A stretch of DNA of 48,713 nucleotides from Sedimentisphaerales bacterium (GTDB lineage: Bacteria > Planctomycetota > Phycisphaerae > Sedimentisphaerales > SM23-30). Positions 1 to 48,713 of the stretch are shown piece after piece. Within the stretch, counting starts at the first letter, position 1. Every line of letters begins with the position of its first letter. The stretch spans positions 1 through 48,713 of the forward strand of contig CAXXFK010000017.1 of the NCBI GenBank assembly GCA_963663965.2, given 5' to 3'. The notes beneath the pieces are model-generated. The model worked only from the letters and a program-made list of their open reading frames with translations. It was not told the DNA's origin and searched no databases. Position numbers and translations under genes: made by a program.

Positions 1-20
1 TGTATCTGCATACCAAAGTC

Positions 21-737
21 ATGGGTACAATAGGTATTGCGCTGAGCGAGACCCGGCAATACAAGGAGAATATAACCGAAGCGCTGGCTGAAGCGGTATC
101 ATCGTATATCGCAAGGCATTACGATACAGAAAATCATCATGGCGAAATACCCAGTGATGAAATTCTGGCTATGATTGAAGCGGTTTTATGCGAAACGGGA
201 CATGAAGAGGCGGCATTAAATCTGCGCAATCATGCGGCGAACCGGCAAATGATGAGAAAACGTTTGGAAGTCATACGCTTCTGGCCTTTTGGGAGCGCTG
301 ACCGGGAAACATGCGACCTTCCTGCCACTACTCCATTGAAGCCGGAAAAACGACCAAACTGCTCCACAAAAACCAACAGCAACCCCATAACCGGATCAAC
401 CAATCCGGATGAGACATCCTCCTTTATGTCTTTTTATACTGAACCCTGGAATAAATCTATTATTATAAATGATTTAAAGCTCAAACAAATCCCTGATCCG
501 ATGGCGCGAATGGTTGCCGGCGTTGTTGAGAGTAAAGTATTCAATCTGGGTATACGCAGGATCATGTCATCCGTCATTCGAGAACTGGTCCGCAACGAGA
601 TATGGGAATTGCAGCAAATGCAGGATATCGCCATGCATTCAACCCCCGCCAAAGAAATCGGTGAGCCCGAGTCTGATATTATTGAAACTTTAGAGAACTC
701 CGATAATTCCACAAAACGCGTCATACGCGAGACTTGA
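21..737 (+). CDS. Protein with two ATP-cone-like segments, probably 5'-truncated by the window edge
   Basis: Frame is open back to position 3. Segments ITEALAEAV..IPSDEILAMIEAVLCETGHEEAA and WNKSIIINDL..MARMVAGVVESKV..SSVIRELVRNEI both resemble ATP-cone helices. Confidence 0.5.
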   Translation: MGTIGIALSETRQYKENITEALAEAVSSYIARHYDTENHHGEIPSDEILAMIEAVLCETGHEEAALNLRNHAANRQMMRKRLEVIRFWPFGSADRETCDLPATTPLKPEKRPNCSTKTNSNPITGSTNPDETSSFMSFYTEPWNKSIIINDLKLKQIPDPMARMVAGVVESKVFNLGIRRIMSSVIRELVRNEIWELQQMQDIAMHSTPAKEIGEPESDIIETLENSDNSTKRVIRET

Positions 738-1125
738 CAAAAACACATTACTAATAGTGACATCCAAACACTACTCCCTGCGGTCTGTAAGCTATTTTGC
801 CTAGTCAATTCCTGAATCCATTATTGGTAATAATCTGATAATGCCTTTCTGAATTGATGACGATCAAAATATACAGCAGTTTATCTTGTAGTCTGAAACA
901 GGCGCAAGCAGGATTAACCAAAATGAAGTAACTTATCCGGGCGTTATTCTGCTGTTTATCTGACCAGCACTTTCGAGAAATTAAAACCCGGCCCACCTGG
1001 GCAGCCCTGCTTTGTAACTTTTTTATAAAACATAAATTTTTAATTACGTAATAGCCAATATTCAGTTATTTTATAAGCTGATAATCCTATATGACAGGCA
1101 TAACCAGCAACAGGAATCCAGCCAC

Positions 1126-2241
1126 ATGAAAAATATATTTTTATTCATATTGATGATAATCCCGATCACAGGAATGCTACACACAGCGGAGGGCCAGCCC
1201 CTTTCCTTAAAGTCGACTGAAAGCGAACAATCTATACAACCCCAACCGGAAACGCCCGATAAAATTGTGGTCACCATCAATGGCCATGATATCAAAGACA
1301 GCGATGTTGAATCCCGTTTCCAGTGGATGCTGCAATCTTTTGGCAAACAAAAACTGAGTGACAAACAAATTCAGTTTTACCGCACTTATTCTCGTTATCG
1401 GTTGATCGATATGCTGGCCAGGGCGGTCATTTTCGAACAGGCTTGTCAAAAAAGGGGCTATACGATCTCCGATCAGGATCGTCAAAAGCAATTAAATCTT
1501 ATTATCGAACAGACCATGAAAACCAACAACTGGTCAAAAGATGACTATGAGAAAGCCGTTCTGGCCGGTGGTGTCACGCGAATCGAAGAAAAACATGAGC
1601 AGCTGATGAACGATCCAAGCTTTAAAGAGTCCGTCTTAGCCAACAAACTTTTAGAATTGGAATATCCAGGCTGGGAGAAAATTGAACCCAAGGCAGTCAT
1701 TGACTATTACGCGGATAATCTTCACAGTGAATTTACCGAGAAGGAAACCGTCCGCGCCCGCCATATCCTGTTTAAAACACAAGGACTGGACGAAGCCAGT
1801 ATCGAGCAGATCCGCGAGAAAGCCCTTTCTGTTCTGGACGAAGCCAAGCAGCCAGGCAGTAATTTTTCCGAACTGGCTAAACGGTATTCGGAATGTCCTT
1901 CAGCAACCAATGGCGGCGATGTCGGGTACTTCGTACGAAACACCGGGCCACGCCGACCCAACGAGCAACGGATGCTGCCGGCATTCAGCGAAGCGGCGTT
2001 TGCCCTGGCACCCGGCGAGATCAGCCATCTGGTCAAGACATCCATTGGCTTTCATATCATTCAGGTGATCGACAAAAAACCAGAAACGGTCTTATCCCTG
2101 GAACAGGTTCGGGGTCGTATCGAAGTCGAACTCTGGCAGAAAAAACGCAAAGAACTACTTGACCAGTTATTTAATAAACTCGAAGATGAAGGGGATGTCA
2201 CCTGGTATGAAAAAAAACCTGAAAAACAAAGCCAGCCATGA
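1126..2241 (+). CDS. Exported parvulin/PpiC-type peptidyl-prolyl isomerase (PrsA/SurA-like foldase)
   Basis: Signal peptide and SurA-like N-domain. Rotamase motifs VRARHILF, FSELAKRYSECPSATNGGDVGYF and FSEAAFALAPGEISHLVKTSIGFHIIQV. Confidence 0.9.
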   Translation: MKNIFLFILMIIPITGMLHTAEGQPLSLKSTESEQSIQPQPETPDKIVVTINGHDIKDSDVESRFQWMLQSFGKQKLSDKQIQFYRTYSRYRLIDMLARAVIFEQACQKRGYTISDQDRQKQLNLIIEQTMKTNNWSKDDYEKAVLAGGVTRIEEKHEQLMNDPSFKESVLANKLLELEYPGWEKIEPKAVIDYYADNLHSEFTEKETVRARHILFKTQGLDEASIEQIREKALSVLDEAKQPGSNFSELAKRYSECPSATNGGDVGYFVRNTGPRRPNEQRMLPAFSEAAFALAPGEISHLVKTSIGFHIIQVIDKKPETVLSLEQVRGRIEVELWQKKRKELLDQLFNKLEDEGDVTWYEKKPEKQSQP

Positions 2242-2393
2242 GATCCGGCATTGCCGGAGTCCCTCAAGACGATCAGTTACAACCGATAAACCCTGAAGAT
2301 GACTGGTTGCCGCTGATTCTGATTTTGAATTAACTATGCCATACCAACAGATACTATGCGAGTAATTAAACTGGTTCAATCGATATCGATATC

Positions 2394-4412
2394 ATGGAAC
2401 CCCCGAAAACCCTATCACCGCTTTCGCAATTACTGCTTGACAATGAAAACTGGCTGATCAGGCGAATTCTTTATTACGCGAAACTTCATCAATTTACCCA
2501 ATACACCTCTACCCTGGAAGAAGCCTGGCGTATCAGCATCAGCGGCCTGACCCATTCATTGATCGAGGGTATCAAACGCAATCATGCCATTCCGGATTTT
2601 GGTCCGGATGAGAGTTTCCGCGACGATCCCTTAACCGATTTTGGCGTGATCGAAGCCCAGCGCCATCGCAAGCGCGGCATTACCCTGTCCATGTTCCTGG
2701 GGCTCATGAAATATTACCGTCAGGCTTATGTTGACCTGGTCGAAGAACTGGACACGATTGCAAATCAGAAGAAAAACCGGTTATTAATTGAGCGAAGCTT
2801 CGACCGGATTGAAATCGCTTTTTGTCAGGAATGGGCTCAGACCAGCCAGGAAGTCCGTCTCAATGAGTTGCAGAACACCAACCGGATCATGACCAACGAG
2901 AAGAACGCCTATCTGACGGTATTTGAAAGCCTGATCGATCCGGCGATTCTGGTGGATGGCACCTTGAATATCATCAATTTGAATCATGCGGCAGCCCAGC
3001 TGATCGAACCGGACCGAATACCCGGTTCGGATTATTATCAGGACAGCTTCGACAGCGAACAGTGGGGCAAAATATCTTCACTTGAGAAACGACAACCTTG
3101 TATCGGGCAGAATCTTGACACCCTTTTTCCCTGGCTGACGATTTTTTTTGATAGCTATAGAAACTGGCAATCCTTTCACAGCGATCAGTTTGAACATCAA
3201 GTGGTCATCCATGGCAACGAACGAATATTCAATATCAGCTGGTCCAATTTACTGGATATCAGTGACCGTTTCACTTCGATCATTATCACCATGAGAGATA
3301 TCACCGAGCAAAAAGCCGCTGAGATTGAGATCAGAACGCGTGAAACGACATTGCAGAGCATATTACGAGCCGTACCAGTTGGCATTGGACTGGTGATCAA
3401 CCGTGTCTTGATGCAAGTCAACGACCGGATGTGTGAGCTCTGCGGATACGAACGCGAGGAATTGCTGGGCCAATCGTCGCGAATACTTTACCCAACTCAG
3501 GACGAATTTGATTGGGTTGGCCGTGAGAAATATCAGCAAATCAAAGAAACAGGCACGGGAACGGTAGAAACCCGCTGGCAACGAAAGGATGGCCAGATCG
3601 TAGATGTATTATTGAGTTCCACCCCTCTGGATCCGTCAGATTTGTTGCAAGGCGTTACCTTTTCAGTACTGGATATTACCGATCGTAAGAGAGCCTTGAA
3701 GGAATTACAAAACACCATGGACGCGCTGAGCGCCAAGAACCAGGAACTGGACCAGTTTGCCTACAGCGTGTCCCACGATCTAAAAAATCCTCTGATCACC
3801 ATCAAGGGAATGTTCAACTGGATAAAACAAAGTATCGCCGAGAAGAAACTCGATACTCTGGAAGAAGATTTTAAATTTATCGATGACGCCTGCCGTAAGA
3901 TGGAACGGTTGCTGGACAGCCTGCTGCAATTATCCCGGCTGGGCCGGACGCTGGGCGAGCCCGAGGCAGTGATGATGGCGGACATTGTCCACAATGCGCT
4001 GGAATCATGCCGGGGCAGTTTGACACAAAGGGGCGTTCAAGTCATGATAAAGGATCCTCTGGGCCAGGTCTTATGCGATCCGCTGCGTATGAGACAGGTA
4101 TGGGAGAATTTGATTTCCAACGCCATCAAATTCATGGGCGATCAACCAGAACCCATGATTGAAATCGGGTGTTGTGAAAACAAGAATAACATCTATTACA
4201 TTCATGACAACGGCCTGGGCATTGAAAGCCGGCATTTCGACATTATATTCGACTCATTCTCTCGCTTGAATAACCATGTAGGAGGCAGCGGCCTGGGACT
4301 GGCCATGGTCAAACGAATCGTCCAGGCTCATCGTGGGAAAATCTGGGTGGAATCGGCGGGCATCGGACAGGGCAGTACCTTTTATTTTTACCTGGACAGC
4401 CAACTAGCCTGA
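2394..4412 (+). CDS. Cytoplasmic sensor histidine kinase (helical N-domain, two PAS, HisKA, HATPase)
   Basis: H-box [14 protein letters not shown]-box [10 protein letters not shown]-boxes DNGLGI and GSGLGL. PAS ends RDITEQK and LDITDRK. No TM segment seen. Confidence 0.92.
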
Positions 4413-4673
4413 GGACGAATCGTTTCTGGGAGGAACGGGATCATAACCGCCGCGGACAAATGGATGACAGCGGCAAATCCGTTTGACGGCCAGCCAGGAA
4501 CCTTTGACAGGTCCAAATCGCCTGATCGCTTCATGAGCATAGACACTGCAAGTGGGCCAATATCGGCAGGCGGCCGGCAGATAGGGAGAGATGGCCATGC
4601 GATACAGCCAGATAATCCGGCATAAAAATCGGGTCAGCAGATCTGAACGTTTATGGTGCTTGGGAAGGGCCAT
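4404..4673 (-). CDS. yidD: Membrane protein insertion efficiency factor YidD
   Basis: [39 protein letters not shown] signature; lies directly after rnpA. Confidence 0.95.
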
Positions 4674-4676
4674 TCT

Positions 4677-5111
4677 CTAGCTTTCAATTTTTCGTTTACG
4701 CCAGCGCCGGTCCAAAATCGCGGTTAGACGCATCAGGGATTGACGATAAGGTTCCATTTGCGGCGAGACATTTGAACGCGGCACCAGAACCAGATCGTAA
4801 CCGGAAGGGATTTCATGCCGTGACAAACGGAACGCTTCACGCAGGGTACGTTTATAGCGATTACGCAAAACCGCATTTCCCATACGCCGACCGACTGAAA
4901 TCCCAAGCCGCGGATAATCGCACTGATTGGGCAATAGATAAACAACCAGATACCGGTCTGACGTGCTGACACGAGCATTGAAAACACGTTGAAAATCATT
5001 TGATGATTTCAACCGGTATTTTTGAGAAAAGGTATATCGAGTTACGGGTTTCATTAGCTTAATCATTGCCAGGCCAGACGCTTTATGAATGGAATTCCAG
5101 CCTGAGGCCAT
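4677..5111 (-). CDS. rnpA: Ribonuclease P protein component (true start may be near 5054)
   Basis: RLKSSNDFQRVF, RLGISVGRRMGNAVLRNRYKRTLREAFR (RNR motif) and YDLVLV. Confidence 0.93.
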   Translation of the reverse strand: MASGWNSIHKASGLAMIKLMKPVTRYTFSQKYRLKSSNDFQRVFNARVSTSDRYLVVYLLPNQCDYPRLGISVGRRMGNAVLRNRYKRTLREAFRLSRHEIPSGYDLVLVPRSNVSPQMEPYRQSLMRLTAILDRRWRKRKIES

Positions 5112-5114
5112 GCC

Positions 5115-6523
<1,409 letters not shown>

Positions 6524-6608
6524 CTAAATTATATCGGCAGGACTGAAAATCAACCACGATAAAACACAAACGGGTAGAGACATTTCAGGCAGATAGCCGT
6601 AACTCCTG

Positions 6609-6854
6609 TTATGATTTGTGCTTAAGAAAAATCTCGCGAATTTCTCGCAAGGGATACCCCGAATCGTTCAGTTTTTTAACCAGTTTGACTCTTTCAACGG
6701 ACTTTTCATCAAACAAGCGATGCCCCCCCCTCCCGTATTGAGCAGGTTCCACCAATCCGATCATCAAATAATATTGCAGGGTTTGTCGGGTGACTCCGGC
6801 GGCACGGGCTGCCTGAGATAGACGCAATAATCCCTGGGTTTCAGACGAGTTCAC
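6609..6854 (-). CDS. MerR-family HTH regulator
   Basis: LSQAARAAGVTRQTLQYY..GLVEP..GGHRLF..GYPLREIRE; upstream of the DnaJ gene. Confidence 0.85.
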   Translation of the reverse strand: MNSSETQGLLRLSQAARAAGVTRQTLQYYLMIGLVEPAQYGRGGHRLFDEKSVERVKLVKKLNDSGYPLREIREIFLKHKS

Positions 6855-6939
6855 CTTATCAAACGTATCCTGACAAAAATTAACTTAAGCGTAAAACCTC
6901 CGGCCACCCATTCCTTTCCTGCCAGAGGACTTACCGGCG

Positions 6940-7845
6940 TTATTGCTCGAGCAACTGGACCTTCAGTAATTCAATACTCATGAGATATTTTTCACTGAAA
7001 TTCTGAAATTCATCCCCGGGGACATAGCCGAGATAGACTGGAATGACCAACCCATTATCCAGGGTTTCATAATTACGCACGTTGACGGTGAGGAATTTGA
7101 AAGTCTGGCCATCAATGGGATCCAGATAACGAATGATGATCCGGTCCAGTAGCGAAGTATCGGCATCATACCAGAGTAATAAACTGTCTTTGATTCCCAG
7201 ATCTTTTTTGCCGCGCTGCTTGATAAAAAATCCATCAGCCTGTACTTTGCGATAGATTTTCCCCCCTTTGCGTTCTTCGCCTTGATACCGCAGATTAATA
7301 TTATCATCCAGTAAACCGTAAGCGCCGGTAAGGGCATACAATTCCAAAGTCAGTTTGACCATGGATCCATAAATTTCTTCATTTTCAGATATTCTGGTAG
7401 TGGCATTACCCTGTTTCTGAGTGATCACTGCCATTGATCCGGATTCCATCGATTCGATCACATCAATTCCGGCATCCTGGCTGGTTATCGTGATTTTCTT
7501 ATTGGAAAAGCCAATCTCATGGGTTTGTTTCATCAGAACTTTTCCGCCAGAATCACTGTAAACCGAGGCGATTGCATCGATCTTCAGATTGATGGGCGTT
7601 TCAAATAAATCGCGCCCCCCCAAAGCATCGAAATTCTTGCGAATCATATCCGACAGATCGGGATCGCCGAGTTTACCCAGCTTAACAGCCAGGGATTCAT
7701 CGGGTTTGGTTGCACACCCCCCCAGGATAAATAAACAAACCATTGCTAATACAGTCATAATATTCAGACCAGTATTCTTGTTGCACATGGGGAATACTCC
7801 AGTTATCGATGATTTCAGGTTTGTGAATACAGGTCGGCTACGCAT
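6940..7845 (-). CDS. Putative lipoprotein (start probably downstream of 7845)
   Basis: Lipobox-like VLAMVCLFILGGC; beta-rich body with DALGG, reminiscent of LolA-like folds (inference). Confidence 0.6.
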   Translation of the reverse strand: MRSRPVFTNLKSSITGVFPMCNKNTGLNIMTVLAMVCLFILGGCATKPDESLAVKLGKLGDPDLSDMIRKNFDALGGRDLFETPINLKIDAIASVYSDSGGKVLMKQTHEIGFSNKKITITSQDAGIDVIESMESGSMAVITQKQGNATTRISENEEIYGSMVKLTLELYALTGAYGLLDDNINLRYQGEERKGGKIYRKVQADGFFIKQRGKKDLGIKDSLLLWYDADTSLLDRIIIRYLDPIDGQTFKFLTVNVRNYETLDNGLVIPVYLGYVPGDEFQNFSEKYLMSIELLKVQLLEQ

Positions 7846-8269
7846 ACTTCTGGCAGCCTGATAGAATTGATAAGTTTATCGTAAAGCGATTGGAAATGCA
7901 AAACAGTTTTCAGAATCAGAATTCTGAAATATCAAAAAAACGACGAGATAACCAAGTCATTTCAGTTAGATATGAAAATCTTTTCTGTTTTCTTATCTAA
8001 CGCCACCCGGATAATTATACCCAATGGGTATGATGATTCCTGCTCGCTCGAAATTTAACTTGTTACTCGTCAACTAGTTGTCACCCGGCGAAACGGAAAA
8101 ATTCAATTGCAAAGGGTATACAAATTATTTTCAAGTAGTATTAATATCCAGCGCTAAAATACAATCAGTATGACTCCCTGGCAATTCTCCCGGCTAATAG
8201 TACTAAATCCAGTAATATCAAAACAATCGATTAACAATATAAGTCCTTAAATATCCGAATATTAACAAA

Positions 8270-9247
8270 TCAACCGATTTGTCGGTTGCGGAAAATCGCC
8301 ATTCCCAACGCCAGAATGGCAACAATATAACAAAACGCATATAAAGCCGCATGCGACAGATAGTTAAGTTCAACCGCCCGGCCATCATACACCGCATTGG
8401 TTACATTATACATATTTAAAGAAGGGATGATGGTTAATCCGGCCCAGGCAAACCAGCCATGAATGCCTCCCTGTGCAGCTATGGGCCCCAGCCAATACTG
8501 AATGATCGTTCCTAAAACAAAAAATACCGAACACAATATCAATGTCGCAACCAGATTCATTCGCAGTGAAGTAACCACTGCAAAGGCCGCAATGATCAGG
8601 GAAGCTAAAATTGCCAGCAATATTGGGCCTACCAATACTAATTTCATATGATTTTCAGCAGGATTAAATTTCCAATGCGGATCTACTACCAGGAGAAAAC
8701 CCATCAACAGGGTCAGGCAAAACGTGGTTGAGTAAACGGCGGTGGAACTGAAACGCCAATTATAGAAAAAGTTTCCAGCACCCCCAATCAATAGAATCAG
8801 AACTGTGGTGATGGAACCCAGAATAATAACCACCAGATCCGATTCATCACTGGCGCGTTGCATAACACCATGACGGACAACCATCATAACTACAATGGAC
8901 AGAATATATTGCGCCAGAATTAAGGCAAGCGCCACGCCAAGAAATTTCCCAAATACAAATATATTCCTCCCCACAGATTTAGTCACTACGGTCAAAACCG
9001 TTTTATTTTCGATTTCTCTGGATACCACTGACGAAGCGGCAAAAACTGCCAGAAAAAGGCCGGCCACCAACAAAGTTGACAGACAAACGTCACTTAACAG
9101 CATATTATCATCATCCATCGAGAACATGGATAGTGATGGAGTTAAAACGATTAAAAAAATGGCAGCGCCCAAGACGACGGCAAAAACCGGTTGCCGGAGA
9201 ATTTCAGTAAAGGTATTGGCCATAATGGCAAATAAACTGCGAAACAT
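8270..9247 (-). CDS. ABC-2 type exporter permease
   Basis: Multi-TM protein with SREIENKTVLTVVTKSVGRNIFVFGKFLG motif; transcribed divergently from the SPFH operon. Confidence 0.85.
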   Translation of the reverse strand: MFRSLFAIMANTFTEILRQPVFAVVLGAAIFLIVLTPSLSMFSMDDDNMLLSDVCLSTLLVAGLFLAVFAASSVVSREIENKTVLTVVTKSVGRNIFVFGKFLGVALALILAQYILSIVVMMVVRHGVMQRASDESDLVVIILGSITTVLILLIGGAGNFFYNWRFSSTAVYSTTFCLTLLMGFLLVVDPHWKFNPAENHMKLVLVGPILLAILASLIIAAFAVVTSLRMNLVATLILCSVFFVLGTIIQYWLGPIAAQGGIHGWFAWAGLTIIPSLNMYNVTNAVYDGRAVELNYLSHAALYAFCYIVAILALGMAIFRNRQIG

Positions 9248-9355
9248 AATAAAGCCTTTGTCTAAGCCTATGAATTATAATTCGTTACAATAATCTAAAG
9301 ATAGATCAAGCCTGTTTATTGAATCATTGTCGAGGTAAAAAGGCAACTAAGAAAT

Positions 9356-9381
9356 CAGGCCAGAATTGAAATTCTGGCCTG
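9356..9381. repeat. Perfect 12-bp inverted repeat in the divergent intergenic region
   Basis: CAGGCCAGAATT-ga-AATTCTGGCCTG. Confidence 0.6.
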
Positions 9382-9634
9382 CAACTATGAAGAAAGTGAT
9401 GTTGTAACAGGAATAAGGCGTTCCAAATCAGGCTCAAACATCGATTTATACGACAAACGCATCATCCCTGTTCATGAAAATTTGAAGATAAAAATCAAAA
9501 TCAAGAATTCAGTCTATAATTGTAAAAAAAATGAAAAAACTTCCTGAACCTATACCACTATCTACCGTATAAAACAGTCAGACAAGGCCGCCTGGATGTC
9601 CTATAATTACAAAACTTTTTCCAGGCATGGTTTA

Positions 9635-9676
9635 TGACAAACCAATGCTTGCATTGGTGTCAAAAATCGTTATAAT
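9635..9676 (+). promoter_or_regulatory. Sigma70-like promoter with an overlapping palindromic operator candidate
   Basis: TTGCAT (9649-9654), 16 bp, TATAAT (9671-9676). Palindrome ACCAATGC-TT-GCATTGGT (9641-9658) is flanked by TGAC/GTCA. Confidence 0.55.
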
Positions 9677-9783
9677 TCAACGCCTTGTATTCCAAGACAG
9701 AATGATATTTTATCCCGGAACCAATCAACCTGTAATTGCCAATCTCCGTCAATAAAATATGCGTATCCTTACATGAGGCTTCA

Positions 9784-11736
9784 ATGAAATTATCATCAAA
9801 AAGAGCTGAATCGTTATCGATCCTGGCGATGTTCCTTCAGGCGTTATTTTTCCTGTTTTCGCTACTGATCGGCAACTATGTCAATTCACTAGCCGTCAAG
9901 GTCGAAGCCTGGCATTTTCTGGGCGGGGTTCTGATCTGGTTTATCCTGTTTTTACAGTTTCGCCAGCGTCGTCTGGTTGAAGAAGAACGGTTTGACGCGG
10001 AACAGTATGATCGGATGCGGGCCGAAGGCAAAGGCGCTTCCGTATTCGATACGCAAACCCTGGATGACGAGATGCATGTGGCGGAACGTCGCCAGAAGTG
10101 GCTGGAAAAATATCTACTGTCCATTTTCGCGATATTGCAGGCCATTTATTTACTGGGAATCGGTGTCTGGCAGTTTATTGTTGTACGCGCGCCGGAAATT
10201 CAAGTCATGGCCGGTGAAGAAAAAATTCTGCAATTACTGGCTTTTCTGGCGGGTCTGGCGGTCGTCAGCTTCATGTTTTCCTGGTATGCCATTGGCATGA
10301 GCCGTCAGGCGATCTGGCGGCCGATCCGTTCAGGCGGCAGCTATCTTTTCAGCAACGCCCTGGTGAATATCGCGATCGCCATTGTATTAGGAATCTACTT
10401 ATGGTCCGGACGTGAAAACCTCGATAAAATCGCCGCCCTGGTATTAAGTATTGTGATGGCAGTGATTGGCATTGAGATTATTCTCAATCTATTGCTGGAC
10501 GCATTCCGGCCCCGACTGAAGGGCCAATACTATCGGGCGGCGTTTGAGTCACGATTGCTGGGTTTGTTCAGTGAACCAGGCGGTATGTTGCGAACCTTTT
10601 CTCATGCGATCGACTATCAGTTTGGATTCAAAGTTTCGGATACCTGGTTTTATAAACTCCTGGAAAAAGCCATTCTGCCGCTATTGGCGGCACAGGCGCT
10701 GGTCTTATACCTGATGACCTGTTTCGTTGTCGTGCCGGCCGGCCATGTCGGAGTTATCGAACGATGGGGCAAACCGGTCAATCTGGACAACCCCCTGCCA
10801 AACGGAATGCACATGAAGTTTCCGTCTCCAATCGACAAACTGGTCGCCTTCCCGGTCGAACAGGTACAAACGCTGGATATTGGATTTACCCGAAAAGAGA
10901 TCGAACAAAAAGATGGCCGACCGCAACTGGACAATACCCCGATCCTCTGGACCCAGGAACATTGGAAAGACGAATTCCCGTTTATTCTGCCGGGTATCAG
11001 CCAGACCGGTTCATCCGTGATCCCGGTTTCCAACAACAGCGAGATGGTCCTTATCGATAAGCTGGTCGTCGCCATTACCGTGCAATACAAGATAGCCGAT
11101 ATTGAACGCTATGGTTACGCGTTCAGCAATCCGGACCAATTGCTGGAATCGATCTGTTATAACGAAGCGACCCGCTATTGCAGTCAATCAGATATCGAAA
11201 GCCTGCTGGGACCGGGCCGGTATGAAACCTCCGAAAAATTAAAACAGGCCATCAATCGCAGAATTCATGATTACGACATGGGAATTGATCTGTTATCGGT
11301 CAGCCTGAGTTCGGTGCATCCTCCGGTCAAAATTGCAGATGCGTTCGAAAAAGTTATTTCGTCACTCCAATCCAAGCAGGCATCGATCTTAAAGGCCCAG
11401 GGAGAATCCGCCGCCATTATCGCGAGCGCCGAAGCCATGGCGACCATTCGCAACGCCGAGGCTGACGCCTACAAGTTTGAACGGGTGACTGTCGCTCAGG
11501 CAAATTCTGACCGTTTCAGCAGCCAGTTAAAAGCCTGGGAGCAGGGCCAGGGGGTGTATCTGTGGCGTGAATATCTGTCCGTACTGGAAGAGACCATGCC
11601 CGAATTAAGAAAGTATTTTATCGCAGCGGACGATGTTAACCGCTGGGTATATGAACTGGACTTGAAAGAAAAACTTCAGCCCGATATATTCACCGGGCTG
11701 GGATTACCTGAAGAAAAACAGGAGAACCAACAGTGA
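9784..11736 (+). CDS. HflK-like SPFH/Band-7 protein with a large multi-TM N-terminal extension
   Basis: About 7 hydrophobic segments, then VVVPAGHVGVIERWGK, SVHPPVKIADAFEKV and an Ala-rich coiled coil. ATG 9784 follows GAGG; the ORF track starts at 9736. Confidence 0.8.
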   Translation: MKLSSKRAESLSILAMFLQALFFLFSLLIGNYVNSLAVKVEAWHFLGGVLIWFILFLQFRQRRLVEEERFDAEQYDRMRAEGKGASVFDTQTLDDEMHVAERRQKWLEKYLLSIFAILQAIYLLGIGVWQFIVVRAPEIQVMAGEEKILQLLAFLAGLAVVSFMFSWYAIGMSRQAIWRPIRSGGSYLFSNALVNIAIAIVLGIYLWSGRENLDKIAALVLSIVMAVIGIEIILNLLLDAFRPRLKGQYYRAAFESRLLGLFSEPGGMLRTFSHAIDYQFGFKVSDTWFYKLLEKAILPLLAAQALVLYLMTCFVVVPAGHVGVIERWGKPVNLDNPLPNGMHMKFPSPIDKLVAFPVEQVQTLDIGFTRKEIEQKDGRPQLDNTPILWTQEHWKDEFPFILPGISQTGSSVIPVSNNSEMVLIDKLVVAITVQYKIADIERYGYAFSNPDQLLESICYNEATRYCSQSDIESLLGPGRYETSEKLKQAINRRIHDYDMGIDLLSVSLSSVHPPVKIADAFEKVISSLQSKQASILKAQGESAAIIASAEAMATIRNAEADAYKFERVTVAQANSDRFSSQLKAWEQGQGVYLWREYLSVLEETMPELRKYFIAADDVNRWVYELDLKEKLQPDIFTGLGLPEEKQENQQ

Positions 11737-12677
11737 AGAAACATTATTTTGTCATCGCCCTGGGATTCGGAATCGTTGCGATCCTGCTGCTTTACAGTGT
11801 CTTGAAGACAGTACGTTCTCAAGAAAAGGCGTTGGTGGTTTCATTTGGCAAAATTGTTAAAGTCGAAGAGGAACCCGGCCTGAAATTTGTCATGCCCTGG
11901 CAAAAGCTGGTTAAATTCGACACCCGCATCCGTACGCTGGAACAACAGCTGGAACAGACCCAGACCCGTGATAAACAGAACGTGATTGTCTCGGTTTATG
12001 TCAACTGGCGCGTGAGTGATCCGGTGCAGTTTCGTAACCGGTTTTTTGTGGCCGGTCAATACGAAACCGCCGAGGACATTGTCTTCAATGCCGAGGATAC
12101 CATACGAAAAAGCTGGATAGCGGACGCAAAAAACATTATCACGGAATATAACTTCAACGAGTTAATCACCACGAATCCGGATAAGTTTAAATTACCGGAA
12201 CTGGAAAAAGGCACCGGTGATAAAATCGGCGGCATGCTGGGCCGAATGATCGAAAAGACCAGCCAGGAAAACGGCTATGGCATCAAGATAGCAGACGTGG
12301 GCATCCGCCGGCTAGGTATCCCGGACCAGGTAACCGAGTCGGTCTTTAACCGGATGCGGGCCGATCGCGAAGCCGTTGTGGTCACCCGCACCTCAGAAGG
12401 CAAGAAGATAGCCGACGAGACATTGGGAAATGCCAAATCGCAGGCAACCATCATTAATGCCGAGGCTGTTTCCAAAGCCCGCCAGATCGAAGCGGAAGGC
12501 GATGCCGAAGCCGCACAATACTATGCCAAATTCCTGGAACATCCCCAACTGGCAAATTTTCTGCGTAAACTGGAGACTTTGCGTAAGACATTGAGCAAAC
12601 GAACAACTCTGGTTCTGGACAAGAACTCAGCGCCCTATTCGCTCATTCAGGATGGCCCGGAACTACCCAAAGACTAA
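11733..12677 (+). CDS. hflC: HflC-like SPFH protein
   Basis: Single N-terminal TM; ALVVSFGK..EPGLKF, QTRDKQNVIV, GIKIADVGIRRL, VFNRMRADR, FLRKLETLRK. Start overlaps the upstream stop (GTGA). Confidence 0.82.
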   Translation: MKKHYFVIALGFGIVAILLLYSVLKTVRSQEKALVVSFGKIVKVEEEPGLKFVMPWQKLVKFDTRIRTLEQQLEQTQTRDKQNVIVSVYVNWRVSDPVQFRNRFFVAGQYETAEDIVFNAEDTIRKSWIADAKNIITEYNFNELITTNPDKFKLPELEKGTGDKIGGMLGRMIEKTSQENGYGIKIADVGIRRLGIPDQVTESVFNRMRADREAVVVTRTSEGKKIADETLGNAKSQATIINAEAVSKARQIEAEGDAEAAQYYAKFLEHPQLANFLRKLETLRKTLSKRTTLVLDKNSAPYSLIQDGPELPKD

Positions 12678-12720
12678 ACCGTAAAACGGGAAACATACCA
12701 TCCCGTTATGGAGTAATTTG

Positions 12721-14007
12721 ATGGCAGACGATAAACATAAACATCCTCAGGGCTGCGATTGCCCGCATCACCACCAGCACGAAAGCCCCAGACAGATTGA
12801 GGAAACGCTCGATCCCGGCAACCAGGCGCTTTCCGAAGCGCTACGAATCAGTTTCGGGGTTCTGAAACTGGTCATGATCGGTGTTGTCGTTCTATTTATC
12901 TGGAGCGGTTTTTTCCGGGTAGAGCAAAATCAGCAGGCCTTGCTGCTGCGGTTTGGCAGAGTGCTGGGGTCAGCAACCCAATCCATTCTGGAACCGGGCT
13001 GGCACTGGAAATGTCCCGATCCAATCGACGAAGTAGTCTATCTGCCAGTTCAGGAGCAGAATCTGACCGTGGATTCGTTCTGGTACTATCAGGACGACCG
13101 GGAAAAAGCCGGCGGCCGCTCTTCAATCGCCGGTCCCACTTTGCAGATCGTGAAAGACGGTTACAGTATTTGCGCCTCGCAACCTGCGGTCAAAAGCGAT
13201 TCGACTGATACGAATCAGGACATTATGATTGATTACAATCTGGTCCATACCCAGTGGAAATTGCGCTATATTGTCGATAATCCGCGAGAATTTTTCGATA
13301 CCTTGTGGGACGGCCGTCAGGAACACTATAATCGTGTCGATCACTTTTTAATCACCGCCCTGGAAGACAGTGTGATCAGGACCAGCGCTTCTCATGACAT
13401 CGACTGGATGCTCTGGCGAGACGATAAATCCTTATCCAGTGCTGTGCTGGACACCCTGCGCCAGCGCGTTAATGCCGCAGAGGTGGGCATCCGAATCGAG
13501 GCGCTGGATCTGGTGGGTCGCTCGGTTCCGCGTCAGGTACAATCCGCATTTGACCTGGCGGCCCAGGCTGACAACGAAGCCGGGAAGCTGGCCAAAGAAG
13601 CCTCCGCCCGGTATGAAGAGATTGTCAACCAGGCTCGGGCACAGGCTTCTATTACTCTGGCAGAAGCACAGGCATACAAAACGCGAATCGTACAGGCCGC
13701 TCAGGCAGACGCTAAATCGCTGGAAGTCATTCTGCAGCAAATCTACGAAGCGATCGATCAAAAGATCGATAAAAGCCAGGCCAATTGGCAAGAGCAACGG
13801 CAAAAGATGTTCAATGAACTCCTGGCGATTCACATGGACCAGATCTATCAGGAGGCTATTCGTTTTATTGTTGCCAGCGCCGATGAAGTGATTGTGCCTT
13901 CAAGCGCCGGCGAAGACAGCGAATGGCGGATTTATATGAGTCGCGACGCCACCCTGAAACCCCAGAACAATAAGAACGAGTCTGCCCCGCAGAACCCCAA
14001 ACAATAA
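12721..14007 (+). CDS. hflK: HflK-like SPFH protein with His/Cys-rich N-terminus
   Basis: SGFFRVEQNQQALLLRFG..EPGWHW..PDPIDEV and VPRQVQSAFD; N-terminus KHKHPQGCDCPHHHQH. Confidence 0.75.
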   Translation: MADDKHKHPQGCDCPHHHQHESPRQIEETLDPGNQALSEALRISFGVLKLVMIGVVVLFIWSGFFRVEQNQQALLLRFGRVLGSATQSILEPGWHWKCPDPIDEVVYLPVQEQNLTVDSFWYYQDDREKAGGRSSIAGPTLQIVKDGYSICASQPAVKSDSTDTNQDIMIDYNLVHTQWKLRYIVDNPREFFDTLWDGRQEHYNRVDHFLITALEDSVIRTSASHDIDWMLWRDDKSLSSAVLDTLRQRVNAAEVGIRIEALDLVGRSVPRQVQSAFDLAAQADNEAGKLAKEASARYEEIVNQARAQASITLAEAQAYKTRIVQAAQADAKSLEVILQQIYEAIDQKIDKSQANWQEQRQKMFNELLAIHMDQIYQEAIRFIVASADEVIVPSSAGEDSEWRIYMSRDATLKPQNNKNESAPQNPKQ

Positions 14008-14035
14008 GATTTTGATAGAATAATATAAAAGGATA

Positions 14036-16021
14036 GTGACGATGGCACATGCCCACCTGAACTTAAAAGAAACCGAGGTTTCCCTGCATTCCGATCAGAC
14101 CGAAACCCGAACAACCAAAGTCAGTATCGGATTGCTGGGCACGCTGATGGGAGGCGCCCTGCTGCTCAACAGTCTGATCGCTCAATACATCCTGAAAATT
14201 CCTGAAGATCAGGCAGATTTGCTGGCCATGGCCGGAGCCATCTTGCTGGCAGCCCCCGTGGTCTGGCATGCCTTCAGTTGTATGATCCAGGGACACAACC
14301 ACATGGATGAACTGGTGGCCCTGGCTATCATCGCCGCCTTCGCCATCGGTAAATACCAGGAAGCCGGAGCGGTAGCGTTTTTCATGTTGCTGGCCGAGCT
14401 GGTTGAAACCCGCACGGCGCTGGGCGCCCGGGCTTCGATCGAATCGCTGATTCGAATTACTCCCACGCGGGCCAACCGGATTCTGGACAATTCTCAGGAA
14501 GAAGAAGTGGAAGCCAGCCAACTGGCAACTGGTGATAAAGTTCGGGTACGGCCCGGCGATAATATTCCCGCCGATGGCAAAGTAATCAAAGGCCAGTCGA
14601 CCGTGAATCAAGCCACAATCACAGGTGAATCACTGCCGGTTGACAAGACCATTGGCGATACTGTATTTGCCGGGACCAGCAACCTGACGGGTGTCATGGA
14701 TATCGAAGTGTTAACTGCCGGCAAGGACACGACCCTGGGTAAAGTTCAATCGTTGATTTTACAGGCGGAAAGCACCAAGATTCCGATTATGAGGATTATC
14801 GATCGGTATATCCAGTGGTACACCCCCACGATATTAATGCTGGCGGCATTAATTTTTGTTTTCACCAAGCAAATCGATTACGCCATTTCAACCCTGATTA
14901 TATCCTGCCCCTGCGCGATTATTCTGGCGACTCCCACTGCCATGGTAGCGGCATTAAGTTGTGCGGCGCGTTTGGGCATTTTAATCAAGAATGTTTCAAA
15001 CCTGGAAATCGCCGGGAAACTCACCGCCATGGTATTCGATAAAACCGGCACACTGACTACCGGCCAACTGGCAGTCACGCGCCTTAATCCAATTGAAGGA
15101 ATTGATGCCGCTGAAATGCTGGCAGATGCCGCCGCGGTTGAACAATTCAGTAAACACCCGGTTGCCAGGGCTGTCATGGATGTCGCCCAGAAAGCCCGCC
15201 TGGCACTGCCCCATCCGGATGATTTCGCGGAACTGCCTGGCCAGGGGGTCAGCGCCACTGTGAATGGGAAAGCCGTGCTGGTCGGACGCGATACCTGGCT
15301 GGCGTCCCAGGGCGTCGACATGACGGCACTGCAATCCGAATCGATGAAAGCTCCCGGTGGAGTCAGTATACTATATGTCGCAAGGAATGGCAGGGCCATC
15401 GGCTGGATCGGGATGGAAGACCGCACCCGCCCGGAAGCCCGGGAAGCGATTACCGATCTGGACCAGGGCATCGGTATCAAACGGCTGGTTATGGTTACCG
15501 GTGACCGGCTGGCAGTGGCGCAACGCGTCGCAGCTGAAATGGGATGCAGTGAAGTTAAGGCCGAATGTCTGCCGCATGAAAAGCTCCACCTGGTCCATCA
15601 ATTGCAAGAGCAGGGCCATCTGGTGGCAGTGGTCGGAGATGGCGTGAACGACGCGCCGGCGCTGGCCGCCGGTGATCTGGGCATCGCCATGGGGGCCGCC
15701 GGCAGCGATGTGGCGATCAACAGCGCCAGTGTGGCATTAATGAATAATGAATTGAACCGACTGGCGTTTCTGGTACGGTTGTCCCGTACTACCCGAACCG
15801 TCGTATTCCAGAATTTATTATTTGGCGTATTATTTATTATTTTCGGCATTGTCTTTATCTGGATGGGCTTGATCTCCCCGGTCATCGCGGTTATCTTACA
15901 CCTGCTCAGTTCACTGGTGATTGTATTCAACAGCGCGCGGCTGGTACGCTTCGGTGAAGATCTGACTCACCATGAAGCGCTGGTTGAACAGGGCCAGGCG
16001 CCGGCGGCTTACGCCGCTTAA
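14036..16021 (+). CDS. Heavy-metal translocating P1B-type ATPase
   Basis: TGES, SCPC..LATP, DKTGTLT, SKHP and GDGVNDAPALA motifs. No N-terminal HMA domain. Confidence 0.95.
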   Translation: MTMAHAHLNLKETEVSLHSDQTETRTTKVSIGLLGTLMGGALLLNSLIAQYILKIPEDQADLLAMAGAILLAAPVVWHAFSCMIQGHNHMDELVALAIIAAFAIGKYQEAGAVAFFMLLAELVETRTALGARASIESLIRITPTRANRILDNSQEEEVEASQLATGDKVRVRPGDNIPADGKVIKGQSTVNQATITGESLPVDKTIGDTVFAGTSNLTGVMDIEVLTAGKDTTLGKVQSLILQAESTKIPIMRIIDRYIQWYTPTILMLAALIFVFTKQIDYAISTLIISCPCAIILATPTAMVAALSCAARLGILIKNVSNLEIAGKLTAMVFDKTGTLTTGQLAVTRLNPIEGIDAAEMLADAAAVEQFSKHPVARAVMDVAQKARLALPHPDDFAELPGQGVSATVNGKAVLVGRDTWLASQGVDMTALQSESMKAPGGVSILYVARNGRAIGWIGMEDRTRPEAREAITDLDQGIGIKRLVMVTGDRLAVAQRVAAEMGCSEVKAECLPHEKLHLVHQLQEQGHLVAVVGDGVNDAPALAAGDLGIAMGAAGSDVAINSASVALMNNELNRLAFLVRLSRTTRTVVFQNLLFGVLFIIFGIVFIWMGLISPVIAVILHLLSSLVIVFNSARLVRFGEDLTHHEALVEQGQAPAAYAA

Positions 16022-16136
16022 TGTGACCATCCGGCTGATCGCGGCCCATGGCGCCTTCAGACTGGATACGAATCATCAGTTATAAACGTATTTTTCGTTT
16101 TTTCATTAACGACCTGAATAGCAACAGGATCAGAAT

Positions 16137-17375
16137 ATGGCAAAGGCACAAGCCGGACTGGTCATACAGACAGCCGGACTGACTAAAGTATTTCGAAATT
16201 TCTGGGGCAAAGCCCGGGTAAGGGCTGTCGATAGTCTCAACCTGGAAATCGCGCCGCGGGAAGTATTTGGATTATTGGGCCCCAACGGTTCCGGCAAAAG
16301 TACAACAATTAAAATGCTGCTGGGTTTGTTATTTCCCAGCCGGGGATGGGCCAGAGTTCTGGGGATGTTACCCGGTGATGTAAAAACCAACCAGCGTATC
16401 GGCTATCTGCCGGAAGAATCGTTTCTCTATCCGTTTCTGAACGCGCGTGAAACCCTGGATTTTTATGGCCGGTTATTTTCATTAACCCATACCCAACGAA
16501 AACAACGCATTGACAGTCTGCTGGATATGGTGGGGCTCAGCGCCGTTACACACCGCCCCATTGGCGAATTTTCCAAAGGCATGATGCGGCGTGTCGGGCT
16601 GGCCCAGGCATTGATCAATGATCCGGATCTGTTAATTCTGGATGAGCCCACCAGCGGCATGGATCCCATCGGCACTCGCCAGATCAAAGATTTGATCGCG
16701 GAACTGGGACGTCGAGGCAAAACCATTTTGTTAAGCAGCCATTTACTGGCCGATGTCGAAGATGTCTGTGATCGAATCTGTATCCTGTACGGCGGCAAGA
16801 TCCGTAATGAAGGAAAGGTGGATGACCTGCTGGCTCGCAAGAACTTTACCCAGATTACGACGGCTTCCCTGAGCGAACAATGTCTGGCCCGTATCGAAGC
16901 CACCATCCGTTCAGAATACCCGGATTATCATGTTGAAATCGAGACTCCGCGCGATCGCCTGGAGAGTTTTTTCCTCAAAACCGTTGAAGAGGCGCACGCC
17001 AGCGAAATCGAAACCTCCGGCGCCCGGATGGGCGGCAGTGTCAGTGATTTTCTGGTCAGCATGACCGCCACGGCGGATGATACCGAAGCGGTTATCGAAA
17101 ACCTGTTAAAGAAATCCGAACCCCAATCCATTACCGAACAGCCCACAATGGCAGTCACTCCAGTGGCAGTCGATAATGCCAGCCAGGATCTGATCAACTC
17201 TTTAACTGGTAAAATTGACACCGTTGCAATCAAGCCCTTTGATCATACGGAAGATGAACAACCCGGGGAGAATCTGACCACTCCGGTTAAACCCGTTGAC
17301 ACACCAGCCCCCAGTGAAGCCGTGGACCTGTCCGTCATCGATGATTTACTCAAGAAAGACAAACCCCAATCCTGA
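16137..17375 (+). CDS. ABC transporter ATP-binding protein with acidic low-complexity C-terminal extension
   Basis: Walker A GPNGSGKST, signature FSKGM, Walker B LILDEP, H-loop SSH. Confidence 0.95.
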   Translation: MAKAQAGLVIQTAGLTKVFRNFWGKARVRAVDSLNLEIAPREVFGLLGPNGSGKSTTIKMLLGLLFPSRGWARVLGMLPGDVKTNQRIGYLPEESFLYPFLNARETLDFYGRLFSLTHTQRKQRIDSLLDMVGLSAVTHRPIGEFSKGMMRRVGLAQALINDPDLLILDEPTSGMDPIGTRQIKDLIAELGRRGKTILLSSHLLADVEDVCDRICILYGGKIRNEGKVDDLLARKNFTQITTASLSEQCLARIEATIRSEYPDYHVEIETPRDRLESFFLKTVEEAHASEIETSGARMGGSVSDFLVSMTATADDTEAVIENLLKKSEPQSITEQPTMAVTPVAVDNASQDLINSLTGKIDTVAIKPFDHTEDEQPGENLTTPVKPVDTPAPSEAVDLSVIDDLLKKDKPQS

Positions 17376-17435
17376 AAGAAAGTCTGATCTGACGCTCTCC
17401 GCCCCCCAACAGGATCAGGCGGTGAATAATATTCT

Positions 17436-18926
17436 ATGAAACCAATTGTTTATAATCAATTTGCCCTTCAACCCAAAGTAATCTGGGCCATGGGACGAAC
17501 CCAACTGTTGGAATTCTGGCGGATGCGCGCGCTGGTTGTGATCATGACATTACTCATTGGCGTCATGACCATCGGGCTGGCTGCCTGGCTTTATCACAGT
17601 GACGGTCGCAAAGATGAACAGGTCCAAACCTTTTTGAGCTACAGTATCAGCGGGGTGATGACCCTGTTAAGTTTATTTACCATCTTCCTCTCTATTATGC
17701 TGGTCACCCGGGATATCGATCGAAAAGAGATATTTACCGTCCTGACCAAACCGGTTAACCGGGTAGAGTTTCTGGCCGGTAAATTTCTTGGAATGTGTCT
17801 GATCAATATGATTATGCTGATTTTCTCCGGTATCCTGATTTATGGTCTGGCCTGGTATCCGATAATCGCCAATCAATGGTATCAGAGCAGTCTGAAATCT
17901 CCGGACTCATGGAAAAATAAACCACTGGAACCTTTCATGATCCATCTGGATGACTATGAAGCCGGCCGTCTCAGAGAACTGGTCATGGTAGCGCGTCAGG
18001 GCGTTAAACCGGATTATCCCGACCTGACGAAAGAAGTCTCCGAACAGGTCGAAAAAGAGGTTGAATATCAACTTAAGGTCAATCCGGAATATCATAATAA
18101 TCCGGAACTGGTCAAAAATATTCGCTCCAGTCTGCTCAAAGATATTTCACTGCAGAAAATGAATGAAATATCCACGATTCCCCCGAATCAAACGAAAGTC
18201 TGGAAATTCAGCGGGATCAATCCAGTCAACCGCCAGAACGGGGTGATCGTCATCCGTTACAAAAAAGAAGTATCGCGTAATCCTGAAGATTTGAAAACGA
18301 CAGATCTCTGGGCTTTTGGGGCGAAAGATCCTATCGAACATGGAGGCCAGGCTCTGCCCCCCATCCGAAATGAAATCCGCACTTTTCATGAAATCCCCAT
18401 CCCCGCCAGCGAGGTATCGCCGGACGGTGAATTATATCTGGCCTATTATAACGCGGTCGAGGGTAACGGCAACGTCTCGGTACAATTTGAAGCAAAAGAC
18501 GGATTGGAACTGTTATACCTGGCTGATTCTTTCGAAAACAACTTCTATCGGTCCTTTCTGTTGATTTTTCTTCGCCTGGTTTTTCTGGCCGCCCTGGGAA
18601 CTGCCATGGGAGCCTGGCTCAGTTATCCAGTGGCAGTCCTGCTGGTGATGGTGGTCTATTGTTTTGGCATTTCCAGCAGTTTCATCCTCGATGCGGCCGA
18701 ATGGAATGTTGGAGACGCGTATCACGATGTGGTCGCCGTTTTTCTAACCATGTTACCGCGCTTTTCACTCTATGATCCCGTGAATCTGATCCAGGCCGGT
18801 CGCCTGGTGAATTTTAATCTGCTCAGCCAATGCCTGTTATGGCTGATTGCCATCAAGGGAGGTATTGTTGCCATTTTTGGTTTGCTTGTATTCAAGTTCA
18901 GAGAATTGGCCCGGGTAATTGTTTAG
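17436..18926 (+). CDS. ABC-2 type permease with large extracytoplasmic loop
   Basis: TRDIDRKEIFTVLTKPVNRVEFLAGKFLG motif; TM clusters at both ends. Confidence 0.85.
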   Translation: MKPIVYNQFALQPKVIWAMGRTQLLEFWRMRALVVIMTLLIGVMTIGLAAWLYHSDGRKDEQVQTFLSYSISGVMTLLSLFTIFLSIMLVTRDIDRKEIFTVLTKPVNRVEFLAGKFLGMCLINMIMLIFSGILIYGLAWYPIIANQWYQSSLKSPDSWKNKPLEPFMIHLDDYEAGRLRELVMVARQGVKPDYPDLTKEVSEQVEKEVEYQLKVNPEYHNNPELVKNIRSSLLKDISLQKMNEISTIPPNQTKVWKFSGINPVNRQNGVIVIRYKKEVSRNPEDLKTTDLWAFGAKDPIEHGGQALPPIRNEIRTFHEIPIPASEVSPDGELYLAYYNAVEGNGNVSVQFEAKDGLELLYLADSFENNFYRSFLLIFLRLVFLAALGTAMGAWLSYPVAVLLVMVVYCFGISSSFILDAAEWNVGDAYHDVVAVFLTMLPRFSLYDPVNLIQAGRLVNFNLLSQCLLWLIAIKGGIVAIFGLLVFKFRELARVIV

Positions 18927-19001
18927 AAAGGCATACCGGGCCCGTTTCAAAAAGCGGCCTTTTGATTTGTTCCGGATCCCTTTATTCGCGCAATAATATT
19001 C

Positions 19002-20933
19002 ATGAAGCACAATAAATTACATACTGCCATCTTAATCGTTTTAAGTCTCGCTTTTCTGGCTGGAAGCGCCTGGATGCTGCCTGCTATAAACGGCATGCGT
19101 GAGCAATACAAATTGGAGATGGTCAATCCGCTGGATAAGAATCAGAAAGACTTGGTTGCGGAATTCAAAGTGCCCACCATGGCCTTGTTTACCTTCCGAA
19201 CACTGGCCATCAATTATTTGTGGATCCGGGCTGACAATCTGAAAAACGAAGGCCAGTTCTTCGATGCCAACTATCTTGCCCGGGCGATCTGCGCCCTGCA
19301 GCCGAATCTGGACAAGGTCTGGGACTTCCAGGGATGGAATATGGCCTATAATATTTCCGTGGAGTTGCCCACCGCGCCGGAACGCTGGGATTGGGTGCGC
19401 GCCGGATTTGAACTGCTGCGCGATCAGGGATTACTCCATGCTCCCCACAGCCTGCAAATTCACTGGTCGATCGCCTGGATATTCCAGCATAAAATCGGCG
19501 GGATAACCGACGATTTTCATCGTTATTACAAACTGCGACTGGCCTATGAAATGATGCCGCTATTGACCCCCATTTACAGCAAGCGGCTGCTGGCCCGACC
19601 CACCAACCAGGAACTGCAGAAACTGGCCGAGGTTCCTGTGTTTGCCACCTGGGAAAACATGTGGGAAGATCTGGCCGGCGATCCGGAAACCAGGCAGTTG
19701 ATTGACAATCTGCGAAAGCTTGAACCCAAGCTGATCACCAACGAAGAGTTGCGCAAAGGTCTGTTGGATTTCAGGTTGCACCCAAGTCACTACAGTGAAG
19801 ATCTGTTTCATTTTATGAATCAGGCCAATGACGAGAATAAGGCTCTCTATAAACTGGATACCTGGCTTCGAGCGACCTGTTTAAGAAGGCAATGGAAACT
19901 TGACCCGGCTTTCATGCTGGAATTGAATAAGAAATATGGCCCCGTGGATTACAACGATGATACCATCCGCTACAGCCTCGACTGGCGAACTCCCTATGCC
20001 CATGCCCTTTACTGGGCCAGCCAGGGCTTGAAGATCGCCATGGAACAAAAACCTGACGTCTTCGATTTCGATAGAATTCGTTTACATCGGGTAGTTTATC
20101 ACAGTTTACAGGATATGTATCATTTTGGCAATCTGACGATTCTGGTAGCCGAACCTCCGGAATTTCGCACTGATCGGGAAACCGGCCAGGAGTTGAGTGA
20201 CAAAGAAATTGTCAACCGTCTGCGACTTTATAATACCCAGGATCTGCGGATGTTCTGGAGCGCCTACAATGCCATGCTGGAATTAAATCGCCTGTATCAA
20301 GCCGCCGGCGAAGATGAACCGGGCGGCGTGGAAGACGCCTCAGCCTATCTGGCCAGGGCCAGTATGCAAAATCTGTATCTGGCGGATCATCGTCAGGCGG
20401 CCCAGCGTATTCTTAACCATCTTACCCAACGTTTCCCGGATGACAAAACCTATCAAGATACGCTTGATAACGTGGTTGTTAAGCTGATGCGCGATGAAAT
20501 CGAAAGCATCAGTCCCCGCTACGGCAGCAATTATGTTCTGGGCTTGTTACGAGCCAGCTATTCTCAATACGGAATGGGTAACGATGAACAAGCCGCCATT
20601 CGGGAACAATTCGCCCTGAAAGTCTTTGCCAAAATGGAAAAAGAAAACTGGGGCAATCCTGACGACGATCCAACCAAACGGGTAGAATTGACTCTGCCAA
20701 ATTTACGCTGGACAGCCCTTATGGATCTATTGTATGATGCTAGTGTTGACGATGAGGTCAAAACCAACCTGATCAGCAGGATCAAGGATTTCGATCCCAA
20801 TCTATATGACCGGGTCATCCAGGAATTGATCCGTTTCCAGGAAGAACGTGAAAAAGACCGTCTTGATACCCAGGAGAATCCAGATATAAAGGCACCGGAG
20901 AATGACGCGAATCTTACGCCCAATCAGCCCTGA
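19002..20933 (+). CDS. Membrane-anchored alpha-helical hypothetical protein
   Basis: 643-aa ORF with N-terminal TM/signal; Trp-rich block NYLWIRAD..VWDFQGWNMAYNIS..RWDWVRAG; co-oriented in the operon. Confidence 0.8.
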   Translation: MKHNKLHTAILIVLSLAFLAGSAWMLPAINGMREQYKLEMVNPLDKNQKDLVAEFKVPTMALFTFRTLAINYLWIRADNLKNEGQFFDANYLARAICALQPNLDKVWDFQGWNMAYNISVELPTAPERWDWVRAGFELLRDQGLLHAPHSLQIHWSIAWIFQHKIGGITDDFHRYYKLRLAYEMMPLLTPIYSKRLLARPTNQELQKLAEVPVFATWENMWEDLAGDPETRQLIDNLRKLEPKLITNEELRKGLLDFRLHPSHYSEDLFHFMNQANDENKALYKLDTWLRATCLRRQWKLDPAFMLELNKKYGPVDYNDDTIRYSLDWRTPYAHALYWASQGLKIAMEQKPDVFDFDRIRLHRVVYHSLQDMYHFGNLTILVAEPPEFRTDRETGQELSDKEIVNRLRLYNTQDLRMFWSAYNAMLELNRLYQAAGEDEPGGVEDASAYLARASMQNLYLADHRQAAQRILNHLTQRFPDDKTYQDTLDNVVVKLMRDEIESISPRYGSNYVLGLLRASYSQYGMGNDEQAAIREQFALKVFAKMEKENWGNPDDDPTKRVELTLPNLRWTALMDLLYDASVDDEVKTNLISRIKDFDPNLYDRVIQELIRFQEEREKDRLDTQENPDIKAPENDANLTPNQP

Positions 20934-21837
20934 TGATATACAAAACGGCCTGAAAAAGCTTTTTGGGAACAGTACGGATTCGCAAACGGATTATTATCGG
21001 GTATTTCTCCATGCCGCTCAGCAGGAAAGCTATGATTTGTCACGTCAGATCATAGTCCAGGCCTCAAATCAGTTGGTTTTTTCCTGTCTTTATACTCCCA
21101 GTGCAGGATTAGTGAGCACCATTTATGCCGCGGACCCCACTCTTCTTTCGGGCCATGACCGGATACTGGCTGTTCGGGCCATGGTTCAATTACGCCTCTG
21201 GGCGCTTAAAGAAGGCTCGGTATTACTCCAATCGGTACTGGAACCTCATGATAGAGCACGGCGTGAGTTATTTCTCAGAAGCGGCTACCGTCAACTGACC
21301 CAACTGGATTATCTTTATCGTTTAGTAGATGTACCTTCTTCCAATAATGGTTATTCTTCAAACCAGGATAACCAGTGGTTAACCTGGTCAGCCGAACGAG
21401 CCGAATTATTTGCAGAGGTTATTTCCCAGACCTATCAAAACAGTATGGATTGCCCGGAACTAAGCACAATCCGTACATTGAATGAAACCATTGATTCACA
21501 TCATCACGCGGGGCTATTCAATCCGGACCTCTGGTATATTCTAACGATCCAAGGCCATCCGGCAGGGGTATTGCTGTTAACGCCCAGTCACAACCGGGAG
21601 AGCCTTGAAATCACCTATCTGGGTATCGTTCCAGCATGGAGGGGGCATAAGCTGGGAGAGGCGCTCATGCAACAGGCACTCAACCAGGCTGCCCGCCTCA
21701 ATAAAAAACTGATCAGCCTGGCGGTCGACAATCGCAATCTTCCAGCCCTGCAACTCTACCACAAATTCCATTTCAAGAGCCTTTTTTCGCGTTTAGTCAT
21801 GTATTATTCCAGCCGCTGGTCAATTCCTAAACCTTAA
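20902..21837 (+). CDS. Tandem GNAT N-acetyltransferase
   Basis: C-terminal EITYLGIVPAWRGHKLG..LAVDNRNLPALQLYHKFHF; N-terminal degenerate GNAT ending FLRSGY. Confidence 0.85.
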   Translation: MTRILRPISPDDIQNGLKKLFGNSTDSQTDYYRVFLHAAQQESYDLSRQIIVQASNQLVFSCLYTPSAGLVSTIYAADPTLLSGHDRILAVRAMVQLRLWALKEGSVLLQSVLEPHDRARRELFLRSGYRQLTQLDYLYRLVDVPSSNNGYSSNQDNQWLTWSAERAELFAEVISQTYQNSMDCPELSTIRTLNETIDSHHHAGLFNPDLWYILTIQGHPAGVLLLTPSHNRESLEITYLGIVPAWRGHKLGEALMQQALNQAARLNKKLISLAVDNRNLPALQLYHKFHFKSLFSRLVMYYSSRWSIPKP

Positions 21838-22196
21838 GGGTGTCTCGAATTGCTTTAGAGGCGAAAGCGGGGATGATCTTTCTCAGGCAAGCAACAAAGA
21901 ACCGGGCAGATTTGATTAAATTCACGGTTTTTTGTGATGACGACCAGAGGAAAATGCTACCTCGTTACTTGCGGAGTGCCCGCTTGCAGTCCGGTTTGAA
22001 TTCTTAGAAGTGCCGTTAAATTCCCGGCAAGCCACTGACTATTCCACCGATAAGTTCTCCATTTCTAATGGCTTCAAGCTGTTTTTTGATAGACAAACCC
22101 AAACACCTGTGAGAACTGTTAGACATTTTTTGAAAATTCCCTGACGCCCGGTCAGGCCTGAAAATGTAACGTTTTTGTATAGATGCCGTTAAAATC

Positions 22197-22305
22197 GAAT
22201 CCACAAGTTATTCACACCCCGACTTAAGATGTGCATAACTTGTGAATTGAAATATTTTTTGAAACGTAACTGCTTGTTAGATGGCATGATGAAAGGTGTG
22301 GAAAA
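22197..22305. promoter_or_regulatory. Cluster of DnaA boxes upstream of dnaA (autoregulation and/or oriC)
   Basis: TTATTCACA 22208-22216, TGTGCATAA 22230-22238 and TGTGGAAAA 22297-22305 match TTWTNCACA. Weaker boxes GAATCCACA 22197-22205 and TGTGAATTG 22241-22249. Confidence 0.65.
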
Positions 22306-22468
22306 AAAAACCGAGAAATGAGATTGCATGGTAATCTGAAAATCATAACAATATGCCCCTGTGTTCTGGTAGGAGAGAAGTCAGTTGCAGAGAATCAGAA
22401 GCAGATATTAGTTCAAATACGACTCACTTAGAACACCCGGCTATTCATGGCCGGCCAGGGAGTGACCT

Positions 22469-23905
22469 ATGAAAATTGAGTGCCAGGAAACACATCAAAC
22501 CGACAATTTGGCAATCATTGAACGGATCAACGATGCTATCGCCCACCGGGTAGGCAAACAACGGTTTAAAATTTGGTTTAACAACTCGACAAGATTAAAA
22601 ATCGAAGACCATTACCTTAAAGTTGGTGTGCCCAATTTATTTATTGGAGGCTGGATCGAAAATCATTTTTCGGAACAGATTAAAGACGCTCTAACCGAAG
22701 TCATTGGCGAACCCATGAAAATTATATTTAATATCGATCCTGAATTGTTCGGAGCTCAGCGGCGGAGCCAACTGGATGGCCAGGCACAGTTTGTCGCACG
22801 CAGCACCAATCCTTCGGTCGAACTGCCAATGAAAAAAAACGGCCAGGCCCGTATGCCATTGCGCCTCAAAATCGAACATTTCGTTGTCGGGCCTTCCAAT
22901 CAGCTGGCTTACAGCGCCGCCAACAGTATTATTAATGAACCCGGCCGTCAGTTTAATCCATTATTTATCCACGGATCGTGCGGACTGGGAAAGACACATC
23001 TTTTACAGGGGATCTGCAACGCGATCGGCCAACAAAAACCCCATCTTCGCTACCTGTATGTATCCGGGGAAGAATTTACCAACCAATTTATCCTGAGTCT
23101 GAAAACCGGCAAACTGGATGATTTTCGCCGGCGCTATCGTCAGGTAGATTTACTTGTCATAGACGATGTGCACTTCCTGGCCAGCAAAAAAGCGACTCAG
23201 GAGGAATTTCTCCATACCTTTAATGCCATAGATGCCGCATCTAAACAGGTGGTACTTGCCTCCGATGCTCATCCCAAGATGATTGGCCAGCTTTCGGAAA
23301 GTCTGATCAGCCGTTTTGTGTCAGGCATGGTCGTCAAAATCGATCCTCCGGTATTCGAGACGCGCTGTCAGATCTTGCGTCAGCGTGCGGCACAACTGGA
23401 AAAAACGGTTCCCGCTCCCGTGATAGAATATATCGCCGAAAATGTTCAGGCCAATGTCCGGGAACTGGAGGGCGCGTTACTGAAAATTATCGCTTACGCT
23501 TCATTAAATCACAATCCCATCACGGTATCGATGGCGCGTGAAGCGATTGAAGACCATATCAGCCGGACTGATCCGATTGTGCGGCTTTCCGATATTGAAT
23601 CCGTGGTGACCACCTTTTTTGGGATTACCCCCGCCGACATCCATTCAACCCGCAAAACACGCACTATCAGTCTGGCCAGATCGCTGGCCATGTATATGGC
23701 GCGAAAGCACACAACGATGTCTTTTCCTGAAATTGGCCGGTTTATGGGCGGGAAAAATCACGCGACGGTAATCCTGGCCTGCCGTAAGATCAAACAGATC
23801 ATGGACAATCCGCACAAAAAGGTTATCTGGGATACTGTCGGTGGTCGTCGTGAAATGAACATCGACAATATTATGGAGAAACTGGAGACTTCAATCCATC
23901 GTTAA
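22469..23905 (+). CDS. dnaA: Chromosomal replication initiator DnaA
   Basis: FNPLFIHGSCGLGKTHLL, LLVIDDVHFL, QEEFLHTFN, NVRELEGAL; domain IV SFPEIGRFMGGKNHATV. Confidence 0.96.
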   Translation: MKIECQETHQTDNLAIIERINDAIAHRVGKQRFKIWFNNSTRLKIEDHYLKVGVPNLFIGGWIENHFSEQIKDALTEVIGEPMKIIFNIDPELFGAQRRSQLDGQAQFVARSTNPSVELPMKKNGQARMPLRLKIEHFVVGPSNQLAYSAANSIINEPGRQFNPLFIHGSCGLGKTHLLQGICNAIGQQKPHLRYLYVSGEEFTNQFILSLKTGKLDDFRRRYRQVDLLVIDDVHFLASKKATQEEFLHTFNAIDAASKQVVLASDAHPKMIGQLSESLISRFVSGMVVKIDPPVFETRCQILRQRAAQLEKTVPAPVIEYIAENVQANVRELEGALLKIIAYASLNHNPITVSMAREAIEDHISRTDPIVRLSDIESVVTTFFGITPADIHSTRKTRTISLARSLAMYMARKHTTMSFPEIGRFMGGKNHATVILACRKIKQIMDNPHKKVIWDTVGGRREMNIDNIMEKLETSIHR

Positions 23906-23910
23906 TCATC

Positions 23911-25728
23911 ATGGACACAACCCCTGCTTCAAAACAATCCAGAGCATTTTCCACTCGATGGCATTTTCCTGTCATTAAAACGGCCTATCCCGCCATTATC
24001 CTGGTCGCGTTACTGTACGCGATCTCGTTTCATATTCTTCTGCCGATGATAAAAACCTCCCTGATACGAGGTGAATACAAACTGATCGAGCGTCGGACCA
24101 ACATTTTTTTTAATGAGATTAACAAGGCCTATGAACGGGCCCGGTCAGGAGCCATCTCCGAGCGGGACGCCCAAGAGATGATTAAGGACAATTTCCGCGG
24201 TTTGCGGTATGGCCCCAACGATAGCAATTATGTCTGGATATGCAACAATCACTATGAACTGGTGATGCATCCTATCTATACTGATAAGGAAGGGCAACCG
24301 GTTGATAGTTTGTTTTATTATCCCAAAGACGCCGAAATGTTTCACCAGGCGCTGGATCGGGCTGTAACCCAGAAAAAGGGATTGATTGAATACCTTTGGT
24401 ATCAGAAAACTGAACCAACCCACATGTTAACGAAAAATTCGTATACCATGTATTTTGAGCCCTGGGGTTGGATTATCGGAACCGGATTCATACTGGATGA
24501 TGTCAACGCCGATGTGTCCAATGCACAATCCAAATTGCTCGCCCTGCTTTTATTAGTGTTTATTATTACGGTGGCGTTGTCGGCGTTTCTGATAGCGCGC
24601 GAAAATGTCGCGAATCGCCAACGATGTCAGGCGGAAATAGCCTTAACCGAGAGAGAACGCTACTATCGCCATATTTTTAATTCTGTCAATGAATGCATTT
24701 TTATTCATGATGCCACCAATGGTAGAATTATCGATATCAACAATCGCGTGGAAGATATTTTTGGCGTAACTAAAGAAGAGGCCGGCCAGCTGGAACCTAA
24801 TGAATTGTCCTCCGGACAAAGTCCCTATTCCAACCAGGAAGCTTTTGCCTGGATACGCAAAGCCGTTGAAGAAGGGCCACAACATTTCGAATGGCTATCC
24901 CGTGGAAAAAACGGCAGGTTGTTCTGGACAGAAGTATCATTACGAGCCAGCCGTATCGCCGGACAGAATCGGATTATTGCCATTGTACGCGATATCAGTG
25001 AACGCAAAAAAAACGAAAAGGACCGGGAAGATTTTTTTAATGAAATGAAAAGCACTAATATTCAACTTGAGCAGTTTTTTCATGCCGTTTCCCATGATTT
25101 AAAAGCGCCGTTGGTTACTATTGGGGGTTTTGCCAGTTTACTGGCAGAGGATCTTCGCAGCCAGAAATATGGTCATGCCATCGAAATGGTCGGATCCATC
25201 GCGAAAGCAACGGATAAAATGTCACAACTTCTCAACGGTTTAATGACCTATTCCCGTTGTCACGCCAAAGGGCTTGAACTGGAACCGATCAATATGCAGG
25301 ACGTGGTCCAGGATGCGATTGAATTGAGCATTGGCATTCGCAAAAACCGCAGTCTGATGATTCAAATTGACAATGAACTGCCGAGAGTTCAAGGCAATCG
25401 TATCGGGTTGATTCAGGTCATGCAGAATTTAATTACCAACGCCATCAAATATATCGGTCAGACCCCCTGCCCGGAGATCCATATTGGCAGCGCCACCAAA
25501 GATGATAAACAGGCATTTTATGTCAAGGATAATGGCATTGGGATCCCAAAGGAATATCAGGTTATCATTTTCCGGCCATTTGAACAATTGGATCCGACTA
25601 TGGAGGGTTCAGGCGTCGGACTCTCATTGGTAAAACGGATTATTGAACAACATGGGGGCAGAATCTGGGTTGAATCTCAGGGAACTAATCTGGGTTCAAC
25701 ATTCTGGTTTTCACTTACTGTGATCTAA
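23911..25728 (+). CDS. Membrane sensor histidine kinase (single Cache, PAS, HisKA, HATPase)
   Basis: Two TM helices around a Cache-type domain (LRYGPNDSNYVWI..MHP..FEPWGWIIGTG); SHDLKAPL, NLITNAIKY, DNGIGI, GSGVGL. Confidence 0.92.
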   Translation: MDTTPASKQSRAFSTRWHFPVIKTAYPAIILVALLYAISFHILLPMIKTSLIRGEYKLIERRTNIFFNEINKAYERARSGAISERDAQEMIKDNFRGLRYGPNDSNYVWICNNHYELVMHPIYTDKEGQPVDSLFYYPKDAEMFHQALDRAVTQKKGLIEYLWYQKTEPTHMLTKNSYTMYFEPWGWIIGTGFILDDVNADVSNAQSKLLALLLLVFIITVALSAFLIARENVANRQRCQAEIALTERERYYRHIFNSVNECIFIHDATNGRIIDINNRVEDIFGVTKEEAGQLEPNELSSGQSPYSNQEAFAWIRKAVEEGPQHFEWLSRGKNGRLFWTEVSLRASRIAGQNRIIAIVRDISERKKNEKDREDFFNEMKSTNIQLEQFFHAVSHDLKAPLVTIGGFASLLAEDLRSQKYGHAIEMVGSIAKATDKMSQLLNGLMTYSRCHAKGLELEPINMQDVVQDAIELSIGIRKNRSLMIQIDNELPRVQGNRIGLIQVMQNLITNAIKYIGQTPCPEIHIGSATKDDKQAFYVKDNGIGIPKEYQVIIFRPFEQLDPTMEGSGVGLSLVKRIIEQHGGRIWVESQGTNLGSTFWFSLTVI

Positions 25729-25886
25729 TCACCATCATTCTGGGCCGCCCATTTAATGATTTTTCTTCCATCAAAATATAATTATTCCAGATATTTCGAA
25801 TGATAATCCATTTTCTTCCAACTTAAACCCAGTGGAAACGATCAATTGGTAGGTATCCGTCCGTTTGATGAATTACAAATTGACTA

Positions 25887-25915
25887 TGGACAAACCTTTG
25901 CTGAAAAGGTATGAT
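25887..25915 (+). promoter_or_regulatory. Sigma70-like promoter for the S1 gene
   Basis: TGGACA, 17 bp, TATGAT. Confidence 0.45.
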
Positions 25916-25959
25916 AGTTATTCTTTATTGCCATTAAGACTTTTGCTTGAGAATCTGTT

Positions 25960-27648
25960 ATGAATGAACATGAAATGAATCCCAATGAACTGGCGGCGGC
26001 TGAATCCGCTTTACCTGTCAATAGTGATCCCTCTTCCCCCGTTGATATTCCCCAGGAATCCAAACCGGTGGAATTGGCTCCACCGGATCAAAACCCTCAG
26101 CCATCCCTGATTGATAAGATCAAACAAGAACAGTTTGAACTGGAACAGGAACTCCAGGACGCGTTGGGAGGTGACAGTTTGTTGGATATGTACGGCATGA
26201 CAAATGCCATTGAAACCAACACGAACGCATCGATAGACCCGAACCAGAGTTCACAGATGGTAGCACCGGGGGTTTTAAAGGGAACCGTTGTCAGTGTCGC
26301 CAGTGATGGTTATTTTATCGGCGGTCTGGGTGGTAAATCGGAAGGTTTTCTGCCCAAGGATGATCTTGAGCCAGATGAGATACTCGAAATTGGCCACCCG
26401 GTTAATGTAGTCATTGTACGCTATGATAAACGGGATGGCATATTGATCCTCTCGCGAAATGCCGCCATGAAAGAGATCATGAAACGCAATCTTAAAGAAG
26501 GCGTCATGGTCGAAGTTCGGGTAACCGGAACCAACAAAGGCGGTTTGGAAGTTGAAATCAAAGGCGGCTTAAAAGCGTTTATGCCGGTCTCTCAAATCGA
26601 TATTCTGCGGATCGAAGATACCGATCCTTATGTCAATCAAAAATTTGTTTGCGAAGTTATGCAGGTTGATAAGGGCGATAAAAATATCGTAGTCAGCCGG
26701 CGGCGTGTCCTGGAAAAAGAACAGGCCCAGAAAGGCGAAGAACTGTGGAACGCCCTGGAAAAAGGTCAGATCCGCACCGGTCGCGTTCGCAGCATTATGG
26801 ACTTTGGAGCGTTTGTCGATCTGGGCGGCGCGGATGGTCTGCTGCATGTCAGCGAAATGAGCTGGGCCAGAATTGACAAACCCGGTGATTTATTGCACAT
26901 CGGCCAGGAAGTTGAAGTGGCGATCAAAGAGATTGACAAGGTTAAACAGAGAATTTCTCTGAGTATGAAAATGGCCTCTGCCAATCCATGGACCCTGGCG
27001 CCTCAAAAGTATCCGATTAAATCCAGACATCAGGCCAAAGTGGTTAAATTGATGAATTTTGGCGCTTTTGCCGAGCTGGAACCCGGAATCGAAGGGTTGA
27101 TCCCTGTCAGCGAAATGAGCTGGGCCGGACGAGTCAATCATCCCAAGGATGTGGTCGGCGAAGGCCAGCTGGTTGAAGTTGAGATTCTTAAACTGGATCC
27201 GGAAAAGAAGCAGATCTCCATGAGCATCAAAAGCGTTCAAGGGGATCCCTGGAAAGGAATCGACGAAAAATATTTCAAGGATGGTATCTATACCGGTACC
27301 GTTGCCCGACTGGCGGAATTTGGCGCCTTCATTACCTTGGAGCCGGGCGTGGACGGTCTGGTCCATATCTCTGAAATGTCTGATAAGCATGTTAAGCGCT
27401 CTGGCGACGTCGTTAAAGAAGGCGAATCGGTGCAGGTAAAAGTCTTGGAAATCGATCCTCGCGCTAAACGTATTTCTTTAAGCATGAAAGCGCTTTTGGT
27501 CCCGGAAACGACTGAAACTGCCCCTAAAGAAAATCCCTTCCCAGAGTCTTCCTCCAGCGATGCCACACCGAAACGGAAAAAGAAAAAACTCCGGGGCGGT
27601 CTGAGCATGGGAGGGGGCTTCGAATCGCTTTACGATAAAATTCTCTAG
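25960..27648 (+). CDS. rpsA: Ribosomal protein S1 or S1-repeat paralogue (five S1 domains)
   Basis: Repeated S1 motifs ([67 protein letters not shown]); acidic N-extension; basic C-tail. Confidence 0.8.
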
Positions 27649-27665
27649 TTTACCGTTTTTGCAGG

Positions 27666-27694
27666 TTGACAGATCGCCGGCCAAACGATAAACT
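27666..27694 (+). promoter_or_regulatory. Sigma70 promoter of the tRNA gene
   Basis: TTGACA (27666-27671), 17 bp, TAAACT (27689-27694). Confidence 0.75.
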
Positions 27695-27712
27695 AACCAA
27701 CCTTAAAACTGA

Positions 27713-27786
27713 GGGCGATTAGCTCAGTTGGCTAGAGCACCAGCTCGACAAGCTGGGGGTCACTGGTTCAAGTCCAGTATCGCCCA
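27713..27786 (+). tRNA. tRNA-Val(GAC)
   Basis: GGGCGAT/ATCGCCC acceptor stem, D-arm AGCTCAGTTGGCTAGAGC, anticodon arm CCAGC-TCGACAA-GCTGG, T-loop GGTTCAAGTCC, discriminator A; CCA not encoded. Confidence 0.96.
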
Positions 27787-27797
27787 TTCATAAACCT

Positions 27798-27840
27798 AAG
27801 AAAGCCAAGAAGTTACAAAACTCCTTGGCTTTCTTTTTTT
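27798..27840 (+). terminator. Intrinsic terminator after the tRNA (possibly bidirectional)
   Basis: AAGAAAGCCAAG-aAGTT-acaa-AACTc-CTTGGCTTTCTT followed by a T-run. Confidence 0.75.
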
Positions 27841-27888
27841 ATTTTATATGAAAATTATGACAGTTTCGTGTCATAATTGCCTTTTCTA

Positions 27889-28623
27889 TTACCCTTTTTT
27901 CATCGTCTTAAGCATCACCAACTTCCCTTCCTCATCCTTATATTTCCAAAAGGTCCAGCCGTTGGTGGCTTTGCCGCCGCGAATGGCGCTGCCGGCGGCG
28001 GAGGGAGTGTCGTAAAGGGTGTTTTTATAAACGATGCCACCGTTGGCTTTGAGCCAGGCTTTGTAGCCTTGGCCCTGATAGGTGGCGTAGATCATCTTGC
28101 CGCCTGGGAAAAAGCCTTTAAGTGGGCGTTTGGATTCAGATCGGGTATTGGATTTGTTCTTGATCGCTTTAATGGGCCGGGGGTTGGCGATTTTCTTCTT
28201 GGCCGGCTTGCCGTCATCCCAAAGGTCATTGAGGTCTCGTTCCTGACTGAGTTTGACCAGGCGTTTCAGTTCAGGCAGCAGATTGTCGGAGCCGGTGAGC
28301 TTACCTTTCTGGTGGTTGCCTTGCGGAAAAGCGATTCGGAGCAATAACGATTCGAGCTCTTTAATATGATCGCTATGCCGGATAATATACAGACTAAAAT
28401 GGGTCCATTTGCCCTGATGACGATCTTTGAGGTGGTGTTTGATACGGTTCCTCAGATTACTGGCCAGGCCGACATAATAGAGTTTCTGACCACGGTACAG
28501 GGCGTAGATGCCCTGATGGCCTTTGATCATATCGGTGATTTCGCGCTGGTATTTGGTGAAGACATCTGCGTTGATCTTTTCCAGATGGCCTGTCACCAAC
28601 GAATGTATTTTGTTCTTAGCCAT
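27889..28623 (-). CDS. GIY-YIG nuclease fused to a RAMA/DUF4357-like C-terminal domain
   Basis: GIYALY..YYVGLASNLRNRIKHH..ELESLL; C-terminal YDTPSAAGSAIRGGKATNGWTFWK. Confidence 0.8.
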   Translation of the reverse strand: MAKNKIHSLVTGHLEKINADVFTKYQREITDMIKGHQGIYALYRGQKLYYVGLASNLRNRIKHHLKDRHQGKWTHFSLYIIRHSDHIKELESLLLRIAFPQGNHQKGKLTGSDNLLPELKRLVKLSQERDLNDLWDDGKPAKKKIANPRPIKAIKNKSNTRSESKRPLKGFFPGGKMIYATYQGQGYKAWLKANGGIVYKNTLYDTPSAAGSAIRGGKATNGWTFWKYKDEEGKLVMLKTMKKG

Positions 28624-28653
28624 ACGATCCCTTCAAATGTTATCGTGCCTGTT

Positions 28654-30132
28654 TCATCCCTCCAGCTTTCTTACCAATTCCCGAAACCCTTCCAGCCCCG
28701 CCTCAAGGTTCTCCACAATCTCCGCCGCCAGGACATCCGGATCAGGCAGGTTATCCAGATCCGCCAGACTGTCATCCTTCAGCCAGAAGATATCCAGGCT
28801 GGTCTTGTCCCGCGCCATGATCTCATCATACCCAAACTTCCGCCACCGCCCTTCCGGCCGCTTCTCCGACCAGGTAGCCTTGCGTTTATGGCGATTCTCC
28901 GGCTTATAACACGCCACAAACTCGGCCAGATCCTCATATTTCAGCGGATCCTTCTTCAGCGTAAAGTGGATATTCGTCCGGAAGTCATAAATCCACACAT
29001 CCTTCGTCCACGGCTTATCCGCGCCCGGCTTCTTGTCGAAGAAGATCACATTCGCCTTCACACCCTGCCGATAGAATATCCCGGTCGGCAGCCGCAAGAT
29101 CGTATGCAGATCAGTCGTCGCCAGCAGCTTTTTGCGGACCGTCTCGCCCGCGCCCCCCTCAAACAGCACATTATCCGGCACCACCACCGCCGCCTGGCCC
29201 TCAATCTTGAGCATCGTACATATCTGCTGCACAAAATTAAGCTGCTTATTACTCGTCGTCGCCCAGAAATCCTGCCGGTTATAGGTCAGATCCTCCTTCT
29301 CCTGCTCACCTTCGGCGTTGGTAATGGTCATACTGCTCTTTTTGCCAAACGGCGGATTGGTCAGCACATAATCATAACGCCGCCCACTATCCGCGATCAG
29401 CGAATCATCCGGCGCAATCAGCGACTGCCCGTCCAGCTCACCGATATTATGCAGATACAGGTTCATCAGCGCCAGCCGCCGCGTATCCGGCACAATCTCA
29501 TTGCCCGAAAAAGTTCCCACCTTCAAAAACTCCTTCTCTTTCTTATTGAGCTTGTGCTGCCCCACCAGATAGTCATAACACGCCAGAAAGAACCCGCCCG
29601 TCCCACACGCCGGATCGGCAATCGTCTTCATCGGCTCCGGCCGCACACACGCCACCATCGCCCGGATCAGCGCCCGCGGCGTAAAATACTGACCCGCGCC
29701 GCTCTTGACATCCTCCGCGTTCTTCTCCAGCAGCCCCTCATAAATATCTCCCTTCACATCGCTGCCCATTACCACCCAGTTCTCCCCGTCGATCATCTGG
29801 ATCAGCTTATACAGCTTGGCCGGGTCCTGGATCTTGTTCTGGCTCTTGGTAAAGATCTGCCCCAGCATCCCCTTGCTCTTGCCCAGCTCCAGCAGCGTCT
29901 CGATATAATGCACTTCCAGCTCCGCCCCCCGCTTCCCGCGCAGCGCCGCCCAGTTATACTTTTTCGGAATCCCCATATCCCGGCCATACGGCGGCTTCCC
30001 ATACTCATCTGCCATCTTCAAAAACAGCAGATAAGTCAACTGCTCCAGATAATCGCCATACCCCACCCCATCATCACGGAGCATATTACAGTAATTCCAT
30101 ACCTTCGATACAATTGCGGCTGTCGGTGTCAT
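28654..30132 (-). CDS. hsdM: Type I R-M N6-adenine methyltransferase subunit M
   Basis: YLEQLTYLLFLKM, GAGQYFTPR, DPACGTGGF, NPPF, VVVPDNVLFEGG. Confidence 0.97.
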   Translation of the reverse strand: MTPTAAIVSKVWNYCNMLRDDGVGYGDYLEQLTYLLFLKMADEYGKPPYGRDMGIPKKYNWAALRGKRGAELEVHYIETLLELGKSKGMLGQIFTKSQNKIQDPAKLYKLIQMIDGENWVVMGSDVKGDIYEGLLEKNAEDVKSGAGQYFTPRALIRAMVACVRPEPMKTIADPACGTGGFFLACYDYLVGQHKLNKKEKEFLKVGTFSGNEIVPDTRRLALMNLYLHNIGELDGQSLIAPDDSLIADSGRRYDYVLTNPPFGKKSSMTITNAEGEQEKEDLTYNRQDFWATTSNKQLNFVQQICTMLKIEGQAAVVVPDNVLFEGGAGETVRKKLLATTDLHTILRLPTGIFYRQGVKANVIFFDKKPGADKPWTKDVWIYDFRTNIHFTLKKDPLKYEDLAEFVACYKPENRHKRKATWSEKRPEGRWRKFGYDEIMARDKTSLDIFWLKDDSLADLDNLPDPDVLAAEIVENLEAGLEGFRELVRKLEG

Positions 30133-30144
30133 AATAATCCTTTA

Positions 30145-30242
30145 GGTAGGTAAAGCTTCCAGCTTGACAATGTTTCTTTCTTCGCGTTGGCCAAGCTACC
30201 AACTTGACAGTTTTTAAATATCAACCAGGCTGGTTGACCTGC
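30145..30242. repeat. REP cluster 1 (three REP units), downstream of RAYT and upstream of hsdM
   Basis: GTAG-GTAAAGC-TTCCA-GCTTGAC; degenerate GCCAAGC-TACCA-ACTTGAC; inverted unit rc GCAG-GTCAACC-AGCCT-GGTTGAT. Confidence 0.85.
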
Positions 30243-30243
30243 T

Positions 30244-30873
30244 TCATTCCACCTCAATCATCGCCTGACTGAGCATAGCCCTTTCACCGGCTTTTCGCTT
30301 GTTACTTATAATATATTTTCGGTATTTTTCCAGATATAACTGGCCCCTGACTATATGGTCAAACGACTCATGCTGCCATACCGTCCCGCATTGCCCCGAT
30401 AATTCGTTGATCTGGTTGGCCGTATAGGATTTCCAGCTATGCAGAATCCGCTCTAACTCAAAACCTGCCAGTAGCAACATCAGCACATGCACATGATTGG
30501 GCATAATCACCCAATGATCCAGAATATACCTCTGACCCTCAAAATACTCCAACGCCTGCTTCACAATATTCTGACAGTCGCTTTCTCTCAATAGACACTG
30601 CCCATACCCATCATCCAGATATTCTTCCAGTCGGCCATAGAACAGGTTCCGATACTGCTTCTCCTGCTCTTTGGTATATGGAGGGCTGAACAGCAACTTA
30701 AATTTCACCTGCTCCTGACGCAATTTCTCCATCTGCTTTTGCGGGATCGAATCAGCCAGACGGAATGTTATAAAATACACCTTGCCCTGCTGTTCCCAAT
30801 GCGGCAAATGCCGTCGGGTTATATGCGTTCTGTCATCTGGATTGTAAAATATATCACTCATAACAGCCCTCAT
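30244..30873 (-). CDS. REP-associated tyrosine transposase (RAYT, Y1 HUH family)
   Basis: RRHLPHW, YFITFRL, WVIMPNHVH (HUH), WKSYTA, VWQHESFDHIVR..YI..N; REPs on both sides. Confidence 0.9.
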   Translation of the reverse strand: MRAVMSDIFYNPDDRTHITRRHLPHWEQQGKVYFITFRLADSIPQKQMEKLRQEQVKFKLLFSPPYTKEQEKQYRNLFYGRLEEYLDDGYGQCLLRESDCQNIVKQALEYFEGQRYILDHWVIMPNHVHVLMLLLAGFELERILHSWKSYTANQINELSGQCGTVWQHESFDHIVRGQLYLEKYRKYIISNKRKAGERAMLSQAMIEVE

Positions 30874-30932
30874 GGCAGGTCAAGCTTCCTGCTTGACTGT
30901 AAAACAATGTCAACCAGGATGGTTGACCTACC
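30874..30932. repeat. REP doublet (REPIN) 2, upstream of RAYT
   Basis: GCAG-GTCAAGC-TTCCT-GCTTGAC, spacer, then inverted unit rc GTAG-GTCAACC-ATCCT-GGTTGAC. Confidence 0.9.
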
Positions 30933-30935
30933 TTG

Positions 30936-30996
30936 TCACGGAGCATATGACAGTAATTCCATACTTTCGATACGATTGCGGCTGTCGGTGTCATAA
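30936..30996 (-). pseudogene. Remnant copy of the hsdM 5' end (MTPTAAIVSKVWNYCHMLRD)
   Basis: 58/61 nt identical to 30074-30134; ends at REPIN 2. Confidence 0.9.
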
Positions 30997-31083
30997 CTTC
31001 TTTCTATTTAAATAGTTGTATCACATACGCTTTTTGCGTTATTTTTTCCTTACCTTTTGACGATATCTAATATATAATTCATT

Positions 31084-31177
31084 AAGCGGATAAGGCCTGT
31101 ATTGTGCCTGGAGTGCTCCCTTCCATCGGCTGGCTATGAGCTCTGGGATTTGTGGCAATATAGGGTCCGCTTTTTTT
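31084..31177 (+). ncRNA. Candidate structured small RNA convergent with the DUF3800 gene
   Basis: Nested stems AAGCGGA/TCCGCTT, CCTGTATTG/CAATATAGG, CCTGGA/TCTGGG and GCTC/GAGC, then a T7 tract. TATAAT at 31073-31078, with TTACCT 17 bp upstream. Confidence 0.65.
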
Positions 31178-31184
31178 ATTGGTT

Positions 31185-31835
31185 TCATTTCAGATATTCT
31201 ATCTCAACACACAGTTTATGGGCATATTTCTCATACCATTCACAATCGTGATGGTTATACTTCCGCGCCACCCCCCAACAGAACAGATCGACTGCCTGTA
31301 AACATAAGCTTTCATGGCTGGTTTGATGGTCAATAAAAAAACCGGTGTTTAACGGCAACCGGGATTCGATGTGACTTCTGAGATAATGATTAAATTCTTG
31401 GATATCTTCCCTGTTCTTACTGCGGTCAACCACCAGCTTGACATTCACCTCGGCCTGTTCTAAAGGCAATTTATCCAGTACCAACCGTGCCAGATAATTG
31501 TACAGGCGCGGCTTGGCCTCTTTCTGCCGCAAATCCGGATTGACTCGGGTTTTATTCAATACGATGGTATATAAATCCCATTGCTCATCGGATATCTGCT
31601 TCAGAAAATAGTCCTTATAATTCAATTCAATTCCAGTTCCTTTAAGCTCTTCAATTCTGCGAGACTTACTCTTGGGCTTGTTCAGTTTCTTCAGGGTTCT
31701 TCTAACAGCCACCTCAATCGCCTTACGGGCAGACGCATTTCGACAGCACAGCAAGGTCACCACAAATTTTCCAGTGGTTTTCGCTTTACTGAAATCAAAA
31801 CCTAAATCCCCAGATTCGTCTAAATAGATATACAA
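31185..31835 (-). CDS. DUF3800 family protein
   Basis: N-terminal YIYLDESGDLG and C-terminal S....LQAVDLFCW signatures; TTG start. Confidence 0.85.
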   Translation of the reverse strand: MYIYLDESGDLGFDFSKAKTTGKFVVTLLCCRNASARKAIEVAVRRTLKKLNKPKSKSRRIEELKGTGIELNYKDYFLKQISDEQWDLYTIVLNKTRVNPDLRQKEAKPRLYNYLARLVLDKLPLEQAEVNVKLVVDRSKNREDIQEFNHYLRSHIESRLPLNTGFFIDHQTSHESLCLQAVDLFCWGVARKYNHHDCEWYEKYAHKLCVEIEYLK

Positions 31836-31847
31836 TAAAATTGCCCT

Positions 31848-32414
31848 TTATAATCCAATATTATCAAACCTGAGAGTCAGCACCTTCGTTGTCACCTTAA
31901 TTACCAACGATACCTCATCACTCGCCTTACTCGGATCAAGCAGCCGGTTTGTCTCCACTCGAACCATCGTAATCAGCTTATCATCTTCCAACAATACATG
32001 ATACGGCTGATGTTTTTCATATACTGCCCTGTCACATATCTGATTCTTATTGACCGGGCATGTCAATGCGTCAAACAGCGTCTTCAAGCGGTTGTCGATA
32101 TCCCCGCGATTGACAATATTGCCGGCCTCATCCTTCCATAGCATCAGAATATCCAGCTCACATACCATATCCAGGTTCGTAGAAACCAATGGCGCAAATC
32201 GTATCCCTTCAAATTCCTTCACCACCGATACTTTATGTTCCAACGGTGGATAAGATAGAAATGCTTCCCGCCCTTCAAGCGGCTTATGTTGCCATAACGC
32301 CTCCATCTGCGGCCGCAAATACTCACGAATCGCTTCCTTTGATTCGGGTTTCCCTGTTGGAGGCAATATGCCATCATATCTAAGATAAAATTCCATAAAT
32401 TTCCATTCAGTCAT
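31848..32414 (-). CDS. Hypothetical protein with RusA-like nuclease motif
   Basis: GDIDNRLKTLFDAL..LLEDDKLI matches the RusA D-x-D-N-x-x-K-x-x-x-D..DD pattern. Confidence 0.6.
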   Translation of the reverse strand: MTEWKFMEFYLRYDGILPPTGKPESKEAIREYLRPQMEALWQHKPLEGREAFLSYPPLEHKVSVVKEFEGIRFAPLVSTNLDMVCELDILMLWKDEAGNIVNRGDIDNRLKTLFDALTCPVNKNQICDRAVYEKHQPYHVLLEDDKLITMVRVETNRLLDPSKASDEVSLVIKVTTKVLTLRFDNIGL

Positions 32415-32415
32415 A

Positions 32416-32473
32416 GTATGTCAAGCTTCCAGCTTGACATAAACCCAATGTCAACCAGGATGATTAACCTGCC
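32416..32473. repeat. REP doublet (REPIN) 3
   Basis: GTAT-GTCAAGC-TTCCA-GCTTGAC, spacer, then inverted unit rc GCAG-GTTAATC-ATCCT-GGTTGAC; same family as the RAYT-flanking REPs. Confidence 0.85.
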
Positions 32474-33564
32474 TTATCACTAAATATACCATAGTAATAC
32501 ATACCGTTATCGTTTTTTCTTTCGTCTTTTCACTTTAGATTTACTTCCAGGAAAACTGTTTGCCTTTTTCTCGATATTAGCTTTTGCCAGATTTTGTGTT
32601 CTAGCGATTTCGACAACACCAACAGCAACATTATCGTAAATGGAAGTTGTCACCACAGAAAATGGGTGCTCAAATATTTCTTCAAAGGCTTTGGGGAATC
32701 CTGGATAATTTCGCAGTTCTTTAAATAATGGCCATTTTCGATATGCCAACTCATTAAAACGATCATTTTTTCCAATTTTTTTCATTAATTTAATTGTACT
32801 TTCATATTCTTCTAATAACACGCACTTGGCCATTTTAAACATATCAGACAAAGGTTCCCAATCGATATCTTCTAATATCTTCTTACAACTATCATTGTCA
32901 CCTTGCCATTTATATACTTGCGCTTTATTAATGAGAAGTGGTAGTGTATTTGAATCATGTGTATTAGACGGATAATTATTTAATAAATAATCCAGGATAT
33001 TCATTGCTATCTTGTATTGTTGTTCACAAATCAAATCAACACATATGGCATTTACATATTCTACAATGTTGTTTTTTGTCTCATTATACAGTTTCAATCA
33101 GACAAGAATTGCAAGCTTAAGCCCAACCTCTTCAATCACATTGCAAGCATGCACATGATAGCTATGCTGAACCATAAGATCGCATCCTACCGTCAAATCA
33201 GTTGACAGTTTATAACCAATTTCTTTGCAACAATTAATATATTGCATGGTCACCTTGCCATCCGAATGAACAAATAAATTCCGTCTTTGCGTTATTTCAA
33301 CAAATTCTTTTATTATTTGTTCCTTGTCATAAGAATTACCAAACCCTCTTTTTTCAAACCAATGCAATTGCTCAAGGTGGTTATCGCGTAATACCTCATC
33401 GATTTCTGAATCAATAATTGCCTTCTTGGCATCTTCAAAACTATTGTAAGACAGTATTTCTGATATGTATAATACTCCCCAAAAACTGGACAAAAAAACG
33501 GTGATTTTTAGATGGAATTGCCGCCTGAACCGATTGAATAATTCGTATTCAGGAGACAGTTTTA

Positions 33565-33855
33565 ATGAAAGGCAAACGGCGAAATCACAGTGCCCAGTTT
33601 AAGGCGAAAGTGGCCCTGGCCGCCCTGAAGGGCGACAAGACGCTGGCGGAGTTGGCCAAGGTTTACCAGGTACACCCGACTCAGGTTACCCAGTGGAAAA
33701 AGGAGCTTTTGAATGCCTTGCCGGAGATCTTTTCTCTGAGGCGCCACCAGGATCAGCGCGAGCAGCAGGCTTTGGTGGATCAGTTATATCAGCAGATCGG
33801 CCAACTCACGATGGAGTTGGACTGGCTTAAAAAAAAATCCGGGCTTGACACTTGA
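33565..33855 (+). CDS. IS3 transposase OrfA (HTH)
   Basis: RRNHSAQFKAKVALAAL..TLAELA..VHPTQVTQWK..LYQQIGQL..WLKKK; A9 run at 33829-33837. Confidence 0.92.
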   Translation: MKGKRRNHSAQFKAKVALAALKGDKTLAELAKVYQVHPTQVTQWKKELLNALPEIFSLRRHQDQREQQALVDQLYQQIGQLTMELDWLKKKSGLDT

Positions 33856-34771
33856 GCAGAAGCGCCTGGCGATAGAGCCGGGCCATCCCCGGATTCCGAT
33901 CGATCGTCAGTGTGAACTGCTGGGCCTGGCCCGCAGTAGTTACTATTATCGTCCCTGCCGGGACACGGAGTACCATGAGAGTCTGATGCGGCTATTGGAT
34001 GAACAATACCTCAAAACCCCTTGTTACGGGGTTGACAAGATGACGCAGTGGCTGCGTCGTCAAGGCCACATCGTCAATCCGAAGCGCGTGCGCCGTTTGC
34101 TCCGGCTGATGGGCTTAGAAGCGATTTATCCGCGCGTTAAGCGGCATTTGAGCCAACCGGACCCGGCCCACAAGATTTATCCCTACCTGCTTGATGGGGT
34201 GGTGGTTACCCGGCCGAACCAGGTCTGGTCGACCGATATTACCTATATCCGCATGTCTCAGGGCTGGGTGTACTTAACGGCGGTCATGGATTGGTTCAGC
34301 CGTTATGTGTTAAGCTGGGAAGTTTCGATCACGCTGGAGGCCGATTTTTGCGTATCGGCGTTGGAGCAGGCGCTGGGCCAGGGCACCCCGGAGATCTTCA
34401 ATACGGATCAGGGCAGCCAATTTACATCAGTGGATTTTATCCGGCCCTTGAAAGATGCCGGGATTTTAATCAGCATGGATGGCCGGGGCCGGGTATTTGA
34501 CAACATATTTGTCGAACGGTTATGGCGTTCGGTCAAGGTGGAGGAGGTCTATCTGCGAGATTACCAGACGGTGGCCGAGGCGGTGTTAGGCCTGGGCCGC
34601 TATTTTGAGTTTTACAATCATGAACGGCTGCACGAGGCCCTGGGATACCTTACCCCGGCCGAGGTGTTCGCCGGGGCTGTCGCCCCTCCAGTCGCCCTCC
34701 GGGCTCCTTCCGGGGCGACAGCCCCCACCGTGGCGATAACTCCATCTAAGAAAGTCAATATTTTTGTCTAG
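33845..34771 (+). CDS. IS3 transposase OrfB (DDE/rve)
   Basis: WSTDITYI, FNTDQGSQF, DNIFVERLWRSVKVE, YNHERLH. Confidence 0.93.
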   Translation: MTLEQKRLAIEPGHPRIPIDRQCELLGLARSSYYYRPCRDTEYHESLMRLLDEQYLKTPCYGVDKMTQWLRRQGHIVNPKRVRRLLRLMGLEAIYPRVKRHLSQPDPAHKIYPYLLDGVVVTRPNQVWSTDITYIRMSQGWVYLTAVMDWFSRYVLSWEVSITLEADFCVSALEQALGQGTPEIFNTDQGSQFTSVDFIRPLKDAGILISMDGRGRVFDNIFVERLWRSVKVEEVYLRDYQTVAEAVLGLGRYFEFYNHERLHEALGYLTPAEVFAGAVAPPVALRAPSGATAPTVAITPSKKVNIFV

Positions 34772-35188
34772 ACAATGGGGAGGGGTACAATGGTCAATTG
34801 CCGTTTTGATCCTTTAACCATTTCTGGCTTACTATCATAAATAAGCCCAATCATATCTGCGATTAACTTATCATATATATTAACCAGATTAATTATACCA
34901 TTTCTTGGTAACAGCTTGTTCGCTATAGATATCCTGCCTAATTTCCTTAAATCATTTTCAAACTGAATATAAGTCTCAGAATCTTTTATTTCATAAGATA
35001 ATGCTCCTTCTTGATCACTGGGAATTTTGTGTATATTGTATTTCTCAATAAACTTTTTATTAATCCCATTTTTCATTAGAGAAAGACTACCTGAAATTGC
35101 ATCAAATATTGTCCGGATACAATCAATAGATTCAGTAAACTCTCTGATAACATCCTTAAATACGATACTTATGTCACCACCACTATTA

Positions 35189-36706
35189 TCAGACATCATT
35201 TGCTCCTTTCTTTATTCTCTTTAATAACTCCTCCGCCGGCTCATCATTTAGGTTCTGCTCCACCAGCTTCCCTTCAAACGCCCGCTTCAAAATACTCTGA
35301 CGCATCAATTCCGCTTTTTTTAAGCCATCCTCAATGGCCTCTTCAAGCTTTTCACAAACCGATAGACGAGATTCAATCTCACCAACAACTTGGTTTTGTT
35401 CTTCTCTTAAAGCATAAGGAAACGGGTATTGCTTGAGTTTTTCTCCATTGATATTCGATTGATTCACACCATCCGTTTTAACCTTATTCCCATGATTCTT
35501 GGCAACTATACTGTTCAAATAATAGTTCAAGTAGTCGGGGTTAACCATATCATCTATTTGATTTACTCGTATTAAATACCCTGCAAATATTGCGTCTCTT
35601 CCACCTCTAAAGATTGCAGTTTTCCCAACGAGTTCTGGACTGTTGGTTCTATTGAATAATACATCATTCTTTTTAAGCATATATTTTTCGATCTCTTGTT
35701 TGTCATCAGAATAAACCAAATCAGTCCAATCAATCTTTCCATTCTGAATATTACCCATACGAACAACTGGAACATCTCCACTTTCCTTAGATTTAGCCGA
35801 AGTACCATACTCCACCCCTAAAGTACAATCTCCAACCTTCACCCACCCCCACCCCTCGGGCAATTCGGGCAACTTCGCCAGTTCCTCTTTCGTCAGCGGT
35901 GCTACCTCCTTGATCTTTATTGGCCGGGCCGGTTTCTTCCCCTTTTTGCCATTGGCCTCCCACGCCGCGGTCTGCTTTTCCCACTCTGCTACCTGTTTGC
36001 GGTAATGGTCCTGCCGTTCGGTGCGGATGCGGGCCAGGAGGGTTTCGGCCGGTTCCAGCTTGTCGCGGTTCTCCTGTCGCCACCGCTCCGTCAGCTTCCC
36101 CTCAAACGCGCTTTTGAGCACCGCCTGACGATACACCTTCAACTGATCCCGCGCCGCCTGCAACGACCCCACCGCCGCATCCAGATCCGAAAATAACTCC
36201 TCTAACTTCGCCACAATCCGATACTGCTCGGCAAGAGGAGGAAGAGGAATTAGAATTGCTTCGATTCTCTTACCGGATATATTGGGCTGGGCTCCACCAT
36301 AAGCATCTATCTCTATTTGATCTTTACAGACATACAATAAATAATACACATATTTCTTGCATATCAATTTATCCGAATATAATTTCAAATTGCCTACTCG
36401 CTGATTTTGATACGATTTATCATTTGACCTATAAATACCAAACTTTCCAGTCGTAGCTCCAGACATAGCAATAAGAATATCATCTTTTTCGATCTGATAG
36501 TCTTTATAAATATCTTCAGATTGAATTCTAACAGCATTCTCTGTTTTAACCCCCCCTTCCTGGATATCCGATATCCTTACAACTGGAACACCTTGCTTCA
36601 CAAAACAACTACTTTTGAAAGCATATCCATTCTTTAAGAAGAGGATGTCACCAAAGCTGCATTGTATCCATCCATTGGGTAAAAGCATATTTGCAATCTG
36701 AACCAT
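35189..36706 (-). CDS. hsdS: Type I R-M specificity subunit S
   Basis: Two TRDs opened by LPNGW and LPEGW; conserved PLPPLAEQYRIV and RQAVLKSAFEGKL / RQSILKRAFEGKLV repeats. Confidence 0.95.
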   Translation of the reverse strand: MVQIANMLLPNGWIQCSFGDILFLKNGYAFKSSCFVKQGVPVVRISDIQEGGVKTENAVRIQSEDIYKDYQIEKDDILIAMSGATTGKFGIYRSNDKSYQNQRVGNLKLYSDKLICKKYVYYLLYVCKDQIEIDAYGGAQPNISGKRIEAILIPLPPLAEQYRIVAKLEELFSDLDAAVGSLQAARDQLKVYRQAVLKSAFEGKLTERWRQENRDKLEPAETLLARIRTERQDHYRKQVAEWEKQTAAWEANGKKGKKPARPIKIKEVAPLTKEELAKLPELPEGWGWVKVGDCTLGVEYGTSAKSKESGDVPVVRMGNIQNGKIDWTDLVYSDDKQEIEKYMLKKNDVLFNRTNSPELVGKTAIFRGGRDAIFAGYLIRVNQIDDMVNPDYLNYYLNSIVAKNHGNKVKTDGVNQSNINGEKLKQYPFPYALREEQNQVVGEIESRLSVCEKLEEAIEDGLKKAELMRQSILKRAFEGKLVEQNLNDEPAEELLKRIKKGANDV

Positions 36707-36707
36707 A

Positions 36708-38489
36708 TTATTTTGATAATTCCTTCAGCAACCATTCTAATTGACTGTTTGCATCACATATAATGCGATCATAAGACAAGAATTTAATATCAGGCTGCTC
36801 GTAATGCGCTGACATATTCGAATCTATCTTACCTCCGATAACCATTATGTCAAAAGCTTGACTGAGATGCGTTGTTAAGTCATCACGATATTTTTTTGCC
36901 TGGGCCTCGACATCTCTACCGATTTTATCACTTGGCCTTTTGAATTCGATAAGTAAATACTTCCCAAAAACATTTTGAGTTAGTAATAAATCCGGTCGAT
37001 TATTCTTTCTTTTTCCCGTATATTCTTTTTTTCCATATTCTTCGATTATTTTTTTGGTCGTTTTATTTGATGCCATAATTGAATACTGAACTCCTAATAT
37101 CCATAAATTTTCTTCAAACGCTTTATGCATTTGTATTTCGAGTGTTTCTTTATTGGACACTAGGTCACCCAAATACTCTAGAAATCTAAGCCGACTCCTT
37201 GCCTGAGAACACATCGTGGCCATATCAACTATGCCAAATTCATTTAGAGATTCAGCAAATAGCATAACATCAGAATTCTTAGCTTCTTCGATTTTTTTCA
37301 GAACTGTCCAATACTCATCTTTTTCCATAGCGTCTAATATGAAACTGATAACAACATCTACCCTCTCTTGGGTGTCTCCATAAAATTTTGTTAGTATATA
37401 ATCGAGTTGTTTCTCGGCATATTTTCTTCTGTACTCTGGCAATGCCGATAATCTTTTATTAATCTCCCTTTTTCTTTTCGCTTTTATTCTGTCAATATCA
37501 GCTTTATATAATTTATGTAGCTGTTTTTTTAATTGTGGCCGTACCCAATTTTTAATTTCTTCATACGCTTTGCTATTTGCTATTAAACTACTCCAATCAG
37601 CAGTGATATCCTCTTCAGGAATATTATCCGCTTGAATTTCTCCAGCTATCCTTCGTAGCAGCCTTGTTGGTATCTCCTCATCCTCATCTAGACCAAAAAA
37701 TAATGGCTGACCTATTATTTTATTGTTAACCCTAATAACAATGCCGGCTTGATTCTTTTGTATTGGTTTTTCTAAAACTGAAAACCCGATCTTAATAGGG
37801 CCAGCATTTTGCAAATTGCATTCGTTCGATATTTGATCACCAGGTATATCTTGCGCTTTCAACATTTCTGAGTTGACATATACTTTAAAACCCACTTCTC
37901 TACCATATTCCAAGACAAGTCTTTCTTTTAGTCTTTCAACTAAAGGGAAATTCAATCTTTGATTAAGCTTCTTTAGTACAATCGTTGTCCCATGTTCATT
38001 GCTGTCACATTCTTGAATATTAATCGGTAAGTCAATTTTTTCAATATCTCTCTTTGATTTTACCAATAATATTTTATCTACAATCAAAGAGACTTCTTGA
38101 CCTCTTGACTTCGTTTTCAGATCCATAATATCTGCCATAATGAATCCCGCGAACTTTCCAATTCCCTTTCGACCTTTGACTTTTCTTCCCTTTTGAGTCT
38201 TTTCACCTTTTCTTGATATTCTATCGCTTGCAATTTTTAAATATTCTAACTCCACCTCTTTTATGGTCATGCCGCATCCATCATCTTTTATGATTATTGG
38301 TTGATCAGTGAATGGTTCTGGAAGATCAATCCAAACATTCTCTGCGTCTGCATCCCAAGCGTTATCGACGAGTTCTTTAATAGCATCTTCTGATGATCGA
38401 TAGTTCTCACCTAATATACTCGCCAAACGCGTATCAACTTTAAAATGTACTTTTTTGATCGTTTTTTTTTCTTTTTTTGTCATGTTCAT
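36708..38489 (-). CDS. GHKL (HATPase_c/MORC-like) ATPase fused to a C-terminal PD-(D/E)xK nuclease
   Basis: AIKELVDNAWDADA, DDGCGM, GRKGIGKFAG, HGTTI; C-terminal RPDLLL..LLIEFKRP..QAKKY. Confidence 0.85.
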   Translation of the reverse strand: MNMTKKEKKTIKKVHFKVDTRLASILGENYRSSEDAIKELVDNAWDADAENVWIDLPEPFTDQPIIIKDDGCGMTIKEVELEYLKIASDRISRKGEKTQKGRKVKGRKGIGKFAGFIMADIMDLKTKSRGQEVSLIVDKILLVKSKRDIEKIDLPINIQECDSNEHGTTIVLKKLNQRLNFPLVERLKERLVLEYGREVGFKVYVNSEMLKAQDIPGDQISNECNLQNAGPIKIGFSVLEKPIQKNQAGIVIRVNNKIIGQPLFFGLDEDEEIPTRLLRRIAGEIQADNIPEEDITADWSSLIANSKAYEEIKNWVRPQLKKQLHKLYKADIDRIKAKRKREINKRLSALPEYRRKYAEKQLDYILTKFYGDTQERVDVVISFILDAMEKDEYWTVLKKIEEAKNSDVMLFAESLNEFGIVDMATMCSQARSRLRFLEYLGDLVSNKETLEIQMHKAFEENLWILGVQYSIMASNKTTKKIIEEYGKKEYTGKRKNNRPDLLLTQNVFGKYLLIEFKRPSDKIGRDVEAQAKKYRDDLTTHLSQAFDIMVIGGKIDSNMSAHYEQPDIKFLSYDRIICDANSQLEWLLKELSK

Positions 38490-41242
38490 GCTGCTAAAAC
38501 CTCATTCAATTCATCCAAAATTCTGTCCAGGTCATCGCCAAAGAGTTGATACATGCGCGCCAGTCCGCCCGCCGCGTCAAAGGGTGCGTAATCCAGATCG
38601 TCCCGGTCGATATGAAAGCTGCCGGCCACATGGTCTTTGATCATCCGCAGCCAGGCCATCTGCTCTTCGCTGAACTTGGCCTGGTCGCCGGCGTGTTTGC
38701 CGAACACCCACTGCTGAAAATTCCGGTTCACCGTCGCTTCATAACTGGTCAGGGCGCTATCGATCCCCAGCGTGCGCCGGATGAGCGAAACCAGCATGGT
38801 CAGTTCCTTTTCCGGAGTGGTCCCGTTGACCTTCTCAACCTGATGATACGCCTGCCACAGCGCCGCGGGGTGCAGTTGGGGCGCCCGCTGCCGCAGGATG
38901 TCCATGCACTCGTTCACCATGGTAAAGGTCAGCTCCCGCCGTCGCCAGGGCTGGCTGTAATAAATCGACAGGGCCATAATCTCATCCTTATGGGCCTCGA
39001 TAAACGCCGCGAAGTCGGCTATTAGCCCCTGGGCGTGTTCCCGCGTCTGGGCGTTCCAGCCGCTGTAAGTCACCTCATCCAGGTTGACCGTGTCGATAAT
39101 CTGCTCAAGCGACTTGCGGACATCTTCTACAAACCCGTTTAGCTCACCTGTAAACGGTGCCCGCGCCTCCTTCGCCAGTTCGCTCTGCGCCTGTTTCAGT
39201 TGCCCTTCATCCGGCACCGCCTCCGGCCCCAGCTTAAACAGCCGCCGGGCCACCTCCTCCTGCCGGTCGGGGTTGTGGGTATCCAATAGTTGCGTGGCGA
39301 CGGTACTGATGGACCGCCCGCCGGACAGCTCGGCGAATCGCTGGCGCTGCTGCGGCGTTATCTACCGGTCCAGCCGGGTCAAACGGCTGGCCAGACTGCA
39401 AAAGGTATCTTCATCCTCCGCTCCCATCATCGCCGAATAGAGCAGGTCTTTCAACGGTACCGACCGTTTCCGCTCCAGGCCCCGCGATTCGGTCTTGTTC
39501 GTTGTGACCACACCCACCGCGTCCACAATCACAAAATGGGTCTTGCCGCTCACGGCCGAAGGGGTAACCTTCCGCAAGTCATCATATCCCAGCGTCCGTG
39601 TCCCCCGCCCCTTCATCTGCTCAAAATAGTTGCGGCTGCGAACATCGCGCATAAACAGCAGGCATTCCAGCGGCTTGACATCGGTGCCGGTGGCGATCAT
39701 ATCCACCGTTACGGCGATACGCGGGTAATAATCATTGCGAAAACTCGCCAGCAGACTCTTGGAGTCCTCCTCGCTCTGGTAGGTCACCTTTTTGCAGAAT
39801 TCGTTGCCCTCGGCAAATTCTTCGCGCGCGATCTGGATGATATCATCCGCGTGGGAATCGGTCTTGGCAAAGATCAGTGTTTTGGGCGCTTCGTTCCGGC
39901 CCGGAAAAATCGCCGGCAGCGCCTCCCGAAAGGCACGGATCACCTGACGGATCTGGCTCGGATTCACCACATCCCGGTCGAGCTGCCGCCCGGCATAGGT
40001 TAATTCTTCATCCATCTGCTGCCAGCGCCGCTGTCGGGTCAGCCGGTTGCGTTTGTCCACATATTCGCCCACCTTCAGCGTACTGCCCTGGTGGGTTATG
40101 GCGGTTTCGATGGTGTAGATGTCGTATCCTACATTCACCCCATCCGCCACCGCCTGTTCGTGGGTGTACTCGCTGACAATATTCTCATTGAAAAAGCCAA
40201 AAGTCCGCTGATCCGGCGTCGCAGTCAATCCAATCAAAAACGCGTCGAAATACTCCAGTACCTGCCGCCAGATATTGTAAATCGACCGGTGGCATTCATC
40301 GATAATGATAAAATCGAAAAACTCCGGTCCGACTTTGGTATTGTAGGCCACCTCCCGCGGCCGGCCGGTATCGCGAAATTCGTTGGGATTGGCCAGTTCA
40401 GCCGATTCTTCGAGCTCTTCGCCGCGTAAAATGGAATACATCCGCTGGATCGTGCTGATACAAACCTGGCTGTCCGGCGCTACAAAGCTGCTGCACAGCC
40501 GCCGGACATTGTACAGCTCCGTAAACTTGCGGTTGTCATCGGTGGGCTGATAGGCCATGAACTCCTGCTCGGCCTGCTCGCCCAGGTTTTTGGTATCCAC
40601 CAGAAACAACACCCGCTTGGCGTTGGCGAACTTGAGCAGCCGATAAACCGCGGTAATGGCGGTAAAGGTCTTGCCGCTGCCCGTGGCCATCTGGATCAGC
40701 GAACGGGGCCAGTTGTCTGCAAAGGACCGCTCCAGGTGGGTAATCGCCCGGATCTGACACTCCCGCAATCCATCGGTCATCAGTGTCGGTAGGGTGTGCA
40801 ACCGCGCCCGCAGACTGTCGGGCTGGCCCAGCCATTCCAGCAGGGTTTCGGGCTTATGAAACGAAAAAACCGGCCGCGACCGCGGCTTGGGATCGCGTGT
40901 ATCGGTAAACCGGGTGATTTCGCCGGTACTTTCATAGATAAACGGCAGCGGCTGGCTGTCCGCAATCCATTTGAGCTTACTGCGGGCGTAGGCGCCCGAT
41001 TGATCTTCGTATTGGGTGAGGCGGTGCCCTTCTTCGGGTCGCTTGGCCTCGATCACCCCGCACGGCCGCCGATCCACAAACAGCACATAATCCGCCGGCC
41101 CCGAATCAGTCTGATATTCCCGCACCGCAATGCCCAACGCCGCCCCAAAGTTGATCCGATCCTTCGACTGAACCGCCCACCCCGCCGCTTTCAGCATGGC
41201 GTCAATCTGATCTCGGGCTATCTGTTCCGGGTTCTGATTCAT
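38486..41242 (-). pseudogene. hsdR: Type I restriction subunit R (918 codons) interrupted by one in-frame TAG
   Basis: ADYVLF..IEAK nuclease, MATGSGKT, DECHRS, GLTATP, EQMKGRGTR helicase motifs. TAG at 39362-39364 reads on in frame (ITPQQRQRF..) into the EcoEI-like C-terminal ORF 38486-39286. Confidence 0.9.
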
Positions 41243-41690
41243 TACTCTTTAATGCTCAATGAGTTAAGAAGATCATCCCGATAGGTCTCCAACCTGATCA
41301 TCATTCCCTTCCCATAATACCGCTAATGGTTTCACCATCTGCCATCTGTCCTTCTATTCATAAGCCGGATACCTCATATCGAGCGATAATAAATAGTTTA
41401 TACGATAGCAGACATTTAATCAATATCAGATTTTGACTAACCGATTATCCCAACCGTTGTTATTGACTGCCTTTTTGTATCACACCTCTGGGCCGACCTG
41501 AGCATTCTTGTTTTGTTTATAGGCCATTCGCATTTACGATTGGTATCAATATGCTGGCTCGGACAGTTAAAATTCCAACGTTTAATGAATGAGTTGCGGA
41601 TCCAATAGGCGACAGATCATTTGTTCTAACTTAAATCTTATTGTACTAAGTGTACTTAATCATCATTCATTAACTTAGATTGTCATGGTA

Positions 41691-43793
41691 TTATTTTGTC
41701 AATACCGCGGCACAAGCCTGCCTTAAATACTCTTCAAATTGCCAGTAACCACTCCCGCCGGTCTGACGGGTAATGACCAGGTCCAGACTGGGGATAAAAG
41801 CAATGATCTGACCGCCGGAACCGGGTTTGTAACGGGCATCGACCGGGATTCCGGCGCCGCTGCGATTCAGTGTATTCTGACTGGTCAGATTAGCCGGCAG
41901 CTCCCAGCCATGTGAAAATATTTTGGGATTCAGTTTCCAGCGCATCTCCGGAATCTCAACGGTATGGGTCGGCTTCAATGTCTGCTCGACAAACCAGTTG
42001 GGGATGATCTGTCGGCCCTGCCAGCGTCCGCCCCGGAGCATACAATAGGCAATCCGTGCCAGATCACGGGCCGGCATTCCCATTCCATGGGATGGATGAC
42101 GACCCATTTCCTCCTCGCCATCGTAATACTGAAACCACCAGTGTTCACATCCAATCGGTTTGAACAATGCCTCGATTGCAAATGTATCATAAGGCTTACC
42201 GGTAACATACTCACACACCAATGCCGCATGGGCCAGGGCATGGGTTGAATAACCGCAACCGGCACCCGGATCAAATGCCAGCTTCTCCGTTCGTTCATCA
42301 CCGCTATGACCCAGAATATACTGCCAGGTGCCATCATTGGGAGCCCCGGTCGCTTCCGGGCAGATACCCGAGGTGTGATTGAGCAATTGTTTAACGGTAA
42401 TTTGTTTCTTACGCGGATCACTGAGCGGTTGGGCCCAGAGAATAAAATCAAAGGCTCGATCATCAAAGGACATTTTATGTGGAGTTTTGCCCTGCTGACT
42501 CAGTTCCGAGGCAATCGCCAACACCGTTGCACAGATCGCCTTGGAAACCGACGCTACCCGGCGGCTATCGGTCTTACTGTTATTACCCCGTTCCATTTCC
42601 AACACAATGTAGCCATTATGAATGACCACTGCGGCAAAATCCCGATTATCACTTTGCAGCAGCCATTGTCTTAATCCCTCCAATTTCTCAGGATCCATTC
42701 CTCCCTGGCGGCGAATCGCCTCGGCATCCTCCAGTTTCCGCCAACCACCCTGCGACTCGGCCGGTGGAAAATACTTCTCACCAATGGATAGTCCAGCCAG
42801 TTCTCTCAAGGTATCATAAACGACCTGATCGTCGGCACTGCCATGAAAGTTGAATGGGAAATCCTGGTTTATATCATCTTCCATTAATCCCCATGAAGCC
42901 CCATTTTCCACTGACAAACGGGCCGCCCGGGCTGCCTGTTCGCCAAATTTGTGGTCTTCATTGCAGACAATCGGTTTACCATATTTTTCCAAGGCTTTGA
43001 TCCGGACCGGAATATCATCCAACCGAGTTCCGTTGAAATGAATGAGCAGGAAATCGCTGGCCAATACCACTTCCTCCGGCAATCGGCCATCCCCTAATCC
43101 ACTGGTCGATACCAGCAATTGAGGCCAGCTTTGCCGGGCCAACTGAATTAATTCCGCCTGACCGGCAGGCTGCTTCAGGATTGGATGATCGAAACCGGAA
43201 TGATTGAACTCATTGGCAATTTCCAGAACGACATTGGTATACCCCGACGACTTAAGCCACTGAACCACATTGACCACTCCTGCACGAACTGCCTGGTCAT
43301 CCTGCAAAAACTGGTCCTGCCGCTGATAATAACACCCTAAAATCACCACCATTCCGCATCGATCACAGGCATCGATTACCTGCTTTACCCGTTGCAAATA
43401 GTCATTACGCAGAGTACCATCCGGATTAAATGCTGAATTCTTCGCCCCTTCATAACCGGGAAATCCACCTTGTAGATTGATGGTGAAGGCATTGACACCA
43501 TGAGCGATATAATCAGGAAGGGCGGCAAGCAATTCTTCGGTATTCTTACCGGGATCAAAATCTGACCGGTTTCTATCCTCAAATATCGCGTTGACCATCC
43601 GCACATTTAGCAACAATCCTTCAGCCGGTGCCCCCTGATTGGTCGGTTGGTCATTAAGATACCAGCGATCCCCTTCAATGGATACCCTCGTTTGTCCGGT
43701 TTGCTCACTATAAATTGCCGTATTTAATAAAAACACATACCCTAATCCTATTGTCAACATCATTCGGTCGAAGTTTTTGATTCTGATGATCAT
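41691..43793 (-). CDS. Exported fusion: glycoside-hydrolase-like TIM barrel plus beta-lactamase-family serine hydrolase
   Basis: Signal-like N-terminus; VVLEIANEF and PIVCNED in the N-half; ASVSK (SxxK), LLNHTSG, YST, ARDLARIA and IPSLDLVI in the C-half. Confidence 0.8.
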   Translation of the reverse strand: MIIRIKNFDRMMLTIGLGYVFLLNTAIYSEQTGQTRVSIEGDRWYLNDQPTNQGAPAEGLLLNVRMVNAIFEDRNRSDFDPGKNTEELLAALPDYIAHGVNAFTINLQGGFPGYEGAKNSAFNPDGTLRNDYLQRVKQVIDACDRCGMVVILGCYYQRQDQFLQDDQAVRAGVVNVVQWLKSSGYTNVVLEIANEFNHSGFDHPILKQPAGQAELIQLARQSWPQLLVSTSGLGDGRLPEEVVLASDFLLIHFNGTRLDDIPVRIKALEKYGKPIVCNEDHKFGEQAARAARLSVENGASWGLMEDDINQDFPFNFHGSADDQVVYDTLRELAGLSIGEKYFPPAESQGGWRKLEDAEAIRRQGGMDPEKLEGLRQWLLQSDNRDFAAVVIHNGYIVLEMERGNNSKTDSRRVASVSKAICATVLAIASELSQQGKTPHKMSFDDRAFDFILWAQPLSDPRKKQITVKQLLNHTSGICPEATGAPNDGTWQYILGHSGDERTEKLAFDPGAGCGYSTHALAHAALVCEYVTGKPYDTFAIEALFKPIGCEHWWFQYYDGEEEMGRHPSHGMGMPARDLARIAYCMLRGGRWQGRQIIPNWFVEQTLKPTHTVEIPEMRWKLNPKIFSHGWELPANLTSQNTLNRSGAGIPVDARYKPGSGGQIIAFIPSLDLVITRQTGGSGYWQFEEYLRQACAAVLTK

Positions 43794-43895
43794 AAAGTGC
43801 CTTCATTGCGGATAAAGGGAATATTGAATTAAAAAATCAATTAGCAAATAATAAATAAGCGTGATAGCTAACTGTCTGCTTTAATTATCCTGACA

Positions 43896-45056
43896 TCACG
43901 AGCCCCGCCGGATCGAATCGCTGCCATATTTTTCTCGGATCTGATCAAAAGCAGTATCCAGTTTCTTTTGTTTTTCTTCTTCCGGATCGGTGAATAACAG
44001 TTGTTGACCGCTGCCCGCTGAAGATAAATTCGAAGTACCGAATCCCAGCAGCCTTAACGGCCCTTGTGAGGTCTGGCGCCACTGGTTAAAGATTTTCAGT
44101 GCTTCTTGCAGCAGCAGATCGGTAATATGTGTGGATTGGTTCAAAGTAACACTGCGGGTAATCGTTCGAAAATCATCATAACGAAATTTCAATGTGATCG
44201 TTCGACATTGCAGCTTCTCAGTCCGGAGCCTCTGGGACACTTCTTCTACCTGGTGAACTAATATCTGCTTAAGTGTCTCTTTATCATCTATATCGTTAGC
44301 AAAGGTTTCTTCGGCAGACAAGCTTTTGGCCTCAGTCTGCGAAACCACCGGGCGGTGATCGATCCCGCGTGCAAGCTGAAGAATCTCTTCAGTCTGATTT
44401 CCCAGGATCCTCACCAGTTTGTCGCGAGGAGCTGTCCGCAACTGCAAAACCGTTATCATGCCGATCTGATTCAAACGCTGCGCGGTGACCTTGCCAATCC
44501 CCCATATTCTGGTCACGGGCAATGGATCCAGGATCGATTGCTTGGTCTGTTCAGTGATAATTACAAATCCATCGGGTTTTTCCAGATCCGAGGCCAGTTT
44601 AGCCAGAAATTTATTCGGCGCCACGCCTACGGATGCGGTCAGGCCGGTCTGACTTTTGATCTCGAATTTGATCGTTTGACCAATCTGCTCAGCAGAACCA
44701 AACAGGGCTTGACTACCCGTCACATCGAGAAAGGCCTCATCCAGAGACAGTGGCTCTACCTCTGGGGTGTAATTCTGGAAAATGGTCTGGATTTGGCGTG
44801 ACACTTCGACATAAAGTGGCATACGAACCGGCAGCACAATGGCATGGGGACACAACCGGAGCGCCTGGCTCATGGGCATGGCTGAATGGATCCCGTATTT
44901 TCTGGCTGGATAGGAACAGGCGGCCACCACACCCCGTTGAGTCGCGGCCCCGCCTACCAGGACGGGCTTGCCTTGCAGACTAAGATTGTCCCTCACTTCA
45001 ACTGAAGCGTAGAAGGCATCCATATCAATATGAAGAATGGCACGAGCAGAATTCAT
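43896..45056 (-). CDS. dinB: DNA polymerase IV (Y family)
   Basis: ILHIDMDAFYASVE, CSYPARKYGIHSAMP, SLDEAFLDV, NKFLAKLASDLEKPDG. Confidence 0.96.
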   Translation of the reverse strand: MNSARAILHIDMDAFYASVEVRDNLSLQGKPVLVGGAATQRGVVAACSYPARKYGIHSAMPMSQALRLCPHAIVLPVRMPLYVEVSRQIQTIFQNYTPEVEPLSLDEAFLDVTGSQALFGSAEQIGQTIKFEIKSQTGLTASVGVAPNKFLAKLASDLEKPDGFVIITEQTKQSILDPLPVTRIWGIGKVTAQRLNQIGMITVLQLRTAPRDKLVRILGNQTEEILQLARGIDHRPVVSQTEAKSLSAEETFANDIDDKETLKQILVHQVEEVSQRLRTEKLQCRTITLKFRYDDFRTITRSVTLNQSTHITDLLLQEALKIFNQWRQTSQGPLRLLGFGTSNLSSAGSGQQLLFTDPEEEKQKKLDTAFDQIREKYGSDSIRRGS

Positions 45057-45187
45057 ACCATAGATTATAAAGCGGATATGGGGGGTAAAAAAGGATAAAA
45101 TAACGGTGTTCGTATACTGGATATAAGACTTATTTCACCCGAATCAATAGCTTAATTATCTACACATAAAACCAATATTACGATGGA

Positions 45188-46123
45188 TCATTTCTGAACA
45201 GCAAGAGTCATATCTCCGATGACTCGATTGACTTCCGCTTGATCATTATCGCGATTTGATTTACTGATTTGCAGAGCACACTCAACAACGAACCTGTTTG
45301 TACCGGGAATGGCTAAAATTTCATTTACCGACAGAAAGCCTTTGAAGGTCTTTTTCCCCGGCTTCAAATTAATATTATTGGGTCTGATTTGCCTGACCTT
45401 GGGATGGGCGTTTTCATCTTTCGCAACTTTTTTCAAGGTATTGTATGCCTTATCAACTGTCAGGGTATTCTTATCAAGCTCTTTGACCAGCGTTGGATTC
45501 TGTTCTTGATGCTTGACAATATACTCAGCATGATTCAAAGTGGTTCGTGAAATCCCAACCTCCCGGGCAGCCTGTTCCGTCGAATCGACACTCAAAATCG
45601 GGTTAGACAGATCTGTACAACCCGATTGCAGATTACCTTTATAGTCAGTACTTTTGCGATCACCACCCCCAGCGGCCATATTCTGTCGCCCCAACTCCTC
45701 ATAAATGGGCTTTAGTTTTAATGCCAACTGAGCTTTTTGCCAGGTAGTTAGATTCCTACGCCCCATCTGATTTTTAATAATCCAGATAGCTGCTTCAGCC
45801 CGATCAGCAAAGTATCGTTCAATAAGATCATACTTGATATTCAGTCTTTTGCAGATCGCATAACGGTTATGGCCATCGATCAGGATATTATTCCAGACCA
45901 CCAGGGCATCCCGGCATCCCTCTTTTTGCAATGAGGCTTCCAGCTGCTTTCGTTCCTCTTCAGCCAGCGGGGTCAGCAATCTTTCAAACTCAGGATCGAT
46001 CCGCACGGATTGTTGCTCCTCCTCGCACTTCATTGTTTCTGCTTCATCGCTCGCATTTTGTTCAACGGCTACGGAATCGGCAACGGTGTCTGGTTCTGGC
46101 TTTTCAATTGTTGATTTTGTCAT
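45188..46123 (-). CDS. ParB/Spo0J N-terminal-domain protein of mobile-element type
   Basis: IDPEFERLLTPL..LEASLQKEGCRDALVVW..IDGHNRY..NQMGRRNL, then HTH AAREVGISRTT. ATG 46123 follows GAGAGG; the ORF track starts at 46210. Confidence 0.8.
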   Translation of the reverse strand: MTKSTIEKPEPDTVADSVAVEQNASDEAETMKCEEEQQSVRIDPEFERLLTPLAEEERKQLEASLQKEGCRDALVVWNNILIDGHNRYAICKRLNIKYDLIERYFADRAEAAIWIIKNQMGRRNLTTWQKAQLALKLKPIYEELGRQNMAAGGGDRKSTDYKGNLQSGCTDLSNPILSVDSTEQAAREVGISRTTLNHAEYIVKHQEQNPTLVKELDKNTLTVDKAYNTLKKVAKDENAHPKVRQIRPNNINLKPGKKTFKGFLSVNEILAIPGTNRFVVECALQISKSNRDNDQAEVNRVIGDMTLAVQK

Positions 46124-46604
46124 TAGAAAACCTCTCAATTCTTTCTGTTGATAGGATGGCTCATTACCTGCCCTCTTCATTATTTCAAAAATTACGAATA
46201 TATTGTGCAATGCACCACAATTACGAATAAGAAAACAGGGTGCATATTCTTAATCCTACTGTCCCTAGCGTCTTTAATGATAATGACTTATCAGGATTCG
46301 ACACTTGGCATAATCGGTTCTCAGATCGATTCATCATGCCCCAATCAGATTCTCGCATTGGCCGTTTACATAAATGACTCCAGCCAAAGATCAAATGAAC
46401 GATTAAGATTGACATTTTCACCACCATCATCAGCCTTGAGCATTCCTGGGATATCGGATTCGTCGCGGCTAACTGACTGTCAACATGGCCTTTAGGAGAT
46501 ATCACTCCCAGGCAACATAGCCCATCACCTGACAAAATAAACCGGTATTTCAAGTTCTTAAAATTGGCTGCGGCCCTGCCGCTTCGATCGCCGCTCGTCC
46601 CCGG

Positions 46605-46749
46605 CGAAAAATCGAAACCTGCGAAAATACGCGAAGAAGCGAAATTCAACCGCGTAGCGGCGAATAAACGAATCCGGTTACGGCGAACTCCGCGAAAACG
46701 CGAATTTCGGGACGAGCGGCGATCGAACCCTCGAAAAACGAAAAGCGAA
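46605..46749 (+). repeat. Tract of 14 same-strand CGAA motifs
   Basis: CGAA at 46605, 46613, 46622, 46632, 46640, 46661, 46669, 46684, 46693, 46701, 46724, 46732, 46739 and 46746. Confidence 0.75.
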
Positions 46750-47093
46750 ATTGATGCATCGTAAATGGGTATTTCAGTTTTTGCTTGGTTCATGGTTAGA
46801 TCCGGGAGATTAATATTTTATTTACTTATACTTCTACTTCGCTTCGCTTCGTTCATTAAAGAACGAAAGGGCCACGGAATTTCCGGGAAATGCGGGAGAC
46901 AAATAAATTACCAACTCCCCCACGGCGTTCATGAAAGTAAAAAGTGCCATAGAGATAAACTAGACGGCACTTAAGCTGTCACTCAAAACGAACTTTGACC
47001 CAATCAGCTTTTATAAGCCAAAATAGCTTTTATAACAGAATCATAGAGATAACTGCGTGTTCGGAAACTGATTTTAGAGTATCAGAAGAACAT

Positions 47094-48230
47094 TTAGTCT
47101 TCCGGTTCATCTCGTTCATCAGCCTCCCAGCTTTCAATCAACTTTTTCGCGCCAGCCTGCCAGAACGCGATCAGATTTTTTATACGCCCGCGGCTGGCAT
47201 CAAAGTCTTTCTTTTTTTTCTGCATTAGCGCTACCAGATCGACAACCAATTCCTGGCCGCCAATTTCCCAGGCCTCTTCCAATCTATTTTTCAGTGAGGT
47301 ACGGTCCGATAGCGCCTGCTGACAAATTTCTGGATGCGATGTTACCGACGGCCTGATACTGGGAACGAGCTTCTCACACCAGAGATAAGCCCGGTCGATG
47401 ATTTGCATCTTCGCATGTAACGGCTTCTGACTGACATCCTCCAATATCAATCGGGGAGAGGCACTTTCAGGATCGACCTCGCCCAAATCAAACCGGGAAC
47501 GCATTTTATCATAAAAGTCAGATACGACTCCAACTATATGAGATTCGGACACCCCCGACTCAGGCATTGGCAGATCAGCACATCTGGTATCTTCATTAAC
47601 ATTAGTATCCGTGACTGATTCCATCGGATTTTCAAAAGTATCCAATTGGATCACCGATAATGGCTTGTGTTCAGCAGCAATTGCATTCAAACCTGAAGCA
47701 TAGGAGTGGATATGTTCAAGTAACTGGACATCACCAGTTTGGGCCCACCCACAGGATTCAACCGCAATCAATTTGACCTCCAGTAATACTTTCCATAACC
47801 GCGCAATGTCAGTTTCACTCATACCCCATTCCTGAGAAGCCATCTCCAGCGTATAGGCATCACTGTTCTCGCTGATAACCCAGCCTCGCCGTTGTGGTTC
47901 TTTGGCTGCGGCATCTTCTCGATGGCCACTAGCGATACTCCTCATGCGGCCATAAATCCCCTCTGCCGCGGCATGTTCCAATCCAGAACCACAGCGATCT
48001 CGCAATAAACTGATCGCATTGTAGTAAAAACGGGTAGTTACCCGATCGGGTTCCCGGCAATACCTCAATGGTTCCTGCCTCAATCGCTGACCCAACTGCC
48101 ATGGCCTGCCGCTTGAATTGACCTCATACCATTTTTCCCAGTTAAGAATTCTGATTGCATCGAAACAGTGTGTGTTAGGTGTCATAAGATTCCTTTCATT
48201 TAAAAGGGTTATATTGAATTTATTACTCAC
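47094..48230 (-). CDS. Hypothetical protein of the mobile module (possibly replication-related; likely start 48185)
   Basis: Long ORF coupled to the upstream HTH gene; GAAAGGA precedes ATG 48185; no firm family motif. Confidence 0.6.
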   Translation of the reverse strand: MSNKFNITLLNERNLMTPNTHCFDAIRILNWEKWYEVNSSGRPWQLGQRLRQEPLRYCREPDRVTTRFYYNAISLLRDRCGSGLEHAAAEGIYGRMRSIASGHREDAAAKEPQRRGWVISENSDAYTLEMASQEWGMSETDIARLWKVLLEVKLIAVESCGWAQTGDVQLLEHIHSYASGLNAIAAEHKPLSVIQLDTFENPMESVTDTNVNEDTRCADLPMPESGVSESHIVGVVSDFYDKMRSRFDLGEVDPESASPRLILEDVSQKPLHAKMQIIDRAYLWCEKLVPSIRPSVTSHPEICQQALSDRTSLKNRLEEAWEIGGQELVVDLVALMQKKKKDFDASRGRIKNLIAFWQAGAKKLIESWEADERDEPED

Positions 48231-48486
48231 AACCAGGGAGCCGTCCGCGTTCGACCGCTTTCCTGATTAATTTTTCCAATGAGGTCCGGCAATAAACCCG
48301 CCGACACCGCCTCTGACCAGATCCAATACGCAGACTCTTCAATCCGCCGGCCTCAAGTTGTGGCCGCAGATTATGAAAATGCCGGATAGAAATTCCCATC
48401 ATCGCCGCCGCTTCATTGGCCGTGATGAGTATCGGGATAAGATTAGTTCCTTTTTTGTTTTTCATGACAAATCGTTTTCTGATCAA
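48223..48486 (-). CDS. Excisionase/AlpA-like small HTH protein
   Basis: LITANEAAAMMGISIRHFHNL..GLKSLRIG..RRVY pattern of Xis-type winged HTH. Confidence 0.7.
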   Translation of the reverse strand: MIRKRFVMKNKKGTNLIPILITANEAAAMMGISIRHFHNLRPQLEAGGLKSLRIGSGQRRCRRVYCRTSLEKLIRKAVERGRLPGCE

Positions 48487-48713
48487 TAACGTGCCTATTT
48501 TTCATTCTGATAAATGTCGATTCACAATATTCGTTGGAATTATGACACCAAAACAACCAAAGTCAACACAACTTCTTTTTTTGCAATACGTTACAACGCT
48601 CAATTCTAAGTTATAACTAAGTGACACTATAAGTTATGGATAAGTCTTTTTCTACTTGAGAAGTGCATCTATCTGGCTGTCAATCAACCAGTAATATAGA
48701 CAAAAACCCGTTA

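Follow-up and report, generated by a model that had tools for sequence, protein, structure and literature searches.

Two hsdM remnants abutting REP doublets in a type I restriction-modification operon are likely scars of a RAYT unit that arrived twice

Two partial copies of the hsdM 5' end stand within a type I restriction-modification (R-M) operon of a Sedimentisphaerales bacterium, and they are likely the scars of a RAYT unit that arrived twice and left the gene unbroken, rather than the boundaries of an integron-like defence array. Both remnants stop at hsdM codon 20, where they abut GTAG-foot REP doublets. They are two scars of very different age, which formed at separate times, since the near one holds only allele-type changes while the far one has decayed. 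These observations support an event of some kind that linked a REP doublet with codon 20 of hsdM; a new hsdM start stands downstream.

Organisation of the locus

In the window, the whole stretch of 48,713 nucleotides, the gene order and coordinates that the first-pass annotation gave for the minus strand were confirmed (Table 1). A single contig of source run X1 covers 28000-33495 with identical letters throughout. On the minus-strand reading, the intact RAYT and further REPs precede the intact hsdM. The operon contains hsdR, hsdS and hsdM; the frames of hsdM and hsdS are open, and hsdR carries an in-frame TAG, with identical letters in the contigs of two runs from one sample, X1 and X2. The HEPN-like gene is broken twice, at about 33468-34786 by an IS3-type element and at 33098-33100 by a TGA.

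Table 1. Features of the hsd locus, with positions in the window.
Feature	Position	Strand	Evidence or remark
hsdM, type I methyltransferase, intact, 492 aa	28654..30132	-	Pfam N6_Mtase, HsdM_N; PADLOC MTase_I E 3e-194
Single extra REP hairpin, inverted, GTAG foot on + strand	30146..30168	+	directly ahead of hsdM ribosome-binding site
REPIN3, REP doublet 3' of RAYT, second hairpin degenerate	30187..30242	-	
RAYT / TnpA-REP-like Y1 HUH transposase, 209 aa	30244..30873	-	Pfam Y1_Tnp; motif positions
REPIN2, two inverted GTAG/GCAG-foot hairpins, 11-nt spacer	30876..30931	-	
AAG flank of REPIN2	30932-30934		
Near hsdM 5' remnant, codons 1-20	30935..30996	-	own ATG 30994, own upstream sequence
DUF3800-V-like RNA motif	31079..31176	+	Rfam RF02964, E 6.5e-4
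DUF3800 gene, 216 aa	31185..31835	-	Pfam PF12686 E 6.8e-13; weak PADLOC PDC-M04A match
RusA-like ORF, 188 aa	31848..32414	-	Pfam RusA E 0.0098; Atlas lead 0.87
REPIN1, decayed REP doublet	32417..32472	-	45/56 identical to REPIN2
AAG flank of REPIN1	32473-32475		
Far hsdM 5' remnant, decayed, about codons 10-20	32476..32505	-	ends at codon 20
HEPN-like gene, three pieces	32507..35199	-	Atlas lead to RiboL-PSP-HEPN cluster, 0.94
hsdS	35189..36706	-	
HATPase + nuclease-like gene, between hsdR and hsdS	36708..38489	-	
hsdR, in-frame TAG near 39362	38486..41242	-	

The names 'HEPN gene' and 'RusA-like' used earlier are weak labels, the former being without an HMM match (scores in Table 1). The RusA-like ORF, which was found in none of 60 other related genomes, probably starts at Met7 (32396), as do two plasmid homologues, and begins 2-20 nt from the end of REPIN1. 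The DUF3800 protein was found in one of 300 other genomes. An RNA had been placed beside the DUF3800 gene, and a motif is indeed there, although its score of 34.4 bits lies under the gathering cut-off of 37.4 and it is on the + strand; no holder of a DUF3800-V-like RNA was listed.

The hsdM remnants and their junctions

The near remnant (30936-30996) is identical to hsdM (30074-30134) at 58 of 61 nucleotides, as first counted; the accompanying tally was two synonymous changes and one N>H, and with the last base of codon 20 included, codons 1-20 hold three synonymous changes and N16H. Thirteen of 30 homologous hsdM starts also have His at position 16, and the sequence upstream of the remnant differs from that of hsdM, where a REP and the ribosome-binding site (RBS) lie. 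It has the look of an hsdM allele that worked until recently, in agreement with the initial description of the near remnant as a different allele.

Resemblance of the far remnant (32476-32505) to the hsdM 5' end, put by hand at about 22/32, was recovered as 16/24 ungapped, or as 22 matching columns of 31 when one gap is allowed. It exceeds that of shuffled controls (p = 1e-4) and persists against a profile made from 30 hsdM starts of other genomes (p = 3.5e-4; the site ranks 13th among 8322 positions) and without the shared AAG (p = 2e-4 to 6e-4), with no gain past about 34-40 nt. A promoter scan gave no match at the far remnant.

The two remnants had been described as sharing the junction GAY-AAG-GYAGG. 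The break at codon 20 is indeed the same in both, but AAG ahead of the REP foot recurs in the REPs of relatives at unrelated loci and is thus a REP flank, so that the shared junction lies between codon 20 and the REP; the likeness of GGTGGG in hsdM to the foot GGTAGG, offered as its basis, becomes superfluous. The junction dinucleotide is C/A at the near remnant and T/A at the far one. The former fits known cleavage sites (PMC8266576), but dinucleotide pairs such as these are common.

RAYT and REPs

The RAYT, reported as lying next to REPs, is intact; the HUH core (H127-V-H129), the catalytic Y187 and the W-Q motif are present in an open 209-aa frame. It matches Pfam Y1_Tnp at 27.5 bits (cut-off 23) and, weakly, 4ER8 (E 0.064), the latter alignment spanning HUH, WQ and Y; against NCBIfam REP_Tyr_transpos (NF047646) it scores 65.8 bits, below the cut-off of 80. 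The segment WQHESFDHIVR aligns with WQ..FWEH.IR of E. coli and contains the W, Q, E/D, H and R residues that serve GTAG recognition (PMC6006769). The Y motif reads YIISNK, with NK in place of the NP of the Y...NP signature; the motifs fit class 2, the nearest subclass by the motifs of the published table (NHVH, WQ, 209 aa) being 2.7.

Inverted GTAG-foot REPs flank the RAYT, as they do in relatives, and the clade goes with this kind of REP. Its RAYT genes lie between direct REPIN copies, and the arrangement REPIN-RAYT-REPIN, usual in the clade, occurs at loci unrelated to one another, from which it follows that the unit moves. A RAYT lineage peculiar to R-M loci is not supported: in a 43-row tree the window RAYT clusters with RAYTs of the family from other loci, and that of locus L002 is not its sister. 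An in-frame hsdM::RAYT fusion was rejected for the present sequence, in which the RAYT frame is off by one base and a TGA lies within the second hairpin; an hsdM start was absent from the 120 longer RAYT-bearing proteins looked at, out of 939. No RAYT was matched in plasmids at E 1e-15, and none was confirmed in viral contigs.

The three REP doublets are of one design (45/56, 41/56 and 40/56 pairwise identity). The extra hairpin has 17 identical nucleotides in common with the second hairpin of REPIN1, and the first REP of REPIN2 is identical over 23 nt to a REP beside the RAYT of L002. These REPs are confined to the hsdM locus, the 7.2-Mb source genome having yielded no further copy of similar length; in four RAYT-bearing genomes of the family, a family pattern has 10-28 matches. 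No copied gene ends were recognised at 27 family REP loci outside RAYT and R-M contexts. ATGA follows both REPIN1 and REPIN2; as a relic of a RAYT start after REPIN1 it is a weak candidate, ATGA often flanking REPs of this clade.

Y1 transposases in the operons of relatives

Y1 transposases with hairpins recur in type I R-M operons, often next to copied hsdS 3' ends. At locus L225 a relative (45%) lies cleanly between hsdS and hsdM, without a remnant. A close relative (57%) at L002 lies within seven tandem copies of an hsdS 3' end plus REPIN, the hsdS piece being another allele than the resident one (35-55 of 67 nt). In family f55 the hsdS-hsdM interval holds another kind of Y1 at 9/15 loci, five of the nine having hsdS-end copies beside hairpins; these loci are kin, not independent cases.

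Origin of the remnants

The reading that we favour, with about half of our confidence behind it, is that a unit of REPIN, RAYT, REPIN and hsdM start, carrying a single RAYT-made junction, entered twice by homology or through the RAYT and brought a new start each time, whereas ordinary recombination of R-M loci delivered the cargo. In favour of it are the occurrence of the clade's REPIN-RAYT-REPIN form at unrelated loci, the hsdS-end copies at L002 and in f55, the differing age of the two remnants, and the lack of recognised copied gene ends at the 27 family REP loci. If the unit carries the junction along, two identical junctions need just one joining event. A REPtron would first have stood just upstream of hsdM, a predicted starting state resembling L225. 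RAYT cleavage and strand transfer some way from the REP would then have fused codon 20 with the flank of the REP and captured the gene start; in PMC3333891, TnpA-REP is described as cutting at a distance from REPs and BIMEs as able to take up gene fragments. The travelling unit, REPIN-RAYT-REPIN-RBS-hsdM codons 1-20, would have passed between alleles, most simply by a RecA crossover in the 60-nt homology, possibly through the RAYT instead. Each arrival would have turned the resident start into a remnant and supplied a fresh one. The RAYT of the first arrival would have been lost, the RusA-like/DUF3800 block may owe its entry to the recombination by which most operons of this kind acquire genes in this interval, and the second arrival would be recent. 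Counting against this history, the travelling unit was found at no second locus (metagenomes, viral contigs, 24 genomes, 75 loci), the source contigs, at depth 2-4 and of a kind that drops rare variants, held no excised circles, empty sites or joints at REPs, and the frequency of ATGA as a REP flank leaves it unproven that REPIN1 once led into a RAYT.

It is rather unlikely that an hsdM start plus REPIN was duplicated in place by local, BIME-type amplification and the copies were later separated by cargo. The tandem hsd gene ends with hairpins at L002 and in f55 have this appearance, and amplification models are given in PMC3333891. Yet the remnants are unequally decayed (58/61 against 16/24), and what precedes the near one is sequence of its own and not the REP and RBS that precede hsdM, while its changes are all of the allele type.

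The integron-like array first proposed, in which the RAYT cuts hsdM codon 20 site-specifically and adds cassettes of REPIN, cargo (defence genes included) and new hsdM start, is also unlikely. Both segments have the form of a cassette, both junctions fall at the same base, the RusA-like ORF starts close to REPIN1, and the clade's RAYT genes lie cassette-like between direct REPINs. On this unlikely reading the RAYT would be the integrase of an array of single-stranded, REPIN-bounded cassettes, each of which restores the hsdM start, and the hsdS-end arrays beside Y1 genes in relatives would be products of the same machinery at the other gene end. Against it, the hsdM/REP junction was seen in 0/24 family genomes and 0/75 hsdM loci (L134 left out of the locus counts), so that the expected cassettes bounded by the same remnant and REPIN did not appear at other hsdM loci. 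Its pattern had four matches in metagenomes, none with a REP hairpin (three hsdM remnants ending at LRD without REP, one chance match), and neither it nor a stricter pattern had any in viral contigs. An insensitive protein search with the 46-aa remnant frame gave no candidate. None of five cargo homologues is flanked by REPs, loci L095 and L201 show remnant, cargo and hsdM without REP or RAYT, and there are two units only, the RAYT itself being one; repeated REP-bounded addition of defence genes by the RAYT is therefore not upheld.

Quite improbable is the view that the remnants are ordinary R-M exchange scars which REPINs abutted independently through local target preference or deletion: REP-free hsdM remnants do exist at L095 (145 nt), L201 (decayed) and L053/54/56 (ending at the same LRD), and R-M alleles are swapped by recombination (PMC12829572), but two independent events at one base would be required, L095 and L201 are broken at about codons 48 and 32, and L053/54/56 were picked out by the search pattern itself.

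Significance and comparison with known systems

RAYTs are described as domesticated and vertically inherited (PMC5581495, PMC3333891). If the favoured history is true, a unit with a conserved hsd gene end would gain a safe, repeatable landing site in an often-exchanged module, which would account for Y1 transposases in type I R-M operons. The locus supplies a defined substrate, namely a REPIN plus codon 20, and if cargo also moves in this way, the system would be a counterpart of integrons that handles defence genes through HUH chemistry.

Integrons carry attI/attC cassette arrays served by IntI, in which a single-strand hairpin site is repeated directly on either side of the genes and older units decay away from the entry point. 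The present locus likewise has genes between direct hairpin copies and decay that grows away from the entry point. In contrast, its chemistry is of the HUH type, and no IntI tyrosine recombinase was matched in Pfam among the 19 ORFs from 27889 to 48230; there are two units, the entry point lies inside a coding gene, and neither a second locus nor cargo variation at the junction was seen. Some integrative elements insert in a gene end and bring a replacement copy. Gene-preserving insertion and a displaced gene fragment are shared with these, whereas here there is no integrase, the unit is about 0.86 kb and REP hairpins stand at the junction.

Type I R-M exchange hotspots show the same variable cargo between hsdS and hsdM and allele swaps by recombination, while in-register REP-bounded remnants are not described in the sections of PMC12829572 consulted. 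In gene and hairpins the locus resembles REPtrons, or RAYT-REPIN systems (E. coli TnpA-REP, PDB 4ER8; Ton-Hoang 2012, PMC3333891; Quentin 2018, PMC6006769; Corneloup 2021, PMC8266576), in which a Y1 HUH gene likewise lies between inverted doublets of GTAG-foot hairpins. For these systems it is described that BIMEs can capture fragments of flanking genes and that tnpA-REP can be lost or replaced, in E. coli by hicAB (PMC3333891). The REPtrons of E. coli reportedly do not travel as units, whereas the present RAYT clade occurs at several unrelated loci, and RAYT/TnpA-REP systems have genome-dispersed REPs, whereas those of the source genome occur at the hsdM locus only. The present unit, moreover, lies within a type I R-M operon and borders copied starts of a host gene.

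The restriction-modification locus

The window spans one entire contig (G000:C17), and the features of its R-M locus are listed in the table. A single 5.7-kb contig from sequencing run X1 spans 28000-33495 with letters identical to the window, an agreement that tests the assembly only, because X1 and the other run, X2, represent one sample, maybe the assembly's source. With a stop codon in frame within hsdR and two breaks in the HEPN-like gene, the locus likely methylates but does not restrict. The tRNA gene forms the border of the island at the hsdM/GIY-YIG side.

Features of the R-M locus in operon order, minus strand
Feature	Coordinates	Remarks
hsdR		in-frame stop (TAG) at 39362-39364
HATPase-nuclease gene		
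hsdS		
HEPN-like gene	32507-35199	broken by IS3-type insertion and TGA
Far hsdM remnant	32476-32505	
REPIN1	32417-32472	
RusA-like ORF	31848-32414	
DUF3800 gene	31185-31835	
DUF3800-V-like RNA		
Near hsdM remnant	30935-30996	
REPIN2	30876-30931	
RAYT	30244-30873	
REPIN3	30187-30242	
Extra hairpin		one
hsdM	28654-30132	intact
GIY-YIG/RAMA gene	27713-28623	PADLOC PDC-S14 match
tRNA gene		

Two remnants of the hsdM start

The first-pass annotation had recognised two 5' remnants of hsdM, and both proved real. The near remnant is identical to hsdM at 58 of 61 nt, the only differences being synonymous changes and N16H; histidine occupies residue 16 in 13 of 30 homologous hsdM starts. Both its ATG and the sequence upstream of it are its own. 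It looks like an hsdM start that was functional until recently. The far remnant matches hsdM at 16 of 24 ungapped positions, better than shuffled controls (p 1e-4), and a profile of 30 other hsdM starts also detects it, ranking it 13th among 8322 positions (p 3.5e-4). Local amplification is an unlikely source of two pieces so unequally preserved.

Codon 20 is the last hsdM codon in both remnants; AAG comes next, then the REP foot. Of the common junction claimed earlier, the codon-20 break stands; AAG, frequently flanking REPs at unrelated loci in relatives, is therefore part of the element.

The RAYT and its relatives

The window RAYT keeps HUH, WQ and Tyr, and scores above the Pfam Y1_Tnp cut-off and below the NCBIfam RAYT cut-off. 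Relatives were found at 19 loci in a GTDB scan and, self included, in 69 of 401 genomes (class search) and 10 of 251 (order search), the closest in records titled Sedimentisphaerales or Phycisphaerae. A 43-row tree placed it in a supported eight-row clade, together with RAYTs from its family and others from Sedimentisphaerales/Phycisphaerae records, not as sister to the R-M-linked copy of locus L002. Stand-alone relatives have direct REPIN copies on both sides, at unrelated loci. Dispersed REP matches number 10-28 in each of four family genomes that have a RAYT of this kind; the REPs of the window genome are confined to the window locus.

RAYT relatives (loci L008 and L009 among them) are also embedded in 939 proteins of 367-2000 aa. 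Among the best 120 by score (P0001-P0120), 104 carry internal in-frame inserts and all keep HUH and Tyr; in the examples viewed, inserts are mostly bordered by REP-encoded peptides. The hosts include ValRS, XseA, D-Tyr-tRNA deacylase, radical SAM and carbamoyl-phosphate synthase, as well as HsdR and many R-M methylases.

Search for a second junction

It had been proposed that the locus might be an integron-like array; no other locus bearing cargo bounded by the same remnant and REPIN emerged from the viral, metagenome, family and hsdM-locus searches. A degenerate pattern (hsdM codons 12-20, then the REP foot) had no match in viral contigs and four in metagenomes, three being hsdM remnants without REP hairpin and one chance; the pattern may miss other loci because it requires W-N or W-S(AGY) and the window's REP type. 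At L053:2481-2516, L054 and L056 a REP-free hsdM remnant lies 3' of a small gene and ends at the same LRD codon, which may mean nothing since the pattern selected these loci. Remnant-plus-REPIN DNA matched bare REPs only, in two of 24 family genomes. No hsdM remnant with a REP was among the matches listed for 34 hsdM homologue loci (35 fetched, L134 left out; seven with <3.5 kb upstream), nor was the junction present at 41 examined of 43 further hsdM-start matches in 400 class genomes (1.0-2.7 kb upstream; one repeats an earlier locus). L095 runs from a 145-nt hsdM remnant through cargo to hsdM with no REP, and L201 holds a decayed, REP-free remnant. Five homologues of the RusA-like/DUF3800 cargo had no REP flanks and no hsd protein match in the DNA searched. 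Because remnant-cargo-hsdM arrangements form without REPs, there is no need to regard this block as a RAYT cassette. The array, in whose favour the best point is that the RusA-like ORF starts so near REPIN1, is unproven, finds no support beyond the window locus and seems improbable.

Proposed history

The history that we infer throughout (joining at codon 20, two arrivals, cargo separate) has, as a whole, an even chance of being right, and in its simplest form requires one joining event. A REPtron 5' of hsdM would have become fused to codon 20; TnpA-REP cleaves some way off from REPs, and gene fragments can be acquired by BIMEs (PMC3333891). The fused unit would bring along its own junction together with a fresh start for hsdM. 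Its entry into another allele, whether by crossover within the 60 nt of homology or by strand transfer by the RAYT, would therefore spare hsdM. Two arrivals, widely separated in time, would leave one decayed and one fresh remnant; independent scars, both ending at codon 20, are a very doubtful alternative.

Comparison with other systems

Y1 transposases also occur in other R-M operons. At locus L225, which lacks any remnant, a frameshifted REPIN-RAYT-REPIN (45%) separates hsdS from hsdM. At L002:4900-7450 a 57% RAYT lies within seven tandem copies of an hsdS 3' end plus REPIN, between hsdS and hsdR, the hsdS piece being a different allele from the resident gene. Of 15 loci in f55, a family of kindred genomes, nine have another Y1 type, its motifs subclass 1.2-like, between hsdS and hsdM, and five of the nine have an hsdS-end copy beside its hairpins. 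Hairpin repeats flank the Y1 at L082-L085, L087, L126-L128 and L131; subclass 1.2 is described as generally lacking terminal structures. The f55 genomes (L101-L107) contain a small number of REPs that are almost the same as the first hairpin of the window, and no RAYT match in the DNA searched; at L082 one such REP lies directly 5' of hsdR. At L133 a fragment of a RAYT separates hsdR from hsdS, and 5' of hsdM lies an ORF with palindromic flanks, presumably a DUF559-like nuclease. No copied gene ends were recognised at 27 family REP loci outside RAYT/R-M contexts, whose genes were not individually annotated.

The literature searched, with most subscription papers outside its coverage, yielded no paper on RAYT/REP units with hsd gene-end copies (parts consulted of PMC6006769, PMC5581495, PMC8266576 and PMC12829572, among others). 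Four text supplements of PMC3733652 include a REP inside an N-6 methylase and do not contain 'hsd'. TnpA-REP has been noted beside lanthipeptide genes, in work whose authors withdrew the claim of a causal link (10.1101/2020.03.09.984088). The window feature is real and is a new form of REPtron.
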